Positions 1 to 64,000 of a stretch of 64,000 bases of DNA are shown here, one piece after another. Numbering within the stretch: position 1 is the first letter of the stretch; each line of letters starts with the position of its first letter. Source of the stretch: a virus. The notes under the pieces were generated by a model, which did not search any database, was not told the DNA's origin, and worked only from the letters and a program-made list of their open reading frames with translations. A program made the position numbers and the translations under genes. The DNA lies in the IMG/VR virus record IMGVR_UViG_3300021168_000018. One strand, 5' to 3'.

Positions 1-792
1 GTAGTCGAACCAGTACAATTGCTTGTTGTACGGTCCGGCTATCAGCGGCGTGAAGTCCGGCTCTCTTCCAGCTAGATTGAAACTGTTCCCGCCGTCCCAG
101 TTGGGACTAATCTGCCCTACGCCGCCAGAGCTTCCGATGTCCTCCTGTGAGAAGAAGTCCTCGCGCAATTTCTTGTACTCGTTGACGAAGCCTGACTCCT
201 TCAGCCTGCGACCGATTTGCCTGTCCACCTTGTTATAGAGGCCGACCAGCTTGGGATTCAGCCTGACGCCAGCCACGGTCGCTTGTCCGGCTTCTCTCAG
301 CTTGGTTCTTTTTGCTAGACCCGACAATAGCTCCGTCTGAATCTTGGCTTCTCTCAGCTTTCGGTAGTACGGGGATTTCATGTAGTCAATGAGCGTGGGA
401 TAGTGCGCTTCTCTGAATATCCCGTTCTTCATTTGTGCTACTGAGGAAATGATCAGCTTAGCGTCCACGTCCATGACGACCGCTTCTTTGTGGTAGGTGA
501 TTTGCGTCTGACTGGTTTCGTCTGGACGGGAGATAGCGTCCATTTCTTCACGAGTCGGTGGCGTGATGTACGGATTGGACATCGTGATATACGGCTTGAA
601 CGGGGCGACCTTGGACTCGGGGTCGATTGTGGGGAGCGGCGCTCCTTCGTCTACGTAGTCCTTGCCATTGTTGAACTGGTCCTTCTCGCGTTCCAGTTTG
701 ACGGACTGCTTGCCAGACGCGCTACGAATGAAAGGGAGCGGCGCGTTCTTGTTGGGAGGCGAGTTGGTCGGGTTGACTACTTTGGAAGCCAT
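1..792 (-). CDS. Probable portal protein, N-terminal part (runs off the left edge)
   Basis: Manually translated open frame from ATG at 792 (RBS GGAGAACAA) to position 1: MASKVVNPTNSPPNK...FTPLIAGPYNKQLYWFDY. Directly follows the terminase genes. N-terminal region carries repeated (L/F)xE motifs. Not in the supplied track because it lacks a stop. Confidence 0.55.
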   Translation of the reverse strand, partial: MASKVVNPTNSPPNKNAPLPFIRSASGKQSVKLEREKDQFNNGKDYVDEGAPLPTIDPESKVAPFKPYITMSNPYITPPTREEMDAISRPDETSQTQITYHKEAVVMDVDAKLIISSVAQMKNGIFREAHYPTLIDYMKSPYYRKLREAKIQTELLSGLAKRTKLREAGQATVAGVRLNPKLVGLYNKVDRQIGRRLKESGFVNEYKKLREDFFSQEDIGSSGGVGQISPNWDGGNSFNLAGREPDFTPLIAGPYNKQLYWFDY

Positions 793-817
793 TTGTTCTC
801 CTGAACAAAATTACTTA

Positions 818-1465
818 TCAATACTGACTCCTGAAGACATCATAGGGGTCCCCAATGTGGTGTCTCCTTCCGGTCCCTCCCGCTATCACGACCGCGAATC
901 CCTTGCTAGTGCCGCCAGCGTATTCTTGATTTACGAAGTCGGGCCCTGTCAGCATGTGGACCACGCCGCACGCCGCGTCCACTGTGTCATCGTGGTCACC
1001 GAACGGTGCATCCAGCGCTTCCTTGATGAAACGGCGGAAACACGGATGCGCTTCCAGATGTCCATGACTGCCTCTGACGGCGCGGATGCGGACTCTGCCT
1101 GTTTCGAAGTGTGGCGTGGACAGCTGCCATTTGTAGACCTTGTCTCCAGGCTGATCGACTGGGACCACTGGCAATCCCTTTTCCCACGCTTGCTGACCGA
1201 GTGCCCACTGGTAGCCATTTCGCTCGACGCCGATTTTCACAGAATGCCATGCTACGTGCTCCCTGACCATAACTCTTACTTGATCTGGGAAGGGGATTTG
1301 CGCTCTGTACATATCTAGCAGATAGACCAGTTCTTTTATCCTGACCGCAGTACACAGACAGAACCAGTCAGCTTGGACCGTTCCATCTGGCTTCACCTTG
1401 ACGCCCGGATCGTTTTCGGACTTCAAAGCCAAATCAATATACTGGAGCGGCCTAATCGTTATCAT
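818..1465 (-). CDS. Terminase large subunit, stand-alone C-terminal RNase H-like nuclease domain
   Basis: YIDLA..., IGVERNGYQ and PFGDHDDTVDAACG match the acidic motifs of TerL nuclease domains. Lies directly upstream of the probable portal. Confidence 0.75.
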   Translation of the reverse strand: MITIRPLQYIDLALKSENDPGVKVKPDGTVQADWFCLCTAVRIKELVYLLDMYRAQIPFPDQVRVMVREHVAWHSVKIGVERNGYQWALGQQAWEKGLPVVPVDQPGDKVYKWQLSTPHFETGRVRIRAVRGSHGHLEAHPCFRRFIKEALDAPFGDHDDTVDAACGVVHMLTGPDFVNQEYAGGTSKGFAVVIAGGTGRRHHIGDPYDVFRSQY

Positions 1466-1647
1466 TTTGTCGCGTGTTCGCTATTGCATTTCGGGCACTC
1501 GTCGTGGCGGTCTAGCTTTGTGCCGCAGATTGAACAGTACAAATCGAACCTAGTGCCCTTTGGTCTTTCCGACTGCTTTTTCACTTCTGTTAGGCGTCTG
1601 CTTGTTGCCATTTTTCTTCCCCTTCTTGTTGTGCAACCAGTCTGCAT
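1462..1647 (-). CDS. Small Zn-ribbon protein
   Basis: CSIC...CPKC; stop overlaps the next ATG (ATGA). Confidence 0.45.
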   Translation of the reverse strand: MQTGCTTRRGRKMATSRRLTEVKKQSERPKGTRFDLYCSICGTKLDRHDECPKCNSEHATK

Positions 1648-1686
1648 TTTCTGCTGTATCGTCGATGCGTACAGTTTTTATTTTCT

Positions 1687-2853
1687 TCATGTCATTTCCA
1701 CGTCGCCCTTCTTGAACTTTTCGAACGGTTGGTGATGTCCCACTATGTATTCTTTCTCGCTAGAATGCGACGAGAACAGCCACGGCGTCGCGCTATGGAC
1801 AGCCCAGATATTGCTAGGGTCCACTTTGAGTTTGAGCACGACATCTCCAAAGCCGGAAGCTACAGATTTAGACTGGCTCCAACTGCTCAAACTGTTGACC
1901 GCCAGTTTCACCTCACCGTCGTTTTTGATGGCGTCGATTATGTCCTTAGCCGCTTTGCCTGCCACGCCGCGATACAGAACTGAGATGCCCTGTTCTTTTG
2001 CGTAGGCTCCAGCGTAGGCTTTCATAGCCATGACAGCCGGTTTCATCTTGTCAGCATCGCCCTTTGTTTCGTCGTACTCGTCCTTGATTTTGTTGCTGTG
2101 ACCATCGGTGTATTCACCGCTCGGCTTGCGACCGTAATACTCCATAGCGACCATGCGCATCGCTTGCGGCTTGTCAGAATTCACAGTACCAGTCCATGCT
2201 CTGACAGCGTATTCCATGCTATCTCTAGAGTCTTGAGAAACTCCCATCTCTTTGTAGTAATTGCTGAATAGCTCCTTGGAACCCTTGGGATCGTTTGGTC
2301 CCATAGACATGTAATCTTTGGCGAGCTTAGTTGCCTTAGCTTCTGTCTCTTCGGTCCTCTTCTCAGACTCTGGAGTTTGGACAGACGCTCTATTAGCAAC
2401 GAATAAGCGAATAGAAGCTTCGTCACCTAGCTTGAACAGCCCACCTTTGCCAGCGCCAGATATTTCCAGAGACCATCGACCAGTTTGCTTGCCTGCTTTG
2501 CGAATACCGTTTAGAGAATGCTTCTGGTCCTGGTCTTCGGAACTCATCTTCGATTTCAGTTCTGAAAACTTAATCCAATCACCATTTAGAGACTCTAGGA
2601 AATTGTACGTCTTCCCTTTCAGTGAGCCATGCTTCCAATAGCCTCCGGCTTTGGATGGGTCGATGGTCTTGCTGCCATACTTGGATTTCTTAGGAGTATC
2701 GTCTTCCTGTTTATGGTGATGCCACTTCTGGCCGAGGACGCCGTGCTCAGTGAGACGTGTGGACTCCACGAATTTCTGCACTCTGACTGTGAATGGCAGC
2801 GGTCGATGCAGTATTTTGTTATACTGAGCTATCGACTCTTCCAGAGACCACAT
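1687..2853 (-). CDS. Putative virion-associated ADP-ribosyltransferase (R-S-E clade, VIP2/Alt-like C-terminal domain)
   Basis: C-terminal VLYRG...SLSSWS...SEKEYIV triad. N-terminal HGVLGQKW resembles the HxGxxGxKW motif of phage head-associated proteins. Confidence 0.6.
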   Translation of the reverse strand: MWSLEESIAQYNKILHRPLPFTVRVQKFVESTRLTEHGVLGQKWHHHKQEDDTPKKSKYGSKTIDPSKAGGYWKHGSLKGKTYNFLESLNGDWIKFSELKSKMSSEDQDQKHSLNGIRKAGKQTGRWSLEISGAGKGGLFKLGDEASIRLFVANRASVQTPESEKRTEETEAKATKLAKDYMSMGPNDPKGSKELFSNYYKEMGVSQDSRDSMEYAVRAWTGTVNSDKPQAMRMVAMEYYGRKPSGEYTDGHSNKIKDEYDETKGDADKMKPAVMAMKAYAGAYAKEQGISVLYRGVAGKAAKDIIDAIKNDGEVKLAVNSLSSWSQSKSVASGFGDVVLKLKVDPSNIWAVHSATPWLFSSHSSEKEYIVGHHQPFEKFKKGDVEMT

Positions 2854-3076
2854 TTCGTCTCCACTCCTTCAATATCAAACTCGCCTCTGTGCCCCAGTCC
2901 ATAGACCTCATCAGCGCCCCGACCTTGTCCTTGTGGTCATCATCCATTTCTGCCTGCCTGCAATAGAGCCATAGACCGATTGCTTGGAAGAATTTACGCT
3001 GGATAGTGACTGGCATGGAGTGTGCAAGGACAGGTGCAACTCTTTTTTGTGCAGTTGTTATGGTTTCCATGAGCAC
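2819..3076 (-). CDS. Hypothetical protein (true start may be internal)
   Basis: Fills the gap on the coding strand; no motif recognised. Confidence 0.3.
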   Translation of the reverse strand: MLMETITTAQKRVAPVLAHSMPVTIQRKFFQAIGLWLYCRQAEMDDDHKDKVGALMRSMDWGTEASLILKEWRRNVVSGRVDSSV

Positions 3077-3194
3077 ATGCGTGACTCACCCCTTGCGTTT
3101 TCATTAGATGTCCATGAGTTTTCTTAGCTCTTCTCTTAGCTCTCAAATCACTCCATGTAGGTGCATTGAAATGTATTGCTTCAGCCAGCCTCAT
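2994..3194 (-). CDS. Small Cys/His-rich protein
   Basis: ATGA overlap with the TerL ATPase stop; C-terminal HACAH...CTKKSCTCPCTLH. Confidence 0.4.
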   Translation of the reverse strand: MRLAEAIHFNAPTWSDLRAKRRAKKTHGHLMKTQGVSHACAHGNHNNCTKKSCTCPCTLHASHYPA

Positions 3195-4450
3195 GCTGCT
3201 TTCTCCTCTACTTCTGGCAAGAGATAGTGGTAGCCGTCTTCTTCGTTGAGGTACAATTGCTGAGAATCAAAAAAGTAGAACCAATCTTTCTTGAAAATTG
3301 CTCCCTCACCTTCCTGTATCTCATTCTGCTTCTCTCTGGAAAATGAAGTGATTCCCTGAGTCACACGGTCCATGAGCAATTCTCGGATGCCCCATCCAAA
3401 CACCATCGGCTTCTTAGTTTCGGTATCTATCAGTGGCTCCCCAAAATTGTTCACCTTCTCTGTGGCTGGCCAAAGCACTTCATAATCGTCTGTGAGCAGT
3501 TCCACGTCCACGATTTGCTCTTCCGCCTTGACGTCCTGTAGACCGCGCACGTACCTTCCTGTGTCCGTGATATAGACCCATCCCTCGATTTCCTTGTCTG
3601 GATTCTTTGGGTCGGGTATCATCGGATACTTGATGATGGCTTTCTCTACGTTGTGCTTCCACGTCCGTGTTTCAAGCAATGTATTGTATAGATCTCGTCT
3701 GTTTTTCCTAGTTCCAGTAACTCGAAACTGAGTTGGCGGTTCGCGTAGATTCCAGACCGTGCCCCAGAACCAGTTTTCGATGGTTGCCATGCGTTCGATG
3801 GTCTTTGTGTTTTCATCGTCGAGTGGGTCATCGGCATTGATTGTCTCAAAATGACCGCCAGTAATACCTCCAAGCACTCCGACTTTCTCATAGGTGTGGT
3901 CCTTCTCTACGCTGTCGTGGATATTTCTCTTACAACTGAATCTGCTCTTGAGCCAATTGTTCGGGTCGCGTATATCCCCAAAATCTTCGTTGAGATAATG
4001 GTTCTCTTCTATAGTGACTCGGACCTGTTCGGCGTATTTTCCAGCCATCTCATCGGTCTTGGAAATTTGCAGGAATCGGTACGTGACCGCTTCTAAATGG
4101 TTCTGTATCAGGTTTTCGTAGATGCGGTAGAGCGGCTGTCCATACGAGAATATCCAAGATTTGCCATGATCGCGTGGTGCCAGTTCTAGCAGGTATTTCA
4201 CGCTCCAGAGTTGCAGCCAGCGACGCTGATGCTCTGGCAACCGAAATCCAAGGTAGTAAGTGAGGAAGAACTCCGGGCTATGCAGGACCAGTTGATGGCG
4301 GAATTCTCTAGACGTGTATTGCCTGATGAGAGTCCGCAAGCCGTTGATGCCTTGACCCTTGGCTTGCGAGAGCAGGTCAGCTAGCTTTTTCTTGGTCGAC
4401 TTCTTGAACTTCGGAATTGTCGGCATTTGGAGCAGGAGCAGGCAACGCAT
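3191..4450 (-). CDS. Terminase large subunit, ATPase domain only
   Basis: Walker A ELAPRDHGKS, Walker B INADDPLDD, coupling motif VTGTR, C-terminal FSREKQN. Ends without a nuclease domain. ATG at 4426 is an alternative start. Confidence 0.85.
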   Translation of the reverse strand: MRCLLLLQMPTIPKFKKSTKKKLADLLSQAKGQGINGLRTLIRQYTSREFRHQLVLHSPEFFLTYYLGFRLPEHQRRWLQLWSVKYLLELAPRDHGKSWIFSYGQPLYRIYENLIQNHLEAVTYRFLQISKTDEMAGKYAEQVRVTIEENHYLNEDFGDIRDPNNWLKSRFSCKRNIHDSVEKDHTYEKVGVLGGITGGHFETINADDPLDDENTKTIERMATIENWFWGTVWNLREPPTQFRVTGTRKNRRDLYNTLLETRTWKHNVEKAIIKYPMIPDPKNPDKEIEGWVYITDTGRYVRGLQDVKAEEQIVDVELLTDDYEVLWPATEKVNNFGEPLIDTETKKPMVFGWGIRELLMDRVTQGITSFSREKQNEIQEGEGAIFKKDWFYFFDSQQLYLNEEDGYHYLLPEVEEKAA

Positions 4451-5048
4451 TGATTACCTTGCTCACCGTCTTCCCCTTGACAATCTTGGGCTGGACTTCC
4501 TTGCCGCCTCCAGCCATGTTCCTGAAAGCTTCCACGAACGCTACCATGATTTCCTGGTCCATCGGCTTATGCAAGTGCTTGACTGAACCGTGCATTTTCA
4601 CAGCGCCAGATATTTGTTGCTTGCTCTCCACATTCTTTTTGTAGAAGCCACGACCAGCTAGGAACTTTTCAGCGACGTTGTAGCGGAGATAGTCGTCTGG
4701 AGAGTCCATGGCTTCTTCTACGATACGAATTGCGCGACCCGCTTTGGCATCTAGGCGACCGTCGATGTTTTCGGCGTACTTGGCGGCATAGTGCAGATAG
4801 TAGTTTTTGAACAGCTTGTGATAGTGCATGTAGCGGTAGAACGTGTTGGTATCCATGCCCATCGTCTTGCAGGCATCCTTGACAGTCATTCCGTTGACGA
4901 CCTTGCGAGCTAGCTTCATTTGCCTGCGAGTCAGCTTGTCGTAGCCTCTCGGGACTATCTTCTCATCGCGCATCCGCTCTCGCATAGAACGTGTGAGAGG
5001 AGCGTCTGGATAGTCTTTGAGGAGCCTTGGGAAACGACGTATTTTCAT
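4377..5048 (-). CDS. Candidate terminase small subunit (HTH)
   Basis: HTH-like LTRRQMKLARKVVNGMTVKDACKTMGMDTNTFYRY; immediately upstream of terL; begins MKIRRFPRL. Confidence 0.5.
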   Translation of the reverse strand: MKIRRFPRLLKDYPDAPLTRSMRERMRDEKIVPRGYDKLTRRQMKLARKVVNGMTVKDACKTMGMDTNTFYRYMHYHKLFKNYYLHYAAKYAENIDGRLDAKAGRAIRIVEEAMDSPDDYLRYNVAEKFLAGRGFYKKNVESKQQISGAVKMHGSVKHLHKPMDQEIMVAFVEAFRNMAGGGKEVQPKIVKGKTVSKVINALPAPAPNADNSEVQEVDQEKAS

Positions 5049-5362
5049 AGTGGCTTTATTTTATCCTTACTGATAGAATTACTTTGGTCTACGTTGGCAA
5101 AAATCTTCTTGTAGCCTCGCGTAACGATGATGATTGTAGCGACAAAGAGCTGTCCTATGAGATGTGAATAGCGGAAAGGGACAGCTACTTCTGTGCCCTT
5201 GATAATCATCTCGTATTGCACGTTTAGATTGCCATGCTTGTCTTCAGTGATGAGCACGCGAGTTTCGGTAGTGTCCTTGTTGACGACTTCTTCCGCCATC
5301 ATTGCACCGTCGTATTTTCTTCTGGCTCTTTCTCCAGATCCATGTTGATATTGCGACCGCAC
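5045..5362 (-). CDS. Hypothetical protein
   Basis: Coupled ORF on the coding strand. Confidence 0.4.
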   Translation of the reverse strand: MRSQYQHGSGERARRKYDGAMMAEEVVNKDTTETRVLITEDKHGNLNVQYEMIIKGTEVAVPFRYSHLIGQLFVATIIIVTRGYKKIFANVDQSNSISKDKIKPL

Positions 5363-5685
5363 TGTTTCTGTGTTATCTTGATTTCCAGCTCCTGCTCCGT
5401 GTCAGCCAGTCTCTGCTCTAGCAATGTGACTGTGACGGCCATGACGTCCCACACTGTGAATTCCCGCTTAGAGCAAATCAGATTGGTCAAAGCAATCTGA
5501 CTGGCATGGTTCATGGCTGTTTGGATGTACATCTCACGGACCAGCGTATCCAGACCCATGCCGGACTCTGGTATCTCTCCCTGCATCAAATACCAGCCAG
5601 AGTAGTTTTCGAAACGCTTGATGCACTTGCCCATGCGATTGTTGATTGCTTCCTGCTCAGGAGTTAGCTTTATTTCGTCGGGCAT
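5299..5685 (-). CDS. Hypothetical protein
   Basis: RBS GAAAGGAAA before ATG at 5685. Confidence 0.5.
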   Translation of the reverse strand: MPDEIKLTPEQEAINNRMGKCIKRFENYSGWYLMQGEIPESGMGLDTLVREMYIQTAMNHASQIALTNLICSKREFTVWDVMAVTVTLLEQRLADTEQELEIKITQKQCGRNINMDLEKEPEENTTVQ

Positions 5686-6136
5686 GTTTTCCTTTCAGAC
5701 GCGGGAATCGTGGTATGATACGGATTGCATTTTTCAGAAAATGTTTCCAAGGCACTAGCCCTATCGCGAAACTTTTCTTGCCGAGGACCATTGCATAGAT
5801 GGGACAGTTGTTGGCACGCATGACCAGCACTGGAGTTGTTCCAGGTGCTTTCTTAGCGCCGTCGAGCGTCTGCTGGACCCAACGTTTTTCTTCAGATTGG
5901 TGCATCAGCAGGAAGTTTTCAAACCGTATCTTCTTTCGGTGCTTCATCTCCAGACAAAATGGAAATATCTTTGCTAGTCGCTCTGATATTTCCAAATCGC
6001 CTGCCGCACGCGGATGACCGCCGGATAATGTAGACCGCCAGCAATCCTTCTGCGTGATGCCGAACTTGCTATAGGCTTTCACTATTTCCTTGGCTATCTT
6101 ACGCTCGAACGCGCTGCCCTTGCCATGACCTTTCAT
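5657..6136 (-). CDS. Holliday junction resolvase, PD-(D/E)xK (Hjc-like)
   Basis: KGSAFERKIAKEI, AGDL, CLEMK motifs. Confidence 0.75.
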   Translation of the reverse strand: MKGHGKGSAFERKIAKEIVKAYSKFGITQKDCWRSTLSGGHPRAAGDLEISERLAKIFPFCLEMKHRKKIRFENFLLMHQSEEKRWVQQTLDGAKKAPGTTPVLVMRANNCPIYAMVLGKKSFAIGLVPWKHFLKNAIRIIPRFPRLKGKHARRNKANS

Positions 6137-6501
6137 TATTTCCGCCTGTGCTCGCTTACGAGTTTGTCTTTCTCGATATGCTTCTTAGCCTCTTTCAACT
6201 TGTGCTTGGTTTGTTTGTAGATAGCCCTGATTTCCTTGCGCTTCAGTTTGTACTGCTCACAAAGAACTTCGCCTAGACGCCTGCTTTCTGCACCAGATTG
6301 AGAGCGTTGCAGCGTCTCGTAGATTGCTAGATTTCTCTCCTCGTTTTCTATGTCCGTTGTTGATGGGACGTGGACCGTCATGCCGGCGAACACCGTCAGG
6401 AACTTTTCCGTGTCCTCTATGCCAAATATGCTATGTATCTGGGATATCAACGACTGTGGATATAACTTTCCCAATTTTTGGATGAGTGATCGTGCTGGCA
6501 T
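6136..6501 (-). CDS. Mor-like transcription regulator
   Basis: FGIEDTEKFLTVFAGMTVHVP...RNLAIY...LCEQYKLKRKEIRAI resembles the Mor/C activator layout. Confidence 0.45.
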   Translation of the reverse strand: MPARSLIQKLGKLYPQSLISQIHSIFGIEDTEKFLTVFAGMTVHVPSTTDIENEERNLAIYETLQRSQSGAESRRLGEVLCEQYKLKRKEIRAIYKQTKHKLKEAKKHIEKDKLVSEHRRK

Positions 6502-7147
6502 TTGACCTCGCCTCCAGTAGCTTATTTCTTACGACCACTAGCGAATACTGGCAATACTGCTGAATCTCTTTCTTGTCTAAGCCTAGGTCCTTGAGCTGCC
6601 GGACCACGCTGCTCTTGTTGAAGAAGAAATCCCCAGCGACCATCGTCTTGTGTATCAGCTTGCAGGCTTTGCGATGTAGCTTCTTTTTCGGTGCTACGAA
6701 ACCGTTCGTATCGAACGCTTCCACAACGGCGTCGCTTATCAGGTTCAAGACGTACTGATTTTCCGGCGTTTGGAAGACTTCCTTGCCGTTCGCTTCTGCT
6801 TCCTTTTGGGCGGATTCGTCTGTAGAGAGGCTTGAAACAGGTCGGTGAAACCTTTTGTTGATCGACTTAGACATGTTGCAAATGACAGCCCACATAAACC
6901 CAAAAGCATTTCCCCTCTGAGGCTTGAATTTCGGGATAGCTTGTAGAACTTTGAGAATGCACTCCTGCTCGATATCTGCTTTGTAGCGTTTGTCATACAT
7001 CCCCTGTTTTGAGAGTGAGGCTTTGACTAGCGGTAATGTGAGCGTTAGAATCCTATCGCGTAACTTGAAATCTTTCTTGTTGCGAACATAGCGACGCATC
7101 AGTATCGTCATTTTCCGATTGTCGAAGATTGGTTTCTTTTTAGCCAT
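6431..7147 (-). CDS. Phage sigma-factor-like protein
   Basis: Region-2-like LTLPLVKASL...DIEQECILKVLQAIPKFKPQRGNAFGFMWAVICN. Confidence 0.55.
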   Translation of the reverse strand: MAKKKPIFDNRKMTILMRRYVRNKKDFKLRDRILTLTLPLVKASLSKQGMYDKRYKADIEQECILKVLQAIPKFKPQRGNAFGFMWAVICNMSKSINKRFHRPVSSLSTDESAQKEAEANGKEVFQTPENQYVLNLISDAVVEAFDTNGFVAPKKKLHRKACKLIHKTMVAGDFFFNKSSVVRQLKDLGLDKKEIQQYCQYSLVVVRNKLLEARSNASTITHPKIGKVISTVVDIPDT

Positions 7148-8894
7148 CTGGGACCCTCAGTCTGGAAATGCCTTTCCTCTTCGTCACTGTCCATACTGTT
7201 CCTAGTCTGGATTTCAATTCTCGACTGTGCGAGATAACGAATACGCTGCCGCGCTGCTTACTCAGGATTTCCAACACGCGCTCCCTGCCTGAAGAATCTA
7301 AACCATCTAACAACTCGTCGACGAATAGGCAATCTGCTGTACGCGCGAACCATGAAAAAACAAGCAATAGGCATATATCAATCCTTCGTCTACCGCCAGA
7401 AGATTCAGCGGTATAATTATCAGCATTCCTTCGAGTACGATAATGTACATTGAACAGTTCCCTCTCATCGCCCTTTTTCGTTTCCTTACTTGGACGGAAT
7501 TCCAGCTCCACGTCACTTTCGAAGATTTCGCTCGCGTACTCTTTCAGCTTGGCGTTCATAGCTGGCAACGCTTCCCGGACTATCAAAGCCTTGACACCCT
7601 TGTTTCCAAAGCCTTTCTCCCAGAACTCCAAGTCCTGTATTCGCTTCTGTAGCTTGTGCTCTTCGTATTTCAGTGCGAGCAGCTTGGACACTTGCCTAGC
7701 GTACTGCTTGGAGGCTTTCTCCAGTTCCTCTTGAAACACAGAAGAGGAGCGCCGCTGTAATTCTGCCAGACGCTCCTCTAACTGTGCTTTTCGCAGTCTA
7801 TGTGAGTCATCTAATTGTTTGAGTTTTTGTAGACGGCCTAGTTCCTTCCGCCCATCTGTTAGCCTCCTTTCGACTTTGTGTAGCGCCTTGACAGCGACCT
7901 GCTTTTCAGCTTTCAAACGAATTTTGTCTCGCTTGAAATGTTTGAGAATAGAAGTCAGGCTGTGTATTTCTTGTCCGCAAGTGGGACACGGCTTGCCTAT
8001 CAACTTTTCTCTGTTCAGTCGCTTCTCGGCGAGAAGTCTTAGCTGCCTAGAGACATGAGATAGTCTATGTCGAATAGCGGCTTTTCGCTCGATATATTTT
8101 TCGACACTGGCGCTGCAATGCCTAATTTCTTTATGAGAGCCTTTTTCAATTTCTGGTAGCGCCTGCATTTTCCTAAGTATGTCTTGTCGCTCTCGTTTCT
8201 GCTCTTGTTTGTAATTCCTAAGGCTATCCGTAAGCGACTCAATCTGTACTTTAGCAGAGGACGATTTTCCTCGCTGACGTTCCACTTCGATTTGAAGTTG
8301 TTGTGACTTCTCTCTACTCTTACTAATTTCATGCTTGGCTCTCCGTAGCGCGATTTCGAACTTCTCGAATTTGAGAAATGAGTCTAGCAGTTGTTTTTGT
8401 TGTGCGTCTGTCTGTAACGCGAACTGCTTGCGCGTGCCAGAATCGAAACCACCGAACACCACCGAATTGACAAAGCTGTCGTAATCACAATCCAGGATAT
8501 TCTCAAGGCGCGTCTGAGTGTCATCGCTGTGTCTGGAAGAAATAGGAATATTTCCCCGTGTGAGTACAAGTTTGTTACCGTGCTTCCAGTGCTTCCGATA
8601 TCGATAATATGAGTAGCGTTTCCCTGAGGCGGTAAAGGTCGTTCCAACGAAACAATTTTTCCTAGCTTTCCTATTGACCACTTGTCCATGTTTTAATCCT
8701 CGTAGAGTTCTTCCGAACAGGCACCAAAGCAGAGCTTCAACAATAGTGCTCTTTCCGGCCATGTTGGAATCGGCTGTTTGGTCATCTTCGTTGCTCCCTT
8801 CTATCTGCACGATGCCTTGATTCGCAAGCCTGATAACCGTCTTACCACGATAGCTCATGAAATTGTGCAACACGAGTTTGCGGAAATGGACCAA
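7140..8894 (-). CDS. SbcC/Rad50/gp46-like recombination ATPase
   Basis: Walker A NMAGKS, coiled coil with CPTC zinc hook, signature SSGGRRR, Walker B FVDELLDGLD, ISH. Confidence 0.92.
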   Translation of the reverse strand: MVHFRKLVLHNFMSYRGKTVIRLANQGIVQIEGSNEDDQTADSNMAGKSTIVEALLWCLFGRTLRGLKHGQVVNRKARKNCFVGTTFTASGKRYSYYRYRKHWKHGNKLVLTRGNIPISSRHSDDTQTRLENILDCDYDSFVNSVVFGGFDSGTRKQFALQTDAQQKQLLDSFLKFEKFEIALRRAKHEISKSREKSQQLQIEVERQRGKSSSAKVQIESLTDSLRNYKQEQKRERQDILRKMQALPEIEKGSHKEIRHCSASVEKYIERKAAIRHRLSHVSRQLRLLAEKRLNREKLIGKPCPTCGQEIHSLTSILKHFKRDKIRLKAEKQVAVKALHKVERRLTDGRKELGRLQKLKQLDDSHRLRKAQLEERLAELQRRSSSVFQEELEKASKQYARQVSKLLALKYEEHKLQKRIQDLEFWEKGFGNKGVKALIVREALPAMNAKLKEYASEIFESDVELEFRPSKETKKGDERELFNVHYRTRRNADNYTAESSGGRRRIDICLLLVFSWFARTADCLFVDELLDGLDSSGRERVLEILSKQRGSVFVISHSRELKSRLGTVWTVTKRKGISRLRVPDG

Positions 8895-9491
8895 TCATCG
8901 TCTCCAGAAATTCTTGCCCCATTTCAACATCATTGCTAGAACGAAGGCGTGACCCATTTTCTTATTCGTGCATGTTAGCACGTCGATTAGACTCATACCA
9001 AACTTTCTTCTGTCATAGCCATCGAAATCCCACAGCCAGATTTCATCGTGTTCCTTGTACATCCTTCGCAACTCACTGAATGCTTCTGTCTTAGCTACTG
9101 CTCTAGCGTAAAGTGGGATGTAGATTTTCGCCCGTGCTTGGACGTAGTCGTAGCTCTTTCCATCCCACCAACTATATTCCGGAGAAACGCCTTTGCCCAT
9201 CGGATATCGGATTGCTCTCTGGCAATCCCAGCCTTCCTTTGCCCACACGAGCCATCGCTTCGTTGGATGTCCAAGTCCTCCATCTTCGAACTCTGAGTAC
9301 ACCTTGGAATACTGCCAGCCATTCTCCATGTTTCTAGAGACGTGTCCACCCCAGAGTTTGCATGGCCCTAGAAGGAACGGACTCAGTTGTCGCCAGAAGC
9401 TAGATTTAGATTTAGAGACAGTGCTTATCACCTCCACGTTTTTCGGTATGTCTTTGTCTCTTGGACCGACCACTATCACGTTGGCACTCAC
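8895..9491 (-). CDS. Hypothetical protein, possibly DUF6939/NADAR-like
   Basis: LSPFLLGP...SRNMENGWQYSKVY pattern recalled from that family; inserted between the sbcD-like and sbcC-like genes. Confidence 0.4.
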   Translation of the reverse strand: MSANVIVVGPRDKDIPKNVEVISTVSKSKSSFWRQLSPFLLGPCKLWGGHVSRNMENGWQYSKVYSEFEDGGLGHPTKRWLVWAKEGWDCQRAIRYPMGKGVSPEYSWWDGKSYDYVQARAKIYIPLYARAVAKTEAFSELRRMYKEHDEIWLWDFDGYDRRKFGMSLIDVLTCTNKKMGHAFVLAMMLKWGKNFWRR

Positions 9492-10540
9492 ATTTCACCT
9501 CGGTATAGTTTGTTTCCCAGCTTCAAGAGTCTTTCTTGCCTTTCTCGGCCTGCAATTTCTCTGCGAACGTACTGCCTGAAAGTCCTTCTGAGATTATACT
9601 CGTCTCCCATTCTAACGGCGCTGGGAACGTTATCTTCTTTTCCGCTAACAATCTGGACATGAAAGCCAATCTCTCGCGCCGTTCTCTTGATAGCTTGTTC
9701 TGGAAGTCCAGCATGTGGTCTAACTCTGACATAGTCTCCGTGCCAGCCAGCGGTATCTTTGCGAAAACGACTGAGGCTGGCGTCAGAGTCCCAATTTCGA
9801 AACTGAGGAAAACTGGTATACACTCGTTCTGTTGTAAAAACTTTTTCTCTATCCAGACTGACACTCCAGATGCAGGGTCTGTGAATCTCACCAAATGAAT
9901 GCTGCAATGGCGAGCCGAGATAGTAGACATTGTCTGCAAGACGCTGTCTGGTATGATAATCGGATAGGAGGACGAGTCCAAATTTATCGGCTTTGAGGTC
10001 CATAACTGTGATAGCGTTTTTAGGGATGTATCCTTTTGGTCCTGTTTTGGCACCGTAAACGCCGAAGTGTCCCACAAGACTCGTTTCCTTAGTTGCCCTG
10101 CAAGACTTGATTGCCTCTTTAATCTTATCCGCAGATGGACTCCAAGGCACCACGAAAATATGCTGCCATACCAATGTCGGTTCTTCCACAATTTTGGCGA
10201 TGGGCCGAAATGCTCCCAGACTGTGCAGTACGTGTCGGCCAGATTGTCTAGATACGTCGTGGTTGCCCATGTTGATGCAGATTTCCATGCCTGCTTTATG
10301 GAGCATTTGAATCTTTCTACAAGTCGCATCGAACACCTCAATATCTATGTAGCTGTTTTCTTCGAACAGGTCACCATTGATAAGAATCTTGGTGATACCG
10401 CGCTTCTGTGCTTCCTTGAGCAGGACGTCGAAAACGTGGAGGCAGTTCCATAGGCGACTGTTCATCCCGTCCTTGCGCGTGTGACTGAACTGTTTCCACG
10501 CATGGATTTGGAGGTCTCCAGAAATGAGCCATCTGAGCAT
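9488..10540 (-). CDS. SbcD/Mre11/gp47-like metallophosphoesterase nuclease
   Basis: GDLQIH, NGDLFE, GNHD, VGHF and DYH motifs. Confidence 0.88.
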   Translation of the reverse strand: MLRWLISGDLQIHAWKQFSHTRKDGMNSRLWNCLHVFDVLLKEAQKRGITKILINGDLFEENSYIDIEVFDATCRKIQMLHKAGMEICINMGNHDVSRQSGRHVLHSLGAFRPIAKIVEEPTLVWQHIFVVPWSPSADKIKEAIKSCRATKETSLVGHFGVYGAKTGPKGYIPKNAITVMDLKADKFGLVLLSDYHTRQRLADNVYYLGSPLQHSFGEIHRPCIWSVSLDREKVFTTERVYTSFPQFRNWDSDASLSRFRKDTAGWHGDYVRVRPHAGLPEQAIKRTAREIGFHVQIVSGKEDNVPSAVRMGDEYNLRRTFRQYVRREIAGRERQERLLKLGNKLYRGEM

Positions 10541-10980
10541 TACTCCAGTTCCACCCTCTCGCCTTTGTAGATGCGCTTCGTGTGCTCCAGATTTAGCCCA
10601 TAGGCTTTCCGCAGGAATTTCCAGTCTTCTAAGTCGTGGCGCACTGTTTTCCTAAAGCCTCTAGCTCCCCTCACATGCCCGTCAGGTGGAATGTGATGCA
10701 ATTCGTGGCGAAGCACCCACAGCTTGTACGATTTCTTCTGCTTATCAAAACGATTGGCATGGAACGCGATGATGTAATCGTACTGTTCGCTAAATGTACT
10801 CCACGGCGGTCGGTTGGGGAATATCTTGCCCATCCACCTGCTATTTCGCGTGACCATGCCCATCAGTGCGATACGCTTGGTTTTCACGTGAGCCAGAACG
10901 GTCGGGAATAGCTTCTTGACGCGCTTGAGAAGTGGACGGTAGTCGTCGCGAATAATCCATTTCTTAGCGTGCCTAGCCAT
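10540..10980 (-). CDS. Putative phage metallopeptidase
   Basis: HELHH (HExxH) followed by VRHDLEDW. Confidence 0.55.
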   Translation of the reverse strand: MARHAKKWIIRDDYRPLLKRVKKLFPTVLAHVKTKRIALMGMVTRNSRWMGKIFPNRPPWSTFSEQYDYIIAFHANRFDKQKKSYKLWVLRHELHHIPPDGHVRGARGFRKTVRHDLEDWKFLRKAYGLNLEHTKRIYKGERVELE

Positions 10981-11197
10981 CGTGTGTCACCCTTGGAAAT
11001 CTGAAGTGCCCGTCGAATCTGTCTCGAAGACTTTGCTTCGCTATTTTCCTAGTCAAATACTCCAGACGCCATCTATACAGATAGTTCGCATCCAGCACTG
11101 TGATAGGTTCTCCTTTCGCCACTTTCTCGACCGCTTTCCACAACCTGTTCATAGACGCGCTATTGATTTGCATGATGCGCGGGAATCGCCTAATCAT
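10973..11197 (-). CDS. 74-aa hypothetical protein with RFPR at both termini
   Basis: ATG at 11197 overlaps the exonuclease stop; MIRRFPRI...HFRFPRVTHDG. Confidence 0.6.
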   Translation of the reverse strand: MIRRFPRIMQINSASMNRLWKAVEKVAKGEPITVLDANYLYRWRLEYLTRKIAKQSLRDRFDGHFRFPRVTHDG

Positions 11198-12126
11198 TTG
11201 TAGTCCAGCCCTTCGAATGCCGTTATCCATCCACCGAAATCCGCCAACAACGACACAAATTTCTGTTCTTGGAAATATTGCTTCACTTTGGCCCTGTCCA
11301 CTTTGTGCCTTCCCTTGACCGCTTCTTGCACGCACTCTACAGCGCCTTTGCAATGGATTGACGCCACGCTCAGGTCTATCAAGCATAGATTCCTGAACGC
11401 TATTTCCTTGGCTCCCTCGCTGTAGAGCAGCGCGTAACGATTTCCCATCTTATAGACTTTCTTCTCTACTGAAGACGTGAACAGCTTGTCTATGCTGCCA
11501 TACTTTTTCAGTAACTCTGTGGCCGTTACTTCTCCGAAGCCAGAAGCGACGCCGGGTATGTTGTCGCCCTTGTCCCCTATCAACGCCCTGAGCTGGAGAT
11601 ACTGGTCTGGCGACATACCCACCACCTTCTTGAACGTCTCGATACGGTAGAGCGCGGATTTGATTGGTGACCAGACCTGGACATCCTCGCTTACGAGCTG
11701 GAACATATCCATATCGCTAGACACGACAATTTTCCTGCCTTGCAATTTCTGGCACGCGACACTTATCAAGTCGTCAGCTTCTGTCTCTGGGAAATCAGCT
11801 TGGCTTACATTGAGCCATTTCAAAGTGTTCTTGATTGATTCTGCCTGTATTAGAAAACTCCTGAACTCCTTGGCGTGTTCTAGGTCCAATTCGTGGTCTC
11901 GGTTGCCTTTGTACGCCGGATAGATTTTCTTGCGATATGCTGAACGTCCGGAGTCCCAGCAAACGAGCGCTACGTCTGGCTCGAACTGCTCTATGCAACT
12001 TCGCAGTAGACGTAGGAAGCCGTAGACCATTTGGACTGGTTTCCCGTTCGCAGTGAGAGTTGGGACCACCTTGAGAACGCGCCAGCAAGCGTTATTCGCG
12101 TCTATGAGTAGAATTTTCTTCAACAA
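11194..12126 (-). CDS. 5'-3' exonuclease / flap endonuclease (PolI N-terminal or T4 RNase H type)
   Basis: LIDAN, CWDS, YPAYKGNR, EADD, SSDMDMFQL, GDKGDNIPG (H3TH). Confidence 0.92.
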   Translation of the reverse strand: MLKKILLIDANNACWRVLKVVPTLTANGKPVQMVYGFLRLLRSCIEQFEPDVALVCWDSGRSAYRKKIYPAYKGNRDHELDLEHAKEFRSFLIQAESIKNTLKWLNVSQADFPETEADDLISVACQKLQGRKIVVSSDMDMFQLVSEDVQVWSPIKSALYRIETFKKVVGMSPDQYLQLRALIGDKGDNIPGVASGFGEVTATELLKKYGSIDKLFTSSVEKKVYKMGNRYALLYSEGAKEIAFRNLCLIDLSVASIHCKGAVECVQEAVKGRHKVDRAKVKQYFQEQKFVSLLADFGGWITAFEGLDYK

Positions 12127-12377
12127 GAGTCACCGTTAACTATGATACAATGTTCCCAGTCCAAATCCTTGACATGCTCTTCACCACACGCTGCTCGAAC
12201 CATATCCTGTGCAAATTCCAGGTCGTTGTTTTCGTTGGGATGCAGGAACTCGAATTTACCAACTGACTTCCCATCTATTTCTACATAATGTCCGCAGCAT
12301 CCTGTTTCGCACCCATAAGAACCATGTAAAACTAGAATTCTCATTTTTCTGCCCTCACGACTGTGCTCTGTCTGCAT
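12120..12377 (-). CDS. Hypothetical protein
   Basis: Coupled ORF; probable start MRILVL at 12344. Confidence 0.4.
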   Translation of the reverse strand: MQTEHSREGRKMRILVLHGSYGCETGCCGHYVEIDGKSVGKFEFLHPNENNDLEFAQDMVRAACGEEHVKDLDWEHCIIVNGDSC

Positions 12378-13393
12378 TCCTTGTCTAACTGTTCTCTGTG
12401 CTTCCGGTAGTATTTCGGGAACTGCTTTCTCGTCATCACGGACCCACGATATCTATATGAAGCGTGCTGCTTCTTGAAGATATCGTTCTCTACGCAATAC
12501 TCCCAGATGGATAGTGATTTGTGGATTCCCTTGTCGAAATAAATTGGGAGCAGGCAGCTTCTTTCGGGCGGCGCGACTTTGTTCTTTGTACATTCCATTT
12601 TAGAGAGATAGCCGACCTTCTCATCCGCTGAGTTCTTGATAACTTTGATTCTAGATATCCTTGCGCGAACCAAAGCGTAAAATCGCAACGCCTTCCCGCC
12701 ATACGTTGTCTCCTTGCTGCCCCACATGACGCCTAGATTGGTCCTGGTCTGATTGACGCATATCAAACAGACCTTGTTTACGAATAGGAACCGAACCAGC
12801 CGGCGAAATAGCTTCGACATCTGGAGAGCCGACCGGCCCATGTCACTGCCTTCGAGTCCGGCTTTGTTGGCGAGTTCTGACCTAGTTGGCGTCGCAGCAA
12901 TAGAATCCCAACCTATTACGATTGGGGTGTTCTGGTCCGTCTTACGGATTTCGCCAACGATTGATTTGATCTGAGCATATACGTCCTCCACTGTCTCCAC
13001 TTCGCAAATGAGCAGCTTACTTTCGTCCAGTCCCACGTTCTTGGCCCTGCGATGCTCTAGAGAATACTCCGTAGGGAAGAGAATCGTGTAGTATTTATGG
13101 CGCTGACTTTCAGCAAGTGTTTCCTCCATGATAGCACTTTTGCCACTGGCTTCATTGCCGTATATCTCAACAATTCCGGGAGGAAATCCGAGTCCGTAGC
13201 AGACAATGCAATCAATAGGTAGAATGCCGCTAGACACGTAACTTCTAGGCTGGCTAAAAACGCTGTCTCCAAGTAGCGACGTAGAATTGCCATTTTTGTC
13301 CTTGTTGTACTTTTTTATGATACGCTGCAACACTTTGTCACGGACGCCACGAGGCTCCTCACCCTTCTTCAGTCGTGGAAATCTATGTATCAT
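12341..13393 (-). CDS. recA: RecA/UvsX recombinase
   Basis: EIYGNEASGKS, WDSIAA, CVNQTR, TYGGKALRFYA, KNKVAPP. Confidence 0.92.
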   Translation of the reverse strand: MIHRFPRLKKGEEPRGVRDKVLQRIIKKYNKDKNGNSTSLLGDSVFSQPRSYVSSGILPIDCIVCYGLGFPPGIVEIYGNEASGKSAIMEETLAESQRHKYYTILFPTEYSLEHRRAKNVGLDESKLLICEVETVEDVYAQIKSIVGEIRKTDQNTPIVIGWDSIAATPTRSELANKAGLEGSDMGRSALQMSKLFRRLVRFLFVNKVCLICVNQTRTNLGVMWGSKETTYGGKALRFYALVRARISRIKVIKNSADEKVGYLSKMECTKNKVAPPERSCLLPIYFDKGIHKSLSIWEYCVENDIFKKQHASYRYRGSVMTRKQFPKYYRKHREQLDKECRQSTVVRAEK

Positions 13394-13435
13394 CTGGAGG
13401 CCTCTTCGGAAGAGGGAGAATAACCGATTCTCCCC

Positions 13436-14401
13436 CTATTCGTCGTCATCATCTTCCTCATCAGACTTCTTGTGCTTCAGCTTTTTCTTCAGCTTCTTGT
13501 ATTTCTTCTCTAGGTCTGAGTCGTCTTCTTCGTCGTCGCTTGAATCGTCATCATCCCCTTCTTCATCGCCATCAGAGTCGGAGTCATCTTCATCGTCCTC
13601 TGTCTCCTCCTCATCATCTTCCTCTTTATCCTCATCGTCTTCATCTTCGTCCCCATGCTCCTTTTCTTCTCGTGCTAGACGCTTGGCTTTCTTCTCTGCC
13701 TTTTCTAGGAACGCTTCACACTCTTCCTTGCTGCTGCCATGCACGAGAGCGTCCAAGTCGTTGAGAGTTTTCTTGATTGCTATCCTTTTCTCTTCATCGG
13801 AGAAAATAGGCGTCATGTGGTCAACTGGACGGAACGTGTAATTCGTGTCGTCTCTGCCCTTGCCTTCACGCGTCGCCTTGATAAGCCTGCCATAGACGCT
13901 GTGCGTGACGCCTAGGATATGCTTGCTGCGATAGTCCTCATCAGCGAATATGTCCATCATCAAGTCCTGCCACTTGCGAGATAGGCGCATGACCTTGAAT
14001 CTGTTGTCCACGTAACGCTTGACGACGATGCCCTTGTCGGTACGCTTGAATTTCTTAGCGACCAGCACGTTCCACAAGCCTTCAGTATTCTGCTTGATTA
14101 GGGACCATAGCTTCTTGCCCTTTGGAGAGCGGTCGGATTTCAGCTCCTTCAAGCGTATGCAGACGGGACACTTGCGCGGCTTGCCTGTCTTCTCGTCGAT
14201 GTCGTTTTTACGACAATAGACCCTATCTGTGAAATAGCCGTGGAACGCCACGTCTTTCCAGAATTCCCCGCCCTTCTTCCATGGGGGACCGATGCGGATA
14301 TATTTCTGTGTGCCTCCTTCTAGTTTGAACCAGTCTACCTTGCCTTTCTTCCCACGACGCTTCTTTAGTTCTTGGCGTATTTCCTTTGCAGTTTTCGTCA
14401 C
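13436..14401 (-). CDS. Probable single-stranded DNA-binding protein with long acidic tail
   Basis: GTG at 14401 after GGAGG; RIGPPW...FHGY...C...CPVC, TREGKGRDDTNY and a D/E-rich tail. Sits next to recA as gp32-like SSBs do. Confidence 0.55.
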   Translation of the reverse strand: MTKTAKEIRQELKKRRGKKGKVDWFKLEGGTQKYIRIGPPWKKGGEFWKDVAFHGYFTDRVYCRKNDIDEKTGKPRKCPVCIRLKELKSDRSPKGKKLWSLIKQNTEGLWNVLVAKKFKRTDKGIVVKRYVDNRFKVMRLSRKWQDLMMDIFADEDYRSKHILGVTHSVYGRLIKATREGKGRDDTNYTFRPVDHMTPIFSDEEKRIAIKKTLNDLDALVHGSSKEECEAFLEKAEKKAKRLAREEKEHGDEDEDDEDKEEDDEEETEDDEDDSDSDGDEEGDDDDSSDDEEDDSDLEKKYKKLKKKLKHKKSDEEDDDDE

Positions 14402-14402
14402 T

Positions 14403-14864
14403 TTACTCTTCCTCCTTGAACCCTTCTGACTTCTTGTCGGCCCTGCGATTTGCATTCAGAGCCATCAAAGAACTTTGCTTCATTTCAATGCCTCTCATGG
14501 CGCTGTATTTCAGCGTGCGTTCCGAGTTCTGCCAGTTGCGCAGCCTTCTTTTCAGCTTCATGTATTTCTCGTTGCGAACCACGTAGAATTTCAGGTCAGT
14601 CTTGCGCTTCGCTACATTGGCCTTCGCATACTTGATAAACAGGTTCGCTTCCAGCACAGCGAGCCTGTCTTCCAAGTCGGAAACCTTTGCTGACACTTCT
14701 GAGTAGAGCGCCGCCCAGAAACCGTACCTTCTGGGATTGCGCTCTAGTTCTCTATCGAGACTATGCTTATCTACCCTCAACTCTCGCATGAGATCTGCTT
14801 CATGGATTTGCTGAGGGTAGATTTGGACAACGACTGGGATTTCTGCTAGCTTAGTTTTTTTCAC
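14403..14864 (-). CDS. Coiled-coil protein, possible UvsY-like recombination mediator
   Basis: Helical 153 aa directly upstream of SSB and recA; mostly a positional inference. Confidence 0.35.
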   Translation of the reverse strand: MKKTKLAEIPVVVQIYPQQIHEADLMRELRVDKHSLDRELERNPRRYGFWAALYSEVSAKVSDLEDRLAVLEANLFIKYAKANVAKRKTDLKFYVVRNEKYMKLKRRLRNWQNSERTLKYSAMRGIEMKQSSLMALNANRRADKKSEGFKEEE

Positions 14865-14882
14865 ATTTGCCTGCTTACTATA

Positions 14883-14895
14883 ATGAAACGCTATT
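14883..14895 (-). promoter_or_regulatory. Conserved upstream motif AATAGCGTTTCAT, copy 1
   Basis: Exact 13-mer, 18 nt before the GTG at 14864. Confidence 0.7.
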
Positions 14896-17560
14896 ACTGC
14901 AAAAACTGTTTTGGAATGATAAACTGGCCGGGTATCTTCGTGTGTTCAAGTTCCACCATGTCGCCCATGTTCTTGTCGCCTATCGCACAGTCTGTGTCGA
15001 GTGGCACGTTCAATTTCCAGCCAATCGTCTTCAATAGGTATTTTCTATCGCTCATGTAGAAATGCAGTTTCGGCACCACGAGTCTCAACTCTTTACGATA
15101 GGCATCCAAATAGACAGCGTCGTAAACGTAATTGATTACCCTAGTTTTCATCTGATTTCTCAGGAGCCAGTGCTGCATTCTGTACGCTGCGATAAGGTTA
15201 ATATCGGATGCATCCCCTTGTATCGGCGCGTTGATTCCCTCTCGTATTGCGTGGTTCGCACGACCTATGTCCTCATCCGCCGCTTCTGGTAGTCTTCTGT
15301 GACGATTGTAATGTGAAACGGACAGGCAGTCTTTCCTGATGCGTTCCTGCTCAGCTTCTAGATATGCTGCGATGCCGTGATATTTCCCAAAGTACCGGCT
15401 CTTGAATTCTTCGGCTTTTTGCAATGACCAGCCAAAATCCGCTGCGAGCGCTTTGGCGTCACGACCGTACACTAGACCGAATGACACAGCGTTCTTACTA
15501 TAGCTCCGTAGCTCCTTCTGTTTCTCAGCGGGCAATTTGTTCCATCTCTTTTCAGTGTACTCGAACGCCGCTTGCGCTCCCTTGGCGTGCGGGTCCTCGC
15601 CAGCCATGAACTCGGCAATCATCACTTTGTCTTTGGCCCTGTCAGCCATCAAGCGCAATTCGATTTGCTTAGAGTCTTGCTTGACTATGACATTGCGTTC
15701 GCTGCTCGGTACAAACTGGCTCATCAGCTCATCTGTCAAAGAGCTGCGAGCAGGCAGGTTGTACATATTCGGGTCTTGACATGACGGTCGGCCAGTCCTG
15801 GTCCCATGCGGCAAGTGACTACCATGCACTCTGTTGTCTGTGCCTATCCACTTCGTCGGGAGCGGCAGGATATATTTCGAGTGTGCCGAGGAATACTTGC
15901 CACGTTCTATCATCCGTTTAAGGATTGGACTTTTGTGCTTCTGCTGCAACTCCTCGATTATCCAGCGCTTGACGGAGTCTAGCCCGGAATCAGTTTCATC
16001 CAGCGACTCGTACTCCAGCACCTCAAACAGCAATTTTCGCCGGATGTCTGGAGAGTTCAGGTTGATTGGCTTTTTGTTTTTCTTGTAAATCTCGAAAACT
16101 TTCGCCTTGAAATTCGGCGGTTTCTTTTTGTAGCCTTGGACATGTTCGTAAGCGTCCGCAAATGATTTCTCGTCGGCTTCTTTTTGAAGCTGTTTGATTT
16201 CTGGATAGCTATAGAGTTTTTCGTCCAGTTTGCTGATGCGGTCCCTGTAGAGCACGTCTAGCTGGCTGTTACGCTTTTCACTGGCTTTGATACCGACCAC
16301 TTGCATCATCATACAAATCCAACTTATCGGCATCAATGGAAACATTAGTGGTTTCTCGAACAGCCCTTCCGCTTTCAGCTTCTTTCTCTGATAGAAAAAC
16401 AGGCGGCGCGTCGCTATGCAATCGTCGCCGTTGTATGGATACAGGATGTCCGTAGGGATTAGATTGTAGTTAGCTCTAGCTTCTGGATTGGTCAGCTTGT
16501 ACTGTTCCAGCATCTGGTCGTATGATGGCATGTCTACGCGGCCACACCACTTGTCTAATCCATGCAGTCCTCGCAGTTCGTTAAGAGCGTAACTCGCCAG
16601 CATCCCATCGAAATATGCGCCGGTCTTGTGGCCTTTGCCGCCGAGCCAGATATTGTGCTTGACTCCTACATATCCCACGTCGTAGATGCCGTTCCACACG
16701 AGCCATTTCAGCCCTGGATACTCCCAGACTTCCTTGACGCCTTCTAACACTTCTTCTGGACGCAGCTTGCAGCCCTTTAATCCTACTCTAGCGTGGACCG
16801 GAAATTCCCACGAGTGTTCGTTTGTGTCAGCTACACCTATTACCCCTGTCTCTGCTTTCGCCTTTCTTGAAAATGGTGACAGCGTGCTGGCTTCTATGTC
16901 GGTAGCCGGATATTCGCATTTCTTAATTGCATCCACGGCCTCTTGCAGCATCTTCCTATCTAGAATTGTCGTGTGGACGCGGTCTGACTTTGCGTGTATC
17001 GACCTGGAAGTGGCGGCACGTTTAGCGACTCGCAATGCATCAAGGAAGGATTTTCGAGTAGCAGGAGTGTTGTTTCGCAGCAAATAGGCGGGATGGAACA
17101 TGCAGACATATTTCAGCCTGCCTATATCGATGACTTGTCCATGTAGTTTAAGGATACCGGATCTATTGAGGATTGATTTAATTGCTGAATTTCCAATGAG
17201 CACGACAACTTTAGGACCAGTCGCTCTGATTTCCCTGAGGATATGCGGTCGACAATGTGCGATTGCGTTGGGAAACTTGCTAAGGTTATTTTCTGGAGGT
17301 CGACATCTCACCACGTTCGTAAAACGGCATTTGTCAATTGGGATTCCAGCGTCTTCAATACTTTGTCTAAGTTCACTACCGCTCTCTCCAGCAAAAGGGT
17401 ATCCTTCATCATCTTCCTCCCGACCCGGAGCCTCTCCAACGAAGAGCCATGTTGGATTCTTGCTGCCTTCACCATTCATCACGGGATGCTGACACAATTT
17501 GAATAGACCGCATGGTTCGCAGAACGAGTCTGGTTGCCGGATTACGTTAAGACTTAGCAT
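14894..17560 (-). CDS. polA: Family A DNA polymerase with N-terminal family-4 UDG domain and 3'-5' exonuclease
   Basis: UDG: CEPC...VGEAPGREED, TNVVRCRPP, MFHPAYLLR. Exo: TDIEAS, YNGDD. Pol: GTRTGR, DSKQIELR, KNAVSFGLVYG, NAPIQG, VYD. Confidence 0.95.
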   Translation of the reverse strand: MLSLNVIRQPDSFCEPCGLFKLCQHPVMNGEGSKNPTWLFVGEAPGREEDDEGYPFAGESGSELRQSIEDAGIPIDKCRFTNVVRCRPPENNLSKFPNAIAHCRPHILREIRATGPKVVVLIGNSAIKSILNRSGILKLHGQVIDIGRLKYVCMFHPAYLLRNNTPATRKSFLDALRVAKRAATSRSIHAKSDRVHTTILDRKMLQEAVDAIKKCEYPATDIEASTLSPFSRKAKAETGVIGVADTNEHSWEFPVHARVGLKGCKLRPEEVLEGVKEVWEYPGLKWLVWNGIYDVGYVGVKHNIWLGGKGHKTGAYFDGMLASYALNELRGLHGLDKWCGRVDMPSYDQMLEQYKLTNPEARANYNLIPTDILYPYNGDDCIATRRLFFYQRKKLKAEGLFEKPLMFPLMPISWICMMMQVVGIKASEKRNSQLDVLYRDRISKLDEKLYSYPEIKQLQKEADEKSFADAYEHVQGYKKKPPNFKAKVFEIYKKNKKPINLNSPDIRRKLLFEVLEYESLDETDSGLDSVKRWIIEELQQKHKSPILKRMIERGKYSSAHSKYILPLPTKWIGTDNRVHGSHLPHGTRTGRPSCQDPNMYNLPARSSLTDELMSQFVPSSERNVIVKQDSKQIELRLMADRAKDKVMIAEFMAGEDPHAKGAQAAFEYTEKRWNKLPAEKQKELRSYSKNAVSFGLVYGRDAKALAADFGWSLQKAEEFKSRYFGKYHGIAAYLEAEQERIRKDCLSVSHYNRHRRLPEAADEDIGRANHAIREGINAPIQGDASDINLIAAYRMQHWLLRNQMKTRVINYVYDAVYLDAYRKELRLVVPKLHFYMSDRKYLLKTIGWKLNVPLDTDCAIGDKNMGDMVELEHTKIPGQFIIPKQFLQ

Positions 17561-17772
17561 TGCTCTTTTCTGAAATCGATACTTTCACAGTGCTGCGACA
17601 CAAACGATAAGTCGCTTAGGTATTGCTCTCGTTCGCCCTTCAGTCTCCATTGTCTATGTGGTGGGCAGTCTGAATTTCGGCAATTGTGCATTCCTGTTGT
17701 CGCGCTATGATACATCGTTCTGCCACAGTGCTCGCACTTAGGGCATGGACCACGTGGACATTCGCCAATCAT
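17554..17772 (-). CDS. Small Cys-rich hypothetical protein
   Basis: RBS GGAGGGGAG; several CxxC pairs. Confidence 0.45.
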   Translation of the reverse strand: MIGECPRGPCPKCEHCGRTMYHSATTGMHNCRNSDCPPHRQWRLKGEREQYLSDLSFVSQHCESIDFRKEQC

Positions 17773-17822
17773 TTCTCCCCCTCCGACTGTTTGCCCGTGC
17801 CTACTGGCTCACTCGTTAGCTG

Positions 17823-18212
17823 CTAGGCCGCTCGGCTGCACAAAGCCTTACCTACTTCCTCTATCCATTTGTCACGGCAAAGCATCGCGTTCTTTGCGTC
17901 TCCCACACCTCGCTCATACTCCTCACGTAGCTGCTGTTCATGTCGCAAGCCAAAGCCGTCAATCTCGTGATGCTTGCGCACGATGTATCCACCGAGATGC
18001 CGCAACCACGCTCCGTGCCAGAACCTAAACTGGAAACGTTCCAGCCGAAGCTCCTCGTTCAAGCGAATAATCTCGCGCTCCAATTCATTGACTAACCCGT
18101 TCATCAAGTTGCTCCCTCTCCGGCCCGCGCTCAGGACTGCTTGGGCGGGCGCTCTGATTCTCTCCAATTCGGCAATGCACAGAACATATCGAACCGCCTC
18201 ACGATTGGACAA
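17823..18212 (-). CDS. Hypothetical protein
   Basis: Coding-strand ORF in the small-gene cluster. Confidence 0.4.
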   Translation of the reverse strand: MSNREAVRYVLCIAELERIRAPAQAVLSAGRRGSNLMNGLVNELEREIIRLNEELRLERFQFRFWHGAWLRHLGGYIVRKHHEIDGFGLRHEQQLREEYERGVGDAKNAMLCRDKWIEEVGKALCSRAA

Positions 18213-18693
18213 ATCGCTGGACTCGTCTTAGTTTGAGTGTTAGGAATCGGTGCGCAGATAACATCTGGATGAACACGCATGAAAAGGGGCGGCTCTATTC
18301 GATGCTCGGCTTGAGCCATGACCACTTGCAGCCATTCAAGACATTGTTTATCAGATGGTTTCAACTCATCGTTAGTAACACCCATCTTGGTGTAAAGAAA
18401 ACAACGATACATCGCCAACAGGTCACTGTCTGTCATCTCAACCTTCTTGCTACGCTTAGTTTTTTGTCGCTCATCCGGCTTTCGCCTCCTTGTCTGGCTC
18501 CTGGCTGGCTTGCTCAACCCATTTACCTTCCAAGAACCGCTTAAGGTCTTTCTCTAGCGCAGCGCAAACGCTGTCATCTTGAATTAGGAGTTGCGCATAG
18601 CTGTGCGGAATCGTTGTAGTTATCTCAACGGACTCCACCCACGCATCGGGGGCATTATCATTTATGGTCAACGTTACTTCGCTGCGCTTCGCG

Positions 18694-19530
18694 TTAGCTC
18701 TCATGTGTCTCTGCTCCTGAATTGCTTGGTGCTGGCTCCTGGCTGGCGAGGGCACGCAGCACCAGTGCGATTTGTTGGGGGTGGAAAATACCGTATACCT
18801 TGCTCTCGAAATGGCGAGCGGCTCCTTGTAGCCCTTCCGAACGACCTCTTTCAACAGCTGCATTGACCGCTTCATAAGGGCTGCAAATTGGGCAGTTTGT
18901 TACTTGCTCTGCGTCGTCGTGTTTGTGCTCGCTCGGCTGGCGGGCTGCGGCCAGCAATGTATTCAACAGTTTAGTTAGATTGACTTCATCAATATCATCC
19001 CCATCGCAATGCGTGCATTCCTGATGAATCCATGTCGCCTGTATGGCTTCTTGAACTTGCATTACTGTCAGTGAATGTTGAATGGGGCCATCAACGCTCT
19101 GCTCTCGGCAAGCCTCAAAGGCAGGGAGGCTACCCTTCGCGTCGGCTTTCGGTACTGCAATACCGGATAGCCCCAACTCTACCATCCCCGCCTCCTGAAC
19201 GGCGGGTGCGGTTCTTCTCGTGGCGACAATTAGGGTTTCAACATACTCCGCGACCGTCTCGCCATTGTTTGGATAACTCGCTAATCGGACAATCTCTGCA
19301 TGTTGAAAATCTGATAGCGTCTCGGCTGGCGCGGCTTCATCCATCTTCCAAGGTTTTGGCTTAAGCCTTCCGCCATCTACGAGTCTTGCATGCCCCAAGA
19401 CGGCTGGCGCTGCGCTCTGAGTGGGCTGGGTGGCGAGAGCCTTCAACTCATTGAGTAGCCACTCATAACTTGATGTGCAAGCCAGTTTTCCCTCAGCCTG
19501 ATTAATCAACTTTTGCAACGTATCACTCAT
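18694..19530 (-). CDS. Hypothetical protein
   Basis: ATG after GGAGAAACG; 278 aa. Confidence 0.5.
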   Translation of the reverse strand: MSDTLQKLINQAEGKLACTSSYEWLLNELKALATQPTQSAAPAVLGHARLVDGGRLKPKPWKMDEAAPAETLSDFQHAEIVRLASYPNNGETVAEYVETLIVATRRTAPAVQEAGMVELGLSGIAVPKADAKGSLPAFEACREQSVDGPIQHSLTVMQVQEAIQATWIHQECTHCDGDDIDEVNLTKLLNTLLAAARQPSEHKHDDAEQVTNCPICSPYEAVNAAVERGRSEGLQGAARHFESKVYGIFHPQQIALVLRALASQEPAPSNSGAETHES

Positions 19531-19976
19531 CGTTTCTCCTTGCGCTTGGCTCGCAGGCGCTCGACGTTGACGTAGCAGCCAAAGAATCCGTGATGCCGGC
19601 CTTCAAGTACACGCAGCGGCCTTGCCAACTGTGGATGTGTCGCCAACCGCACCTTCCGCTCTTTGGTCTTCACCACCCACCTACTTTCAGCGCGTCCTTG
19701 CGAATCTTCAACATAAGCTCGGCGAAAGTTTCATCGCTCATCGCTTTACAGGTCATATAATCCCACGCTTCGGCCTTCAACATTGGACGCTTCCAGAGAC
19801 GCTTGAGCCATTTACGAGCTTTGGTCTTCATGTCTGGCGCTCCGGCTTCTTCTCTTCTTCAAGTTGCTTCCCGCAAAGGACGCAATACGTTGGGTATACG
19901 CTTACTTCAAACTCCTCTTTGCAATGAGGGCAATTTACTTCGTATCTGCCGTAATCGGCTCGTTCGACGCCCATGC

Positions 19977-20441
19977 TCATTTCTCCTCCATCGCTTTGCG
20001 AATCGCGGCTGCCTTACAATGCTCGGTGCAGGGTGGCAAACCGTGCATCCACTCCCCTGCGACTAATTGCGACGATTGCGGCCCGAAGCGCATACAGGCA
20101 CCGCATATTTGAACACATGCTTCCTCCATCCCGGCACGACGGGCGGCGGCTAGAGAAACTGAGGGATTCAGCTTGCTGGTCCACAGCAAGTCAAATTGTT
20201 CGCGTGTGAGATGGCATGTAATCTTATCGCCCTCAGCCGTCAGCAAGGAGTCGAGGCTGGAGATGAGCATCTGCTCAACTAGCAAATATGCATCGTCCGG
20301 GTCAAAGCCAAGATGCTTCCCTTCAAGGTCAACAAGGACGCACTTCTCATTACATTCGTTGATGATACGTTTCGCCAGCTCCGCTAGCCGCTCAGTGAGA
20401 GGAGTCGGGGTCATGACAATTTCCTCACTTCCTCCAGCCAC
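19977..20441 (-). CDS. Hypothetical protein (probable start 20414)
   Basis: Coupled to neighbouring genes. Confidence 0.45.
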   Translation of the reverse strand: MAGGSEEIVMTPTPLTERLAELAKRIINECNEKCVLVDLEGKHLGFDPDDAYLLVEQMLISSLDSLLTAEGDKITCHLTREQFDLLWTSKLNPSVSLAAARRAGMEEACVQICGACMRFGPQSSQLVAGEWMHGLPPCTEHCKAAAIRKAMEEK

Positions 20442-20866
20442 GACTTCACTTCATCAGGGTTCAACTGCGCCTGCCTGCATATCTCCTTGACGCAATAGAC
20501 CGCCAAGTCCGCCAGATTTGTCACTCTGCTCTCGCCGACGTTGTTGCCGTGGAATCTGGCGTCCAGGATATCGTACTTGCGCTGGATATTGGCGAATATG
20601 CTTTCGTCGCCGCGCTTCATCCAGCTCGCCTCGTAGGATTTTCCTTTGACTGCTTCTAGTTTGGCTAGGACGCCGCAGACGAATGCGAAGCCGTAGTTTG
20701 TCTCTGGAGCAAGAGGCGCATCTCCTATCTCAAGGATATCGGCAGCACGTATCCCGTGCGCGATTCCTCTCTCAACATCTGACAGGAAATCTTTCCCGCT
20801 CACAACCCTTTCTAGCGCTCTGTTTCGCGCCTCAAAGTATAGTTCTGTTTCACGCTGCGTCGGCAT
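20411..20866 (-). CDS. Nucleotide-modification-associated domain protein (DUF1599/Nmad1-like)
   Basis: KGKSYEASWMKRG...IFANIQRKYD...LADLAVY; directly downstream of the TS-like gene. Confidence 0.55.
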   Translation of the reverse strand: MPTQRETELYFEARNRALERVVSGKDFLSDVERGIAHGIRAADILEIGDAPLAPETNYGFAFVCGVLAKLEAVKGKSYEASWMKRGDESIFANIQRKYDILDARFHGNNVGESRVTNLADLAVYCVKEICRQAQLNPDEVKSWLEEVRKLS

Positions 20867-20875
20867 CGTTCCTCC

Positions 20876-21937
20876 TCAGGTATACTTCACTGCCAGTGCT
20901 GCTTTCCTTGCCAGTTCGTTCTTGCTATCCCTATAGAAATCCACAGCCAGCCAATCAAACGGTTTGACCAGCCATGTTTCCATAGCTGATGCTGTCTCTT
21001 CCACTGTCGCGTCCGCTGTTATTTTCGGAGTTTTCAATTGACAGAACAGCCTGAGCGCTTCCACAATCGCTTGCAGATATTTGTTAGAACACGCCCCGAC
21101 CATAGGAGGCTCTTGCGTGAGTCCTGGTCTAAAAGTGTTCACGTAGTTTATGAACTCGTTTAGCTCTTTATCGTTGAATATTTGGAAATATTCAGCTTTC
21201 TCTGCTTCGATTGGGTGCTCCTCGTCGTAAGCCTGCTCGACCAGATTCGCCAGCGTAGACTTGTACTGGTCTATGTAGACGTGTAGGTTCTGTATGAAAT
21301 AGGTCAATGTGCCCATTTTCGCGCCGAGCAGACCAGCGACGTAGGCGTGGATATGCGTGAACTGGACGGCATTGATAGGCGTGCCCCAGACCAGATCGTT
21401 GCTGCGGATGACGACTGACTGGTTCAAGACGCCATCACGAAGCTCGTACGCGACCCAATTATTACAAGGGTAGTCTTTGGAAGTCACAAAATTATCCATA
21501 TCTGGATTCCAGAGCATCATGACAGCTTGGCGTGAAAACGGGTCTGCTTTGAGCTTTCGCACTACCCAATCTATCTGGTCCGTAGTCACTTTATCTTGTG
21601 GAACAGGCCATTTTCTCAAACGCAACCCGTATGCGCCATGGAAGTTTTCATCGCCGTCAGCAAAGTCTCGCATCTTGCTGCTGAAGTAGCTAATCCACTC
21701 CACGTTCCCGTTGCCAGACAGTATCCATGGGATTTCGGCCAGCGCCAGGAACGGATTCCACTTGCGACCGGGAATGCACATCCAGCAATATCCCGGCTCT
21801 GCATATTCCAAGACTACTCTGTCTGGAAACTCCATGCAGTCGTGGCCGCGCACTGTCACACGACGGCCATGTTTCATCAAATCTCGGATGATTTCGTAGT
21901 AGACATCGCCGATACCGCGCCCTCTGTAGACTCTCAT
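20876..21937 (-). CDS. Thymidylate-synthase-superfamily enzyme, probably dUMP hydroxymethyltransferase
   Basis: SRQAV, DYPC, IRSNDLVWGTPIN (Asn at the dUMP-specificity position), NLHVY; neighbourhood is base-modification genes. Confidence 0.8.
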   Translation of the reverse strand: MRVYRGRGIGDVYYEIIRDLMKHGRRVTVRGHDCMEFPDRVVLEYAEPGYCWMCIPGRKWNPFLALAEIPWILSGNGNVEWISYFSSKMRDFADGDENFHGAYGLRLRKWPVPQDKVTTDQIDWVVRKLKADPFSRQAVMMLWNPDMDNFVTSKDYPCNNWVAYELRDGVLNQSVVIRSNDLVWGTPINAVQFTHIHAYVAGLLGAKMGTLTYFIQNLHVYIDQYKSTLANLVEQAYDEEHPIEAEKAEYFQIFNDKELNEFINYVNTFRPGLTQEPPMVGACSNKYLQAIVEALRLFCQLKTPKITADATVEETASAMETWLVKPFDWLAVDFYRDSKNELARKAALAVKYT

Positions 21938-22269
21938 CCGCCCACCAATTCTTGCATTGTAGGATTTTCCCTATAGCTGTATCGTGACTCAACAATCATT
22001 CTCAGCTGTACCCTAGGAATCTCGTTTCTGTGACAAGCTACATAATGGACTGCCAGAGAATTCGTACCTAATCTCCTTCCGCACACTTTAACGACTAGGT
22101 CAGCGCTTCCAGACTTAGCCCCACAGATACAAGTATGACTTCCTTTGTAATGCGCCACTTCTTTCGCCTTTCTCAAAATAGCAGTCACTTTCATGGTGAT
22201 GTCATCTATTATCACCGTCCTGCCTTTCTTCTTTGGCTCTATCATCAAGAAACCGTTCTCATTTATCAT
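21934..22269 (-). CDS. Hypothetical Cys/His protein
   Basis: YKGSHTCICG...NSLAVHYVACH; coupled on both sides. Confidence 0.5.
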   Translation of the reverse strand: MINENGFLMIEPKKKGRTVIIDDITMKVTAILRKAKEVAHYKGSHTCICGAKSGSADLVVKVCGRRLGTNSLAVHYVACHRNEIPRVQLRMIVESRYSYRENPTMQELVGG

Positions 22270-23246
22270 TCTAGCTCCCTTGGAAATCGTATTTGTCCTT
22301 GCGGATTTTCGCCAGTAATTGGCTTGAATTTCATTCTGTGTTTTCCAACTCCGTTTTGGACATTCACATACTTCCTAAACTCACAACAGGAATGCTCCAC
22401 GCTTCTAAGTGTCAGTGGCTTCCCGGGGTACAGGTATGGGAAGTCCAGTCCCAATCGCTTGAAATGCTTCTCTTGCTCGTTGGCAAGTTGTCGCATCTTT
22501 TCCAGATACTCTCCACGTTCGCCAGCCAGCGGGAATATCAACTTAATGCCGCCCTTCGCGCCTGGACCGCAGTTTGCCCAATCGTCTTCCGAAAATGGGA
22601 CCGCTTTCACTAAAATCAAATCGCAACAAATTTCATAGCTAATGAAGCTGCCGACGCACGGAATCTGCTTGAGGATTATGAACAATTGTTCTAGACTGTG
22701 GCATGATTTAATTTGATTCAAGAGTCTAGGAATAATCAACCATAACTCATCGAGGACTTCAAAGTATTTGTCTATCTTGCTCTGCCCTTTTTCATGGACA
22801 GGCAGCGTCAAGTGCGCATTCGTAAATACGCATTCTGTCTTGTGTAGTTCCTTCAGCTCTTTCTTCCACTCACGTTTGTCGTCATGCCATTCCTCATGGG
22901 AAACGAAATGTGTTTTGTCAAACGTCTCAACTCTATTCAGCAAACGATATTGTGTTGTAAGCCAGAGCAGCTCTTTAGACATAGAGCCGGACAGCGCAAG
23001 TCCAGTGCCAGCGTTCATGCATTCCAAGTAAAACTGTGTTCCACGGTCCAGCTCGCGGTACACGTTCGTGAATTTCAGGTCGCGCAATATCGGGTCCTTG
23101 GTCCACGGCGGCGGCTGCTTGAGCCTGAAACGCTTGTGCCAGATCATGTGACGCTCGAACATGAATCTGTAGAACGCGTCAAGATTCGGCCTGTACACTT
23201 CCACTCGCGGCAGGTTCTCCCACGGCTTCTTCTTGGATTTTGTCAC
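22266..23246 (-). CDS. aGPT-Pplase1 / 5-hmdU DNA kinase-like protein
   Basis: FMFERHMIWHKR...PPPWTKDPILRDLKFTNVYRELDRGT N-terminus plus an HhH-like IPCVGSFISYEICCDL. Confidence 0.75.
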   Translation of the reverse strand: MTKSKKKPWENLPRVEVYRPNLDAFYRFMFERHMIWHKRFRLKQPPPWTKDPILRDLKFTNVYRELDRGTQFYLECMNAGTGLALSGSMSKELLWLTTQYRLLNRVETFDKTHFVSHEEWHDDKREWKKELKELHKTECVFTNAHLTLPVHEKGQSKIDKYFEVLDELWLIIPRLLNQIKSCHSLEQLFIILKQIPCVGSFISYEICCDLILVKAVPFSEDDWANCGPGAKGGIKLIFPLAGERGEYLEKMRQLANEQEKHFKRLGLDFPYLYPGKPLTLRSVEHSCCEFRKYVNVQNGVGKHRMKFKPITGENPQGQIRFPRELE

Positions 23247-23589
23247 TTCGTCTCCTTTGCGGTCTCGGGAACATGGTTTTCAGCATCTTGGACACGGATT
23301 TCAGGTCATCCACTAGGTCATCGATTTCCAGCGCGTAGTCCCCATTATCGGCACGACGTATCATGCTTTCCACCTTGCTTATAATGGACTCTGGAGTGAT
23401 TCTGGTTCCCTTCTTTTTATCGCGACAGGATTTGCAGTGAGTAGGCATACTGAATTCCTTGCCCTCTGCCGTCTTGCGCTCTATTATGTCTTCAAAGAAC
23501 TGTTTCTCTCCGACTGTCATGCTCCATGGCTGATGGCAGCCGGGACACTCGTTGGGCATTTGAATCAATTCGTCTACTTGCGTCATCAC
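23179..23589 (-). CDS. Zinc-ribbon (zf-trcl-like) protein
   Basis: CPGC...TVGEKQFF...PTHCKSCR. Confidence 0.55.
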   Translation of the reverse strand: MMTQVDELIQMPNECPGCHQPWSMTVGEKQFFEDIIERKTAEGKEFSMPTHCKSCRDKKKGTRITPESIISKVESMIRRADNGDYALEIDDLVDDLKSVSKMLKTMFPRPQRRRSDKIQEEAVGEPAASGSVQAES

Positions 23590-24440
23590 TTCTCCTTTGC
23601 TAGTCTAGGAAATCTAGGGAAAACTTGCGGCAGCTTATCTCTCATTTCAGGCTTCCAGTATATCTGAAGTTCGTAGTCGCTGCTCGTGGGACCGTGCTTG
23701 ATTCTGGAACTGAGGACGCCCTTCCACCGCTCCAGCAGATAGTCGTAGGCTTTCTTCTCAGCGCCGTATTTTTCACGGTTGAGATTTGCTCCACCTGGAT
23801 TGGTCCTATGCCTGAAGTCTGAGAGGACGTAATTACAGCGCAACACTTTGCCGAATGTTCTCAAATGACGCAGCGTATACTCATAGTCTTCCTTGACCAG
23901 CGTCTTCTCGTCAAAGTAGATACCGCACGGCTTGACCACGCTGAAATCCCCGAGCACTAGACAGTTTGTGGAAATGAGCGGTCTATTTTTCGGCGGTATA
24001 GTGTTCCCTGTTCGCAGACCTATGCTCATCAGTGGATTCGAGTTGGAACTTGTACCACCTAGATACACGTCTCCAACGGAGTCCATGTTCGCCTTGACTA
24101 TCATAGCCGCTGCAAGTGCGGTGAGTGGCTGCATCCTGTCCGTGGCTAGACTGAAACGCCGCAAGTCGTCTGAAATCTGCACGCAAGGAACACCTTGTCT
24201 CCATGCGTCATCCAGAGCCATGTTCCTGCTATGCGACAAATCACCGCCACATTTCACGTTCTTAGCTCCAGCTTTGTAATAGGTCTCGACTTCGCCATGA
24301 CCCACATACCACGTCGCTGAGGTGCCAAGATATTTCTTCACTTCTGACACGCTATCAGGACGCCCATGACTGATAACTGCGAAGTAGATTTTTAGGTCTG
24401 GGTGCTTCACAGTGTACCTGCTATCTTCACGAGTTCCCAC
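23586..24440 (-). CDS. GT-A glycosyltransferase, TAGT/GREB1/base-J-GT-like (paralogue 3)
   Basis: ISHGRP, SRN, SDD, KEDYEYTL, NPGG. Confidence 0.7.
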   Translation of the reverse strand: MGTREDSRYTVKHPDLKIYFAVISHGRPDSVSEVKKYLGTSATWYVGHGEVETYYKAGAKNVKCGGDLSHSRNMALDDAWRQGVPCVQISDDLRRFSLATDRMQPLTALAAAMIVKANMDSVGDVYLGGTSSNSNPLMSIGLRTGNTIPPKNRPLISTNCLVLGDFSVVKPCGIYFDEKTLVKEDYEYTLRHLRTFGKVLRCNYVLSDFRHRTNPGGANLNREKYGAEKKAYDYLLERWKGVLSSRIKHGPTSSDYELQIYWKPEMRDKLPQVFPRFPRLAKEK

Positions 24441-25402
24441 GGACGCTTGGCCGGCTCTGTGTATGGGTCACCGCTTGCTGCCTGTTTGACATTTTGTTTG
24501 TCTGTTTCATTCGGCTCTCTGAGATGGACTTTCCCAAACTTGTCTGGCAATAGACCCACGCGGTAGGACTTTGCATCGCACACATTACATGGATGCACTG
24601 ATGCCCTGTCTTTCTGCATCAGGAACCGGCGTGCAGAGTTCAGCTTCTCACTATGCCATATTTCAAGGAGCCCGTCCTTCTCGATGTTGCCGACCTTGAA
24701 TATCCCGGCCCAATCGTTACAACAGATTGCCACGTTCCCATCCCACCGCACCGATAGTTCTCGAAACGGTTTGGCACAGAGCGCTTCTAGTGGCTCTCGC
24801 AGAGGCTTGCCTCCACGACCACAGTGATTGTTGAGTATTGAGTGCGTTCCCTTGTCAGACCTGCTGATGTCCTTGATGCGGATGAATAGCTTGGCTTTGT
24901 GTCCGTAGCGATTGTGCGGCGAGAACTCCCTCTCCTTGGGATACCTATGGACTTGGAAGCCTAGCTTTTTCGCACCCTCCAATTGCTCGTCCACCTTGTC
25001 CTTGATTTTAACGTAGTCGTAAGCGTCGAATGCAAATACGTTTAGACCTCCCCACAGGAACAAGTTTTTCAGATTGTCTATGACGCCAGGAGTTTTCAGC
25101 AATCCGCCGCCATTGCTGGTCATCATCAGTTGGCTCTTGGGCAAAAACTTTCGAAATATGCGTACCATGTTTGCACAGTCGTCATGCATCGTCGGCTCTC
25201 CGTGCATAGCGAATTCAATACGGGAGTTCCAGCCAGCTTTGTGTATTTGACTAGCCAAATCCATAACAGTGTCTTTTGACATCATGTTATACGTCTTGTC
25301 TGTTTTCTCGCGGATACCTTGAAGTCCGCAGAAATTACAGTACAGATTGCAGCCCTCCACGAGTTCTATTTGGATTGCGAACGGGGGTTCTTGCTTATAC
25401 AT
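24407..25402 (-). CDS. Radical SAM protein with SPASM/twitch domain
   Basis: GCNLYCNFC, HGEP, C-terminal CAKPF...ICCNDW...CNVC. Confidence 0.9.
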   Translation of the reverse strand: MYKQEPPFAIQIELVEGCNLYCNFCGLQGIREKTDKTYNMMSKDTVMDLASQIHKAGWNSRIEFAMHGEPTMHDDCANMVRIFRKFLPKSQLMMTSNGGGLLKTPGVIDNLKNLFLWGGLNVFAFDAYDYVKIKDKVDEQLEGAKKLGFQVHRYPKEREFSPHNRYGHKAKLFIRIKDISRSDKGTHSILNNHCGRGGKPLREPLEALCAKPFRELSVRWDGNVAICCNDWAGIFKVGNIEKDGLLEIWHSEKLNSARRFLMQKDRASVHPCNVCDAKSYRVGLLPDKFGKVHLREPNETDKQNVKQAASGDPYTEPAKRPWELVKIAGTL

Positions 25403-26111
25403 AGATGCATCCTCCGATTCCCGCCGCTTTCTTCCAGTTGATTCTGGCTATGTATTTCCCTTTCATCTTCACGATATCTGGAAACAGCCTCCCCAAGTGG
25501 ACCGCTTCCTGCCTCTCGATTTTGTGATTTCTCCATAGACTGCATCCGCCTGGAGCGTGTGACACGTCGTCATTGGCCCATTCTGTCAGCACGCAATTAT
25601 CACAGCCTGCCAGCAAGAGCTGTAGATTCATGTCGTGGTCTTCACCGACTTCGCACCTGAATCTAGGCGTAGGCTCTGGAAACAGTTTTTTATTATAGGC
25701 TAGAATATGGTAGTAGCGAGCGTTATAGATGCGGTCCCGCGGTCTAGTTTGGGACATATACTTCTCCGTGATTCCGGCGTGCGCGAAGATGTCTAACGTG
25801 GCGTCTAGCTCTTCGAACATTTTCCTGATGCTTTTAGGAGTGGCTTTTTTGAAAGAGCCGTCTGACTTGCGGCTGTAGAATCGCAGATCGTCATCCAGCA
25901 TAACAAATTTCCCTTCGGCCCATTCCAAGATAAACTGGCGGATAGCTCTTATGCCACGTTCTGCACGCGCTTCTAATATATTAGCGTTAGGAGTGCTCGC
26001 TGGATGGTTATCTCCTTTGGTCAGGACCAGTGTATAGTCTAGTCCTGATTCGTCAAGCAACTCGGCAGTTTTCTGCTGTGACCTACCCGCCGTGGGAATG
26101 TAGATATCCAT
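25395..26111 (-). CDS. GT-A glycosyltransferase, TAGT-like (paralogue 2)
   Basis: IYIPTAGR, IRQFIL, MLDDDL, GEDHDMNLQLL, APGGCS. Confidence 0.75.
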   Translation of the reverse strand: MDIYIPTAGRSQQKTAELLDESGLDYTLVLTKGDNHPASTPNANILEARAERGIRAIRQFILEWAEGKFVMLDDDLRFYSRKSDGSFKKATPKSIRKMFEELDATLDIFAHAGITEKYMSQTRPRDRIYNARYYHILAYNKKLFPEPTPRFRCEVGEDHDMNLQLLLAGCDNCVLTEWANDDVSHAPGGCSLWRNHKIERQEAVHLGRLFPDIVKMKGKYIARINWKKAAGIGGCIYV

Positions 26112-26922
26112 GCTCTTGCCTCCAGCGATTCACACTATTCTCCGAATGCTTCAAGAACCGGACCGTTTTCAGTTTGCTCTCTACGATTCCCACTAGACCC
26201 GGGAACGCTTTCACGATTCTATATAGGTAATCCTCTAGACCATGTGCTTCCCGATATTTTCGGCTGCCTAGACCGCCCTCTTCGCACATCTTGGCTTTGT
26301 AATATAGGAAATTGTCCACCAAGACCTTGCCATGGACTGCGACACATTGAGCTGACAGCCAGCTATCCATTCCATACTTGTTTTCGAAATGGAAATAGCC
26401 AGTGTTTTTCATCGCGAACACTTTGGTCCGTATGAACTTGAAATTGGAATAGCGACGTGGCCTAAAATACGGATTTTCCATGCTTGCTACGCCGACGAGT
26501 GGAGCGTTTTGCTCTTCTGCCAGCTTGATGTCTTTCTTGAACTCTCGCAGCCAGTTAGAAAACATGGCTTTCCTATTGTAGAGCTGTCGCCAGCTTAAGA
26601 AATCGTGTGGGGGGTTTTTAGTCGTATCATTTTTCCAATTGTCTCTCCAAGGATGCATGACCATTGTGAAGTGTTGGATGTTGTCGTCCATGCCGATATA
26701 CCAGTCGTTTTTCTGCACTAGATGCTCTAGAATCCAATTGCGCTTTGCGACCAGAGTTTTCGTGTGACTGCAATGATATGTATGGTACGGGAACGCACGA
26801 ATCAGGCGCTTCTTAGCTTCCTCATCATGGACCACGACTCTGGCTTCTACACCTTCCGTTTGCAGGAGCCTGAGCGTGTGGCAGCGTTCCACGACGCCTT
26901 TAGATACGACTATGATTTTCAT
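26083..26922 (-). CDS. GT-A glycosyltransferase, TAGT-like (paralogue 1)
   Basis: VVSKG, KRNWIL, GMDDNI, EGGLG. Confidence 0.6.
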   Translation of the reverse strand: MKIIVVSKGVVERCHTLRLLQTEGVEARVVVHDEEAKKRLIRAFPYHTYHCSHTKTLVAKRNWILEHLVQKNDWYIGMDDNIQHFTMVMHPWRDNWKNDTTKNPPHDFLSWRQLYNRKAMFSNWLREFKKDIKLAEEQNAPLVGVASMENPYFRPRRYSNFKFIRTKVFAMKNTGYFHFENKYGMDSWLSAQCVAVHGKVLVDNFLYYKAKMCEEGGLGSRKYREAHGLEDYLYRIVKAFPGLVGIVESKLKTVRFLKHSENSVNRWRQEHGYLHSHGG

Positions 26923-27215
26923 CTGTGTTTACGCCTCAAACTATCTCTCTTCTTAAGCTTGACTATGTAATTTTCAACAGCTTCATCGCTTTCGATACTC
27001 ATGTTAGCATCTCTAATGAAAGCGGCCTTCTTAGATAGAGCTTCTACTTTTTCCTTATGTTCATAGCAAGAGCCCTTATCTTCAAAGACGAAAACTACCG
27101 GCTTCTTCTTACAAATCATACACCCATTATGGATTGCCACAGCACGCTTAACTCTCCAACGAAGATTGATACGGACAGCTTCAACGTTTCCTACTCCTTT
27201 TATAATGTGTGTCAC
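26919..27215 (-). CDS. Hypothetical protein
   Basis: Coupled ORF with CxxC. Confidence 0.4.
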   Translation of the reverse strand: MTHIIKGVGNVEAVRINLRWRVKRAVAIHNGCMICKKKPVVFVFEDKGSCYEHKEKVEALSKKAAFIRDANMSIESDEAVENYIVKLKKRDSLRRKHR

Positions 27216-27277
27216 TGTTATCTCCTTAGAAAGCAGGGAGGAGTCTCGAGAGCTCCTCCCCCTGAAAGCAGTTATTG

Positions 27278-28507
27278 TCAGTCCTCAGACTCTTGAGATT
27301 TGAGGAAGTTTTTGAACGCGATACGCAGAGACTTGCCAAGCTTCGCCACTTTCCCCACGTAATCATATTTCCCGCCGCCTCTTTTCTTCCAATTCGCAGC
27401 ACGAAGGCCGAGTTCCTCCGGCTTCGCCCTGAGCCTGAACACGAATTCATCCTCAGACTTCGGCTTTTGGATATAGACAGCTTTCTTATCTCCAATGTAG
27501 ACAAAGGGCAACTTCAGCTTGCCGTCGTAGCTCTTGTACTTGGACGCGTTCAGGATGGACTGGACGGCGTCGGATACTTTGCCCTTCGACTTGGATTCCT
27601 TCTCCGGCTTTTCCTTCTTGGATTTCTTGCCCTTCTTCTGCTTCTTCTCGGAGCGCTCTTCCTGTTCTTCCTCGCGATGCTTTTTGTGCTTTTTCACTTT
27701 CTTACCTTTCCCTTCCTTTTCGAGTTTTTCCGCATTGGCTTTCATGACCTGCTTGCAATGCTTGGCCTCTACGCAACGCTGGCATTCTGGCACATCTGGG
27801 TCGTTGTACTTCCCAAAACAGTCCTCAATCCCCGCTGGAATAGGGATAGATGGCGCACGCGGCGCATAGTTCTTGATTTGGACGAGAGAAGAGGACGCTT
27901 TCGCGTCCCCCTCTTCATCGTCGTCATCGTCGTCGTCGGAATCGTCATCATCTGACTCTTCCTCGTCTTCGTCGTCATCCTCTTCGTCCTCATCTTCGTC
28001 ATCGTCAGACTTGGACTTTTTCTTTTTCTTCTTTTTCTTGCCCTTGTCATCGTCGTCATCATCGTCGTCGTCGGACTCTTCTTCCTCGTCATCATCTTCC
28101 TCAGAGTCCTCGTCGTCTGAGTCGTCGTCTTCCTCGTCTTCGTCCGCATCGCCATCGGACTTTTTCTTCTTTTTCTTCTTGGACTTTTTGTCGTCCTCTT
28201 CCTCATCATCGTCATCGTCTGAATCGTCGGAGTCATCTTCATCTTCGTCATCATCGTCCGACTCTTCATCGTCGTCATCTTCTGACTCGTCTTCCTCATC
28301 CTCGTCATCGTCGTCAGAAGATTTCTTGCCCTTCTTGCCCTTTTTCTTTGGCTTCTCGTCTTCCTCTTCGTCGTCTTCCTCTTCTTCGGAATCGTCGTCA
28401 TCGTCTGACGATTCGTCCTCTTCCTCCTCGTCTTCGTCGTCTCTGGACTTTCCCTTCTTGGCCTTGTGCGCTTTCTTCTTGTGACTGCCTTTCGACTTCT
28501 TAGCCAT
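27278..28507 (-). CDS. Charge-block, largely disordered protein (long D/E tracts alternating with poly-K), central C-x9-C-x2-C-x5-C motif, small C-terminal domain
   Basis: Translation shows ~200 residues of D/E/S with KKKK blocks, then CFGKYNDPDVPECQRCVEAKHC. Confidence 0.8.
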   Translation of the reverse strand: MAKKSKGSHKKKAHKAKKGKSRDDEDEEEEDESSDDDDDSEEEEDDEEEDEKPKKKGKKGKKSSDDDDEDEEDESEDDDDEESDDDDEDEDDSDDSDDDDDEEEDDKKSKKKKKKKSDGDADEDEEDDDSDDEDSEEDDDEEEESDDDDDDDDDKGKKKKKKKKSKSDDDEDEDEEDDDEDEEESDDDDSDDDDDDDEEGDAKASSSLVQIKNYAPRAPSIPIPAGIEDCFGKYNDPDVPECQRCVEAKHCKQVMKANAEKLEKEGKGKKVKKHKKHREEEQEERSEKKQKKGKKSKKEKPEKESKSKGKVSDAVQSILNASKYKSYDGKLKLPFVYIGDKKAVYIQKPKSEDEFVFRLRAKPEELGLRAANWKKRGGGKYDYVGKVAKLGKSLRIAFKNFLKSQESED

Positions 28508-29102
28508 TTTTTCTCCTCAGCTGAGTTTTATTTACGTGTTTCACTTCTGCTCCTATTTCCCGCACCTGAGCATCGGTCAGACCTAGGACTGACTTGATGT
28601 GCCTTAGCCTGATGCGGAAAGTCATGTGTCCAGTTACCGGCTGCCCTTGCGCGTAGAGTCTATTGCGCCTACAGAAATCACGGTAGGCGGTTTCGTAGAC
28701 TTCCATCGGCGGGTCTAGCAGCGTTATCAGCAGACGCTTGGCGTCGTTTGATAACAATGGACAAATTTCGTTGTAGCGAGATTTCATACGGTCTAGGAAA
28801 TCGTCTCGCTGATATGGCAGGCTTTCTGCCTTTTCTATGGGGACTTCTACCCCTTGCTTCTTGACTACGTTTGAATCGCGGTACAGGTCTTTCAGACGAT
28901 TGCACCACGCTCGTTTGAAGTACCTTGAGAAACGAGTCTGGCCGTCTGGAAATTCCCTGCAACACTCGACCAGCGTCAAGAAGCCTTCCGCCTCCACGTC
29001 TTCAAACGCCATTTTCAGGCGTCGATTCTGGGACGCTCGCCACGCATACCATCTGATGAGCGGTTTCAAACGCCGGAGTGCGACACCGATGTCGTATGGC
29101 AT
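28500..29102 (-). CDS. Phage sigma-factor-like protein
   Basis: Region-2-like LKPLIRWYA...FEDVEAEGFLTLVEC...FSRYFKRAWCNRLKDLYR; C-terminal HTH-like segment. Confidence 0.65.
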   Translation of the reverse strand: MPYDIGVALRRLKPLIRWYAWRASQNRRLKMAFEDVEAEGFLTLVECCREFPDGQTRFSRYFKRAWCNRLKDLYRDSNVVKKQGVEVPIEKAESLPYQRDDFLDRMKSRYNEICPLLSNDAKRLLITLLDPPMEVYETAYRDFCRRNRLYAQGQPVTGHMTFRIRLRHIKSVLGLTDAQVREIGAEVKHVNKTQLRRKNG

Positions 29103-29870
29103 CTATTTCCCTCTGCCTACTTTTCCTTTCGCAGTCCTAGCTTTATTTCTAGACTTCGTTTGTACCTTGGAAACCTTAGCACGCGAGGGAATCGCCTTAT
29201 GAACCTTGGAAACAATTGTTCTCGCGCGTGACGCTCTATTACCTGCTTTCGCATTGTTTCTCCTTTTGGGTCGAACGTCCACTCGACCAGCACTTTTCCT
29301 TTGTGTCCGTTCCCGTGCCTTGACGGGTATCTTACTTTTACGACTCGCTTTCCTTTTTGCGCGTCCCAAAACTCTCTTACGAATACTAGGTCTGGGTTTC
29401 TTTCCATTAGACTCTTTGCGTATGGCGTCCGTGGCTCTCTCGATTCGTCTTGGATAAGACTCTGAGCCAATGAGGTTTTTACAGCGGGTGCAACGGACCG
29501 CCCTTTCTTCAGCATTCTCCACCTCCATTTTCCCTATTAGACAGTGACACTGTTTTGTTTCTTCCTCTCTAGGCCAGCGGAACGGACGGGGATAGCGCTT
29601 CAGCCTTCTGGGTTGTCGGACTGTGATAATGCGCCACGGCCAGTTTTCTCTTTCTTGACCGCGTTCCTTGACCCAGACCTGGACGCCGTATTTCTTGATG
29701 ATTTGATGGACCAGCGCCGTGCGGCCCGTGACCGTATCTACAACTCGTGTAATTTCTGGCACGATGTATGGCAGGAGCGCGTCACCAGACAGTTCGTTGA
29801 CCCCATACATCGTAATCATTTTCTGCTTTTCCCACTCTGCATGGATATTGCTGCGCTTTTCAGGCTCCAC
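29103..29870 (-). CDS. Hypothetical protein; basic C-terminal half overlaps another ORF
   Basis: GTG with RBS AAGGGGAG, 18 nt after motif copy 2; contains KRYPRPFRWPR. Confidence 0.45.
   Translation of the reverse strand: MEPEKRSNIHAEWEKQKMITMYGVNELSGDALLPYIVPEITRVVDTVTGRTALVHQIIKKYGVQVWVKERGQERENWPWRIITVRQPRRLKRYPRPFRWPREEETKQCHCLIGKMEVENAEERAVRCTRCKNLIGSESYPRRIERATDAIRKESNGKKPRPSIRKRVLGRAKRKASRKSKIPVKARERTQRKSAGRVDVRPKRRNNAKAGNRASRARTIVSKVHKAIPSRAKVSKVQTKSRNKARTAKGKVGRGK
29117..29515 (-). CDS. Hypothetical protein with clustered (R)FPR motifs
   Basis: Strong RBS GGAGGTG; LFPRFIRRFPRVLRFPRY. Confidence 0.65.
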   Translation of the reverse strand: MLKKGRSVAPAVKTSLAQSLIQDESREPRTPYAKSLMERNPDLVFVREFWDAQKGKRVVKVRYPSRHGNGHKGKVLVEWTFDPKGETMRKQVIERHAREQLFPRFIRRFPRVLRFPRYKRSLEIKLGLRKEK

Positions 29871-29888
29871 GATTCTCCCCTTATACTA

Positions 29889-29901
29889 ATGAAACGCTAT
29901 T
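29889..29901 (-). promoter_or_regulatory. Conserved upstream motif AATAGCGTTTCAT, copy 2
   Basis: Exact 13-mer, 18 nt before the GTG at 29870. Confidence 0.7.
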
Positions 29902-29968
29902 TTTAGGAAAGTTAGGCGGGATTAGTGCCCAGCGACCCTTGCGAGCCCCCCTCACTAACCCCACCAAC

Positions 29969-30000
29969 CCACGACGTGAGCGTCTAAGCGAGCGCCGTGG
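29969..30000 (+). other. Hairpin with tandem G-A pairs (CCACGACGT-GA-GC-GTCTAA-GC-GA-GCGCCGTGG)
   Basis: Intergenic; folds better on the plus strand because GA/GA becomes TC/TC on the minus strand. Confidence 0.35.
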
Positions 30001-30007
30001 AAACTTG

Positions 30008-30658
30008 TTAGTCTTTCTTCTTGCTCTTTTTCTTCACTGGCGCAACGACTTCCAGCTTTTCATTGCACCAATCCTTCATGAACTTGATTGGCGTGATTCG
30101 CAGCTTGTTGCTGGCTGCCTTGGCCTTGAACGTCATTGGCTTCCCAGTCCACGGATTGCGACCCTTCCTTTTCTCTTTAGCCGGGCGATATTGCACTTTG
30201 ACTACTGCGAAATCCGGCAGCCTGATGCGGCGCTCGTTTTTCAGCGTGATACGGATGGTCTTGAGCAACGCTTCGTACACTTCCTTGACTAGACTGCGCT
30301 TCTGTCCCGACCGCTCTGCCACTTCTGACAATACATTCATTTCATCTCCTTTTGGTTTCTCTTGCGGAAAATTTAGGACGGTTCTCCCATTGGAATCTTG
30401 GACCACTTCGGCGTCGAATTCATTTACTAGGAACTCTAGTGCTTGCTGACTGATGATTTCTGGCTTGCGACCCTGCATGACCTTTGGAACCATTGCGAAG
30501 ATTTCTTCTCTGGGGATTTTGTACTCCAGCAAGTTGAGACCGAATTGCTGAAATATGCCCACGAGTTCCACGTCTTCAGTTAGGGTCCTGCTTTTGGAAA
30601 TGCGACGCTTGAATGACAGATTCAGGTTGGCTATTTTGGGGTCGATTGGTTCGATCAT
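30008..30658 (-). CDS. HU/IHF-family DNA-binding protein with in-frame N-terminal extension (internal start 30340)
   Basis: C-terminal 110 aa has GRNPWTGKPM and the HU pattern; AAAGGAG RBS before ATG at 30340. Confidence 0.8.
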   Translation of the reverse strand: MIEPIDPKIANLNLSFKRRISKSRTLTEDVELVGIFQQFGLNLLEYKIPREEIFAMVPKVMQGRKPEIISQQALEFLVNEFDAEVVQDSNGRTVLNFPQEKPKGDEMNVLSEVAERSGQKRSLVKEVYEALLKTIRITLKNERRIRLPDFAVVKVQYRPAKEKRKGRNPWTGKPMTFKAKAASNKLRITPIKFMKDWCNEKLEVVAPVKKKSKKKD

Positions 30659-31005
30659 CAGAACACTTTCAAAATGTTAAACTGTTTTAGACCACGTATC
30701 GTTTCCAAAAGACTCTTTCCTTGTTCATGTGCTTTGTAGCCTAGCTCATAAGCTAGTATAGCGATTAGATACACGTCTTCCGTGACCGTTGCTACTTCAG
30801 GCTCACGTTCTGTCTGGCTTCTCACGAATGAGGGGTCGTCCACATTGGGACGCTTTAATTTCTGGTTAACCAGTTTCTCGTTACGTGGATTTTCCGGGCA
30901 AGTAGCTTCGTGTCTCGCCAACCCATGAGCGTTCTTACACAGCTTCCCACAGAATCTACATTGTCTGTCTATATCTTGAATTCTCATTGTCAATTTTCTT
31001 TTCAT
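30658..31005 (-). CDS. C2H2-like zinc-finger protein
   Basis: CRFCGKLCKNAHGLARHEATC. Confidence 0.5.
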   Translation of the reverse strand: MKRKLTMRIQDIDRQCRFCGKLCKNAHGLARHEATCPENPRNEKLVNQKLKRPNVDDPSFVRSQTEREPEVATVTEDVYLIAILAYELGYKAHEQGKSLLETIRGLKQFNILKVF

Positions 31006-31343
31006 GATTTCTCCTCCAAGTATTCTCTCAGCTTTTCTCCGTGCTTGCAGCCTACACTTTCACGTGCGATAGCGACCAGATTCAGCCCGTGAATCATGGC
31101 GTCCTGGCAGTTACAGATGTAGGTGCTTTTCGTGGTAGAAAAATTCTGTGACGATGCTGAGGATGTTACTGAAATAACACGCGTCTCAGTCAAGATTTGG
31201 ACGTAGTAGCTTCGGCCTGTGTCACCGCTGGTGACCCTGTACACGTCCACGTGGAACCATTCCGGCAATTCTCGCTGGTGATTGCCTTCCGGACTATGGA
31301 TTGTGAGTGGAGCACACTTTTCATATCGCCAAAAGTTAGGCAT
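31002..31343 (-). CDS. SWIM zinc-finger protein
   Basis: CNC...CKH. Confidence 0.55.
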   Translation of the reverse strand: MPNFWRYEKCAPLTIHSPEGNHQRELPEWFHVDVYRVTSGDTGRSYYVQILTETRVISVTSSASSQNFSTTKSTYICNCQDAMIHGLNLVAIARESVGCKHGEKLREYLEEKS

Positions 31344-31530
31344 TCTTTATCACTCCTACTAGGAGGTCCCCACGTTTGACTATATACGCGGTATGGGGTG
31401 GATTGCAGTAGCAGACTCTGTGCAATACATCTGAAAGTGCGGACCTTAGAGCGGTCGTAGATATCTTGAATACTGTCTGCTTGTAATCCTGCACTTTGTA
31501 CTCTGGAACATTTTTCAGGTTGATTGTCAT
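31336..31530 (-). CDS. Hypothetical protein
   Basis: ATG at 31530 overlaps the upstream TGA. Confidence 0.4.
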   Translation of the reverse strand: MTINLKNVPEYKVQDYKQTVFKISTTALRSALSDVLHRVCYCNPPHTAYIVKRGDLLVGVIKNA

Positions 31531-31718
31531 CAGTAGTCCTTTCCAAAGCGCCATCTGAGTTCCTCTTCGATGGCTGTGATTGTTTTCGTGTAGGACTGAT
31601 TGGCCTTCACCTTCTTCAGTTTTCCAACGAGCCCTATCATTTCTTTCTGGCCTGTATATTTCTTTGCCGTGTCTTCCAGCACGTTGCACACTTCCACGAC
31701 TGCTTTCTGATTAATCAC
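31530..31718 (-). CDS. Hypothetical protein
   Basis: RBS GGAGG; coupled. Confidence 0.45.
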   Translation of the reverse strand: MINQKAVVEVCNVLEDTAKKYTGQKEMIGLVGKLKKVKANQSYTKTITAIEEELRWRFGKDY

Positions 31719-32001
31719 ATCGGCCTCCTAACTCCTCGTATTTCGCTATCAGCGCGTCGCCATAGATAGCTTTGCGCGCTTCTCGACTCGCCGTTGCGTT
31801 GAACGGTTTGTTCATTTGGAATCCGGACTCTGCTGACACGACATAGATGCCCTTGCCTATCCAGCGAGCGCTGAGGACATCTATGTGCGGACAGTTGACC
31901 AGTTCTATCATCTGACCGATGGAAAACTGGCCGAGCGCGGGGATGATTGGGTACTGCTCACCAGTCGGTTTGATTATGAGCGCCATGCTTCTCTCCTCCA
32001 T
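31711..32001 (-). CDS. Hypothetical protein (DUF3846-like)
   Basis: ALIIKPTGE...FNATAS...IYGDALI. Confidence 0.45.
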   Translation of the reverse strand: MEERSMALIIKPTGEQYPIIPALGQFSIGQMIELVNCPHIDVLSARWIGKGIYVVSAESGFQMNKPFNATASREARKAIYGDALIAKYEELGGRCD

Positions 32002-32283
32002 CTATCTAGGCTGGCTGCCAGCATTGTAAGGATTACTACGATTAGCGTCGTCATGTTTCTTTATCTCCCTTTCTTGCCAGTCCAATATCACGCGCTCCAT
32101 AGAGAGCGGGCAAATTGGATGGTTTTGATTGTAGGTTTCCCCATGGAGCATTGATGGCCTATTGCATCGCTCGCAGAGTATGCCTTTCTTCAAGTGGAAT
32201 TCCCTATAGGCATACTTGACGAAGTAGATGAACGCGGCCAGACAGCAGACCAAGATTAGAAACGAGGCTATCTGGTCTACCAT
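32002..32283 (-). CDS. Small membrane protein with Zn ribbon
   Basis: N-terminal hydrophobic helix; CERC...HPIC. Confidence 0.45.
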   Translation of the reverse strand: MVDQIASFLILVCCLAAFIYFVKYAYREFHLKKGILCERCNRPSMLHGETYNQNHPICPLSMERVILDWQEREIKKHDDANRSNPYNAGSQPR

Positions 32284-32504
32284 CAGCGCACGTTCGCAGA
32301 GTGATAGCGTTCTCTGACCGGCTTGTTGGCACGGATTTCACCAGAGATATTGAGCGTGTGGTGGAGTAGACTGGCGTGAGCGTAGGCTTTGTCGAACACG
32401 TCACCGACCGCTTCGCCAATGACGTGTATCTCCACGGCGTTGTTGTCCATCTTGAAAACGTGTCCACAGCCACAGACTATTTTCATGTTTATTGTTGGTT
32501 CCAT
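32283..32504 (-). CDS. Hypothetical protein
   Basis: Coupled ORF. Confidence 0.4.
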   Translation of the reverse strand: MEPTINMKIVCGCGHVFKMDNNAVEIHVIGEAVGDVFDKAYAHASLLHHTLNISGEIRANKPVRERYHSANVR

Positions 32505-33079
32505 TATTTCGCCTCCTGTAACAATTCGATTAGTTTATCTGCCATCTGTTCCCACGCCGCCGACCGCGCCGCCGACTCCGCCGACCACGCCGCCGACCGC
32601 GCCGCCGACCGCGCCGCCGACCGCGCCGCCGACCGCGCCGCCTCTATAGAAATAGGTAATCCGGCAGCCATGTCTTTCACGATTTGCAGCGCACTGGAAC
32701 AACCTTTCCTCACTTCTTCTGTCCCATATTTCGTCAGACTGTTTTCTACTGTCCAAGCTAGAAATTTCCAGCCGACTAGAGACAGGTCCTTTCCTGGCTG
32801 GATTGCGGACAGGAAACGTTCCGGCCATTCTTGTGCTTTGCCATTGCTCAAGCCTTCAAAAATGGCATCTTCGATATGAGCCAGCATCTGTGGAATTCCC
32901 AGCTCAGTTTCGTAACGCTCATGCTCGTAGGCTTCCAGCGTGCAACCTATCGCACAGCCCTTCCCATCTTCCCAGCCGACGCCACGAATCAACTCATCGG
33001 CGATTCTATGAGAAGCTACGCGAGCCAGATACTTGTCCTTGATTTCCTGCTTGCCGTGATATGCTAACATTGTCATCAC
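32504..33079 (-). CDS. Phage hypothetical protein with AARS tandem repeats
   Basis: GCAIGC, FEGL, WPERFL, then (AARS)n. Confidence 0.65.
   Translation of the reverse strand: MMTMLAYHGKQEIKDKYLARVASHRIADELIRGVGWEDGKGCAIGCTLEAYEHERYETELGIPQMLAHIEDAIFEGLSNGKAQEWPERFLSAIQPGKDLSLVGWKFLAWTVENSLTKYGTEEVRKGCSSALQIVKDMAAGLPISIEAARSAARSAARSAARSAAWSAESAARSAAWEQMADKLIELLQEAK
32557..32642. repeat. 12-bp coding tandem repeat (GCCGCCGACCGC)n encoding AARS/AAWS
   Basis: About seven near-identical units, one shortened to 9 bp. Confidence 0.85.
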
Positions 33080-33318
33080 TCACCTTCTTTCTTCTGCGCG
33101 TTGGCAGATACTGTCGTGAATTTGTACCACTCGTTTTCCAACATCTCCATGACCTTAGCCTTGCATTCTGGGCATAAGAGGCAGACGAAATAATTCCCAT
33201 CTGGGGTGCCAGCACTTGACAGTTTCAGCCTCGCCCATGTGATTGGGACTGTAGATGCCGTGTGTTGACGCTTGCACGGCCCTTCACACTGGAGTTCAAA
33301 CGTTTTCTTAATCGCCAT
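33076..33318 (-). CDS. Small Cys-containing hypothetical protein
   Basis: RBS GGAGGTG; coupled. Confidence 0.45.
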   Translation of the reverse strand: MAIKKTFELQCEGPCKRQHTASTVPITWARLKLSSAGTPDGNYFVCLLCPECKAKVMEMLENEWYKFTTVSANAQKKEGE

Positions 33319-33580
33319 CTCAGTTCACCTCCGGCTGGAGTTGCTGGATGCCGATATCACGGAGTGTGAGCTCGACTTCGATTTCAATGTACTCGTCGAT
33401 GCTGACGTCCTCGCTCGTACTGAGCCAGACCAAGTCTAGGTAATCCATTTCCTTGAGGCGCTTGCAGACGCTGATAGTTTTATCCATGTCACTCTCCCTC
33501 TCCGACTAGAATTAGCCACGCGATAAGAGCCACTACAGAAACGACCGCGATGAACGAAACCATTATGACTAGAGGCATGG

Positions 33581-35062
33581 TCAGTTCACCGCCTTGCTGA
33601 TAGTGGCCTTCCCATTCCCGTTCGGCTTGGGAGTTGGAGGGACTTTATTCTCCGTCATGAAGTCGGCAGGCACGGCGTTTTCGTGCCCGTGTTCTAGTGA
33701 GAGTTGGAGCATTTTGTTGACGTCGTCATCGGTGCAATTTGCGACGTGGATGCGGTTGAGGCCCGTTTTATCCGGCGACAATATGAACATGTCGCCCTTG
33801 CCTAGCAGGTTCTCTGCTCCACGCTGGCCTAGGATGGTCTTGCTGTTCACGGCGTCTGGCATTCTGAACGCGGCGCGACCGAGGAAGTTGACCTTGATTT
33901 TGCCAGACACGACATCGACCGACGGACGCTGCGTGCAAGTGATGACGCAGATTCCAGCGGCGCGGGCCATCTGACTGATAGAGGCCATCCGTTTTGTGAA
34001 CTCCTTTTTCTCCTCCAGCACGATTTCAGCCATTTCGTCGATGACCAGCACGATGTAGTACCATTTCTCGGCCATCTTCTTGGCTGCCTGCTCTTCCAGC
34101 ATCTTGCGAACGTTGCCTTCCTTGGCTTTAAGCGCGGCTTGCTTGAGTTCGTCCGCTTCTTTCTGGAGGCGGTCGTTGAGTTCCTTGATGTTGTTGACCT
34201 TCAGCACATGAAGGTTAGCGGTGCGCCGTTTCATTTCCTGGATAAGGGTTTCCATGACGTTGAGGCAGCCCCAGACCGTGAACTCTGGCGGCATCAGCAT
34301 GTGAGGCAGCCCCTTGAACCTGAACAGCTCCACTTGCTTCGGGTCCACGAACGCGAACCGGAGTTCGCTTGGAGTGCGGATTTCTGCCAGACTGGTAATG
34401 ATTTGCTTGAGCAGTGTAGATTTGCCGGTCCCGGTAGAACCGCCGACCAGCATGTGAGGGAATGTAGCCAAGTCTTCCACGTATGGAGCGCCTTCCGACG
34501 TGAGCCCGAAGTTGAGCGGGAGCGCCATGTCGTAGCGATGCGCCAGAGTGTTCTTGAAGCAGGACTCATGCGTGACAACGAGCCTTTCTCCGTTCGGCAT
34601 GGAAACGCCGACCACTGGCTTGCCGGGGATGCGGCGGATTGTGACCGTCTCGACCGACAATGCCAGCGCGAGGTCCTCATTGAGGGACTTGAGCCTCTTG
34701 ACTCGCGTGAACCGGTCAGGCGTGAATAGGTACTCCGTCACGACCGGCCCTTTGACTATGCCGGTCACTTGACCCGGACAGTCGAAGTTTTTGCAGGACT
34801 CCGTTATCATCTTGACGATTTCTTCCTGCTTCTTGCCGACCGGGTTGAGTTCGCGTGGGAACCGTTTCTTGCCGTCTGGCTTTTTCTGGCCTTCCAACTT
34901 GAACGGTGACGTCGTGCTGCCACAGAGCGGACAGTGACGGCGCTTTGTGAGCAGGTCCTTGTTAACGATGCGGCAATTGCGACAGATTTTGTACTCGCTG
35001 ATTTTGTACATCATTTCTTCAGACAGTTTTTGCATGACTTGTCTCCATTTGTTCTCGCTCAC
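33581..35062 (-). CDS. FtsK/SpoIIIE-family DNA translocase lacking membrane anchor and gamma domain
   Basis: Alpha domain GPVVTEY...EDLALAL...IPGK, GGSTGTGKS, VIDEMAE, ARAAGI...TQRPS; N-terminal CxxC...CxxC. Confidence 0.88.
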   Translation of the reverse strand: MSENKWRQVMQKLSEEMMYKISEYKICRNCRIVNKDLLTKRRHCPLCGSTTSPFKLEGQKKPDGKKRFPRELNPVGKKQEEIVKMITESCKNFDCPGQVTGIVKGPVVTEYLFTPDRFTRVKRLKSLNEDLALALSVETVTIRRIPGKPVVGVSMPNGERLVVTHESCFKNTLAHRYDMALPLNFGLTSEGAPYVEDLATFPHMLVGGSTGTGKSTLLKQIITSLAEIRTPSELRFAFVDPKQVELFRFKGLPHMLMPPEFTVWGCLNVMETLIQEMKRRTANLHVLKVNNIKELNDRLQKEADELKQAALKAKEGNVRKMLEEQAAKKMAEKWYYIVLVIDEMAEIVLEEKKEFTKRMASISQMARAAGICVITCTQRPSVDVVSGKIKVNFLGRAAFRMPDAVNSKTILGQRGAENLLGKGDMFILSPDKTGLNRIHVANCTDDDVNKMLQLSLEHGHENAVPADFMTENKVPPTPKPNGNGKATISKAVN

Positions 35063-35526
35063 CTGCTAGGTAGAGGAGATTGTGGTGGATTCTAGGCTCC
35101 ACCTTGCCTTTGATTGGCCTCAAGCTATCTTGCTGACCGGGACTTCCACCCGGCCTTGAATAGTCGTGATGGCGATTTCCAGTGCGCGACGGCGCTTCTT
35201 GCCTTCCGTATTCTTGAGGATTTTCTCCAGATACGGAATGGCCTCCCGTTTCGTCATGGACTTCGCCTTGATTTTCTTACCTTGTTCGTTACGCATTTTG
35301 TGTTGCTCCTTTCCCGCTTTGGGGAATTCGATTGCTGGTATTGTTGGCCGAACTGATGTGACGCTGTGTCGCGTGACGGAACCCACGCATTTCGTCTCGC
35401 AGGAAACGCTGGATTTCGTCGGACTTTTCCTTGCTGAGATACTGCCCTACTGTTTGACCGTTGACAGTTACTGTGACTGCTTGCATGTGATGCTCCCTTC
35501 CTTTTTAGGTCCTGGGGGACCGATTT

Positions 35527-35976
35527 CTACCGCGTGGCCTTTTGAATCCGGCGTTCTGTTTCCCTGAGTTGCTTCTTGGTCCACGTCCGTGCTGCCGGAT
35601 GCAGCAACCAGAACACCGTTCTACCATCAACGTCGAGTGATGAAAAATATTCGAAATCAATATTCTTATCGGAGAGTGCATAACCAGACTCTCTGAATGT
35701 TTTCCTAGCTACAGCGCCACAAACTAGAATTATGCTTGGATTCAAGCGTGTCAGGTTTTCATGGAGCCATTTTGCGTCCGGCTTTCCGTGGTGGTTGGCA
35801 GACGTGACTAGTTCGCGGCAGCAATTCGTCACGACCAGCCGATGCGCGTTTTCTGGCCCTACGAATTTGTAGAGTCGCTTGCCAGATTTGTTATGCGGGT
35901 TGATTTTGAAATATCGTGGAGCGCGGCCTTCCCTGTCGCCCCACATTGTTTCGAGGACTGCGACGATGAAACTCAC
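35527..35976 (-). CDS. Minimal uracil-DNA-glycosylase-fold protein
   Basis: VTNC, PSIILVCGAVA, LLHPAAR pattern. Confidence 0.45.
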   Translation of the reverse strand: MSFIVAVLETMWGDREGRAPRYFKINPHNKSGKRLYKFVGPENAHRLVVTNCCRELVTSANHHGKPDAKWLHENLTRLNPSIILVCGAVARKTFRESGYALSDKNIDFEYFSSLDVDGRTVFWLLHPAARTWTKKQLRETERRIQKATR

Positions 35977-36353
35977 TTCGGTGCCTCAGTTTCGTCTGCC
36001 ACGTCCGGCATCATTTCTTCCTCTTCAATTTGTTCCTGTTCATGAGTTGGACACAGCAAGTCGTACGGTCCGGGGTCTTGGCTGGCCATGATTGTCCACG
36101 TGTGATTTCCGCGAGTGCAGAAATGCTTGTAGACGTTTGGGTAGAGTTGCTGGTCCATTTGCTCTACCGCTGTCTGCATGATTGTTCGATACGCAGCGAT
36201 TTCGCGGTCCTTACGAACTTGCAAAACCGCACGCAGCATTTTCAAGTCGTCTATCGACATGTCCAATTCGATTTTCATACCCGCTCCTTTACTGCGATGA
36301 TATGCTTGCACTTTCCACGGTGGAATATCCAGTGACGGCAAGAACATTGCCAT
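35973..36353 (-). CDS. Hypothetical protein
   Basis: Coupled ORF. Confidence 0.4.
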   Translation of the reverse strand: MAMFLPSLDIPPWKVQAYHRSKGAGMKIELDMSIDDLKMLRAVLQVRKDREIAAYRTIMQTAVEQMDQQLYPNVYKHFCTRGNHTWTIMASQDPGPYDLLCPTHEQEQIEEEEMMPDVADETEAPK

Positions 36354-36469
36354 TGGCCTTGTGAAGTCCGGCGCACGATATAGTGTTTGCGTGCATCGGA
36401 TTGTGAATTGACGGTGAACCTGCGAACGTGGCCTTGCGTTTCCCGTTTCAGGATTGCGATTGGAGCCAT
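36275..36469 (-). CDS. SWIM zinc-finger protein
   Basis: YIV...WQCSC...CKHI. Confidence 0.6.
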   Translation of the reverse strand: MAPIAILKRETQGHVRRFTVNSQSDARKHYIVRRTSQGQWQCSCRHWIFHRGKCKHIIAVKERV

Positions 36470-36673
36470 TTAGCTCACCGTCCCAAACGTTGTGTAGGTC
36501 ACTGGCCTATCATGCTTTGTTACTGGACGCCAGCGACCTAATATGCCGCCCGAATATTTCAACTCGGATTTCTTTTCGGCCACGGCATGTCTATCGCACC
36601 AATCCCAGTGTGTGCCATTACCGAATTGGCGTTGCGTTGCTGGCCTATTGCATCCTGGTTGATTGCATTTCAT
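36470..36673 (-). CDS. Small hypothetical protein
   Basis: RBS AAGGAAG; CNQPGC...WCDRH. Confidence 0.45.
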   Translation of the reverse strand: MKCNQPGCNRPATQRQFGNGTHWDWCDRHAVAEKKSELKYSGGILGRWRPVTKHDRPVTYTTFGTVS

Positions 36674-37363
36674 GTTACCACTTCCTTACTCCGCCATTTC
36701 AGCGGCGAGGATGTTCACTGTCATTGTAGACACGTGACGTTGTCATTCAGGCGTAAACTCAACCTCGCCCGCCATCGTTGTGAACATCCACGTCGCTGGA
36801 GAAGAAACTTTCCTAGAAACTCATGCGGTATCCGACGCCTGATGCCTTGCGGCATATTCCTAGTCCCGTGTAAGGGGACGTGCGGTATGTCGGGCCTGAT
36901 TCCTTCTCAAGCGAGATGAAATTGTTTGTTCGAAACTCCCATGTCAGCTTGATTTGCGAAACCTTGCGATACATTTAACGTCCGTTCAGTCGGACGGTGG
37001 TAGTTCTTTTACGGGTCCACCACGCCTAAACCTAGGAACACCTGACTGGTAGCGACCACAGAGGGAATTACGCTGACCGAGGGTCCTACACGTTCAATCA
37101 ACCATCCTCTCGATTACCATGCGGCATTGCATGGCTGAATTCTTAAAATCCGATGGAATATTGAACGACTGCCTTGCCTGAGGACGCTGAGCGGCCAACC
37201 AGATTTCCGGCTCGCTACATTGTTCTTACCGTGTGTCGAGTTTTTACGTGCCACTAGCACTGGACTCTAGCACTAAGACCCCGAGCGTGTCCGCGATGGG
37301 TCGTAGAACTTTGTAGGTTGCCTACTTTTCTGGATTGCTGGCTGTAACCCTTAGCGGGGGAAA

Positions 37364-37657
37364 CTAGTTCACCCGCATCTCGCCATTGCGCCACCGGAGT
37401 TTCATGTGGAAACTCCGATGACATTTATCATGGGCGAGAGTTTTGTTGCCCTTGCTGTCGTTGGAGTGGTCCAGGTCCTTGTGATGGATTGTGATAGTCC
37501 TTGAAATTGGACTGCCCTGCCCATCGCCGTCCTTGGCATAACTCTCATACCCTAGCAAGGGTTCCTTGCAGAAGTAACAGTGTTTGTCTCGCAGGAAAAA
37601 ATGGAGGAGTTCCCGACACTTCCGCAATTCTTGGCGTGTAGATTTTCGCATTGACAT
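37364..37657 (-). CDS. Small HNH endonuclease
   Basis: CYFC, TIHHKDLDHSNDSKGNKTLAHDKCHRSFH. Confidence 0.8.
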   Translation of the reverse strand: MSMRKSTRQELRKCRELLHFFLRDKHCYFCKEPLLGYESYAKDGDGQGSPISRTITIHHKDLDHSNDSKGNKTLAHDKCHRSFHMKLRWRNGEMRVN

Positions 37658-38098
37658 TGTACCCTCGTGGGGGTAAGTTTACCCCGCAAAAGGTTACAGC
37701 CACGTCTCTCGTGTTAGGCCAGCGTTCTCAGCTTAATCCCCAATAGGTTGCACGGTGTTGCTATACCTTATGCCTCCCCGCTACTCGTCAACTCCTAGAG
37801 CCTCACGGCCACACTTTTGCGGGTTACGCTACCTTATATAGTGCCTTGCAGCGCGGTAGCTTACAGCGCGGTACTAGCGCACGTCTCCCAGTACATTGTA
37901 CTGGCACCTACTAACTTTCAGCTTTTCGTCCCTAGTGGCCTTAATGCCTTAACCTTGTTTGGGGTCCTGCCCATAGCATTTTGTGTGCGCTACAGGGGTC
38001 AGACTGGCGTACCAGTTTCTGCCTATCAGTGGCCTATCCCCACTAGTGCCGTGTCTCACGACGCGCACGTTTGTCGGACTTTTTGCTGGCCTAGTTAT

Positions 38099-38134
38099 TT
38101 TTCAAAGAACAGCGGTTTGCGGTAGTGCAAACCG
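38099..38134 (-). promoter_or_regulatory. boxB-like hairpin followed by rrn-type boxA (TGTTCTTTGAAAA)
   Basis: 8-bp stem CGGTTTGC/GCAAACCG, then a sequence resembling the TTCTTTGAAAA boxA of many bacterial rRNA leaders. Confidence 0.55.
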
Positions 38135-38154
38135 TACTACTAAACAACACAAAC

Positions 38155-38183
38155 ATTGTACCCTAAAACTAGGCAGTACGCAA
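38155..38183 (-). promoter_or_regulatory. Sigma70-type promoter TTGCGT-N17-TACAAT
   Basis: Near-consensus hexamers with exact 17-bp spacer, pointing into the ncRNA candidate. Confidence 0.7.
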
Positions 38184-38186
38184 GGA

Positions 38187-38498
38187 CTATTTTGACCTTT
38201 GTTGGCGCTCTTTCCACGAGGTCAAAATCCTGCGAGCCGTTTTCGCCTCCGTTTTTAGGTAGGGTAAAACGGCTTCCAGCAAACGGACCGCTTTTCGGCC
38301 CTGAATGCGGTACGACAGCCGCTCTGGGTCGCCGTTCGAATACCACGACCCACCGAATTCTTTTTTGAGCAATTTTGGCAGATTGCCCTTCGTCCTGAGG
38401 CGCATCTGGAAATTGCCTGTTTTCAGGACGTGGAATTTCATACGCTCGTCCAGCGCTCCAGCCAGATATGCCAGATCGCGCTCTTTCCTGAATTTCAT
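38187..38498 (-). CDS. Single-motif LAGLIDADG-like protein, catalytic motif degenerate
   Basis: LAYLAGALDERM (R/M where D/E-G is usual), FGG, and a LLEAVLPYL helix. Confidence 0.65.
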   Translation of the reverse strand: MKFRKERDLAYLAGALDERMKFHVLKTGNFQMRLRTKGNLPKLLKKEFGGSWYSNGDPERLSYRIQGRKAVRLLEAVLPYLKTEAKTARRILTSWKERQQRSK

Positions 38499-39484
38499 AC
38501 TTCCCTCGTCATGAACTCAATGCGCCGTTTTTGGTTGTAGCCTTCCGCATGACGCACGAGCTGCCACGCTCTTTCCCGTCCCAAAGAGTTGATATCTTCG
38601 CCGTTAGGGATATTGGCAATTTTGATGTGCGGTATGATGCCCTTGAAACGGTCGGCGATTTCTACCGTGTCTCTGCGTGCGTCGCCATCTAATGCGATGA
38701 CCAGTTCTTGGACCCACTTTTCATACCTGAGGACATGGTCACGCTGGACATCTGACAGAGACTTGCCTAGGATGCCCATTATCAATGTTCTACCATGTCC
38801 CAGTATTTCCAGCGTGAGCACATTGATTGCAGATTCCACCAGCACAATGACGTTCGGCTTGCGTGTGCCGCCGATGCAATAGACCAAGTCTGATTTCTTA
38901 CTGTACTTGGGATTCCAAAACTTTAGCTCCCGGTCCTTGAATCGCCGGCCTTGCCAGTAGACCACGTCGCCTTCGTCATTGAAAATTGGGAAGATGATAT
39001 ATCCCCAATACTTCCCGCTCGTACAATATCCTATCTTCGCTGTGTCCACTATCCGCTTTGGGATATCTCGGCGCTCTAGATAAGCATAGATATTTTCTCT
39101 GTCTTGCTTCGGCAGTTCACTAACGAAATTGAACTCTTCTGGCAGCTCCACCTCTGCATCTTCGTCTTGACGTATTGTTTCTGGGATGACGTGCTCGAAT
39201 CCGCGAGTATTGAACCACGCCCTGATTCTATACTCTGTGACCCCGCCATGTCCCACATACCATCTACAGCTTGAGTGGAAACAGCACCCGACGCCCTTTT
39301 CTGTATTCCATGCGAATTTCTTTTCGTGGTCGCCACACGCGGGGCAGTCTGCCTTGAATCCCTCTCTGGTCTCGAACACTTGGCTGAAGAACCCTGCTAT
39401 GTCACTCATAGTCTTTCCCGTCTCCACAGCAGAATCGCCATAGGATATTTCGCTATAGCTAGAGAAAGCAGTTCCCATCTCCAT
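38495..39484 (-). CDS. DNA primase (Zn-binding + TOPRIM)
   Basis: CPAC...CFHSSC, YWQGR, LVES, LDGD, GEDIN. Confidence 0.85.
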   Translation of the reverse strand: MEMGTAFSSYSEISYGDSAVETGKTMSDIAGFFSQVFETREGFKADCPACGDHEKKFAWNTEKGVGCCFHSSCRWYVGHGGVTEYRIRAWFNTRGFEHVIPETIRQDEDAEVELPEEFNFVSELPKQDRENIYAYLERRDIPKRIVDTAKIGYCTSGKYWGYIIFPIFNDEGDVVYWQGRRFKDRELKFWNPKYSKKSDLVYCIGGTRKPNVIVLVESAINVLTLEILGHGRTLIMGILGKSLSDVQRDHVLRYEKWVQELVIALDGDARRDTVEIADRFKGIIPHIKIANIPNGEDINSLGRERAWQLVRHAEGYNQKRRIEFMTREV

Positions 39485-39557
39485 GTTGTGTCTGGAGGCT
39501 TATCCCAATCATAGTCATGCACCAAATCACACTGAGTCCATTTGTAAATCCAGTCTA

Positions 39558-40916
39558 CTACCTGTTTCTCCATTTTTCCTTCTCCGCTATGAAATTCCCA
39601 AACTTTTCCCAGACCCTGAACGTGTTGCGGTCTATGTTTATCTTGATGGTTTTCCCCATCATCACGTCTCTAGCAGCGACCATCAAGAGTCTCGCCTGTT
39701 GAGGCTTGAGCTTGGCTTCTGCTTCTGTCTGACACAGTGCTATCATGAAATCCAGCGTCCAGAACTGGGAAATATCTTCCGCTATGTCTTCCGGTCCAAC
39801 ACGCTCCTTGTTAAGAGCGCCGCGATTAGTCTGCGACGCTGTCCACACTGGGATATCCCGCTCCACTGCTAGACCGCGCAAGTCCATGCAAACTTGACCG
39901 ATGCTGAGACGCTGCTCTTCGAAGCGCTCGTTTGGCTTGAATACACGGATGTAGTCCACGAACAGGATATCTATTTCTACACCTGATTGCTTCAGACGCT
40001 CCAGCCAAGACTCAATGTCACTAACCCGACCGCGATTCGTAGGCCATTGCTTAATGAACAGTCTGCCCTTCATCTGGCCGTGAGCCTGGACCATGCGACG
40101 CTGTGCTTGACGCAGTTTCTTCATCAGGTCTGATTTCTCATCGCTGACCTTGGCGTACTGCGTCAATCTCCAAGTTGGGATGGCTGTCATCATGGAATCT
40201 ATGCGCTTGCGATATTTCTTGCCCGACAGTTCCCCGGTCGCTATCGCTACGTTTTTGTTTTGCCACATTGCTCCGGCCGCGAATCTGGCGATGAGAGTAG
40301 ATTTTCCGCCTTTACCTTTTCCAAGAATGACGCCAAGTTCTCCGGCTCCAAGTCCCCCTTCCATACAGTCGTCAAGTGTGGGGCAGTAGTGAGTCCCGAT
40401 AATCCCATATCTATCTTCGAGCCATCTTCCAGGATTAGTCGCGTCTTTCCAATATTCAATACCAAGGTCGAGCTCTGCACCGAGTCCCTTGAGCGAATCG
40501 AATCGCTGTATAGCTCTAACGAAATTTTTACTGTTGACATCTTTCTCTGCCTCCACTAATGCTTTGCGAAACTTTTGCTCCTTGGCGAATCCTACTGCCT
40601 GATGAAGGACCACCTGCCTGTCTTTGAGGTCTTCGTCGTAGAGCGCTTTGATTTCTCGCCGGTATCCAGGCCAGACTTCTGATTTGGATTTTCCGAGATA
40701 GCCTTTGACGATGGCAAGGAGAGTCGGCCTAGAGAGTATAACTTCGGAACGATTGTGTTTTTCATAGACCTCCTTTGTGAGACGCGCGATGTCCACATGC
40801 AACGGGTTCGTAAAATACGACGGCTCGATAATCGTGTACGCCGTTTGTGGTGAACGGACGTAGAGTGCGAGCAGTTTCTTTTGGAACGCATCCCCGAATT
40901 CGAATTCTGATGGCAA
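39558..40916 (-). CDS. DnaB-like replicative helicase
   Basis: GKGKGGKS, FVDY, WTASQTNR, IAEDISQ. Confidence 0.88.
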   Translation of the reverse strand: MPSEFEFGDAFQKKLLALYVRSPQTAYTIIEPSYFTNPLHVDIARLTKEVYEKHNRSEVILSRPTLLAIVKGYLGKSKSEVWPGYRREIKALYDEDLKDRQVVLHQAVGFAKEQKFRKALVEAEKDVNSKNFVRAIQRFDSLKGLGAELDLGIEYWKDATNPGRWLEDRYGIIGTHYCPTLDDCMEGGLGAGELGVILGKGKGGKSTLIARFAAGAMWQNKNVAIATGELSGKKYRKRIDSMMTAIPTWRLTQYAKVSDEKSDLMKKLRQAQRRMVQAHGQMKGRLFIKQWPTNRGRVSDIESWLERLKQSGVEIDILFVDYIRVFKPNERFEEQRLSIGQVCMDLRGLAVERDIPVWTASQTNRGALNKERVGPEDIAEDISQFWTLDFMIALCQTEAEAKLKPQQARLLMVAARDVMMGKTIKINIDRNTFRVWEKFGNFIAEKEKWRNR

Positions 40917-41210
40917 TTATTTTCCTCGTGTGATACTCGGCTGCTTCATGCGTTCTGAATGGTCTACTGCAAACTTCTTGAACTCCTCGATGCGTTTGTC
41001 CAACAAGTCGAAGTGGAAATCGTTGCAGCCATCCTCCAAAGATATTTGCCTGTAGAATTCTAAGACTCTGACCGCCAGCCTGTCTCTTGCCCTGAATAGA
41101 ATCAGAGGCTCGTCGTCCGGGACCACGTCCCCGTTTGATGTCTTGACAATCAGACACCTGCCAAACTTCTCGTCGTACTCGGCATGAAATTTGCTATCTA
41201 TCTTTCTCAT
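40917..41210 (-). CDS. Hypothetical protein
   Basis: RBS AAGGGG, 19 nt after motif copy 3. Confidence 0.55.
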   Translation of the reverse strand: MRKIDSKFHAEYDEKFGRCLIVKTSNGDVVPDDEPLILFRARDRLAVRVLEFYRQISLEDGCNDFHFDLLDKRIEEFKKFAVDHSERMKQPSITRGK

Positions 41211-41224
41211 GGAATTCCCCCTTG

Positions 41225-41980
41225 CTATAATGAAACGCTATTTGTTTGAAAACTGCGCTTGAGTGCTTTTTTGGCAACATGCCAGATATGCCTATGCCGG
41301 TTTAAGAACCTGGAGCACTTGCAGTAGTCTTCGAACCAGCGATTCCAAAAACTCTTCTTGTGCTTCTTGGAGTAGACAGCCAGGAACCACGGGCTCAGCT
41401 CCTTGGCGAAGGCGTAGATTGCTTCGTCAGTTTTTATTTTCTGTCCTTCCACGACTCGCTTGATTATGCCGCCCGAATCTCGTATCGAAGAGTAGATGTC
41501 CAAGTCTGACCAGCCATCGAGTTCCTTCTTCCAGTCGATATCTAGGATGTAGTGCTTTCGTTCCTTGCGGTAGACCCAGAGAAACTTTTCGATAGTGCTG
41601 TCTTTGGAAAACCAAGTCGGGTGAGGCATCCATTCCACGTTCTTAAATTTTCCATAGCGACACATGACTTTGATGTAGAGAGCGGGGTCGATGTTCTGCT
41701 GGATAAGTTTTTCTGCCAGCAAAATAAATTTCAATTTTACTTTCCAGCCTGCTTTGGTTTTGTAGACGTCGTAGTTGAAATTCCTATACCTTAGATTTCT
41801 CGAACGAGCCATCTTGTTGAACGCGATACGGATAATTTTCTCAGCGATCCTTGTTGCACGATCCAACTCTAAACGCGGAAACCGTTTTTTACTTTTGAAG
41901 TTTCTCTTCCGTCCCATTTTCTCTCCACAGGAAAAATATCTTTTTCTTTTCGGGAGGACAAGCGTCAGCGCAGTCCTCAA
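41225..41980 (-). CDS. Basic hypothetical protein (probable start 41917) with KKRFPRL
   Basis: Coding-strand ORF; its last codons encode motif copy 3. Confidence 0.6.
   Translation of the reverse strand: MRTALTLVLPKRKRYFSCGEKMGRKRNFKSKKRFPRLELDRATRIAEKIIRIAFNKMARSRNLRYRNFNYDVYKTKAGWKVKLKFILLAEKLIQQNIDPALYIKVMCRYGKFKNVEWMPHPTWFSKDSTIEKFLWVYRKERKHYILDIDWKKELDGWSDLDIYSSIRDSGGIIKRVVEGQKIKTDEAIYAFAKELSPWFLAVYSKKHKKSFWNRWFEDYCKCSRFLNRHRHIWHVAKKALKRSFQTNSVSL
41230..41242 (-). promoter_or_regulatory. Conserved upstream motif AATAGCGTTTCAT, copy 3
   Basis: Exact 13-mer, 19 nt before the ATG at 41210. Confidence 0.7.
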
Positions 41981-41999
41981 GGCGAGCGAAGCGAGCCTT
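41979..41999 (+). other. GCGAAGC mini-hairpin with tandem sheared G-A pairs (AAGGC-GA-GC-GAA-GC-GA-GCCTT)
   Basis: Symmetric stem around a GAA loop; next to an AT tract and short direct repeats. Confidence 0.5.
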
Positions 42000-42283
42000 T
42001 CACTACTGAAAAATTTTTTGAAATGAACTGTGCTCCCTATTGTTCCTGTTACATGGCGAGTAGTTAGCTACAAGTGCTCCCTACGGTCGCACTTTCCAAG
42101 ACCTTAAGATAGTTGCTACCTATGCTGCCTAGGATCATAATGCACCTATAGGTCCTTAAGGTCCATATTCGCCATGTAACGCTGAGCTGTCCCATAGTGG
42201 ACATACTGGCCGTGTAACGCACATATGGGCCATACTGTCCCACCGCGCCTGCGAGGGTATGGATGGGCTTGACTTTCTCCATT

Positions 42284-42721
42284 TTATTTTTGCCCAATTC
42301 TCAGCTCCTGGAAACCGGAATTTCTCGCAGCAACATCGTCGAGAATTTTCATGTCATTTTTGATTCTATCGAACTGCCGGAACATGGGAGAAAGTTGGCG
42401 CAAGATTTCGAACTCTTGCAACTCGCCAATTAGAGTCTTGGAAATGTGGTCGGCGACGGCGTCTTGATTGACCAAAACTTTCAAATTTCCTTCGCTGTCT
42501 TTGATAACAGTTTGGTCAACTAAACTAAGCGAATTTCCTTTCGCTACCCTGATAAATCCTGCCTCTTCGCACTCTTTGAAACAGCGCAAAATTATCTCTT
42601 TCATCTCCCAGATTGTCTTGAACTGACCGCCAGTATTTTCCATGTGATTACTTGCCTCCTGTGGACTGTTTTGCCATGCCGTCACTTGTTTCATTTGACA
42701 CAAATTTCTTCTTCGGACCAC
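42284..42721 (-). CDS. Hypothetical protein (probable start at MENTGG)
   Basis: GGAGG RBS inside the 5' part of the ORF. Confidence 0.45.
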   Translation of the reverse strand: MVRRRNLCQMKQVTAWQNSPQEASNHMENTGGQFKTIWEMKEIILRCFKECEEAGFIRVAKGNSLSLVDQTVIKDSEGNLKVLVNQDAVADHISKTLIGELQEFEILRQLSPMFRQFDRIKNDMKILDDVAARNSGFQELRIGQK

Positions 42722-42863
42722 GTTGAATTACGGCTATGAGTTTGAACTCCGCAAGGCAATTGTGACACTCAATTTGTGTCACCTGATGGCCTTCAATTTG
42801 GACCTGTTTCTTGACGTCAATTAACGTGAACGGATATTTACAGAACAAGCAAATGTTGAACAC
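42648..42863 (-). CDS. Small Zn-ribbon protein
   Basis: CLFC...CHNC. Confidence 0.45.
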   Translation of the reverse strand: MFNICLFCKYPFTLIDVKKQVQIEGHQVTQIECHNCLAEFKLIAVIQRGPKKKFVSNETSDGMAKQSTGGK

Positions 42864-42866
42864 TTT

Positions 42867-44369
42867 TTACCTTTCTATGATTGAAATTTTTGCGATTTTT
42901 TCATTGATGTAGTGCTTCAAACGCGCCATGGAATGCTTCATCAAATACTCGTTGTGAGTGTCAATGAAATCACTGATATACACAACATTTCCGGTTCTAG
43001 GGTTCTTTCTCAAGACACGGCCCATGCGCTGTAAAATCAACTCCCATCCAAGTCCTGCCGCCGAGTTTATCCATGCGTCCACCCCGCCTGAAATGTCCAT
43101 GCCCGTATCGAATATCGGGGATGCTAGGAGTACTCCAAGTTTCCCATTTTCAAATCTCTTTAGAACCTTTTTTCTGATAAGCAATGGCGTGCTACCTGAT
43201 AGAAATTCTACTGGCAAATCCATATTGCTCTCTAACAGTTTTTTCAATTTCAAGCCATGAGAAATCCTTGCGACCGTGACCAGAGTTTTGTAGTCCTTGT
43301 TGAGATATCGCAGCACTTCCCTAACGACCAACTCGTTGCGCTTCTTGTTCTTCACGATGCCGAGACTGTAGGCGGCTGCGAACTTTGCTTTCTTCGGTAT
43401 TTCTTCAGTGTGGACTTCTACGAAACGGATAACAGGTTTGGCGCTGCGACCCAAGTCTACGAGTTCCTTGTTTCTGACCTCGGCAATTATCGGACCTGTC
43501 ATACCGACGTAACTTAGCATTTTCTTTTTGTTTTTTCTATCGATTGTTCCGGACAGACTGAAACGCATCGGCGCTTCATTTCTATTTACAATTTTGGAGC
43601 ATTGAGTAGCACGGTTCACATGAGTTTCGTCGATAAATAGGATATCACACTTTTCTTGAAAGCGTTCGAAATCAGACTCTTGAAGTAAATTAGATGCGGT
43701 CTGCACAGTCGCAACGACAATTCCTGGTTTTTGCGGAATGCGCTTCTTACCTCCTCCAACCATAAAAATTCGTACATCGTTTGGAAGATGCTTACGGAAT
43801 CTATCAGCCGTTTGCTGTGCAAGTCCAGCACGATGGATAAGGAAGAGCACACGAGGCATTCGTTTGAGTTGTCTGTGAAATTCAGAGACAATAGCGCAAG
43901 CGCATTCGGTCTTGCCTGTATTAGTAGATGCATGTATGATTCCTTTGCCTTTTCGCAAAGCCTTGTTTACGATTTCAACTTGCTCAGCGCGATTCTCGAT
44001 ACTATCCTCAAACTGAAATCTCTTGATTGGTTTGAAAACTGGAAGTTGCTGACGATTGTCTTTGACTGAATATTTCACGCCTTTCTTGTCCAAAAACTTT
44101 ATCACCATATCTAGAAGTCCGCTGGCAAACGTGTCCCCGCGTCTCTCATAGAACTTGATGTACTGTACAGATTCCTTCAACTGTTCAATCTTCTTATCGC
44201 GCTTTTCGTCGTTCTTGATATCACTGAAATAGCCCACTCTTTTCAGTGCTGCTCGCTGCCTCCACCAATTGTTCTTGTCCTTGACTCGCAGGCATCTAAA
44301 CATCTTCTTCAACTGGCGCTCTGGGCCAGAGAATGACGTGCGCGCCGGACGTACAGTGAGTTCAATCAT
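42867..44369 (-). CDS. Superfamily 2 helicase (UvsW-like)
   Basis: STNTGKT, DETH, SGT, DTGMD, QRMGRVLR. Confidence 0.88.
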   Translation of the reverse strand: MIELTVRPARTSFSGPERQLKKMFRCLRVKDKNNWWRQRAALKRVGYFSDIKNDEKRDKKIEQLKESVQYIKFYERRGDTFASGLLDMVIKFLDKKGVKYSVKDNRQQLPVFKPIKRFQFEDSIENRAEQVEIVNKALRKGKGIIHASTNTGKTECACAIVSEFHRQLKRMPRVLFLIHRAGLAQQTADRFRKHLPNDVRIFMVGGGKKRIPQKPGIVVATVQTASNLLQESDFERFQEKCDILFIDETHVNRATQCSKIVNRNEAPMRFSLSGTIDRKNKKKMLSYVGMTGPIIAEVRNKELVDLGRSAKPVIRFVEVHTEEIPKKAKFAAAYSLGIVKNKKRNELVVREVLRYLNKDYKTLVTVARISHGLKLKKLLESNMDLPVEFLSGSTPLLIRKKVLKRFENGKLGVLLASPIFDTGMDISGGVDAWINSAAGLGWELILQRMGRVLRKNPRTGNVVYISDFIDTHNEYLMKHSMARLKHYINEKIAKISIIER

Positions 44370-44704
44370 TTGAGTCTGGGCCAGTGTCGCCGTTTCAAGT
44401 CATACCTTGGAAAACGGTGAACCTTGCCATTTTCATATCGTGGAAACCGCATCAACGGTACGACCAGCGTTTCGATGTCTACGTGCTCCTTTTTCGTGGA
44501 ATTATCCCATTCTACAGTGACGCTGCCGGGACTCTTATAGACTACCTTGCCGTATCTCTTGTTTCCTGCGAAAAGCTGAAGAAAGAACCTGGATTCGTTT
44601 TTGAGTGTTTGTATCTGCACTTCCTTGAATTCCACAATCCTCGGGAATCTGCGTATTTCTAGCCTTGGAAACCGTTTGATGCGTTTCTGTATAGATAGCA
44701 GCAC
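44366..44704 (-). CDS. 112-aa protein with four RFPR motifs plus HWPR around a small beta-rich core
   Basis: GTG with RBS GGGG, 20 nt after motif copy 4; coupled to the SF2 helicase. Confidence 0.7.
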   Translation of the reverse strand: MLLSIQKRIKRFPRLEIRRFPRIVEFKEVQIQTLKNESRFFLQLFAGNKRYGKVVYKSPGSVTVEWDNSTKKEHVDIETLVVPLMRFPRYENGKVHRFPRYDLKRRHWPRLK

Positions 44705-44724
44705 GATTTTACCCCTACACCTAT

Positions 44725-44737
44725 ATGAAACGCTATT
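44725..44737 (-). promoter_or_regulatory. Conserved upstream motif AATAGCGTTTCAT, copy 4 (start of the replication block)
   Basis: Exact 13-mer at the boundary of the structural and replication modules. Confidence 0.7.
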
Positions 44738-44899
44738 GTTTGGAAAACCGTTTTTTATTAGGAGGGGCGGAGCTTAGGTAGGTATAATCGTTGCTTTAAC
44801 GAGTCGCTGGCTCCCATTAGCGCCAATCCTAGCGTACTTATTTCGGCCAAGCCTGTTTGTACGTTAAAATATCAAATGCTCCAAGGTTCGCTCGTGGAA

Positions 44900-45364
44900 T
44901 CAGTCTATATTCCACGTGATTGTTGGAGCGGGAGGGATATTTTCCTTAATCCAGCGTTGCAGCCAGTCCGGGACGCGCTTATATTGAGAAATAGCGTCCA
45001 ATCCAGAATCTGCCCCGTATCCAAGAGCTATTGCAGCGATAGGGCCAGCGCCGACTCCTGTCCCTAGGAGCGTATGGAGCCATCCAGCAGAGGTGTCTAT
45101 ATTGAAGAACCCCAAAATCATGCCTATCCCTAAATGCCGCCACGGATAGTAGATTACCAGAGATTCTATGGCAGCTCTTATAGAAAGCACATCCCAGTTG
45201 ACATAGAAGAACTGGCGTCTAGTTTTGATAGTGTTTGCGGGATTTCTGACGCATGAAGCGGCTCTTTTCAGCATGAACAAAAACTGCCCTGCTAGAAAAC
45301 AGATGTAGAACCCGATATCTCCAATGGTATGCTCACTTAGGAAAGCGGCTAGATAGGCTGGCAT
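44900..45364 (-). CDS. Membrane protein, holin candidate
   Basis: Several hydrophobic segments; last gene of the tail block. Confidence 0.4.
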   Translation of the reverse strand: MPAYLAAFLSEHTIGDIGFYICFLAGQFLFMLKRAASCVRNPANTIKTRRQFFYVNWDVLSIRAAIESLVIYYPWRHLGIGMILGFFNIDTSAGWLHTLLGTGVGAGPIAAIALGYGADSGLDAISQYKRVPDWLQRWIKENIPPAPTITWNID

Positions 45365-45390
45365 TTTGTCCCCCTGTTGACTAGAATTAC

Positions 45391-47004
45391 TTATCCAGTC
45401 TGGGCTACGGAAACGAAATTGTACCCTGGAGTTCCAAAGTTTAGCAGAGGCACAGATACGGTTCCAAGCAATCCGGTTCTAAATTGGCCAGAAGTGTACC
45501 CTGAATCTGGATTGGGTGTGATTCCTGTGAGAGGACTTCCAAGGGAAACTGTATTGTGAACGTTGTCCAAAGTGACTTTGTAGAGAGCCACGACTAGGCT
45601 GTTATTGACGTCCGTGAAGATATTGAACATTGTGCTCCCACTAGACGTTTTGTCAGTCAGGAGGGCACAGAGTTCTGGCGGTCCTATAGGGAAACTGGTA
45701 TTGGGGTTTCCAGAGAAGAGATAGTCTACTACAGAGCCGTCCGCATAGTTCGTTGTGAAGAATTTGATGGCCGTGATATTGAAAGAAAGGTCGTCTATGA
45801 AATAAGTCACGCAGGAGACTTTCGTGCCTATCATTTGAGACGCTGGAGCCAGTATGTATTGCTGTGTTCCACCGCCGCTAGGCTCTATGGTCGAAACAAA
45901 GGAAAACGATTTGTCGTAGAGCAGCGGGCCTATTTCACCAGCCGGATGCGCTCCCACTATCCCCACAGTGGCATCGAACGTTCCGTTCCTGCGTGAACCG
46001 CTGACTTTAGTTGTGTCTTGTATCCAGCCACTAGTGATACCAGAGCCGGAAATGACAGACGAGCCGCTTCCATTTGAAACGCCATGCACCGTTTCGTCGG
46101 TAGCTAGAACTGCTCTGCTGCCTGATTCGAAGGAGATGTAGTTTCTGACTGTGGACGCCGTGATGCTTCCGAGTGGACCTGCGAGCTGCATCTCCTTGTC
46201 TAAGAATTCTATAGAGAACAGGAACGGGTCATTGGTCAGAAACAGCGCTGGAACGCTGTACTGAGACGTACCGAAACCGAATCCGATTCCACCACCTTCG
46301 AACCAGTTTGCATAGAGGTTCCAAGAGAGAGCCAAGCCTTGCACAAGAAACTCAGATTTCAGTGTCGCTTGCAAAAAGAATCCATTCGATATCCCAGGTA
46401 TCGGCCCTGAAGATTGTAGCTTGCCTGCTCCCAAGTCGTAGATTCTGTATCTGTAGTTGATAGTGGATGGTGGAGTCGGCCAAGAATTGGAAAATCCAGT
46501 GCTGCCGAAACCTTCAGCGTAGGCCAAGTACCTCCCATCCGGAGATAGTGTCAAGCAATCTGGCTGAGAGAAATTGGAAGGCGGAGAAGCGGGAGTCGGT
46601 AGGACGAGACGATAAATCTTGTTACTGCCAGAATCCTGAAGCCGGATATAGACTGGAAATACACCGCTTCGCACCGTGGTATCGATTTCAAATGCGGCTA
46701 TGCGGAATTTGGAAGGACTGGTGAAGAACGGTGGCTTGTCTAGTGGAACTATTCCCGGTGCCGGACTAGTCGGAATCACAGTGTACGTTCCACCGTCGCC
46801 GAGCACGACTATGACTTGCTGCCCTTGGACAACTGGATACGTCGGCAACGCTTGAATAGCATTTCCATCTAGTAAAGCTAGACAGGTCCCATCAGGGTTC
46901 AGAGCGGTGACTACGCCTAGCCTGTACTTGGAAGGATTGGTCCAACCGATTCCTGTCAGTTGGTCCTTGATGGCTTGCTTGATTTTATCTCTGAGACTGC
47001 TCAT
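45391..47004 (-). CDS. Tail-tip / receptor-binding protein candidate
   Basis: N-terminal beta module shared with 47001-47252; propeller-like LSPDGRYLAY; position after tail genes. Confidence 0.5.
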   Translation of the reverse strand: MSSLRDKIKQAIKDQLTGIGWTNPSKYRLGVVTALNPDGTCLALLDGNAIQALPTYPVVQGQQVIVVLGDGGTYTVIPTSPAPGIVPLDKPPFFTSPSKFRIAAFEIDTTVRSGVFPVYIRLQDSGSNKIYRLVLPTPASPPSNFSQPDCLTLSPDGRYLAYAEGFGSTGFSNSWPTPPSTINYRYRIYDLGAGKLQSSGPIPGISNGFFLQATLKSEFLVQGLALSWNLYANWFEGGGIGFGFGTSQYSVPALFLTNDPFLFSIEFLDKEMQLAGPLGSITASTVRNYISFESGSRAVLATDETVHGVSNGSGSSVISGSGITSGWIQDTTKVSGSRRNGTFDATVGIVGAHPAGEIGPLLYDKSFSFVSTIEPSGGGTQQYILAPASQMIGTKVSCVTYFIDDLSFNITAIKFFTTNYADGSVVDYLFSGNPNTSFPIGPPELCALLTDKTSSGSTMFNIFTDVNNSLVVALYKVTLDNVHNTVSLGSPLTGITPNPDSGYTSGQFRTGLLGTVSVPLLNFGTPGYNFVSVAQTG

Positions 47005-47252
47005 CGAGGAACCGCTGTCTTGACCGTCTCCGCTGTGATGACCATGACCTGCTGACCAAGCGTGAGGATTACCGGAGAACCTAGAGAAGTGTAGATGCTT
47101 GAACCTGTCTGCACATTGTAAGTGCCATCACCATTCAGCGATATGACAGTGCCAGCCTCTGGGTCTAGATTGCCGGTGGACTGCTTTAGTTCTGACAAGG
47201 TTTCTCGGACTAAATTCTGGAACGCTGTGCGAAGTGGAGTCCCTTCCGGCAC
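47001..47252 (-). CDS. Small tail-tip protein
   Basis: GTVISLNGDGTY...GQQVMVI. Confidence 0.45.
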   Translation of the reverse strand: MPEGTPLRTAFQNLVRETLSELKQSTGNLDPEAGTVISLNGDGTYNVQTGSSIYTSLGSPVILTLGQQVMVITAETVKTAVPR

Positions 47253-48850
47253 TAGAGCACTATCTCATTTCCAGCGCCGAAAGACCACAGACCAGGACTG
47301 AATTGATACTTCTCAGCAGTGATATTCAGAACCATCCCGTTTCTTCCGAAGTTAAGGCCGACGGATTGGATGCGGCCACAGTCTTGGAACCTGAGTCCAC
47401 TAACTACGCTCAAGCTGTCTCCGACTTGAGGCGAGTTATTTCTGTATACTACACTCACGTTCGTTTTCAATCTTGGAGAGTTGATGAGCTGGAAATTGCT
47501 GAGATATTTCTGATAGTAGTTGACAATTCCACCACCGAGGTTGGCGACATTGGCACTTGGATTGACAGTGACAACGTTCCTTGGGATGCCGAACGGATTG
47601 ACCGGGTCGCCTACTGGAAAAGTCGTTGGGTTGACACGTGGAAACATCCAGAAGCCGACCTGAAGACTGTAGAAATTCAGGCTGGCGTCGCCGGCGTCAC
47701 CACCAATCGGAAATAGTGTTAGCGCCTTGGTCAATTCTAGATACTGCCCAGAAACGGCGTCAGACACGACCGTATCGCTTAGATTAAAGCCGTAGATGCC
47801 ATTGTTCGTATCCCCACCTAGGAACTGGAACGAATTCGGTGGCCCTGTTGAGCCTTGGCTCTGAGCCGTGACCGGACTGCCTATGAACGTGGAAATGTTT
47901 CCAGGTTGACTGCTGAAATCTTTGATGATTCTTTTGAAATCCGTTATGCCCCTCATGCTGCCTGGATTGGTCGGTGATGGGAATTGCTTCCAGTACCTGC
48001 CGACCGTTGGACTTGGATTATCGTTGGTTCCACTGCCGGGAACTGGCGTCCATTCTTCGAACGTGCCATCTATCAGCCAGCCATCTGGTATCGGTGTGAA
48101 ACCATTGTTAGCGGTTCCGGCGGATATCTGCGTATTCGGCTGCTTCTGCGCGTGGTCGCTGTCGTAAACGAAATCGCCCTCATTATTCAGCTGACCGGCA
48201 AATAGCGCCGGGTTCAATTGAGATGCCACGTCCAGAGTGTAGTCTATGGCTTGCGTCGCTGAGACGATGTCGGATTTCGGCACAGTGAATATTTGCGAAC
48301 CGAATGGCGCAGCTCCGGGGTCGACCACGTAGATACCGTCTTTACGAACTATTATATCGCCAAGAACATAGGATGCCAATTGCTGGAGGCCGCTCATAGA
48401 CGGGCCTCTAAACGAGAAATTCTTTATCGGGACGCTGGTCGTCTGCCATAGCACGGACGCACCGTTCATTATGGTACTTGCCAGTTGAGCCAGAAACTGA
48501 GCAGCGTTAGGTTCTATCCCATAGAAGAATATTTGGGACGCTTGGAGTGGTTGGATGACACCAGAGATTGTATCGACCATTCCAGAAGACGACCATCCAC
48601 TACTGACATTCTTGACTACTCCCACTCTTCCGAACGGTAGACTGATGATAGCGTCTTCTACAGGCAATGGAGATAGAGCGTCTTTCAGCAAAGTGACTGT
48701 GAAGCTGCCTCCTGTGGTAGTGTAATTCAACTGGAGACTGACTGTGATAGATTCAGTGGAAAGTAGATAGCCGATGCTTTTCAGAGGAGGTATGATTATC
48801 TTCTCTGAGTTGACATAGAATGGAGGCGAGCTACCCACCGAAGGCTCCAT
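47252..48850 (-). CDS. Tail hub/baseplate-type protein
   Basis: Position; hub-like ends (GLQQLA...IIVRKDGIYV; VGDSLSV...GRIQSV). Confidence 0.5.
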   Translation of the reverse strand: MEPSVGSSPPFYVNSEKIIIPPLKSIGYLLSTESITVSLQLNYTTTGGSFTVTLLKDALSPLPVEDAIISLPFGRVGVVKNVSSGWSSSGMVDTISGVIQPLQASQIFFYGIEPNAAQFLAQLASTIMNGASVLWQTTSVPIKNFSFRGPSMSGLQQLASYVLGDIIVRKDGIYVVDPGAAPFGSQIFTVPKSDIVSATQAIDYTLDVASQLNPALFAGQLNNEGDFVYDSDHAQKQPNTQISAGTANNGFTPIPDGWLIDGTFEEWTPVPGSGTNDNPSPTVGRYWKQFPSPTNPGSMRGITDFKRIIKDFSSQPGNISTFIGSPVTAQSQGSTGPPNSFQFLGGDTNNGIYGFNLSDTVVSDAVSGQYLELTKALTLFPIGGDAGDASLNFYSLQVGFWMFPRVNPTTFPVGDPVNPFGIPRNVVTVNPSANVANLGGGIVNYYQKYLSNFQLINSPRLKTNVSVVYRNNSPQVGDSLSVVSGLRFQDCGRIQSVGLNFGRNGMVLNITAEKYQFSPGLWSFGAGNEIVL

Positions 48851-51659
48851 TTATCAAGTCTGAACGCTCTTGGAAAATTATCTGCAATTCGTAGACATGC
48901 GGCTCGGCGCCGAGGATCAGTTTCGCTCTGAATGCTGAGGCCGACTGTGCGAACACGACGCGATAATTTCTCCCCAGAGCCTGCAATGTGACCGGTGCTA
49001 TGCAGGAATTTGCCTGATTGAACTGGTTTATCAATTGCTGCCTCAAAGCGTAGCTCAAATTGGCGTTTCCAAGCTGCTGACCGAACAGTTCCAACAGCGC
49101 ATAGTTCCTTTGGTGAGTGATGTTTATTTCAGACAGAGCCAACATGCTGAATTCGTCAATGACGCATGTGATGGTGAATTCCTGTATGAAATAGACCTTG
49201 ACCTTGTTGCTGACGATATCGTCTTCGAAATCCGTAGTGGTGTCAACTGACGTGTCGGTGGTAGTGACTTGACCCTTGGTGACTTGAACTGTTTTCGTAA
49301 CCGTTTGCCGTATAACGCCAGAAGTCGGGTCTGGGAATATTTTGGTCTCTTCGGTAGTGACCGTTGTCGTAACTTGGCCGAATTCGTCAGTGACCGTTTC
49401 TGTAGTGACCTGGACGCTATCTCCGGTGAGCGGGTTGGTAGTTGTCTTTATGACTTTCTGAGAGCCATCTGGATAATTGATGGTCTTGGTTACGATAACT
49501 TGCAGAGCATTGAAAGCGCTCGTGGTGTCAGTAGTCGTCGTGCCTACATCTCTGCGTGTGCCTATTTCGTCAGTACGAGTCTGGGTCACCTTGCCGGTCG
49601 GGTCTGTCTGAGTCTCCACGGTCACTTGGTCATAGATGATATTGCCGAACGAATCTGTAGTCTGACCGTTGAGATTTCCTGGGACTATCTCGACCTGTTT
49701 GTTGATAGTTGTCAGGCCTTCCTGTTCGCCACCTGCCCACTCAGCATTCACAGTGCCAAAGAACTGATAGTGTTGAACGCCATCCAACGTTCTTACAATC
49801 AGAGGCTGGACGTTATCGGCGGTCGGTGGCTGTGTGAATACATTCTTCTTCTCTTGGCTGGTGATAATACCATTGACGGTGTCTGTTTCTATTTCCCTAG
49901 TGAGCGTCTGACCGCTGCCAGTTTTCTCTGTTATGATAGTGCTAGTTCTGGTAGGAGTCCCACTGTTCTGAATGGTCACTGTCGTAACGAGAGTGTCTTG
50001 CTTCTGAGTGGTGTTTGTGGTGGTCGTTATGACAGTCCCGTTAGGAAGCGTATGAGTGTTGGTTTTCGTGTTGACCAGGATACCGCTCGGTGCTTGGTCT
50101 ACGCGACGCAGCCACGTTCGCGTTCTAGTCTGGAAACTGACAACGTTAGATGTAAACGCGGTAATGAGCAGGCTGACGCCCGATGACGGCAGAGTGCTGC
50201 CAAACACTGTGAACTTTGATGTCGGCCTGTAGGCGCTCGCTGCATCGCTAGAAGACAGCCAGTCTATAGTGGACGGGAACCCTTGACCCGGCATTTGTTT
50301 AGAGTCATTTTGACTTGCCGGATTGACGGTCCAGACAGCCATGTTGATAAACGAGGCGTCTGGGATATTTCCACACGGACCTTGGACCAGTTTCTGTACC
50401 GTAGTGACAGCTAGATTGATGAAACTATGCGGGTCTACTTGTCTCTGGGCGGTCGCTACGGCAAGTTTGATGTAGCTCTTATTGCCAAGATACGTTGTGA
50501 CCGCGAGCTTGACATAGTTTCTAGTCTGTACTTGCGTCTGGACAGCCAGATTTACGAAATTCAGAACTTTCGTAGTGGTCGTGACCGCTAGGTTGATGAA
50601 ATTGCGACTCTGCTGCAAAGTATTGACAGCGAGTTTGATGTAAGCGTTCGGGAAGATTGGGAACTGAGTAGTCGCGGCCAGTCTGACATAGGCTATAGAG
50701 GGAGCAGTAGCCAGACCAAATTTAGGTGGACTGACAAAATTTTCAGGTTGGATGTAATTGAGTTGAACTGCTTTTTGGCCTAGAGTTGATTTCCAGCTTT
50801 CGATTGTTGGTGTCGCTATTGTCACTAGACCGAATTTCGGTGGCGCTGCATAGCTTCCACGGTCGTAGTTCAGAACGACAGCATTTTGTCCTGTGGTCGG
50901 TGCTGAACTTTCTACTGTAGGCGTCGCTGGAATATAGGGGATAACTTTTTCGGGGGCTATGAAAAGACTGCCAGGAGTGAACGGCTGTGGGAGAGCGTGC
51001 TTGCCCTCGGTAGGAAGCCATGAAGCTACAGAAGGTATCGTGATAGCTTGGAAAGCAATCGCGAATGCTCTAGCAGTACCTGGAGCAGTATTGAATTTGG
51101 AAGTGATGCTGCTCTGTGCTGATGAAAAGACAATATGTTCAGCAGCGCCAAATGAATTGAATCCAGCACTATCTAATGTGTAACTAGTGCCTTGCGCGTA
51201 GCTATCAGTACCAGACTGGTCATACGCTTCGACCGCTACGAACTCATCGGTGCCATTCGTGCTGTAGACCGCGGTAGTCGCATTGGCGGAGCCAGAACTG
51301 GCAGCGTCTGTATCGAAACCGACTATACCACCGGAAATCGGAACGTCCCAGAAAAATACGATGGCGTTTGCGTTGCTTGTAGAAAGCGTGACTGTGATTT
51401 TGTTAGTCGCGTTAGCAACGGTCGCAGCTAGGCAGTAGAACCATTGAAACAGAGTCCCAGAACCACCGACGAATGAAGACAGTGGAGTGTAAGTGTTTCC
51501 AGCTGTGTCTTGGACGTTCGAAACAGTTCCAGAACCAGACCATCCCACACCGACTATCAGCAAATCTCCTACTTGCGTGTTCAGGCCAGTAGTGGTCTGG
51601 AAACTACTGGTAGAGCTTCCGCCTCCACCAGATTTCGAAGGTGTTCCGAATATGCTCAA
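48831..51659 (-). CDS. Large Ser/Thr-rich tail protein with internal repeats
   Basis: 942 aa; [FY][IV][NKR]LAVxT-type repeats and a Thr-rich beta region. Confidence 0.55.
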   Translation of the reverse strand: MSIFGTPSKSGGGGSSTSSFQTTTGLNTQVGDLLIVGVGWSGSGTVSNVQDTAGNTYTPLSSFVGGSGTLFQWFYCLAATVANATNKITVTLSTSNANAIVFFWDVPISGGIVGFDTDAASSGSANATTAVYSTNGTDEFVAVEAYDQSGTDSYAQGTSYTLDSAGFNSFGAAEHIVFSSAQSSITSKFNTAPGTARAFAIAFQAITIPSVASWLPTEGKHALPQPFTPGSLFIAPEKVIPYIPATPTVESSAPTTGQNAVVLNYDRGSYAAPPKFGLVTIATPTIESWKSTLGQKAVQLNYIQPENFVSPPKFGLATAPSIAYVRLAATTQFPIFPNAYIKLAVNTLQQSRNFINLAVTTTTKVLNFVNLAVQTQVQTRNYVKLAVTTYLGNKSYIKLAVATAQRQVDPHSFINLAVTTVQKLVQGPCGNIPDASFINMAVWTVNPASQNDSKQMPGQGFPSTIDWLSSSDAASAYRPTSKFTVFGSTLPSSGVSLLITAFTSNVVSFQTRTRTWLRRVDQAPSGILVNTKTNTHTLPNGTVITTTTNTTQKQDTLVTTVTIQNSGTPTRTSTIITEKTGSGQTLTREIETDTVNGIITSQEKKNVFTQPPTADNVQPLIVRTLDGVQHYQFFGTVNAEWAGGEQEGLTTINKQVEIVPGNLNGQTTDSFGNIIYDQVTVETQTDPTGKVTQTRTDEIGTRRDVGTTTTDTTSAFNALQVIVTKTINYPDGSQKVIKTTTNPLTGDSVQVTTETVTDEFGQVTTTVTTEETKIFPDPTSGVIRQTVTKTVQVTKGQVTTTDTSVDTTTDFEDDIVSNKVKVYFIQEFTITCVIDEFSMLALSEINITHQRNYALLELFGQQLGNANLSYALRQQLINQFNQANSCIAPVTLQALGRNYRVVFAQSASAFRAKLILGAEPHVYELQIIFQERSDLINGAFGG

Positions 51660-52007
51660 TTAAGCCTGCTTGATTTTGACGCCGGGGATAAGTATGTCCA
51701 CAGAGTACTTGTACTCTTTCAGAGGCTTGGAATATTTCTCAAACTTCTTAGTTCTCAACTCGAACCTGATTTCAGTGAGCATCTGTGTTTCTTTGTCCAG
51801 ACCGCCTATCAAGAAACTTTCGATAGTCGGGGGTCCACCGACAGTAGCGAATGCTTCTGTGACGAAATAGTAGCTATCTTTGTTTACGAGTTCCGTCGCT
51901 GGACCACCGAGACTCAATTTGCTGATGGGTTTGTCCTTGGGCAAATTCGTCCAGTAGCCAGAAGTCGAATTCGCCGTGCTTCCATCTGCGTAGTGTGCTT
52001 TCCACAT
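51660..52007 (-). CDS. Hypothetical protein
   Basis: RBS AGGAGAA. Confidence 0.55.
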   Translation of the reverse strand: MWKAHYADGSTANSTSGYWTNLPKDKPISKLSLGGPATELVNKDSYYFVTEAFATVGGPPTIESFLIGGLDKETQMLTEIRFELRTKKFEKYSKPLKEYKYSVDILIPGVKIKQA

Positions 52008-52023
52008 AGATTTTCTCCTGAAA

Positions 52024-52632
52024 TCAAGTATTCGTTACCCATAGTAACGGTGAGTCATATAGTCCAGTAAGCGGTTTAGTGAGTACGACGTTTGTGGAAG
52101 CGACGCCAGCATCAGATGGACGAATGAAATTTCCGGCGGCACCTGGAGTTATATTCGTTAGGATTGGTGCTCCATCTGTCCCACCAGCCGAGAAGTCATT
52201 GAACTGGAATGTCAAGCTGGGAGGTGCACCAGAGTAAGCGTAGCGAACCGCCAGAATTCCAACCGTGTTGGTGCTGGGAACGACAGCGTCGGAAGCTATC
52301 TGGTAGTTGAGGTTGAAAGTGACCGCTCCGCCTGCTCCGGGGATGCTGGCTGAAAGGTTGACGAAATTTGTAGCGCCTTTTAGCCTGTTGATAGTCGCTC
52401 CGCCTGCTACTGGACTGGACGGCTCCCATGCTGATGCTGGAGCGCCTCCGGTAGTAGCGACCGCTGACCAGTATGGAATATTCCCATTGCCTGTCGTGCC
52501 AGTGAACGATTCCTTGTTGGTCGTTGTGAAAGTGGAATCGTCCCACGACTCTAAGGTTGGGATAGCTGATAGTGCTTGACTGAATGTTACCTTGAATGGG
52601 TTGACCGCTGCACTGTTATTTCCGGCTCCCAC
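52024..52632 (-). CDS. Virion structural protein (tail-associated)
   Basis: Gly/Ala/Thr/Asn-rich; directly after the tape measure. Confidence 0.5.
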   Translation of the reverse strand: MGAGNNSAAVNPFKVTFSQALSAIPTLESWDDSTFTTTNKESFTGTTGNGNIPYWSAVATTGGAPASAWEPSSPVAGGATINRLKGATNFVNLSASIPGAGGAVTFNLNYQIASDAVVPSTNTVGILAVRYAYSGAPPSLTFQFNDFSAGGTDGAPILTNITPGAAGNFIRPSDAGVASTNVVLTKPLTGLYDSPLLWVTNT

Positions 52633-52665
52633 AATACTAGATGGAATTGAAATCGTAGTTCTCCT

Positions 52666-55146
52666 TTACTGTGAAATTGCTTGTGCGATACTGTTTGCGA
52701 TTAAATCCCCTGTTCCTGGGTCTATAGAAATCTGCACTCTGGAACTGCTAGACTTGATGGCGTCTACCACATCAGCCAGAAATTGGTTGCGCTCATCAGC
52801 ACTCGACGCTTGCGAAGCCACGCTAGTCGTAAGTTTGATGGCGTCTTGCAATGCTTTGGTCGCGTCAGTTAGAGCCTTGGTAGCATCTTCTACGCCGGTC
52901 CCTCTCCCGATACCTACTTGCGGAGTTGGAGTGCCTGTCGTTGCTCCACTTGGACCAGACGTGGGAGGCGCGATAGTTTCCCCACTGGTCGCAAGCTGTC
53001 CAGAGCCTTGAGTTGGTAGAGTTGTACCCCCGCCGCCGGGACCAATGATGCCGGGATTCAGTGCAAATCCAGTTTGCTTCGCTACGGAAAGAGCGGCAGA
53101 CTGGACAGCGTTCGAGAAATTCTGTATATTAGGGATGGCTCCTAGCAGCACGTCTCTAACGCGGACAGCCAAGTCTGTAAACGACGTGTCTAGACGTGGG
53201 ATGTCGCTGCCTCTTGCCAGACCTTCAGTGGCTAATCCTTCAGCCGGAGACAGTAGACTACCTATCGTGGGAGATGGACCACCCGGAGAGCGGACAGCTT
53301 CACCGCCAGATGCCGCTCTGAGAATATCCTTCGCTGTAGACGCGGCGTCTTGCCAGATGCCAGAAACATGAGTGCCCATCTGCTGCATCTGTTCAATCTG
53401 CTTATTGACGAATTGCGCGAACTGGACAGCTGCTTCGCGCTGTTCTACAGTGCCTCCGCCGTGCAACACCTGACCCGCTTCTCTAGTTCCTTCGACTAGC
53501 TTGCGCTCAGAGTCTATCCTAGCGTGTTCAAACGTTTCTACGTCTCCTGTCTTCTTTGATGCTTCCATTACCCGGCTGTATGCGTCAACGACGCTCTTGG
53601 TGTAAGACAGGCTGAAATCTAGGCGCTTGTCGTAGAGATCTTTGTCGAGGTCAGCTATTTTGGTGAGGACCTTCATCTCCTCTTCAGCGTTGCCCTTAAC
53701 CTGTTCAAGCTTTTGTTTCTGAAACTCAATTTCATTTTGGATAGATACGACACGAATTTTCTTTGTAAATTCAAATATTTGGTCTTGCTGCTTCTCTGCC
53801 AAATCTCTAGCCTTGATAAGTTCTTCTGCCGCCCCAAAGACGTCTCCTCTACCTAGGAGTTCACCAGATTTCTGCTTTCGATAAGCTATTTCTTGGTCTA
53901 CGCTTGCTAGACGCAATTCTCTAGCTAACTTGATTGCCTCTTCTTCTCGCTTGTAGATGGCAGCGTTGGAATTCTTGACGACCTCAGCTTCTTCGACCTT
54001 GATTTTCATTATTTCGGTTTCGATTTTAAGTCTCTGGTCGTCAGTGAGCCCTGCGGACAATTGCTTCTGGAGCATGATACGCTGCTCTTCCAACTTTGCC
54101 AATGCTCCAGCGGCAGCGCCACGTATGTCAGAGCTGAGCCCAAGACTCATGGCTTTCTCTTCCAGAGATAGACGCTCCCTAGTCAGAGCCACGACCTTGC
54201 GCTCGTTCTGCTCTGTGAGTTCTATTTCCTGTGCTACCTTTTCAGAGGCTTCTGCAAGACGCTCACTTTCCTTCGTAGTTTCAGCGGTTTCTTCTCTGGT
54301 CTTTCTTATGTTGTCGTAGAAATTGCCAATGATTTTATCGGCATTTCCAAACCAACCTCCGCTAGTGCCCATAGCTTTCGCAGTAGCTGATACCGAGTCT
54401 ATGAATTTCGTAAACGTCGGGAGCAGTCTAGTGCCTAGTTCAACCTGCAGATGCCGCACAGATTGTTCTAGTTCTGCCGTTGCCTGTTTATATTTCAGTG
54501 CTGCCTCTGCCGCCTGTTCAACAGGACCTAGAGTGCCTTCTACGCTTTTCTTTTGCCTATCCCATTCATCGTTGCTAAGTTTCAACATCGGGACTAGTTG
54601 ACCGCCGATGCGAGCGCCTAGCAATTCCGTAGCAACTTTCAATTTATCGCTGTCAGTACTTGCGGATGAGACTTTCTCTCTGACTTTATCCAACACCTGA
54701 GTCATAGATAGAGCTTGACCGCTCGTGTCTCTTAGGGAGCCAAGGACCCGGCCAAGACGCGTAGCGAACGGGTCTAATGAGTTCTGTGTGGCTGTGACCT
54801 GTGTCGAGAGCATCTGCATGGCACGAGCGCCCAGATTTGCATTGACGCCGAAGCGTTCCATGACGCCGACCAGAGTGGCTGCTTCTCTGGTAGTCATACC
54901 CATCCGATTAGACAGGTGCTCCATTTCCAATCCCCACTCAGCGGTCGTACGGATAGCTTTCTCTAATGCGACCAGGACCGCCCCGCCCATAGCGGTAGCG
55001 ATACCGACCGCCATCAAGCTGAAGTGGCTAGTTATTTTCTCAGCGCCCTCCTTAGCCATCGTTTCAGCTTTTTGGAGTCCGGTCTCTAGACCCTTCAGGT
55101 CTACGCTCGTCCCCATTATCGCCTCTAGCAGTGATACGACGCCCAT
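52666..55146 (-). CDS. Tape measure protein
   Basis: 826 aa, helical and Ala-rich; follows the chaperone genes; TMP-like N-terminus. Confidence 0.85.
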   Translation of the reverse strand: MGVVSLLEAIMGTSVDLKGLETGLQKAETMAKEGAEKITSHFSLMAVGIATAMGGAVLVALEKAIRTTAEWGLEMEHLSNRMGMTTREAATLVGVMERFGVNANLGARAMQMLSTQVTATQNSLDPFATRLGRVLGSLRDTSGQALSMTQVLDKVREKVSSASTDSDKLKVATELLGARIGGQLVPMLKLSNDEWDRQKKSVEGTLGPVEQAAEAALKYKQATAELEQSVRHLQVELGTRLLPTFTKFIDSVSATAKAMGTSGGWFGNADKIIGNFYDNIRKTREETAETTKESERLAEASEKVAQEIELTEQNERKVVALTRERLSLEEKAMSLGLSSDIRGAAAGALAKLEEQRIMLQKQLSAGLTDDQRLKIETEIMKIKVEEAEVVKNSNAAIYKREEEAIKLARELRLASVDQEIAYRKQKSGELLGRGDVFGAAEELIKARDLAEKQQDQIFEFTKKIRVVSIQNEIEFQKQKLEQVKGNAEEEMKVLTKIADLDKDLYDKRLDFSLSYTKSVVDAYSRVMEASKKTGDVETFEHARIDSERKLVEGTREAGQVLHGGGTVEQREAAVQFAQFVNKQIEQMQQMGTHVSGIWQDAASTAKDILRAASGGEAVRSPGGPSPTIGSLLSPAEGLATEGLARGSDIPRLDTSFTDLAVRVRDVLLGAIPNIQNFSNAVQSAALSVAKQTGFALNPGIIGPGGGGTTLPTQGSGQLATSGETIAPPTSGPSGATTGTPTPQVGIGRGTGVEDATKALTDATKALQDAIKLTTSVASQASSADERNQFLADVVDAIKSSSSRVQISIDPGTGDLIANSIAQAISQ

Positions 55147-55445
55147 CAGCTTTTCCTAGTTTTCCCTTCGGCTATTTTCCTACGCTGCTCTTCAGCAAAT
55201 TCTGGGTCTTCCCAATACTTGCGAGCTGTCTCTATGAATGGCTTGCCGTCAGAACCGACTAGAGTTTTGAACTCGTCGTCGACCGCCTTGAACTCGCTAA
55301 CGTCCCGAGATATCCTAGCTGTCATAGTTGGTGAATAATCATAGTCTTTTACCTGTCCTCTGACGTCTGGCTCTACAGACCCTACGCGACTCATCGTCTG
55401 TGTAGCTATGAAATTTCGTACAACAGATTCAGTAGAAGGATACAC
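55146..55445 (-). CDS. C-terminal part of the frameshifted tail chaperone (gpT-like); frame is open from 55709
   Basis: -1 frame from the slippery site is open for the whole distance and contains LWDTVFEFFAAEYGFGPNAVGRLTLPQI. Confidence 0.7.
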   Translation of the reverse strand: MYPSTESVVRNFIATQTMSRVGSVEPDVRGQVKDYDYSPTMTARISRDVSEFKAVDDEFKTLVGSDGKPFIETARKYWEDPEFAEEQRRKIAEGKTRKS

Positions 55446-55486
55446 TGGCTTCTCCTTCCTATTTCCATTTTTCTCGGGAGGCTTTG

Positions 55487-56092
55487 TTACTGGAGAAGGG
55501 TCGGCTTTTCCGGACTTGGCTTCCCAAGACCCTGTTTCTCGATAATGTCTGGCTCTAACGTATCTGTTGATTTGAGGGAGCGTGAGCCTTCCGACTGCGT
55601 TTGGGCCGAACCCGTACTCTGCTGCAAAGAACTCAAATACGGTATCCCAAAGGTGAGTGAAGCTGCTTCCATCAGCTTCTTTACCACCGGAAGGCTCTGC
55701 AAATTTTTTATTATGTCTTCGATTTCGTTCAACTGGACAAACGCTTTCACTAGCGCATTGGCCGTCGGTATGTCCAGATACTCCTCGACAAACTCTTTTG
55801 TCAGCCCTTCGTTGATTGGCTTCTTTGTGTCTGGATTTTTCGGATAAATCAACACGTCGAATATGACTTGAGACATATCCACTTTCGCGAGCACTCTGGT
55901 AACAAGAACCATTGGATTTGGAACTTTTCCCGGTTCTGTAGTTTGGATGGTGTCTCTAATCACATCGTTCGCGTTCTCTTCCAGCCAGTACATCACTTTG
56001 AATAAACGAGTAACTGGGAGGGGGAGCATCACTAAATCTCGCCCTCCCACGTTGACCGTCTTTCCCCGTTTCAACCATACGTCCAGAGACAT
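55487..56092 (-). CDS. Tail assembly chaperone (gpG-like)
   Basis: Between tail tube and TMP; RBS AAGGAGAA. Confidence 0.75.
   Translation of the reverse strand: MSLDVWLKRGKTVNVGGRDLVMLPLPVTRLFKVMYWLEENANDVIRDTIQTTEPGKVPNPMVLVTRVLAKVDMSQVIFDVLIYPKNPDTKKPINEGLTKEFVEEYLDIPTANALVKAFVQLNEIEDIIKNLQSLPVVKKLMEAASLTFGIPYLSSLQQSTGSAQTQSEGSRSLKSTDTLEPDIIEKQGLGKPSPEKPTLLQ
55703..55709 (-). other. -1 programmed frameshift heptamer A AAA AAT
   Basis: X XXY YYZ in the correct phase within I-K-N codons of the chaperone. Confidence 0.75.
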
Positions 56093-56101
56093 TTGTTCTC
56101 C

Positions 56102-56680
56102 TTACGTCAATGTTGGAGCAACGAATACGTCGAACTGTCCCAATTGCTGACCCGGCTGCTTTGTCAAATCGCTCTTGAACTCGAACACGGCGTCATAGAT
56201 TGTTTCCCGCTGTTCTGGAAACGGCACTCGGAGTTCAAGCGGTGGATAGACCTGCCAGCCGATGATGGCAATGTATCCACCTTCTGGTGTGGGATGCACG
56301 AACCTGAAGTTGGAAAACGGCAGGCGTGAAGAACCGCCGAATTGCTGGCTGGCTAAGACTCCACCACCAGACGGCGTTCCGAAGATGACGCTTTGTCCAC
56401 TCTGGAAGTTTCTGAAAAACAGCGATACGGATGACGCTTCCATTTCCAGTAGTGGGACAGTGACGTTGACTCTCTCTTCCAATGTGAACCGACGCAGAAG
56501 GACCAATGGGTTTCCACCCACCACGTCGTATGGACGGAGAGTATAGTTGAACGAAGCATCCCCCTTGATTTGGCCGAGGTTTGTAAACGGATTGCCGTAG
56601 TAAACCACGCCATTACCAAGCAAGATATTTCGCTGGTCTTGTAGCTGAAGAAGACCACTAGATTGCGGTATAAAACCCAT
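56102..56680 (-). CDS. Major tail tube protein
   Basis: NILLGNGVVY...LGQIKG...; position before the chaperone and TMP. Confidence 0.7.
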   Translation of the reverse strand: MGFIPQSSGLLQLQDQRNILLGNGVVYYGNPFTNLGQIKGDASFNYTLRPYDVVGGNPLVLLRRFTLEERVNVTVPLLEMEASSVSLFFRNFQSGQSVIFGTPSGGGVLASQQFGGSSRLPFSNFRFVHPTPEGGYIAIIGWQVYPPLELRVPFPEQRETIYDAVFEFKSDLTKQPGQQLGQFDVFVAPTLT

Positions 56681-56698
56681 CAGTTCTTCTCCTTTTTC

Positions 56699-57205
56699 TC
56701 AGTACCACTTATTGCTCAATGCTTCAACGCGATAAATGTTCGAGATACGATAAACTTTTGTCTGTGCATCGTATATGATTGGGCTGCGTTCCAGCTCGTA
56801 GCTTCTCTCAATCTGGACGTAACTGCTGCCCTTCGCCCCGCCTGACCAGTTGATATTCTGGAGAGCGCGATTCGTGTACTCATAGATGATGCTCACCACT
56901 CGCCGCCCATCCACGTTGGATGCGGAATCCCCACTGGCCCATATATCCACGGTCAAGCTTAGATGCCGCCAGACGTTGACTATGCCTTCTTGAGGACCTT
57001 CACAGTGGACCGCCATCATCAGAGTTGCGGCGTTGGAGCCAAAGTCCACGTACTCTCCAACAACGATATTTGGAACCTGTGTTTGACCATTTTCCACGAG
57101 AGGGTCTGTTATCAGCGGGAACAGACTCTGGATGTCAACAGGCAGCTGAGGGAACATACCGTTCCTCAAGAGATTGACAGCCAAGCGTGCGACCAATTCT
57201 GACAT
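56699..57205 (-). CDS. Tail terminator-like protein
   Basis: Position; LTVDIW and YRISNIYRV strands. Confidence 0.5.
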   Translation of the reverse strand: MSELVARLAVNLLRNGMFPQLPVDIQSLFPLITDPLVENGQTQVPNIVVGEYVDFGSNAATLMMAVHCEGPQEGIVNVWRHLSLTVDIWASGDSASNVDGRRVVSIIYEYTNRALQNINWSGGAKGSSYVQIERSYELERSPIIYDAQTKVYRISNIYRVEALSNKWY

Positions 57206-57622
57206 CTACGCTCCCTTGCAAAAATGAGTCGAACCGATTTGAATAGTCTCCACGACATTGCCCCATTCTGTTGGAGGCTTGGTCAGTGGAGGGTCATAGT
57301 AGAGTGTCGCTCCACTTGTCGGGTCTGGACCCGGAGATGCCAGTGCTTCATCAGCCGCCGCGAAACAGTCTACAGAGATGCTGTCCTCTTGCGGCCATTT
57401 GATTAGATTCGGGTCGCCAGGAGCGGTCATCCCAGAGAACTGCCACTTGTGAGTGATGACTTGCACTATGGTCTCTCCCCACCATCCGGGATGTGCCACT
57501 CGGTTTCTAATGACCCATCCCTTAGCCACTCTAATGACGTGGGACTGGTCCCTGCCTTCTCTCCACAAGTCTATCGCTAACAGCACGGCTGGATAGTTTT
57601 CAAAGCTGCTCATGTTATCCAA
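57206..57622 (-). CDS. Cell-wall hydrolase, SleB/CwlJ (Hydrolase_2) family
   Basis: LWREGR, VIRNRV, KWQFS, DPTSGATLYY, IGSTHF. Confidence 0.8.
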   Translation of the reverse strand: MDNMSSFENYPAVLLAIDLWREGRDQSHVIRVAKGWVIRNRVAHPGWWGETIVQVITHKWQFSGMTAPGDPNLIKWPQEDSISVDCFAAADEALASPGPDPTSGATLYYDPPLTKPPTEWGNVVETIQIGSTHFCKGA

Positions 57623-58124
57623 TCTGACGGGCTGAGGCAGCGCCTATCGTCATCTTGTAATTCAATTTCGCAAGTCTCTCTGTAATCGGGCTCCAATACT
57701 TGTCCTTGATGTCGTTGAACGATTTCTCATGAAACCGGCGTGGACGCATTCTGGAAGTGCCCCAGATTAGATACGGGGCGATAGGGTCATTGGTCGTCAC
57801 ATAGACCGTGAAGCGTCTAGACGTGACCTCTTCTGGTAGACTAGCCTTGATGCTCTTTCGCAGCTTGCCACTCTGTTCGTGTATCAGCCTGTCGTCGTGT
57901 GGAGTATCTTTTGGCTTGTTCACACTGTAAGGATGGCCTAGAGCAGCCAGTTCTTGCAGCGTGTGGTCGTCTAGACTTAGATTCTTGTCGACCTGCTTCA
58001 TGTAGTTCTTGGACACTTCACCAAGTCCTTCGAGAATGGCTTCTTGGACCAGTTTGCTGACCGTTCCAGATTTGACAATGAGCTGGAAGCCAGCTTTCGT
58101 CACGACTTTGTCACTGAGCGCCAT
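57615..58124 (-). CDS. Neck / tail-completion protein (HK97 gp10-like)
   Basis: SGKLRKSI, WGTSRMRPRRF. Confidence 0.6.
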   Translation of the reverse strand: MALSDKVVTKAGFQLIVKSGTVSKLVQEAILEGLGEVSKNYMKQVDKNLSLDDHTLQELAALGHPYSVNKPKDTPHDDRLIHEQSGKLRKSIKASLPEEVTSRRFTVYVTTNDPIAPYLIWGTSRMRPRRFHEKSFNDIKDKYWSPITERLAKLNYKMTIGAASARQIG

Positions 58125-58610
58125 TTACGGTCCTATCTCAATTCCCAAACCAGAGCGATTGGTGCGACGTAGAATAGTGTGGTACCAGACTTGATTCGCC
58201 GCGACGCCCCATGTCACAGGTTCTAGCTGGTCAGCCACTTCCCACAACTTGCCGTTCCATTCTACGATGTCGCCGGCATATTCGTCATTGACCACTTTGT
58301 TTACGAGCGTGTAGGCTGCCGTATAGCCTCTGAGCAAGAATTCGCTGTAGACGTCTAGGTCACTGACCGTGAAATACCCGCCTTTGATGAGGTCGATGCT
58401 TTTCAACGCTGACAGCCAGACGTACTCGAATCGGACAGTCCATTTCGGCTTGCGGAAAGTTTCGTCAGGCTTCGTCACATTACCTTGCTTGTCGTAGCCT
58501 TGAAATATGTAGACCTTGACTCGCTTCTGGTTCTTGCCGGACGATTCCAGCCACGCCTTGCGAGCGTTGTCGTAATCCCCGATACCTCCCCAATTTCCCA
58601 AGTCGCCCAT
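58125..58610 (-). CDS. Head-closure-like protein
   Basis: GDIVEWNGKLWEV; position in the neck block. Confidence 0.5.
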   Translation of the reverse strand: MGDLGNWGGIGDYDNARKAWLESSGKNQKRVKVYIFQGYDKQGNVTKPDETFRKPKWTVRFEYVWLSALKSIDLIKGGYFTVSDLDVYSEFLLRGYTAAYTLVNKVVNDEYAGDIVEWNGKLWEVADQLEPVTWGVAANQVWYHTILRRTNRSGLGIEIGP

Positions 58611-58613
58611 AGA

Positions 58614-59351
58614 TCACCTAGACGGCGTCCACTCTGGTAATACGAAACCAGTCGGTGTAGCAATTGACGGTCTGTACTGACGGCCCTGCCCTTTATAGAA
58701 ATCGTCGCGTGTGTTATACGCTTTCGCTTGCAATTTCACAGCGATTTCTGAAAACGATTTCGCCATTTGTGATGGACTGAAACTTTGGTCCCCGGCGCTC
58801 GTATCATAGCGAGTAGAAAATCTGGTCGCTAGAGCGCTCGCTATGAACGACGCCGCTAACTGTGTGATAGCATTGAACAGGCCATCAGGGACATCCGATG
58901 GAGCAGTTCCATTCACAGGCAACGGTTCACAGTTTGCGATAGTTGGAGCACCTGTGTAATATTGAGTGTAGCCGATTTCATTAGCAGCTCTATTAAGCTG
59001 ATGGTCCCACTCTACGTCGTCCATCCACGTGTAATTGAATGTGACGTCTACAGAGTCCCCATCGCCAGGAGTCGTTGTAGAAATGAAATTCACGATACCG
59101 TTCTTTGGGTCTGGCACGGTGTAATCTGCGTTGAAATTCATCGGAGCATTGTTCTTGTAGATTTGTGGGAACAGGCTTTTCCCGTTGTAGGTCTGAATCA
59201 CGAGACGTTGCTGTGGAATCTGAAATACAAGATTAGTTCCGTCTTGGACTCCCTGTAACGGCTTGAAACGGAACACGATTTTGCTGTCATACTGGTCGTC
59301 GATATTGTTTCTGGCAGCGTTAATTCCGGCTTGTTGTGAGTATAGAGACAT
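58614..59351 (-). CDS. Head-tail adaptor-like protein
   Basis: Position; AGDQSFSPSQMAK-type adaptor end and an internal beta domain. Confidence 0.5.
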   Translation of the reverse strand: MSLYSQQAGINAARNNIDDQYDSKIVFRFKPLQGVQDGTNLVFQIPQQRLVIQTYNGKSLFPQIYKNNAPMNFNADYTVPDPKNGIVNFISTTTPGDGDSVDVTFNYTWMDDVEWDHQLNRAANEIGYTQYYTGAPTIANCEPLPVNGTAPSDVPDGLFNAITQLAASFIASALATRFSTRYDTSAGDQSFSPSQMAKSFSEIAVKLQAKAYNTRDDFYKGQGRQYRPSIATPTGFVLPEWTPSR

Positions 59352-59353
59352 GG

Positions 59354-59674
59354 CTAAATCGAATTCACCACGAAAGCGTAGGTCGGTGTTACGATACCGC
59401 CTATCGTGACATTGATTCCTGTCGGATGTAATTTCTGGTGTAGACCTTGGTGCTCTACAGTGATATCGCTAGCTCCGGTCGTAGTGGTAGTCGTTATAGA
59501 AAATGTCCCATCTCCGTTGTCATGCATCAAAATTCTAGTGCCTTCCCATTCTATCGAACTGTCAGCCACGCCAGCACCTCCAGAAATATCGTGAGTTGAA
59601 ATAGAAAAAGTACCGTCTCCATTGTCGTGCATCTTGATATGGAGGCCTTCTTTTTCTATGGTCTTGTCAGCCAT
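59354..59674 (-). CDS. Small protein with three internal repeats
   Basis: HDNGDGTFSI twice plus a degenerate third unit. Confidence 0.6.
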   Translation of the reverse strand: MADKTIEKEGLHIKMHDNGDGTFSISTHDISGGAGVADSSIEWEGTRILMHDNGDGTFSITTTTTTGASDITVEHQGLHQKLHPTGINVTIGGIVTPTYAFVVNSI

Positions 59675-60002
59675 CGCGTCTTCGTCTTTCCGGCCCAGGA
59701 TAGTCCTGAGAGAGGTCAGCGCTTCTCACGAACACGGTTTTGTCTTCCAATTTTTCCAACCGGCGCTCTGCGGCTTCTGCTAGAGTTTTCAATCTCTCGT
59801 TGCCGACTTTTAGTTCGCTGATCATGACTTCTCGAGATTTTGTTTCCTGCTCGTGTGTCTTTTTCCACGCATCAAATCCGTTCATTCTCTCACCTAGAAG
59901 CTTCACCGCAACGTATTGTGACCCGAGAAACCCTGCTATTAGAATCCCCCATGTGATGATATTTGAAAGAGAAACATCCCAGAACAGATTGACCGGTGGC
60001 AT
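59667..60002 (-). CDS. Single-TM coiled-coil protein
   Basis: ATG at 60002 after AGGAGAA; TM segment IITWGILIAGFLG. Confidence 0.55.
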   Translation of the reverse strand: MPPVNLFWDVSLSNIITWGILIAGFLGSQYVAVKLLGERMNGFDAWKKTHEQETKSREVMISELKVGNERLKTLAEAAERRLEKLEDKTVFVRSADLSQDYPGPERRRRDG

Positions 60003-60010
60003 TATTTCTC

Positions 60011-60598
60011 CTATGGTTTTTTCGACAGAAGCACGAGCGCTGTTACAATCCAACCAGCTACCATCCCTACGATTATCAGCACCTGAGAGAAAGTCCATTT
60101 GTTCTGTGTACTACTAGATTCGGTAGCTGCGGCTTTTCCCAAACCGTACTGACCTGAGCCTTCGAGAGTTTGAACCCTAGATTTCAATTCTTCTAGCGCC
60201 TTCTCTGACGCTGTGAATAGACCCACAATCTCTGGCCTCAGCATCAGCTTGGCAATCAAATCATTAAGCGTGTTTCTCCATTCATTCGATTGAGCCTTGT
60301 AAAGTGTTAATTGGACCTGTGCCTCAGCGAGTGCTTCTTTCGCTGCGATAAACGCCGCTGTAGTCAGTTTGTCTTGTGCGACCAGAGCAGCGGCGACTGC
60401 TTTTTCTGCTGCTGCTAGAGCCGCCGCGACCGCTTCTTTAGCAGCGAGAAATTGAGCATCCGTCCGCTTATCAGATTCAGAAATGAGTTTTTCAACATAC
60501 TGACGTAAACTTACAGTAGATTGCTCACTGTCGTAATTTGCGTCATGCTGTTCTTTTCCCATTGCGCTCTGGTCCTCAGTGATGGTTTCTACTAGCAC
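60011..60598 (-). CDS. Coiled-coil protein with C-terminal TM helix
   Basis: Ala-rich helix; C-terminal VLIIVGMVAGWIVTALVLL. Confidence 0.55.
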   Translation of the reverse strand: MLVETITEDQSAMGKEQHDANYDSEQSTVSLRQYVEKLISESDKRTDAQFLAAKEAVAAALAAAEKAVAAALVAQDKLTTAAFIAAKEALAEAQVQLTLYKAQSNEWRNTLNDLIAKLMLRPEIVGLFTASEKALEELKSRVQTLEGSGQYGLGKAAATESSSTQNKWTFSQVLIIVGMVAGWIVTALVLLSKKP

Positions 60599-60599
60599 A

Positions 60600-61802
60600 C
60601 TAAGAATTACTTTCTAAGAGTTCTGTTATTTTGCTCGCTACTACGTCTGGTGAAAGCTGTGCTAGACATGGAGGAACAGAGCCAGCAGATCGGCAACTAC
60701 CAGTGTCTATGAAGCACCCCGTCGTACAAGACTTCTCGCCGTTCTCTAGCAATCCAGTCACATATGGAACACGCATCCCATGCGCTGTAGGGAAGTAATG
60801 AAGAAACGGCTCCCACTCATGGGGTCCATACGTCACTAGACATTTCCCGCCTCTAGATGCCTTCGCATACAAGAGGCCCGTATCCGAGCTACAATTTAGG
60901 TGTGATTGTATGACCATCGCTGCTGACTCTCTTAGCGAAAATGCTCCTGATAGATTAGCGATATTTGTGCCCATCCACGGCTCGCCTTTTCGCACGTGAG
61001 AATCGAGCACTATCCAGAAGTAGTTTCTAGAGCACAGTCTCACAACCTCTTTCCAGTACGGATAATCCTTGTACATCGTGCTGGCGTGGGGCAGGAGAGT
61101 TATGACCTTGAAACCCTTGTTCTTGATAGGCGTTAGGAGCCTGTCTGCCAGCGTGAGTTCTTGCTCAGTAGGATAGTAGTAGACCGTGCGCTCTTCTCTG
61201 GTCATATCTTCTGGGCCGACATGAGCGTGCTGGCAATACATGTCCAGTGCGATATGCTTGTAACGCTGGATTACTGAATGACTGGCCTGCTTGACGAAAT
61301 CTTGTTCATCAGCGTTCAGTTCGCTAGGGTTTTTCCTGAGCAGAGAAACCATGAATTCGTTGAGCTGAGGCTTTGTCCTGAGGTGGATTTTGTAGTCTAG
61401 ACCACCCTTGAGCGGCACATCATAGTTCAGCCAGTACCAGTCCTCTGTCATGGAATCGAACATATCCTCAGTGGCGTCGTAGTCCAGGAAATGCAGCACT
61501 CTGTCGATGTACGGATTCCCTTTCAGGATATCTGGATAGCGACAGATGTAGACTATGGTACATTTTGGGAATTTCTTCTTGAGACCGTACATGGCGGGTG
61601 TAGAATATAGAACGTCTCCAAGTCCCCACGTGTGATTCACGACCACTGTTTTCCCGTTGAGATCGGTGTCCTTTGTGAATTCTTTCCTGAGAGCAAGCCT
61701 CTTCCTGTAATTTCCCCACTCGTAGTGCCTTACTTTTTGGCCGAGAACGTTTGTGATAATTTCTGCTTTAGAGATAGGGATGCTTGGTGGTACTTCCTGC
61801 AT
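60600..61802 (-). CDS. GT-B glycosyltransferase, GT9 (heptosyltransferase-like)
   Basis: WGLGDVLYSTPAMYGLKKKFP, SLRESAAMV, SSDTGLLY, Cys-rich C-terminus. Confidence 0.8.
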   Translation of the reverse strand: MQEVPPSIPISKAEIITNVLGQKVRHYEWGNYRKRLALRKEFTKDTDLNGKTVVVNHTWGLGDVLYSTPAMYGLKKKFPKCTIVYICRYPDILKGNPYIDRVLHFLDYDATEDMFDSMTEDWYWLNYDVPLKGGLDYKIHLRTKPQLNEFMVSLLRKNPSELNADEQDFVKQASHSVIQRYKHIALDMYCQHAHVGPEDMTREERTVYYYPTEQELTLADRLLTPIKNKGFKVITLLPHASTMYKDYPYWKEVVRLCSRNYFWIVLDSHVRKGEPWMGTNIANLSGAFSLRESAAMVIQSHLNCSSDTGLLYAKASRGGKCLVTYGPHEWEPFLHYFPTAHGMRVPYVTGLLENGEKSCTTGCFIDTGSCRSAGSVPPCLAQLSPDVVASKITELLESNS

Positions 61803-62677
61803 GACTTATCCTCCAAGAATTTCAGTTCATTGGCCTTGAACAACTCGAACGCTGTTTCTGGTGTAGAAAACATGGCGTGGCACGTTTGCCCACTCGCATA
61901 GTTTTCTGGGTCGCAGAACGTACCGCGCATAGACTTTAGATTTGGCGGGAACCACATCGTATGCGGCGTATCTACTACATCAGCCAGGAACCCTAGGCCA
62001 GACGGGAACACAAAGAAGTAGTCTAGCTGGCGGATTATCTCAACAGTCGCGCCAATATGGAAAGCGCCGAGAGTGAGATAGGATGGTATATTATTCGAGA
62101 GCATCCACATGTGAAGCAACTCAGCAATTTGCAAATCATACTCCGCTCCTAGGAAGACGAACTGGGAATCTTTAGGAACGACTTTGATGACCAACTCTAG
62201 AAACTTTCGCCACTCCTCATAGGTCCAAAATCCCCAATGACGAGCGTTGCCATACGCTGAACAGTAGACACCGATTACTGGAGAGTCTTGCAGCCACACG
62301 CTATTTAGAAATTCTTCAGCATGTGAAATATACTTCTTGTTGTCCATCTCGTAATGGTAGCTAGTTTCGCCAGGAATCCAGTCTGCCACAAGATAGCCAT
62401 CCTCTAGCCACTGATTGATTGACAGGAAGTAGTCCCCGTCTGGCAGTGAAGCTAAGTCAGTACCTGGAGGCAGCGTCTGTGTTACTGAAATCATGGCGTT
62501 GTGACCGGCGTACCCACCGTTCTTGACTCCAGGCAAGATATCTAGGAATGGGGACATTCTGTTTGGGCTGTCGTTGGCGGGTTTGATGACCATTTCTCTG
62601 TCTATGTTGCACAATTTTTGATACATAGCAGAGAAATCGCCTATGCCTGGAGGGACGTAGAACGTTAGGCTCACCAT
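61730..62677 (-). CDS. GT9-like glycosyltransferase
   Basis: PPGIGDF, FVFLGAEYD, FVFPSGLGFLA. Confidence 0.65.
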   Translation of the reverse strand: MVSLTFYVPPGIGDFSAMYQKLCNIDREMVIKPANDSPNRMSPFLDILPGVKNGGYAGHNAMISVTQTLPPGTDLASLPDGDYFLSINQWLEDGYLVADWIPGETSYHYEMDNKKYISHAEEFLNSVWLQDSPVIGVYCSAYGNARHWGFWTYEEWRKFLELVIKVVPKDSQFVFLGAEYDLQIAELLHMWMLSNNIPSYLTLGAFHIGATVEIIRQLDYFFVFPSGLGFLADVVDTPHTMWFPPNLKSMRGTFCDPENYASGQTCHAMFSTPETAFELFKANELKFLEDKSCRKYHQASLSLKQKLSQTFSAKK

Positions 62678-63618
62678 CCCCTCCTGACTATCTCATCACA
62701 GATATATTTCACATCATGCCTCCCATAGTAGAGTGCCATGTGCTTTCCAGAAGCTATCATATCTGGAGGGGACCATGCGCCGTTCATTTTCTCGTCGAAT
62801 GACCCATAGAATTCATCAGAGATAGAATCCCCTTTCTGTCTCCAGAATATGGCTGTAGGGATTCTTAGATATTCTGCGACTATCCCTATTCCAGATTGGT
62901 AAGAGACTACAAATCTAGACTTAGAAATAATCGAATAGGTCTCATCGATTCCAGTTCTCCCTATAAGATCAAGCCAAGAATCGGAATCACGATACGCGTG
63001 AATATACTCTTGAAAATAGCTCTTGTCATACTCTGCGCCAACGACAACGATTCCAAGCCTTAACTCTTCTTGTATAAACTTCCCGAGTGCTATCCAATCT
63101 TCAGGTTTCCAAATAGGTCCTCTATTGTGCCCTGCTTTCGTATTACCAACTAGAGGTCCCATATAGAACACGCAATACTGCCCTAATGAATTTTCGATTT
63201 CCAATCCACGTCTTGAAGCCAATTGTGTTATTTTGAAATGCTCCATCACGTTCCAGTTTGTCTTGTATTCTGGCAGCCAATCCTCAAGACGAATCCCGCG
63301 TTCCATAGCGGCATTCGGCATCAGGGTCCAATCAATCCCTTTCACAGAATCAGGACCATCGGGTATATATCTGAAATGCCCATCGACGTCTGTAAGGATT
63401 TCTCTGGGCGGCTGTATTATGTCCACCCTCTTCATGCCGAAAGTGTTTACGAAATCGAATCCCAGAATAAAATCCATTGCACGGCATTCTCTTACGTCGC
63501 TACTACCGACGTTTATGACTATGTCGATAGTCTTGTCCCCAAAAGACTCTGCTATAGACTGAACCTTCGTAAGTGCCCATATAGAATCTCCAATGCCCTG
63601 TGGCACCAAAAATTTCAT
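62671..63618 (-). CDS. GT9-like glycosyltransferase
   Basis: PQGIGDS, VVVGAEYD, LIGRTGIDET, VSYQSGIG. Confidence 0.7.
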   Translation of the reverse strand: MKFLVPQGIGDSIWALTKVQSIAESFGDKTIDIVINVGSSDVRECRAMDFILGFDFVNTFGMKRVDIIQPPREILTDVDGHFRYIPDGPDSVKGIDWTLMPNAAMERGIRLEDWLPEYKTNWNVMEHFKITQLASRRGLEIENSLGQYCVFYMGPLVGNTKAGHNRGPIWKPEDWIALGKFIQEELRLGIVVVGAEYDKSYFQEYIHAYRDSDSWLDLIGRTGIDETYSIISKSRFVVSYQSGIGIVAEYLRIPTAIFWRQKGDSISDEFYGSFDEKMNGAWSPPDMIASGKHMALYYGRHDVKYICDEIVRRGW

Positions 63619-64000
63619 GCTTCTTCCTTTTCTAAATGCAAGAGTGTGTTACCGCCTTGAGTCTCTGGAAAATCAAATCTCTTTACATGCAGATTCAGAG
63701 CAATGGGAGATATAACAGCATCCCCAACCCCTTGGTCAACCGTATCCGCATTAGAATCGTCTACGAGTATCCAACGAATACCTGAAGTAATCGCCGTAAG
63801 CACATCATGACGAGTACACTCTCTAGAGTGGCAAGCGTCTATATGGATAAAATCTACAGATGGGAACAAATGAATCCTTTGGCTATCTCCGACTAAGATA
63901 GTAGCTTTGAATCCCAGTTCTTCAAACCAATGTTCTGCCGTAGAGATGTAACTGAGCCCGTCTTCAGTCACGCCGTCGCAATCACTGTCTATTCCTAGAT
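63615..64000 (-). CDS. Class I SAM methyltransferase, C-terminal part (runs off the right edge)
   Basis: Frame is open to the edge (LGIDSDCDGV...); DFIHIDACH...ILVDD. Confidence 0.6.
   Translation of the reverse strand, partial: LGIDSDCDGVTEDGLSYISTAEHWFEELGFKATILVGDSQRIHLFPSVDFIHIDACHSRECTRHDVLTAITSGIRWILVDDSNADTVDQGVGDAVISPIALNLHVKRFDFPETQGGNTLLHLEKEEA

What the first reader, a model, noticed from the sequence alone, without database searches (positions are those of the whole stretch)
36830..38150. Large, apparently unclassified structured RNA with its own promoter and rRNA-style antitermination leader
About 1 kb of non-coding sequence in an otherwise gene-dense genome. On the minus strand: TTGCGT-N17-TACAAT, then an 8-bp hairpin and boxA (TGTTCTTTGAAAA), the layout of rRNA leaders. 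Hairpins include GUC-GUGA-GAC (38053-62), GCC-GUGA-GGC (37800-09), AUGCC-GCAA-GGCAU (36842-55), AUC-GCAA-GGU (36961-70), ACUGG-UACG-CCAGU (38003-16), CCAGUAC-AAU-GUACUGG (37888-904), CCAUGC/GCAUGG (37117-34) and CGUCCG/CGGACG (36979-96). Nested end-to-end pairings (UCCGAC 38073-78 with GUCGGA 36831-36; GUGCG near 38065-69 with CGCAC near 36880-84) would close the whole molecule. I could not find group I P7, group II domain V, tmRNA or tRNA signatures. It may be a GOLLD/ROOL/HEARO-class RNA or a new class.
Basis: partly seen in the sequence, partly recalled or inferred. Interest (0 to 1): 0.88.

Follow-up and report, generated by a model that had tools for sequence, protein, structure and literature searches.

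The report
New large structured phage RNA family
A group of soil phages carries, next to their DNA-replication genes, a previously undescribed highly structured non-coding RNA of about 1 kb that is transcribed like a miniature ribosomal-RNA operon and accumulates in soil RNA samples; its function is unknown.

Summary
On the minus strand, about 38148 to 36690 encodes a structured non-coding RNA. About 16 soil-phage or metagenome loci carry a homologue in the same gene order: DnaB helicase, primase, small inactive LAGLIDADG protein, RNA, FtsK-like gene. Every locus with a readable 5' end has a promoter, a co-varying hairpin and a boxA (rRNA-type leader). Compensatory base changes support at least six helices: the leader hairpin, a long-range helix closing the 5' domain, the stem that holds an ORF, H1, the inner 3' stem-loop, and a 3'-terminal helix.

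The 97-aa HNH ORF (37657-37364) sits inside a stem whose two arms are about 20 nt each. In relatives that stem carries other small ORFs or none. Four soil metatranscriptomes contain 100%-identical contigs on the two RNA halves only. They contain none on the ORF loop and almost none on 13 kb of flanking genes. This suggests a stable two-piece RNA from which the ORF stem is cut out, as happens with rRNA intervening sequences.

No Rfam family matches (GOLLD, ROOL, HEARO, OLE, introns, RNase P), even at E<=10. Function is unknown. I score it as a new RNA class of high interest.

The parts
38187..38498 (-). Small (103 aa) single-domain LAGLIDADG-fold protein. It is translationally coupled to primase, and its stop codon lies 3 nt before the -35 box of the RNA promoter. 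Candidate partner of the RNA or of its gene.
   Evidence: The gene sits directly upstream of the RNA in every locus where the upstream sequence is available. The profile hits I-MsoI/I-CreI. The AF2 model has pLDDT 89.8. Foldseek gives TM 0.64-0.73 to I-CreI. The motif reads LAGxxDxRG, with Arg where I-CreI has the catalytic Asp (the I-CreI D20 role is from established knowledge).
38155..38183 (-). Sigma-70-type promoter: TTGCGT, 17 nt, TACAAT.
   Evidence: A TTGC-type -35 and a TAnnAT -10 at the same spacing are visible in most homologues whose upstream sequence I read; L002 has no clear -10 and L086, L088 and L090 were not resolved. The strict consensus scan does not call it, because the -35 matches only 3 of 6. 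The furthest RNA contig starts at 38137.
38113..38134 (-). Leader hairpin (boxB-like), 8 bp, loop ACUACC.
   Evidence: Every homologue with a readable 5' end has a 5-8 bp hairpin of different sequence ending 1-5 nt before boxA.
38099..38111 (-). boxA UGUUCUUUGAAAA.
   Evidence: The UCUUUGA.AAA core is invariant in 11 aligned homologues and present in 4 more. It is unique in the window.
37715..38093 (-). 5' domain. It is closed by the long-range helix P-A (UAGGCCAGC 38093-38085 with GCUGGCCUA 37723-37715). Inside it lies helix P-B (GUCC 38079-76 with GGAC 37931-28).
   Evidence: The strand just 3' of boxA pairs with a strand 150-400 nt downstream in all 11 sequences tested. The cognate pairing is the best in 8 of 11, and 0 of 20000 permutations reach the observed mean (the 3' windows were partly chosen by eye). 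The MFE fold finds the same helices. P-B is seen.
37702..37714 (-). Conserved linker ACACGAGAGACGU between P-A and the ORF stem.
   Evidence: Conserved in the window, L067, L072, L064 and L071.
37340..37701 (-). ORF-hosting stem-loop. The arms are 37701-37682 and 37359-37340. Inside are a small hairpin plus Shine-Dalgarno platform (37687-37662) and the HNH ORF.
   Evidence: Inverted repeat I1, 27-nt arms, 89% complementary. Cognate stems of about 17-25 bp with different sequences occur in L067, L072, L071, L081 and L002. ORF-less L064 has GGUAGAAAC-cuccc-GUUUCUACC at the same site. RNA contigs stop at 37701-37708 and resume at 37339-37343 in three runs (X3-X5); X6's contigs stop short of the stem.
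37364..37657 (-). 97-aa HNH endonuclease ORF, a variable cargo of the stem-loop.
   Evidence: PHROG 1271, E = 1.3e-4. Protein homologues at E 2e-35 to 3e-6. The same slot holds an HNH in L067 and L072, unrelated 85-aa and 88-aa ORFs in L081 and L071, a 32-aa ORF in L002, and nothing in L064 and L086.
36997..37339 (-). Central domain, only partly resolved. It includes the hairpin GGUcAGCG...CGCUACC (37078-37048) and the conserved ACCAGUCAGG (37050-37041).
   Evidence: Conserved blocks and several co-varying hairpins were read. No complete consensus structure was obtained.
36979..36996 (-). Hairpin H1, CGUCCG/CGGACG.
   Evidence: 5 pairs, 4 with compensatory changes, none broken in 8 sequences.
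36799..36908 (-). 3' stem-loop core. It comprises helix Hx (36908-36900 with 36807-36799), GG/CC pairs, hairpin Hy (CCGAC 36893-89 with GUCGG 36836-32, carrying a variable insert) and a nearly invariant 24-nt strand AUACCGCAUGAGUUUCUAGGAAAG (36831-36808).
   Evidence: Model R1 matches 8 distinct sequences at 55-116 bits. 91-93% of cells are paired, against 31-49% in slid controls. 11-12 of 29 pairs are compensatory. No shuffle of 500 reaches the observed paired fraction or covariation score.
36700..36798 (-). 3'-terminal helix P-Z: CAGCGACGUGGAUGUUCAC (36798-36780) with GUGAACAUCCUCGCCGCUG (36718-36700). It has conserved A/C and U/U mismatches and a variable loop.
   Evidence: Inverted repeat I2. 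Found in 7 of 8 sequences. 91% paired, 8 of 18 pairs compensatory, 0 of 2000 shuffles reach it, slid controls 36-51%.
36689..36710 (-). Conserved small hairpin CCGCU-loop-GGCGG. It overlaps the 3' strand of P-Z and lies directly before the Shine-Dalgarno and the ATG (36673) of the next ORF.
   Evidence: Conserved with a variable loop in the window, L064, L067, L068, L069, L086 and L090.

Best explanation
This is the gene for a new family of large structured non-coding RNA of soil phages. The core is about 0.65-1.1 kb.

Shown:
- The RNA is conserved in about 16 loci in one fixed gene order.
- It has its own conserved promoter.
- It starts with a co-varying hairpin followed by boxA.
- At least six of its helices are maintained by compensatory changes.
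- In four soil metatranscriptomes it is recovered as two pieces, while the stem-loop carrying the HNH ORF is not recovered and the neighbouring genes almost not at all.

Inferred mechanism:
1. Host RNA polymerase starts at the promoter.
2. The hairpin-boxA leader recruits NusB/NusE and the other rRNA antitermination factors. This makes the polymerase resistant to Rho on a long untranslated transcript, and it holds the 5' end near the RNA exit channel so that long-range helices form. An example is P-A, which starts right after boxA in the position of boxC.
3. The stem around the cargo ORF, whose arms are about 20 nt, is cut by a double-strand-specific RNase (RNase III type). This releases a short-lived ORF-bearing loop with its own hairpin and Shine-Dalgarno. 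The two stable RNA halves are not re-joined.
4. The mature RNA then works in trans, most likely as a ribonucleoprotein or scaffold. The catalytically dead LAGLIDADG protein encoded just upstream is the likely partner, and the role is probably in phage DNA replication or genome handling.

The last step is the weakest: I give about 0.25 to the partner and to the process.
For: Conservation and gene order.

Leader, promoter and boxA. boxA is unique in the window. The hairpin-then-boxA order is that of rrn leaders, and rrn elongation complexes chaperone long-range pairing and formation of RNase III sites (PMC8632103).

Covariation:
- 3' stem-loop.
- H1.
- P-Z.
- P-A.
- ORF stem.

G-U pairs occur on the minus-sense strand only.

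Expression: four RNA runs give 100%-identical contigs on 37701-38137 and 36814-37343 only. Nothing lies on 37344-37700. Across the rest of 31000-44000 there is nothing apart from two low-depth fragments (151 nt at 38956-39106 in X3; 180 nt at 31370-31549 in X5) and short imperfect matches near 32600. No joint across the stem was found.

Cargo ORFs vary or are absent.

LAGLIDADG fold with Arg at the catalytic position.

No intrinsic terminator follows the RNA.
Against: - Function has not been tested, and the host is unknown.
- The RNA evidence comes from assembled contigs. These cannot give strand, exact ends or abundance. The four runs are soil samples of 2018 that may belong to one campaign.
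- The missing ORF loop could reflect low coverage rather than cleavage.
- One contig ends at 36814, inside the invariant loop.
- MFE z-scores are weak.
- The central domain was not resolved.
- Most loci were fetched through the LAGLIDADG protein, so its co-occurrence with the RNA is partly ascertainment. Only two loci found through the RNA could be checked for the protein; both have it.
- L002 and L088 share the leader and the ORF slot, but model R1 does not detect their 3' domain.
- Several alternative pairings suggest that the RNA may also act in cis.
Confidence: 0.62

Rival explanations
1. It is a giant structured 5' leader (cis-regulatory RNA) of the downstream operon (small ORFs, UDG-like gene, FtsK-like gene). 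boxA would serve read-through into those genes. The alternative 3' pairings would act as an attenuator or a translational switch.
For: No intrinsic terminator follows the RNA. The 3' strand of P-Z overlaps a conserved hairpin that abuts the Shine-Dalgarno of the next ORF, giving mutually exclusive pairings. In L064 the FtsK-like gene follows directly.
Against: The RNA contigs cover the RNA but not the downstream genes in four runs. 0.7-1.1 kb with several independently closed domains is far beyond any known leader. The genes between the RNA and the FtsK-like gene differ between phages.
Confidence: 0.13
2. It is the transcript of a replication origin: a structured primer or R-loop RNA, in the manner of ColE1 RNA II or the T4 origin transcripts. 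The LAGLIDADG-fold protein would be the origin-binding factor.
For: The RNA lies immediately after helicase, primase and a DNA-binding-fold protein in every member. It has its own promoter.
Against: There are no iterons and no AT-rich unwinding tract. Invariant single strands and many co-varying helices point to a folded RNA rather than a DNA hybrid. The RNA accumulates as a stable species.
Confidence: 0.1
3. It is a degenerate or unusual group I or group II intron, or an intron remnant, carrying a homing endonuclease ORF, with the upstream LAGLIDADG protein as a former maturase.
For: An ORF sitting in a peripheral loop, an HNH gene and an I-CreI-like protein are all typical intron companions.
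Against: No Rfam intron model matches at E<=10, with or without the ORF. The RNA has its own promoter and boxA. There are no interrupted exons. RNA contigs cover the supposed intron, not its flanks, and no splice joint was found. The cargo ORFs are mostly not endonucleases.
Confidence: 0.03
4. It is a divergent member of a known large RNA family (GOLLD, ROOL, OLE, HEARO/omega RNA, raiA).
For: It resembles them in size, in phage association and in having many helices.
Against: cmscan against 4227 Rfam families returns nothing, either at gathering scores or at E<=10. This holds for the window and for the ORF-less L064. The HNH ORF is 97 aa and optional, so it is not an IscB.
Confidence: 0.03
5. 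It is a non-functional spacer or decayed genes with chance hairpins.
For: The MFE z-scores are only -1.3 and -1.8.
Against: Conservation, covariation and expression all argue against it.
Confidence: 0.01

Closest known systems
GOLLD, ROOL and OLE: large 'ornate' bacterial and phage RNAs (PMC12286853; PMC5737381)
   Same: A non-coding RNA of 0.6-1 kb with many helices, no ORF required, encoded by phages (as GOLLD and ROOL often are), with unknown function.
   Different: No sequence or structure match to their Rfam models. This RNA also has a boxA leader, a slot for cargo ORFs, a two-piece mature form and a fixed place in the replication module. There are no tRNA genes nearby. Oligomerisation was not tested.
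Bacterial rRNA operon leader (boxB-boxA-boxC) and RNase III processing stems (PMC8632103)
   Same: A hairpin followed by boxA. A strand right after boxA pairs with a distant downstream strand. Long duplexes separate the stable RNA products.
   Different: It is phage-encoded, the products are not rRNA (no Rfam rRNA hit), no boxC was recognised, and factor binding was not tested.
Intervening sequences of 23S rRNA that carry ORFs (Coxiella IVS, PMC4990558) and ORF- or endonuclease-bearing insertions in CPR rRNA genes (PMC11270868)
   Same: An ORF sits inside a long stem inserted into a structured RNA gene. The stem-loop is absent from the mature RNA and the halves are not re-joined.
   Different: The host RNA is a phage non-coding RNA. 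The slot has a conserved hairpin plus Shine-Dalgarno and carries different ORFs in different phages. Cleavage is inferred from contig ends only.
HEARO / IscB omega RNA
   Same: A structured RNA next to an HNH-containing ORF.
   Different: The ORF is a 97-aa stand-alone HNH placed inside the RNA. It is optional and has no RuvC domain. The Rfam HEARO model does not match.
Group I introns with homing-endonuclease ORFs in peripheral loops, and LAGLIDADG maturases
   Same: An ORF tolerated in a loop of a folded RNA, and an I-CreI-like protein encoded beside it that has lost its catalytic Asp.
   Different: There are no exons, no splicing joint and no intron-model match. The RNA has its own promoter, and the LAGLIDADG gene lies outside the RNA.

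Membership tests
GOLLD / ROOL / OLE / HEARO / raiA (Rfam) | Match to the family covariance model | tested here: not met
   cmscan of the whole window at gathering scores gives 0 hits. Window 36300-38700 and ORF-less L064 6000-7150 at E<=10 give 0 hits.
HEARO / omega RNA | Association with an IscB-type ORF (RuvC plus HNH, about 400 aa or more) | tested here: not met
   The ORF is 97 aa and HNH only. It is absent in L064 and L086, and replaced by unrelated ORFs in L081 and L071.
Group I / group II intron | Match to the intron covariance models (core P3-P8/P7, or domain V) | tested here: not met
   No Rfam hit at E<=10.
Group I / group II intron | Interrupts a gene, and the flanks are ligated in RNA | tested here: not met
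   The upstream gene ends with a stop codon before the promoter. No joints are seen in RNA contigs, and contigs lie on the element, not on its flanks. Contigs can miss rare forms.
tRNA / tmRNA / RNase P | Detected by ARAGORN or by Rfam models | tested here: not met
rRNA-type (rrn nut-like) antitermination leader | A hairpin (boxB) 5' of a linear boxA of consensus type | tested here: met
   Hairpin 38134-38113, then UGUUCUUUGAAAA 38111-38099. The layout is conserved, with co-varying hairpins, in 15 homologues. The order is as described for rrn in PMC8632103.
rRNA-type (rrn nut-like) antitermination leader | NusB/NusE binding and Rho resistance | not testable with these tools
   Needs biochemistry or genetics in the (unknown) host.
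rRNA-type (rrn nut-like) antitermination leader | boxC element after boxA | tested here: inconclusive
   No conserved linear boxC was recognised. The strand after boxA instead forms the co-varying long-range helix P-A, which occupies the place of the boxC-containing processing stem.
RNase III-excised intervening sequence (IVS-like) | A long, near-perfect stem flanking the insert | tested here: met
   27-nt arms, 89% complementary. Cognate stems of about 17-25 bp in 6 members.
RNase III-excised intervening sequence (IVS-like) | The insert is absent from mature RNA and the halves are not ligated | tested here: inconclusive
   Contigs of three RNA runs (X3-X5) end at 37701-37708 and restart at 37339-37343; X6's contigs stop short of the stem. 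No joints were found. Only contigs were available, not raw reads.
LAGLIDADG homing endonuclease (for the upstream 103-aa protein) | LAGLIDADG alpha-beta-beta-alpha-beta-beta-alpha fold | tested here: met
   Profile against PDB: I-MsoI E = 2e-6, I-CreI E = 4e-3. AF2 pLDDT 89.8. Foldseek to I-CreI E about 1e-5, TM 0.64-0.73.
LAGLIDADG homing endonuclease (for the upstream 103-aa protein) | Catalytic acidic residue at the end of the LAGLIDADG motif | tested here: not met
   The consensus is YLAGLFDGRG. Arg occupies the position in 9 of the 10 members and Lys in P0006. So it has the fold but is probably not an active nuclease.

The most novel reading that the evidence does not exclude
Phages have copied the logic of a ribosomal-RNA operon: a boxA antitermination leader, leader-trailer helices, and RNase III-type excision of spacers. 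They use it to make a two-piece ornate RNA that assembles with a domesticated, inactive LAGLIDADG protein into a new ribonucleoprotein acting in phage DNA replication or host takeover. The same RNA gene also serves as an exchangeable expression slot for small cargo genes.
Probability: 0.25. Interest if true: 0.92.

Novelty: categorically new. Interest (0 to 1): 0.86.

Why it matters
Very few large structured RNAs of unknown function are known in bacteria and phages (GOLLD, ROOL, OLE, raiA). Each has turned out to be structurally exceptional. This would add a new class with features not described together before:
- a phage non-coding RNA driven by an rRNA-type boxA leader;
- a mature form in two pieces;
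- a built-in stem-loop that carries interchangeable ORFs;
- a strictly linked, catalytically dead LAGLIDADG protein;
- a fixed place inside the replication module.

The RNA already has independent expression evidence from soil RNA. It also comes in a compact ORF-less natural version of about 0.65-0.9 kb from boxA to the conserved 3' block (L069, L064), which is suitable for cryo-EM and biochemistry. It offers a way to test how Nus-factor antitermination is used outside rRNA and lambdoid nut sites.

Tried and rejected
- blastn of the 1.5-kb region against 50,697 phage records: no match.
- Primase as a single query, and as an alignment, against IMG/VR: nothing, then only the two contigs already known.
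- The boxA pattern in IMG/VR gave 57 loci, of which only 2 contigs were real relatives (L049, the L002 contig already known, and the new L055).
- L003-L005 share only the HNH gene, in ordinary coding context.
- nhmmer and blastn barely align the RNA between subgroups.
- Global MAFFT alignments were poor.
- mafft-qinsi is not installed.
- RNAalifold on two sequences was noisy.
- The first covariance model was too long to calibrate.
- RNAalifold on the central domain found little.
- Model R1 does not find the 3' domain in L002 or L088. Its outer helix (columns 3-12) is weak and conflicts with the better supported P-Z.
- The 3'-block pattern was absent from 185,579 species genomes, so no host or prophage clue emerged.
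- No RNA run holds the ORF-less L064 version.
- I looked for a conserved partner for the invariant loop (for example UUCCUAG at about 37030 in the window). That candidate is not conserved, so I rejected it.
- There are no iterons.
- A literature search found no description of such an RNA. I could not check whether it is among the 8,495 unnamed candidates of PMC10690425.
Full report
**Context.** All long ORFs in the window run on the minus strand and look phage-like. Around the finding lie, in order:
- a DnaB-type helicase (40916-39558);
- a primase (39484-38495);
- a 103-aa ORF (38498-38187);
- a 1.5-kb stretch with a single 97-aa ORF;
- small ORFs;
- a UDG-like gene;
- an FtsK-like gene.

No whole genome is held for the window. 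The window's own small protein occurs on a contig of 104 kb.

**Observation.** The promoter-like TTGCGT-17-TACAAT, the 8-bp hairpin, boxA and the listed small hairpins are all present at the stated coordinates. boxA is the only exact or 1-mismatch match in 64 kb. It has PHROG HNH hits and protein homologues at E down to 2e-35. Folding energies of the two RNA halves are only 1.3 and 1.8 sd below shuffled controls. The hairpins alone would therefore not prove anything.

**Homologues.** DNA searches of isolated phages found nothing. I found relatives by four routes:
- through the HNH protein (L002);
- through the boxA pattern (L055/L064);
- through the small upstream protein;
- through a conserved 3' block, GGATACCGCATG..CTAGGAA.

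This gives about 16 distinct loci, all from soil metagenomes or IMG/VR phage contigs. All have the order helicase, primase, small protein, then a gap of 0.9-2 kb with few or no ORFs. Wherever the contig reaches far enough, the FtsK-like gene lies further downstream. The 3' block is absent from 185,579 prokaryote species genomes.

**Leader.** Most homologues whose upstream sequence I read show a TTGC-type -35 and a TAnnAT -10 at the same spacing; L002 has no clear -10 and L086, L088 and L090 were not resolved. Every homologue with a readable 5' end then has a 5-8 bp hairpin whose sequence differs between phages but stays complementary. One to five nt later comes (U/C)(G)(Y)UCUUUGA(A/C/U)AA. Hairpin before boxA is the rRNA-operon order, the reverse of lambda nut (PMC8632103).

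**Structure.**
1. The strand right after boxA pairs with a strand 150-400 nt downstream (P-A). Examples are the window UAGGCCAGC/GCUGGCCUA, L067 GGGUUAGC/GCUAACCC, L072 GGGUAGGC/GCCUACCC, L064 GGUUCCA/UGGAACC and L086 AGGGCUUCGGG/CCCGAAGUCCU. The cognate pairing is the best in 8 of 11 sequences, and no permutation of 20000 reaches the observed mean. One caveat applies: the 3' windows were partly set by my own reading.
2. A conserved linker follows, and then a stem with arms of about 20 nt.
3. Hairpin H1 has 4 of 5 pairs compensatory in 8 sequences.
4. The 3' stem-loop is modelled as R1, which matches 8 distinct sequences. 91-93% of cells are paired against 31-49% when partners are slid. 11-12 of 29 pairs are compensatory. 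No shuffle of 500 reaches the paired fraction or the covariation score. It encloses a nearly invariant 24-nt single strand, AUACCGCAUGAGUUUCUAGGAAAG.
5. A terminal helix, P-Z, has 91% of cells paired and 8 of 18 pairs compensatory. It carries conserved A/C and U/U mismatches and a loop of 5 to 166 nt.

The end-to-end closure is therefore not supported, although the idea of long-range closure is right for the 5' domain. I could not resolve the central domain.

**The ORF slot.** The HNH ORF lies inside the stem 37701-37682 / 37359-37340. The same site is used differently in relatives:
- L067 and L072 carry an HNH.
- L081 carries an unrelated 85-aa ORF.
- L071 carries an unrelated 88-aa ORF.
- L002 carries a 32-aa ORF.
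- L064 has a plain 9-bp hairpin, and L086 a short GC hairpin.

The stems differ in sequence but remain complementary. Just inside the 5' arm, a small hairpin followed by GGAGG or GAGGG precedes each ORF. The slot therefore looks like part of the RNA's design rather than a one-off endonuclease invasion.

**Expression.** Seven RNA libraries hold parts of the stretch. I laid four of them on 31000-44000. All four gave 100%-identical contigs only on 37701/37708-38104..38137 and on 36814..36931-37339..37343. Nothing lay on the ORF stem-loop. No joint spanned it. Nothing else lay on 13 kb of flanking genes, apart from two low-depth fragments (151 nt in primase, run X3; 180 nt at 31370-31549, run X5) and short imperfect matches near 32600 that run on into unrelated sequence. 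In three runs (X3-X5) the contig ends coincide with the base of the ORF stem, to within a few nt; X6's contigs stop short of it. The 5' end lies 11 nt from the predicted start. DNA contamination would cover the flanks as well. Contigs cannot give strand, exact ends or levels, and the runs may come from one sampling campaign.

**Known families.** Rfam 15 gives no match at gathering scores or at E<=10. This holds for the window and for an ORF-less homologue. There are no tRNA or tmRNA genes. Literature searches found the ornate RNAs GOLLD, ROOL and OLE, but nothing like this RNA.

**The upstream protein.** It is a 90-107 aa single LAGLIDADG domain related to I-CreI and I-MsoI. Arg or Lys stands where the catalytic Asp should be. 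It is likely a binding protein for the RNA or for the RNA gene, not a nuclease.

**Interpretation.** The best reading is a new class of large phage RNA made by an rRNA-operon-like unit. boxA-dependent antitermination and chaperoning, followed by excision of the ORF stem by a double-strand RNase, would leave two stable halves. The function is unknown. My best guess is a ribonucleoprotein with the LAGLIDADG protein acting in replication. The main rivals are a cis-acting giant leader and an origin transcript. The first is suggested by mutually exclusive pairings at the 3' end next to the Shine-Dalgarno of the next ORF, and by the lack of a terminator. The second is suggested by the location. Both are less consistent with the RNA data and with the many closed domains.

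Noticed in passing
window 36689-36798 (minus strand): There are three mutually exclusive pairings around invariant blocks. CAGCGAC can pair with the upstream UCGCU (36914-10) or with the downstream CGCUG (P-Z). The 3' strand of P-Z overlaps a conserved hairpin, CCGCU..GGCGG, that abuts the Shine-Dalgarno of the next ORF (ATG 36673). This is possible switch or attenuator logic.
   Followed up: partly
window 38085-38088 with 37919-37922, versus 37720-37723: CAGC of the P-A 5' strand has a second, nearer partner, GCUG. That partner also co-varies (L072 AGGC/GCCU). It may be a folding intermediate or an alternative state.
   Followed up: partly
L081:180-1303 compared with L069: This RNA gene is a mosaic. 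The 3' half, from about the ORF slot onward, is 98% identical to L069. The 5' half is different and carries another cargo ORF. This points to recombination inside the RNA gene.
   Followed up: partly
window 37100-37127 and 37041-37050, compared with 36808-36829 and 36893-36902: The central domain repeats motifs of the 3' domain: GCCGCAUGG..GAGAGGAUGG against ACCGCAUGAG..CUAGGAAAG, and ACCAGUCAGG against GAAUCAGGCC. This could be an internal duplication or the same tertiary motif used twice.
   Followed up: no
L002:3559-4318: In the distant relative L002, a SWIM zinc-finger ORF (146 aa) and the HNH ORF lie further 3' within or after the RNA region. A 32-aa Cys-rich ORF occupies the slot.
   Followed up: partly
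window 38113-38134 plus 38099-38111: The consensus scan scores the leader hairpin followed by the U-rich boxA as terminator-like. The leader could also act as an attenuator when Nus factors are absent.
   Followed up: no
window 32578-32639: Several RNA-run contigs from other, GC-rich organisms match about 35 nt here at 90-95% identity and then continue into unrelated sequence. This is a short conserved coding motif, not expression of the phage gene.
   Followed up: no
L088:3270-3340: L088 has the hairpin, AAGGAGG and AUG platform of the ORF slot, but model R1 detects no 3' domain. Like L002, it may represent a second subtype of the RNA.
   Followed up: no

What the first reader, a model, noticed from the sequence alone, without database searches (positions are those of the whole stretch)
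37340..37701. HNH ORF looped out by a 25-nt inverted repeat with an alternative pairing partner
GGCUGUAACC-UUUU-GCGGGG-U-AAAC (37701-37677) just before the ATG pairs with GUUU-C-CCCCGC-UAAG-GGUUACAGCC (37364-37340), which overlaps the stop, so the 97-aa HNH sits in a terminal loop. The same left arm can alternatively pair with CCCGCAAAAG at ~37815-37824 or fold locally (GGGGUAA/UUACCCC) next to the start codon, suggesting a switch controlling HNH translation. The 12-mer AGGGTACAATGT occurs at both the RNA promoter and the HNH start. This could be a mobile HNH cassette that invaded the RNA, or a compact HNH-RNA ribonucleoprotein nuclease (HEARO/OMEGA-like in layout, but with no RuvC or PLMP seen).
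Basis: partly seen in the sequence, partly recalled or inferred. Interest (0 to 1): 0.75.

Follow-up and report, generated by a model that had tools for sequence, protein, structure and literature searches.

The report
Nuclease gene cut from phage RNA
A small DNA-cutting enzyme gene sits inside a hairpin of a large, abundant non-coding RNA of an uncultured soil phage, and RNA data suggest that hairpin and gene are removed to leave a two-piece RNA, much like the spacers some bacteria carry in ribosomal RNA.

Summary
A 97-codon HNH ORF (37657-37364, minus strand) is bracketed by a 27-nt imperfect inverted repeat (37702-37676 / 37365-37339). The same bracket occurs with different sequence in five other distinct ORF-bearing loci.

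The ORF lies in one hairpin of a ~1.1-kb ORF-free RNA gene. That gene has a conserved promoter, leader hairpin and boxA-like element.

This hairpin's content varies between related phages:
- HNH: W, L008, L045, L001, L046, L005.
- A 51-52-codon ORF and no HNH: L040, L041.
- A 21-nt hairpin: L004.
- No hairpin: L010.

In other relatives the HNH lies downstream of the RNA. HNH identity is decoupled from core-gene identity (L004/L007: 63% against 88-89%).

In three soil metatranscriptome libraries, contigs cover only the two RNA halves. They stop within 7 nt of the stem base on both sides, with no joint across the cassette.

Best reading: a mobile, homing-endonuclease-like HNH cassette behaves like an rRNA intervening sequence and is cut out without religation, leaving a fragmented RNA.

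The RNA-guided nuclease idea is not supported. A translation switch is plausible, through 5'-arm/Shine-Dalgarno (SD) pairing rather than the proposed upstream partner.

The scan noted the host RNA separately (e1-5354198); no look-alike on other DNA was listed.

The parts
38155..38183 (-). Promoter of the RNA gene: -35 TTGCGT (38183-38178), 17-nt spacer, -10 TACAAT (38160-38155) within GGGTACAAT
   Evidence: Read. The GGTACAAT-type -10 and the upstream TTGC/TTTAC lie at the same place in 8 loci. RNA contigs begin at 38137-38104, just downstream. The generic sigma-70 scan does not call it.
38099..38134 (-). Leader: boxB-like hairpin (38134-38113) followed by boxA-like TGTTCTTTGAAAA (38111-38099)
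   Evidence: The hairpin is listed. TCTTTGAAAA (one mismatch allowed) lies near the 5' end of the gap in the first 8 loci, preceded by a hairpin of different sequence in each. Boxa-like matches at the same place in L040, L041, L045, L046 and L047. The rrn-like hairpin-then-boxA order is my own knowledge.
37703..38147 (-). 5' piece of the large non-coding RNA (about 445 nt)
   Evidence: No ORF under any stop-codon reassignment. Metatranscriptome contigs, 100% identical: 37708-38123 (X3), 37701-38137 (X4), 37708-38104 (X5). The TSS near 38147 is inferred from the -10.
37676..37702 (-). 5' arm of the bracketing stem (UGGCUGUAACC-UUUU-GCGGGG-U-AAAC)
   Evidence: I1; in MFE and centroid. Equivalent arms of different sequence in L008, L045, L001, L046, L005, L040 and L041.
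37662..37685 (-). Local hairpin GGGGUAA-AC-UUACCCC (37685-37670), which overlaps the 5' arm, then SD GAGGG (37666-37662)
   Evidence: Read. The same hairpin-SD-ATG layout occurs in L008 (GGGTGAA/TTCACCC), L045, L041 (GGGTGA/TCACCC) and L040 (GGGCGA/TCGCCC). The SD is masked in the 5'-only fold.
37364..37657 (-). 97-aa HNH endonuclease ORF (possible true start at the second ATG, 37651)
   Evidence: ORF. PHROG 1271 'HNH endonuclease' E 1.3e-4. Pfam HNH PF01844 matched by 8 of 28 family members, best E 2.2e-4. AFDB Foldseek top hit is a 94-aa HNH protein, E 9.2e-4. Invariant C27 C30 H58 H59 H64 N71 H76 H80. Several homologues start at MRKS.
37339..37365 (-). 3' arm of the bracketing stem (GUUU-C-CCCCGC-UAAG-GGUUACAGCCA), starting in the stop codon
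   Evidence: Contigs of the 3' RNA piece start at 37343, 37340 and 37339.
36814..37338 (-). 3' piece of the large non-coding RNA (about 525 nt)
   Evidence: Contigs 36814-37343 (X3), 36894-37340 (X4), 37123-37339 and 36931-37087 (X5), 36928-37229 (X6). 70% identical to L008 over 450 nt. Its short conserved blocks lie upstream of the HNH in type-B loci. Fold z -2.0.
36700..36798 (-). Long 3'-terminal hairpin after the mature RNA (19-nt arms, 61-nt loop)
   Evidence: I2. Equivalent hairpins of different sequence in L008, L005 and L010. The longest RNA contig stops at 36814, before it. A role as processing site or terminator is inferred.

Best explanation
The 364-nt cassette (37702-37339) is an insertion in the terminal loop of one hairpin of a large phage non-coding RNA. 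It carries a free-standing, homing-endonuclease-like HNH gene.

Proposed sequence of events:
1. The RNA gene is transcribed from its own promoter through an rrn-like hairpin-boxA leader.
2. While only the 5' part exists, the 5' arm and the adjacent local hairpin mask the SD of the HNH.
3. Once the 3' arm, which starts in the stop codon, is made, the long-range stem forms. This closes the host hairpin so that the two RNA halves can fold together, and it exposes the SD.
4. The stem is then cut near its base, most likely by a double-strand-specific RNase such as RNase III. The stem and the HNH mRNA are lost from the stable RNA, which persists as two pieces of about 445 and 525 nt without religation.

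The HNH does not appear to be required at the RNA locus. It most likely maintains itself by cutting HNH-free alleles of this conserved region.

Status of each step:
- Shown: the conserved stem, the variable occupancy of the site, the decoupled divergence of the HNH, and RNA contigs that stop at the stem base.
- Inferred: the enzyme that cuts, the homing activity, and the translation gating.
For: 1. Stem.
- Significant in all 8 ORF-bearing loci (duplex z -4.1 to -6.9; 0-1 of 500 shuffles).
- It is in the MFE of every cassette.
- The outer helices differ in sequence yet stay complementary: W GGCTGTAACC/GGTTACAGCC, L045 GGTATGGAGC/GCTCCATGCC, L001 GCGGGATTTC/GAAATCCCGC, L046 GTGTGGTTCT/AGAACCACAC.

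2. Same site, different content.
- The flanks are shared (a purine-rich GAGA-type run before the stem; CAGAA...CCTTAT after it).
- Between them lie the HNH (6 loci), a 51-52-codon ORF (L040, L041), a 21-nt hairpin (L004), or nothing (L010).

3. Mobility of the HNH.
- L004 and L007 are 88-89% identical in DnaB, primase and FtsK but 63% in HNH. W and L001 are 45% in DnaB but 75% in HNH.
- L004/L007 nucleotide identity drops from 80-99% to 0-76% across the HNH region.
- The HNH lies in the hairpin, after the RNA (L003, L004, L007, L010, L047), or after a SWIM ORF (L011).
- Contigs G001 and G002 carry the RNA and no HNH at E <= 0.01.

4. Removal from the RNA.
- In three RNA libraries, contigs end at 37701-37708 and restart at 37339-37343.
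- There is no joint, no loose end, and none of the laid contigs continues into sequence unlike the window.
- The neighbouring genes are almost uncovered, and two DNA runs hold the whole stretch.

5. Nuclease identity.

6. SD masking.
- P(unpaired SD) is lower in the 5'-only fold than in the full cassette in 8 of 8 loci.
- It is lower than with a shuffled upstream sequence in 8 of 8 loci (ranks 0-0.17, median 0.035).

7. Precedent: the Coxiella 23S rRNA IVS carries an ORF, is excised by RNase III and degraded, and leaves two fragments (PMC4990558).
Against: - The RNA evidence comes from assembled contigs, not raw reads. The tool itself rates coincident contig stops as a weak hint. The libraries may belong to one sampling campaign. 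Exact ends, strand and relative amounts are unknown.
- No HNH pseudogene was seen. All HNH copies keep their catalytic residues and are 60-76% identical. This fits a useful phage gene as well as an active selfish one.
- At 97 aa the protein has no obvious extra DNA-binding domain of the kind site-specific homing enzymes usually need.
- The primase tree is unresolved at depth, so one insertion followed by losses cannot be told from repeated insertions.
- RNase III involvement is untested, and contig ends at the very base of the stem are not the classic within-stem cut.
- The loci are related, so the 8-of-8 counts are not independent.
Confidence: 0.6

Rival explanations
1. The ORF is only looped out. 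The RNA stays one continuous molecule of about 1.45 kb, and the stem serves to bring the two halves together and perhaps to tune HNH translation. The gap in the metatranscriptome contigs is then an assembly or coverage effect.
For: The stem is conserved, and it would serve this purpose equally well. Contigs cannot show true RNA ends, and low local coverage breaks them (caveats). Strongly structured RNA (z -6.8) can be under-represented in libraries.
Against: Three libraries break at both bases of the stem within 7 nt, and the whole 357-nt interior is missing, not only the paired arms. The arms share no 31-mer, so the repeat itself should not break a k=31 assembly; this last point is my inference.
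Confidence: 0.2
2. The HNH is a domesticated, useful phage gene, for example for host DNA breakdown, replication or recombination, or counter-defence, possibly working with the SWIM zinc-finger ORF. It uses the strongly transcribed, antiterminated RNA operon for expression and is shuffled by ordinary recombination rather than by homing.
For: All copies are intact and 60-76% identical, with an invariant N-terminal helix and an invariant loop SYAKDGDGQGSP. About 274 clusters of similar stand-alone ~100-aa proteins exist. Many lie in ordinary coding regions, several next to a SWIM ORF (L009, L011, L014, L032). The N-terminal motif is kept in relatives that have no RNA next to them.
Against: It is absent from two RNA-bearing contigs. 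Its allele is swapped between near-identical phages, with mosaic boundaries, as described for phage nuclease genes at exchange boundaries (abstract of PMC10448857). Those two contigs are only 62% and 72% complete.
Confidence: 0.25
3. The HNH and the large RNA form a ribonucleoprotein nuclease in which the RNA guides or activates the HNH (HEARO/OMEGA-like in layout).
For: Among close homologues (54% identity or more) with enough context, the gene is inside or directly after the RNA gene in most loci. The N-terminal helix is arginine/lysine-rich and invariant.
Against: The RNA occurs with no HNH at the locus (L040, L041). The HNH family, with the same N-terminal helix, occurs without an adjacent RNA. 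In L011 it follows a SWIM ORF. There is no Rfam HEARO or other match, no RuvC or PLMP, and no variable guide-like segment was looked for or seen.
Confidence: 0.05
4. The cassette is a self-splicing or protein-spliced intron (group I, group II, or bulge-helix-bulge type) in the RNA gene, and the two halves are ligated.
For: HNH genes often sit in loops of group I introns in phages (my own knowledge; scan notes). Rfam can miss divergent introns.
Against: Only about 70 nt of the cassette is non-coding, too little for a ribozyme core (inference from size). Rfam gives nothing at E <= 1. No contig joins the halves, and no loose end was reported.
Confidence: 0.03

Closest known systems
Intervening sequences (IVS) of bacterial 23S rRNA, e.g. 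the 428-nt Coxiella burnetii IVS in helix 45 with the S23p ORF (PMC4990558)
   Same: An insertion takes the place of the tip of a helix in a stable RNA. Its ends pair into a long stem. It can carry an ORF. Its distribution among relatives is sporadic. It is excised without religation, so the RNA works as fragments, and the excised part is degraded. All of these are matched here by sequence and by the contig pattern.
   Different: The host RNA is not rRNA but an unclassified phage RNA of about 1 kb (no Rfam match). The ORF is an intact, conserved HNH nuclease with a good SD, not a decaying S23p-type ORF. RNase III dependence is untested here. The SD-masking arrangement has no counterpart that I know of in IVSs.
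Homing-endonuclease-bearing insertions in rRNA genes (CPR bacteria; PMC11270868) and HNH or LAGLIDADG ORFs looped out of peripheral helices of group I introns
   Same: A nuclease ORF sits in a loop of a structured RNA gene so that the RNA fold is preserved. The nuclease is thought to drive spread into the conserved RNA gene.
   Different: No intron ribozyme surrounds the ORF and no ligated product is seen. The enzyme is a minimal 97-aa HNH rather than a LAGLIDADG protein.
Free-standing phage homing endonucleases next to conserved genes (T4 seg and mob genes, e.g. SegB in the tRNA cluster, PMC2330249; nuclease genes at exchange boundaries, PMC10448857)
   Same: Sporadic presence, allele swapping between close phages, mosaic boundaries, and a location beside or within a conserved RNA gene region.
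   Different: Here the gene lies inside the RNA gene itself and is bracketed by an RNA stem. Cleavage activity and target are unknown.
IscB/HEARO (OMEGA) RNA-guided nucleases
   Same: Only the layout is shared: an HNH ORF adjacent to a large structured RNA.
   Different: IscB is about 400-500 aa with RuvC, HNH and PLMP domains, and its omega RNA carries a guide. Here the protein is 97 aa with HNH only. RNA and protein occur independently of each other, and Rfam HEARO does not match.

Membership tests
HNH (beta-beta-alpha-metal) endonuclease superfamily | Catalytic His ... Asn ... His motif | tested here: met
   H58/H59, N71, H76 and H80 are invariant and H84 nearly invariant across 28 homologues. 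They are also kept in distant members.
HNH (beta-beta-alpha-metal) endonuclease superfamily | Zinc-binding Cys pairs flanking the core | tested here: met
   C27 and C30 are invariant and C79 nearly invariant.
HNH (beta-beta-alpha-metal) endonuclease superfamily | Match to a family profile | tested here: met
   PHROG 1271 E 1.3e-4. Pfam PF01844 is matched by 8 of 28 members, best E 2.2e-4, although the window's own protein scores below threshold.
HNH (beta-beta-alpha-metal) endonuclease superfamily | Two strands plus a helix around the metal site | tested here: met
Homing endonuclease gene (free-standing) | Sporadic presence among close relatives at a conserved site | tested here: met
   The same hairpin holds the HNH, another ORF, or none. 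G001 and G002 have no HNH.
Homing endonuclease gene (free-standing) | History decoupled from that of the host genome | tested here: met
   Identity matrices and the mosaic profile of L004 against L007. The primase tree is too poorly resolved to count events.
Homing endonuclease gene (free-standing) | Site-specific cleavage of the allele that lacks the gene | not testable with these tools
   Needs purified protein and DNA substrates.
rRNA-type intervening sequence (IVS) | The insert replaces the tip of a conserved helix of a stable RNA and its ends form an extended stem | tested here: met
rRNA-type intervening sequence (IVS) | Excised after transcription without religation, leaving a fragmented RNA | tested here: inconclusive
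   Contigs of three RNA libraries stop at both stem bases with no joint. This is consistent, but contigs cannot prove ends.
rRNA-type intervening sequence (IVS) | Cleavage by RNase III | not testable with these tools
   Inferred from the 20-27-bp stem and from precedent (PMC4990558).
rRNA-type intervening sequence (IVS) | The host molecule is ribosomal RNA | tested here: not met
   No Rfam family, rRNA included, matches 35500-39500 at E <= 1.
Group I / group II intron | Ribozyme core recognisable by a covariance model | tested here: not met
   No Rfam match at E <= 1. Only about 70 nt of the cassette is non-coding.
Group I / group II intron | Ligated flanks in the RNA | tested here: not met
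   No joint in any of four RNA libraries (table 5). The caveat about contigs applies.
IscB-omega RNA (HEARO/OMEGA) | Protein with RuvC, bridge helix, HNH and PLMP domains | tested here: not met
   97 aa, HNH only.
IscB-omega RNA (HEARO/OMEGA) | Adjacent RNA matches the HEARO / omega RNA model | tested here: not met
   No Rfam match.
IscB-omega RNA (HEARO/OMEGA) | Obligate co-occurrence of protein and RNA | tested here: not met
   The RNA occurs without the HNH. The HNH family occurs without an adjacent RNA.

The most novel reading that the evidence does not exclude
The HNH is not merely a passenger. After release from the precursor, the protein binds the two-piece RNA through its invariant arginine/lysine-rich N-terminal helix, either at the leader hairpin or at the remains of the bracketing stem. 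The RNA would then direct or license DNA cutting, giving a minimal HNH-only RNA-dependent nuclease. The variable position of the gene would only reflect different ways of co-expressing the two partners.
Probability: 0.05. Interest if true: 0.9.

Novelty: new variant of a known kind. Interest (0 to 1): 0.62.

Why it matters
Three points make this worth following up.

1. It would extend the intervening-sequence phenomenon beyond ribosomal RNA. Until now this phenomenon (an ORF-bearing stem-loop cut out of a stable RNA, leaving working fragments) is, to my knowledge, known for ribosomal RNA. Here the host would be a phage-encoded non-coding RNA of unknown function.

2. It shows that this RNA is real. 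The RNA is abundant enough in soil metatranscriptomes to be assembled when its phage's mRNAs are not. In the close pair L004/L007 it is also more conserved than the neighbouring replication genes. That makes the RNA itself a strong target for study.

3. The natural series of alleles marks a permissive insertion site. The alleles carry the HNH, another ORF, a bare hairpin, or no hairpin. This gives a ready-made experiment on how a nuclease gene colonises an RNA gene without destroying it, including a conserved arrangement that may hold back translation until the RNA stem has formed.

Tried and rejected
- Rfam at E <= 1 on 35500-39500: no family.
- tRNA/tmRNA scan: none.
- blastn against 50,697 phage records: no match.
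- Pfam on the window's own HNH: nothing at E <= 0.01.
- PDB sequence-profile search: only chance-level rows, best E 0.13.
- Metagenome scan with the HNH profile: only 6 distant loci, of no use for the RNA.
- Viral-contig scan with a primase profile: only the two contigs already found, plus one distant one.
- Alternative genetic codes: no long ORF appears in the RNA region under TGA, TAG or TAA reassignment.
- Upstream alternative partner of the 5' arm: not better than shuffles in W, L008, L045 and L005. Only L001 has a notable partner, and it lies at a non-homologous place.
- The 12-mer as an internal promoter: there is no -35 at 17 nt, and the expected start would fall after both ATGs. It is not conserved, so I rejected it as a shared feature.
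- The small ORFs of L040 and L041 are not significantly similar to each other (E 2.4). One has a single 92%-identical relative. Their coding status is open.
- RNA-run search with the cassette alone (37344-37700): no RNA holder was listed. This is not evidence either way.
- In the laid RNA contigs, the parts of 35000-40000 outside the two RNA halves had almost no cover.
- Column-wise covariation counting on the stem was not attempted. The helices differ in length and register between loci, so duplex-versus-shuffle tests were used instead.
- The primase tree could not decide between one and several insertion events.
Full report
**Setting**

The coding strand is the minus strand. The order is DnaB (40916-39558), primase (39484-38495), a 103-aa LAGLIDADG-like ORF (38498-38187), and then about 1.45 kb with a single ORF of note, the 97-aa ORF at 37657-37364. 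After that come small ORFs (one with a SWIM finger), a UDG-family gene and an FtsK-like gene. No stop-codon reassignment opens a long frame in the gap. Rfam gives nothing at E <= 1 and no deposited phage is similar.

**The observation**

The inverted repeat is real: 37339-37365 against 37676-37702, 27 nt, 89% complementary. The 3' arm begins in the stop codon. The 364-nt cassette folds far better than shuffles (z -6.8, 0 of 100), and the bracketing stem is in both the MFE and the centroid structure.

The ORF is an HNH nuclease:
- The invariant residues are C27, C30, H58, H59, H64, N71, H76 and H80.
- PHROG 1271 matches at E 1.3e-4.
- Pfam HNH is matched by 8 of 28 homologues.
- The AF2 model has pLDDT 82.8, and its best AFDB match is a 94-aa HNH protein.

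**Relatives**

The protein has 27 homologues at 51-76% identity. Their contigs show the same synteny of DnaB, primase, LAGLIDADG-like ORF, a long ORF-poor gap, and FtsK.

Every gap begins with the same leader (and for boxA):
- a promoter with a GGTACAAT-type -10;
- a hairpin whose sequence differs from locus to locus;
- a boxA-like GCTCTTTGAAAA.

That hairpin-then-boxA order is the order seen in rRNA operon leaders (my own knowledge). It agrees with scan note e1-5354198.

Outside the leader the RNA has diverged beyond blastn in most pairs. Short conserved blocks remain, and the blocks that lie downstream of the HNH in W, L001 and L005 lie upstream of it in L003, L004, L007 and L010. So there are two layouts:
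- Type A, with the HNH inside the RNA: W, L008, L045, L001/L002, L005/L006, L046.
- Type B, with an uninterrupted RNA followed by the HNH and further ORFs: L003, L004, L007, L010, L047.

In L011 the HNH follows a SWIM ORF in a coding-dense stretch.

**The stem is conserved by complementarity, not by sequence**

In all six distinct type-A loci, the region upstream of the SD pairs with the region around the stop. The outer helices are unrelated in sequence:
- W: GGCTGTAACC/GGTTACAGCC
- L045: GGTATGGAGC/GCTCCATGCC
- L001: GCGGGATTTC/GAAATCCCGC
- L046: GTGTGGTTCT/AGAACCACAC
- L005: AGATTCC-CCGGAGGGC/GCCCTCGGG-GGAATCT

. Duplex energies beat 499-500 of 500 shuffles in each locus (z -4.1 to -6.9). 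The stem is in the MFE of each full cassette.

**The site is a variable hairpin of the RNA**

A motif scan of viral contigs found two RNA-bearing relatives, L040 (G001) and L041 (G002). They have the same synteny and no HNH anywhere in the contig at E <= 0.01. The contigs are 62% and 72% complete.

The flanks of the stem are shared across loci: a purine-rich GAGA-type run before it, and CAGAA...CCTTAT after it. Between these flanks:
- L040 and L041 carry a 244-247-nt stem-bracketed insert with an SD-preceded ORF of 51-52 codons.
- L004 has a 21-nt hairpin.
- L007 has a 32-nt imperfect hairpin that is not its MFE.
- L010 has nothing.

W, L008, L045, L040 and L041 even share the inner stem (CGGG-N-GAAAC / GTTTC-C-CCCG) and the local hairpin before the SD, although the ORFs differ. 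So the ORF content of this hairpin has been exchanged. Whether the small ORFs are coding is open.

**The HNH behaves as a mobile gene**

- L004 and L007 are 88-89% identical in DnaB, primase and FtsK, and 80-99% in RNA windows. Their HNH proteins are 63% identical and belong to different subtypes, one with a YGRKNHPDC insert.
- Nucleotide identity between L004 and L007 collapses across the HNH region, and also across the LAGLIDADG-like ORF.
- W and L001 are 45% identical in DnaB but 75% in HNH.
- All HNH pairs lie at 60-76%.

The wider family has about 274 clusters at E <= 1e-3, mostly stand-alone proteins of about 100 aa. Distant members keep the invariant N-terminal helix but lie in dense coding regions with no boxA and no long gap. 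The primase tree is too poorly resolved to count insertion events.

**RNA evidence**

Seven RNA libraries hold part of 36600-38300, and two DNA runs hold all of it. Contigs of four soil metatranscriptomes were laid on 35000-40000. Those covering the RNA gene lie only on the two RNA halves, at 100% identity:
- X3: 37708-38123 and 36814-37343
- X4: 37701-38137 and 36894-37340
- X5: 37708-38104, 37123-37339 and 36931-37087
- X6: 37902-38128 and 36928-37229

Points that bear on the reading:
- No contig covers 37344-37700.
- There is no joint and no loose end, and none of the laid contigs continues into unlike sequence.
- The flanking protein genes are uncovered except for one 151-nt piece of depth 2.2 in primase (38956-39106, X3).
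- In three libraries the breaks fall within 7 nt of the two bases of the stem (37702 and 37339).

The tool rates coincident contig stops as a weak hint, and the libraries may be one campaign. Even so, the coincidence on both sides with an independently predicted structure is hard to ascribe to chance. It implies a stable RNA in two pieces from which stem and ORF are removed. The 5' contig ends fit a start just downstream of the -10. The 3' end near 36814 lies just before another long, covarying hairpin (36798-36700).

**Mechanism**

The closest parallel is the intervening sequence of 23S rRNA. The Coxiella IVS sits in helix 45, carries an ORF, is excised by RNase III and then degraded, and leaves two rRNA fragments (PMC4990558). 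[quoted passage not shown]

I therefore read the cassette as an IVS-like insertion that carries a homing-type HNH. RNase III is inferred, not shown.

**Translation control**

In 8 of 8 ORF-bearing loci the SD is less accessible when only the 5' part is folded than in the full cassette. It is also less accessible than with a shuffled upstream sequence (ranks 0-0.17, median 0.035). The 5' arm carries an anti-SD:
- L001: GAUUUCUCC/GGAGAAAUC
- L046: 12 bp
- L005: UUCCUCC/GGAGGAA
- L008: CCUCC/GGAGG

These pairings were read. This supports a switch in which formation of the long-range stem frees the SD. It remains a hypothesis, and the loci are not independent.

The shared 12-mer is specific to this phage.

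**Verdict**

- The mobile-cassette reading is supported and sharpened to an excised, IVS-like element.
- The RNA-guided nuclease reading is unsupported.
- It is a new variant of known kinds (IVS; nuclease ORFs in RNA loops) in a new and apparently abundant host RNA.

Noticed in passing
38187-38498 (minus strand); L004:2244-2585, L007:2378-2713: The 103-aa LAGLIDADG-like ORF just upstream of the RNA promoter matches PHROG 5046 (annotated as HNH endonuclease, E 5.8e-5). Between the close phages L004 and L007 it is only about 50% identical in nucleotides, while its flanks are 80-98% identical. It therefore looks like a second swapped nuclease-type gene at the other edge of the RNA gene.
   Followed up: partly
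36700-36798 (minus strand): A long 3'-terminal hairpin (19-nt arms, 61-nt loop) follows the RNA and covaries in L008, L005 and L010. The longest RNA contig stops at 36814, just before it. It may be a second processing site or a terminator. In L010 the HNH starts about 25 nt after it.
   Followed up: partly
L040:3196-3351; L041:5017-5175 (minus strand): In two RNA loci without an HNH, the same hairpin holds a stem-bracketed insert with an SD-preceded ORF of 51-52 codons for a basic peptide. The two peptides are not significantly similar to each other, and one has a single 92%-identical relative.
   Followed up: partly
36822-36842, 36879-36899, 37118-37138: The 3' RNA piece holds two to three copies of a module TCAGGC..ATACCGCA..(hairpin)..CTAGGAA. 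The same module is among the best-conserved blocks across loci, and it served to find L040 and L041.
   Followed up: partly
L001:3631-3656 and L001:4676-4703: A 28-nt stretch (GTCTAAGAAAAGGAGAAA...) just upstream of the HNH start is repeated at 93% just upstream of the FtsK start. It may be a trace of the HNH having moved together with the ribosome-binding region of the first gene after the RNA.
   Followed up: no
L009, L011, L014, L032; window 36275-36469: A small SWIM zinc-finger ORF lies directly beside HNH homologues in four other loci. In the window it lies about 900 nt downstream of the HNH. The two may be functionally linked.
   Followed up: no
45416-45427 (minus strand): A third, 1-mismatch copy of AGGGTACAAT(G/T)T occurs here. 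Together with the RNA promoter, this suggests that GGGTACAAT is the phage's -10 consensus.
   Followed up: no
37392-37420 (minus strand): A hairpin of about 12-15 bp (CGGAGUUUC..GAAACUCCG) lies inside the HNH ORF, over the conserved CHRSFH codons. It is not kept in L008.
   Followed up: no
L004:2672-3547 versus L007: In 100-nt windows the RNA of these two phages is 78-99% identical, often above the 74-88% of the adjacent primase gene. The RNA sequence itself is under strong constraint.
   Followed up: partly

What the first reader, a model, noticed from the sequence alone, without database searches (positions are those of the whole stretch)
37340..37701. HNH ORF looped out by a 25-nt inverted repeat with an alternative pairing partner
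GGCUGUAACC-UUUU-GCGGGG-U-AAAC (37701-37677) just before the ATG pairs with GUUU-C-CCCCGC-UAAG-GGUUACAGCC (37364-37340), which overlaps the stop, so the 97-aa HNH sits in a terminal loop. The same left arm can alternatively pair with CCCGCAAAAG at ~37815-37824 or fold locally (GGGGUAA/UUACCCC) next to the start codon, suggesting a switch controlling HNH translation. The 12-mer AGGGTACAATGT occurs at both the RNA promoter and the HNH start. This could be a mobile HNH cassette that invaded the RNA, or a compact HNH-RNA ribonucleoprotein nuclease (HEARO/OMEGA-like in layout, but with no RuvC or PLMP seen).
Basis: partly seen in the sequence, partly recalled or inferred. Interest (0 to 1): 0.75.

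Follow-up and report, generated by a model that had tools for sequence, protein, structure and literature searches.

The report
Optional HNH gene nested in phage RNA
A small HNH nuclease gene sits in the loop of one hairpin of a previously undescribed, roughly 1.2-kb structured non-coding RNA of an uncultivated tailed phage; related phages carry the same RNA with an empty hairpin, another small gene in it, or the HNH gene moved downstream, so the nuclease looks like an optional passenger.

Summary
A 27-nt inverted repeat (37702-37676 / 37365-37339, 89% complementary) closes the 97-aa HNH ORF. It is the longest inverted repeat in the region, and its 3' arm starts on the last base of the stop codon.

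The ORF lies inside a 1.5-kb stretch with no conserved coding frame (38186-36674, minus strand) between the primase/LAGLIDADG-like genes and the next operon.

This stretch is conserved in 14 related phage loci as a structured RNA:
- It begins with a hairpin followed by GYTCTTTGAAAA, an rrn-type boxA.
- It has an ORF-hosting hairpin whose arms differ in sequence but stay complementary in each locus.
- It has a 3' domain with strong covariation (97% of cells paired; 16 of 23 pairs with double changes).

No Rfam family matches it in the window or in 10 homologues.

The hairpin content varies:
- HNH in 6 loci.
- A different 51-52-aa basic ORF in 2 loci.
- Empty in L041 and L035; in L035-type loci the HNH lies downstream of the RNA.

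Three RNA-bearing records contain no HNH.

Best reading: a new large phage ncRNA that harbours an optional, probably mobile, homing-endonuclease-like HNH cassette, analogous to intron-encoded endonuclease ORFs. An HNH-RNA ribonucleoprotein is neither supported nor excluded. The RNA's function is unknown.

The parts
38155..38183 (-). Promoter-like hexamers TTGCGT (38183-38178), 17-nt spacer, TACAAT (38160-38155), upstream of the RNA
   Evidence: Read. Similar TTKxxx/TAnnnT pairs lie upstream of the hairpin-boxA unit in relatives. The consensus scan did not call it because the -35 matches only 3 of 6. Inferred, not shown.
38113..38134 (-). boxB-like hairpin (8 bp) directly 5' of boxA
   Evidence: One search lists it as a stem followed by a T-rich run. 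A hairpin of different sequence precedes boxA in most of the relatives inspected.
38099..38110 (-). boxA-like element GTTCTTTGAAAA
   Evidence: It is the only exact match in the 64-kb window. G[CT]TCTTTGAAAA, or a 1-mismatch form, is present at the 5' end of the element in 12 loci; L036 is truncated 5'. It matches 10 of 11 positions of the gamma-proteobacterial consensus GYTCTTTAANA (PMC5725501).
37703..38098 (-). 5' domain of the RNA (about 400 nt); structure not resolved
   Evidence: No conserved frame. Pairwise alifold z is -3.8 (W/L011), -2.1 and -1.0, against -0.3 to -1.8 for coding controls. Single-sequence z is -0.15. No consensus fold came from the 7-sequence alignment.
37814..37826 (-). 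Alternative partner of the left arm (core CCCGCAAAAG)
   Evidence: I5: 13 nt, 92%. Not conserved in position among relatives.
37676..37702 (-). 5' (left) arm of the ORF-closing stem
37670..37685 (-). Local hairpin GGGGUAA/UUACCCC; it overlaps the top of the left arm and lies just 5' of the SD
   Evidence: Sequence. The equivalent hairpin has compensatory changes in L011, L036, L164 and L174, whichever ORF follows.
37662..37666 (-). Shine-Dalgarno-like GAGGG of the HNH ORF
   Evidence: Relatives have GGAGG or GGAGA here.
37364..37657 (-). HNH ORF, 97 aa (the conserved start may be the second ATG at 37651)
   Evidence: invariant C27, C30, H58, H59, N71, H76, H80. AF2 model pLDDT 82.8 with beta-beta-alpha core. 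Weak Foldseek hits to Cas9 HNH domains and the Gme HNH nickase. PHROG 1271, E 1.3e-4. 10 of 28 relatives weakly hit PF01844.
37339..37365 (-). 3' (right) arm of the ORF-closing stem; it overlaps the stop codon
36799..37338 (-). 3' domain of the RNA, including the motif UCAGG-hairpin-AUACCGCA-(variable)-CUAGGAA. The motif is duplicated in W, with CUAGGAA at 36863-36857 and 36816-36810. It is closed by helix GAGAAG 36908-36903 / CUUCUC 36804-36799.
   Evidence: (nhmmer hit at window 36911-36780, E 7.6e-16). The closing helix differs in sequence but stays complementary in W, L041, L164, L006, L040 and L039. Single-sequence z is -2.3.
36700..36798 (-). Long terminal hairpin (base arms 36798-36780 / 36718-36700)
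   Evidence: I2. 17 aligned pairs in 11 loci, 14 of them with changes on both sides. Statistics.
36671..36707 (-). Small 3' hairpin (36707-36691) that shares GCCGC with the terminal hairpin, then the SD and ATG (36673-36671) of the next ORF
   Evidence: The same layout is seen in relatives. In L039 the gene that follows is the HNH itself.

Best explanation
The HNH ORF is an optional passenger gene in the terminal loop of one hairpin of a new, roughly 1.2-kb structured non-coding RNA of a tailed phage.

Proposed mechanism (steps marked shown or inferred):
1. The RNA is transcribed from its own promoter downstream of the primase and LAGLIDADG-like genes (inferred).
2. A hairpin plus an rrn-type boxA at its 5' end recruits host Nus factors. 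This lets RNA polymerase cross more than 1 kb of untranslated RNA, and reach the genes behind it, without Rho termination (inferred from sequence and position).
3. A 27-nt stem brings the two ends of the 294-nt ORF together, so the RNA can fold around the insert, as in intron hairpins that carry endonuclease ORFs. The stem and its conservation are shown.
4. Related phages have the same hairpin empty, filled with an unrelated 51-52-aa basic ORF, or have the HNH gene just downstream of the RNA (shown).
5. The HNH is therefore most likely a homing-endonuclease-like selfish gene. It uses this RNA gene as target and safe harbour and uses the RNA's transcription for expression (inferred).
6. A local hairpin and an anti-SD stretch of the left arm compete with the closing stem and probably gate translation of the ORF (inferred).

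What the RNA itself does is unknown. My guess is a trans-acting, ornate phage RNA of the GOLLD/ROOL kind that is released by processing at the long 3' hairpin.
For: Stem:
- 27 nt, 89% complementary, the longest inverted repeat in the region; z -6.0 against shuffles.
- Equivalent stems of different sequence occur in L006, L009, L011, L040, L036 and around another ORF in L164 and L174.
- Left and right arms from the same locus give a mean of -50.4 kcal/mol; arms from different loci give -32.6 +/- 6.3.

Non-coding status:
- No minus-strand ORF over 56 aa besides the HNH.
- tblastn of all stop-free peptides gives only short hits, in several frames and on both strands, over the conserved RNA motif.

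Structure:
- 3' domain alignment of 11 loci: 23 predicted pairs, 16 with changes on both sides, including G-U pairs.
- 97.1% of cells paired, against 78.2% in shuffles (0 of 1000 reach it) and 32-45% with slid partners.
- Alifold z against column shuffles is -10.4 (L035/L038) and -3.7 to -6.5 (3' domains); coding controls from the same loci give -0.3 to -1.8.

boxA:
- Unique in the window and present at the 5' end in 12 loci.
- Consensus GYTCTTTAANA.

Optional cargo:
- L041 has a 9-bp hairpin at the site and L035 a hairpin of about 36 nt.
- No HNH in records G001, G002, G003, while positive controls G004 and G005 are found at E 3e-50 and 3e-26.
- The HNH lies downstream of the RNA in L039, L035, L038, L037 and L002.
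- RNA segments that lie 3' of the HNH in one arrangement match segments 5' of it in the other.

Decoupling from the phage backbone: HNH identity is 66-78% in all pairs, while primase identity is 41-49%, or 66% for W/L011.

Broader family: 274 clusters of stand-alone proteins, mostly 80-130 aa. Distant members lie in loci without the RNA's 3' motif or boxA.
Against: - There are no expression data. Promoter, transcript ends, processing and Nus binding are all inferred.
- The promoter scan called nothing here. The hairpin plus T-rich boxA could also be read as a weak terminator of the primase operon.
- The 5' domain has no excess thermodynamic stability (z -0.15) and gave no consensus fold.
- A compensatory-change count on the single-sequence MFE of L035 versus L038 was no better than slid controls.
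- The three HNH-less records are only 62-72% complete.
- Every HNH of the close clade whose context could be read (11 loci including the window; 49-76% identical proteins) is linked to this RNA, and the protein is under strong constraint. A functional partnership would also predict this.
- Nuclease activity and target are untested.
Confidence: 0.6

Rival explanations
1. The HNH protein and the RNA work together as a ribonucleoprotein nuclease: RNA-guided or RNA-scaffolded, similar in layout to HEARO/IscB-omegaRNA or TIGR-TasH. On this reading the hairpin is a dedicated expression site for the RNA's protein partner.
For: - All HNH genes of the close clade with readable context are inside the RNA or immediately after it.
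- The protein has a strongly conserved, basic N-terminal helix (MRKSTRQELRK) that could bind nucleic acid.
- The weak structural neighbours are Cas9 and TasH HNH domains.
- The other loop cargo in L164 and L174 is a very basic small protein, which could be an RNA binder.
Against: - The RNA occurs without any HNH in three records.
- Distant HNH relatives occur without the RNA.
- No RuvC, PLMP or bridge-helix domain: the family consists mostly of stand-alone 80-130-aa proteins.
- No Rfam HEARO hit.
- No guide-like variable segment could be defined.
Confidence: 0.12
2. The element is a long structured leader that acts in cis on the downstream operon (SWIM, UDG-like, FtsK-like genes). It is not a free, trans-acting RNA, and the HNH is one more gene of that transcript.
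For: - No intrinsic terminator follows the element. The SD of the next gene follows within 20 nt.
- The 3' small hairpin and the terminal hairpin share GCCGC, an alternative pairing next to that SD.
- boxA would protect downstream gene expression from Rho.
Against: - More than 1 kb with conserved helices, GNRA and UUCG loops and a conserved internal motif is far more than known leaders need.
- The downstream gene differs between loci: FtsK-like, a small ORF, or the HNH.
Confidence: 0.15
3. The region acts at the DNA level, for example as a replication origin in the replication module. On this reading the inverted repeats are DNA hairpins or cruciforms.
For: It lies between DnaB/primase and the FtsK-like, UDG and PolA genes. 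It contains many inverted repeats.
Against: - The covarying helices contain G-U pairs, which are strand-specific.
- boxA and the tetraloops are on the transcribed strand only.
- There are no iterons or AT-rich tract; GC is about 0.51.
Confidence: 0.07
4. It is a self-splicing group I or group II intron, or a relic of one, with an HNH homing endonuclease in a peripheral loop.
For: - The ORF is looped out of a structured RNA hairpin.
- HNH and LAGLIDADG-like genes are both at the locus.
- The weak sequence matches to solved structures include a group II maturase En domain, not significant at E 0.45.
Against: - No Rfam intron match even at E 10 in the window, nor at E 5 in 10 relatives.
- No interrupted gene: the upstream ORF ends with a stop, promoter-like hexamers and boxA follow, and the downstream genes have their own SD and start and differ between loci.
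- No reverse transcriptase.
Confidence: 0.04

Closest known systems
Homing-endonuclease ORFs looped out of hairpins of phage group I introns (T4 td/I-TevI; SPO1 and SP82 DNA polymerase introns with the HNH enzymes I-HmuI/II) - cited from memory
   Same: - A small endonuclease ORF sits in the terminal loop of a hairpin of a structured RNA.
- A long closing stem restores the fold.
- The ORF is optional among relatives.
- RNA structure lies around the ribosome-binding site.
- The catalytic type is HNH.
   Different: The host RNA is not an intron: no Rfam intron match and no split gene, and promoter-like hexamers and a boxA lie at its 5' end. The same hairpin can carry an unrelated small ORF.
Free-standing homing endonucleases of T-even phages (Seg and Mob families; MobE is an HNH) - cited from memory
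   Same: Small phage nuclease gene with patchy presence between conserved genes, different insertion points in related genomes, and sequence similarity decoupled from the flanking genes.
   Different: It is nested in, or attached to, a structured RNA gene rather than lying in an ordinary intergenic spacer. Cleavage and homing are untested.
HEARO RNA / IscB omega-RNA (OMEGA systems)
   Same: An HNH-containing protein is encoded next to a large structured RNA.
   Different: IscB is about 400-500 aa with RuvC, a bridge helix and a PLMP domain, and its RNA lies next to the ORF. Here the protein is 97 aa with HNH only, the ORF lies inside or 3' of the RNA, the RNA occurs without the protein, and Rfam HEARO does not match.
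GOLLD and ROOL: large ornate RNAs of phages and prophages (PMC12286853)
   Same: A large, elaborately structured non-coding RNA carried by phages, of unknown function.
   Different: No sequence or structure match in Rfam. This RNA is longer (about 1.1-1.3 kb without the ORF), has a boxA leader, lies in the replication module rather than near tRNAs, and hosts ORFs.
rrn operon leaders and CRISPR-array leaders with boxA (Nus-factor antitermination; PMC5725501, PMC4807359)
   Same: A hairpin then boxA (GYTCTTT...) lies at the 5' end of a long untranslated transcript.
   Different: Here it is carried by a phage in front of a new RNA. Position 8 is G instead of A relative to the gamma-proteobacterial consensus. 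Nus binding is untested.
HK97 gp74-type small phage HNH proteins that assist terminase - cited from memory
   Same: A stand-alone phage HNH protein of about 100 aa.
   Different: It is not next to the terminase: TerL is at 3191-4450, about 33 kb away.

Membership tests
HNH (His-Me finger) nuclease superfamily | Conserved catalytic His, Asn and metal-binding His (H-N-H) with flanking Cys/His zinc ligands | tested here: met
   C27, C30, H58, H59, N71, H76, H80 are invariant and C79, H84 nearly so in 28 relatives.
HNH (His-Me finger) nuclease superfamily | Beta-beta-alpha-metal fold | tested here: inconclusive
   The AF2 model (pLDDT 82.8) has two strands followed by a long helix. Foldseek finds only weak matches (E at least 0.24, TM about 0.4) to Cas9 HNH domains, Gme HNH and TasH.
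HNH (His-Me finger) nuclease superfamily | Match to the curated family model (Pfam PF01844) above threshold | tested here: not met
   The window protein has no Pfam hit at E 1 or better. 10 of 28 relatives hit PF01844 weakly (best E 2.2e-4). PHROG 1271 'HNH endonuclease', E 1.3e-4.
Homing endonuclease gene (functional class) | Sporadic presence, with occupied and empty sites among close relatives | tested here: met
   Occupied hairpin in 6 loci. Empty hairpin in L041 and L035. Three records have no HNH, with positive controls found.
Homing endonuclease gene (functional class) | Cleaves the endonuclease-less allele near its insertion site and is inherited preferentially | not testable with these tools
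   Needs enzyme assays and mixed infections.
Group I intron | Conserved catalytic core (P3-P8, with P7 G-binding site) detectable by RF00028, and insertion in a host gene | tested here: not met
   No Rfam hit at E 10 or better nor in 10 relatives. No interrupted gene.
Group II intron | Domain V/VI (RF00029), D1-D4 models, and an RT-maturase ORF in domain IV | tested here: not met
   No Rfam hit. The loop ORF is a 97-aa HNH with no RT. About 690 nt follow the ORF instead of about 100.
HEARO / IscB omega-RNA | RF02033-like RNA next to a protein with RuvC, bridge helix, HNH and PLMP | tested here: not met
   No Rfam hit. The family is mostly 80-130 aa with no added domains found. The RNA occurs without the protein.
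GOLLD / ROOL / OLE large ornate RNAs | Match to the Rfam covariance models | tested here: not met
   No match in the window or in 10 homologues.
boxA Nus-factor site | Sequence GYTCTTTAANA (gamma-proteobacterial consensus) near the 5' end of a transcript | tested here: met
   GTTCTTTGAAAA matches 10 of 11 positions. It is conserved in 12 loci and unique in the window.
boxA Nus-factor site | Binds NusB-NusE and suppresses Rho termination | not testable with these tools
   Host unknown; needs binding or reporter assays.
tRNA / tmRNA | Detected by ARAGORN | tested here: not met
   No gene found in the window.

The most novel reading that the evidence does not exclude
The roughly 1.2-kb RNA is a new class of functional phage RNA, either an RNP scaffold or a ribozyme. 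Its internal hairpin would be a built-in expression slot for the RNA's own protein partners (the HNH nuclease in some phages, a small basic protein in others). RNA and loop-encoded protein would then act together, for example as an RNA-scaffolded or RNA-targeted nuclease, with translation coupled to folding of the RNA.
Probability: 0.13. Interest if true: 0.85.

Novelty: new variant of a known kind. Interest (0 to 1): 0.66.

Why it matters
If the reading holds, this adds a new family to the few very large structured RNAs known from phages. At about 1.1-1.3 kb it would exceed the sizes I recall for GOLLD and ROOL. It is also, as far as I could find, the first such non-intron RNA with an rrn-style boxA leader and a hairpin that serves as a docking site for optional protein genes.

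It gives a natural series of alleles: empty hairpin, HNH, small basic ORF, and HNH moved downstream. These could be used to study:
- how selfish endonuclease genes colonise RNA genes without destroying their fold;
- how translation and RNA folding are reconciled on one molecule;
- what large phage RNAs do.

The boxA also predicts dependence on host Nus factors, which is testable.

Tried and rejected
- Rfam at gathering thresholds on the whole window, and at E up to 10 on 36400-38600: nothing. Rfam at E up to 5 on 10 homologous loci: only two chance-level hits outside or unrelated to the element.
- ARAGORN: no tRNA or tmRNA.
- blastn against 50,697 phage records: no match.
- No whole genome is held for the window.
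- Global MAFFT alignments of the spliced RNAs were unreliable; boxA was misaligned. mafft-qinsi is not usable in the box.
- 5' domain: block alignments gave no consensus fold.
- Compensatory changes counted on the single-sequence MFE of L035 against L038 were no better than slid controls.
- Collection scans: the boxA pattern gave 115 or more chance loci, none syntenic. The 3' motif in genome contigs gave 4 chance hits in coding DNA. The terminal-hairpin pattern gave only chance hits plus known members. The single-protein primase scan found nothing.
- Sequence search of the Protein Data Bank with the HNH profile: nothing below E 0.1.
- Pfam on neighbours of distant HNH homologues: uninformative.
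- The two small basic loop ORFs of L164 and L174 have no significant similarity to each other or to anything in the window.
- Hidden coding was rejected: hits are short, in several frames and on both strands.
- The idea that the FtsK-like gene is the packaging ATPase, with the RNA as a pRNA analogue, was dropped because a canonical TerL is present.
Full report
**Setting.** The window is a tailed-phage genome segment with essentially all genes on the minus strand.
- It encodes TerL, a tape-measure protein, a family-A DNA polymerase with an N-terminal UDG-like domain, an SbcC-like ATPase and a helicase.
- Around the finding the minus-strand order is:
  - DnaB-like helicase (40916-39558);
  - DnaG-like primase (39484-38495);
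  - a 103-aa ORF with a LAGLIDADG-like motif (38498-38187);
  - 1513 nt whose only credible ORF is the 97-aa HNH (37657-37364);
  - small ORFs, a SWIM protein, a UDG-like protein and an FtsK-like ATPase.

**Observation.** The inverted repeat is as described.
- Arms 37702-37676 and 37365-37339 are 27 nt long, 89% complementary and 310 nt apart. This is the longest inverted repeat in 36650-38200.
- The 3' arm starts on the last base of the stop codon.
- Against shuffled right arms the duplex is 6 sd more stable; 0 of 200 shuffles are as good.
- The alternative upstream partner (37826-37814), the local hairpin (37685-37670) and the two exact copies of AGGGTACAATGT are also present.

**The protein.** It belongs to a family of small stand-alone proteins.
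- There are 28 close relatives. A profile search of 1.84 billion representatives finds 274 clusters, mostly 80-130 aa and matching over the full length.
- The HNH residues and the zinc ligands are invariant or nearly so.
- The AF2 model is confident (pLDDT 82.8): an N-terminal helix followed by a beta-beta-alpha unit.
- Structural matches are only weak, to Cas9 HNH domains, the Gme HNH nickase and TasH.
- Curated models are barely reached. It is an HNH by motif, but a divergent one.

**The surroundings are a conserved non-coding element.** Contexts of ten relatives were fetched. All show primase, then usually a 72-113-aa ORF, then a long gene-free stretch, then the HNH, then FtsK-like or other genes.

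Two arrangements occur:
- In W, L006, L009, L011, L036 and L040, about 310-480 nt of non-coding sequence (counted from boxA) precede the HNH and about 700-800 nt follow it.
- In L035, L038, L037, L039 and L002, all of the non-coding sequence (about 0.9-1.3 kb) precedes the HNH.
- Segments that follow the HNH in the first group match segments that precede it in the second. The HNH has therefore changed place relative to one and the same element.

Features of the element:
1. *5' end.* Promoter-like hexamers are followed by a hairpin of variable sequence and then the strictly conserved G[CT]TCTTTGAAAA. This motif is unique in the window.
   - It matches 10 of 11 positions of the boxA consensus GYTCTTTAANA (PMC5725501).
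   - Hairpin followed by boxA is the order I recall for rrn leaders.
   - The natural reading is a Nus-factor antitermination signal at the start of a long untranslated transcript. This is inferred.
2. *ORF-hosting hairpin.* In every locus with an internal ORF, a 15-25 bp stem joins the two ends of the ORF.
   - The arm sequences differ between loci but stay complementary.
   - Arms from the same locus pair at a mean of -50.4 kcal/mol; arms from different loci pair at -32.6 +/- 6.3.
3. *3' domain.*
   - The motif UCAGG-hairpin-AUACCGCA-(variable)-CUAGGAA is enclosed by a helix that covaries. Examples are GAGAAG/CUUCUC in W, GGCAGUCAC/GUGACUGCC in L164 and GCAACCU/AGGUUGC in L039.
   - A long terminal hairpin follows.
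   - A small hairpin comes next and shares GCCGC with the terminal hairpin.
   - The SD of the next gene follows.

**Is it a structured RNA?**
- In the 11-locus alignment of the 3' domain, RNAalifold predicts 23 pairs. Sixteen have changes on both sides, and several include G-U pairs, which argues for RNA rather than DNA structure.
- 97.1% of cells are paired, against 78.2% after shuffling partners (0 of 1000 shuffles reach the observed values) and 32-45% with slid partners.
- Pairwise alifold energies against column-shuffled alignments:

| Comparison | z |
|---|---|
| L035/L038, whole RNA | -10.4 |
| 3' domains | -3.7, -6.5, -5.2 |
| 5' domains | -3.8, -2.1, -1.0 |
| Coding controls, same loci | -0.3 to -1.8 |

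- Single-sequence stability is unremarkable: z -0.15 for the 5' domain and -2.3 for the 3' domain.
- I could not derive a consensus fold for the 5' domain.
- Hidden coding is unlikely. Translated matches are short and occur in several frames on both strands over the conserved nucleotide motif.
- No Rfam family matches in the window or in ten homologues. I found no description of this RNA in the literature searched.

**ORF-less and other alleles.** Searching with primase and with RNA motifs, without using the HNH as bait, found three further loci.
- L041 has a plain 9-bp hairpin with a 5-nt loop exactly where W has the ORF-bearing stem, followed by the same AGCA...AAA context.
- L164 and L174 have, in the same hairpin frame, a 51-52-aa very basic ORF with a strong SD instead of the HNH.
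  - The shared frame consists of an outer stem, an inner CNGGG/CCCNG stem and a local hairpin before the SD.
- L035, where the HNH lies downstream, has a short ORF-less hairpin at the site.
- The three records behind L041, L164 and L174 (62-72% complete) contain no member of the HNH family. The same search finds it at E 3e-50 and 3e-26 in two positive controls.
- Conversely, HNH relatives at 36-45% identity lie in gene-dense loci without the RNA's boxA or 3' motif.
- HNH identity is flat at 66-78% in all pairs. The adjacent primase is 41-49% identical, or 66% for W/L011. HNH similarity is thus decoupled from phage relatedness.

**Interpretation.**
- The RNA does not need the HNH, but this HNH clade is found only at the RNA. 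That is the pattern of a site-specific selfish gene and its harbour.
- The closest analogy is an endonuclease ORF looped out of a phage group I intron hairpin. However, the host RNA here is not an intron.
  - There is no intron core by Rfam.
  - No gene is split.
  - Promoter-like hexamers and a boxA lie at its 5' end.
  - The downstream genes vary between loci.
- The closing stem is long where there is cargo and short where there is none. It most likely preserves the RNA's fold.

*Switch proposal.*
- The upstream partner in W is not conserved.
- The local hairpin just 5' of the SD covaries in five loci, with the fourth pair G-C, U-A or C-G.
- This hairpin overlaps the top of the closing stem.
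- In four of eight loci the local fold pairs a CUCC-type stretch of the left arm with the SD.
- Competition between closing stem, local hairpin and ribosome-binding site is therefore plausible, but it is not demonstrated.

*The 12-mer.* It is not conserved. Its HNH-side copy consists of the SD, a 4-nt spacer and the conserved ATGT of the start context.

**What remains open.** The function of the RNA, its ends and processing, the host, and whether the HNH or the small basic proteins bind the RNA. An RNP role cannot be excluded.
- The HNH is under strong constraint and has a conserved basic N-terminal helix.
- Its linkage to the RNA is perfect within the clade.

Noticed in passing
window 38187-38498 (-): A 103-aa ORF overlaps the primase stop and has a LAGLIDADG-like motif (LAYLAGALD). 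The counterpart in L041 reads YLAGLFDGRG. ORFs of 72-113 aa occupy this position in most related loci where it can be read (none in L009, L037 or L039), including HNH-less ones. It matches PHROG 5046, labelled 'HNH endonuclease', at E 5.8e-5, and has no Pfam hit. It may be a domesticated or second homing-endonuclease-like gene next to the RNA.
   Followed up: partly
L164:896-1051 and L174 (reverse strand; 860-1018 of the reverse complement): In two HNH-less relatives the same RNA hairpin carries a 51-52-aa lysine/arginine-rich ORF with a strong SD. The two proteins are not significantly similar to each other by BLAST.
   Followed up: partly
window 36911-36799 (-); also L011 and L009: The 3' motif (UCAGG...AUACCGCA...CUAGGAA) is present as a nested or tandem duplication in W, L011 and L009, but is single in the other loci.
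   Followed up: no
window 36874-36887 and 37875-37888: A 14-nt, 86% complementary long-range match lies between the 5' domain and the first copy of the 3' motif. It could be a tertiary or domain-closing pairing. Conservation was not checked systematically.
   Followed up: no
L006:2668-2697 versus L006:2950-2976: In L006 the segment just after boxA contains two blocks (10 and 8 nt) complementary to the left arm of the ORF stem. That arm therefore has a strong alternative 5' partner there, at a different place from the one in W.
   Followed up: partly
L011:3001-3354 and L036:143-514: In these loci the HNH ORF is longer (117 and 123 aa). It reads through the right arm of the closing stem into the RNA, so the C-terminal tail is encoded by structural RNA sequence.
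   Followed up: no
window 14894-17560 (-) and 35527-35976 (-): The family-A DNA polymerase carries an N-terminal UDG-superfamily domain. A second stand-alone UDG-like gene lies near the RNA.
   Followed up: no
window 45416-45427 (-): A 1-mismatch copy of the 12-mer (AGGGTACAATTT) lies in the short spacer between two genes. GGGTACAAT may be a recurrent promoter -10 context in this phage.
   Followed up: partly
window 33581-35062 (-): The FtsK/SpoIIIE-like ATPase gene directly follows the RNA in several relatives (L006, L041). The phage has a separate canonical TerL at 3191-4450.
   Followed up: partly
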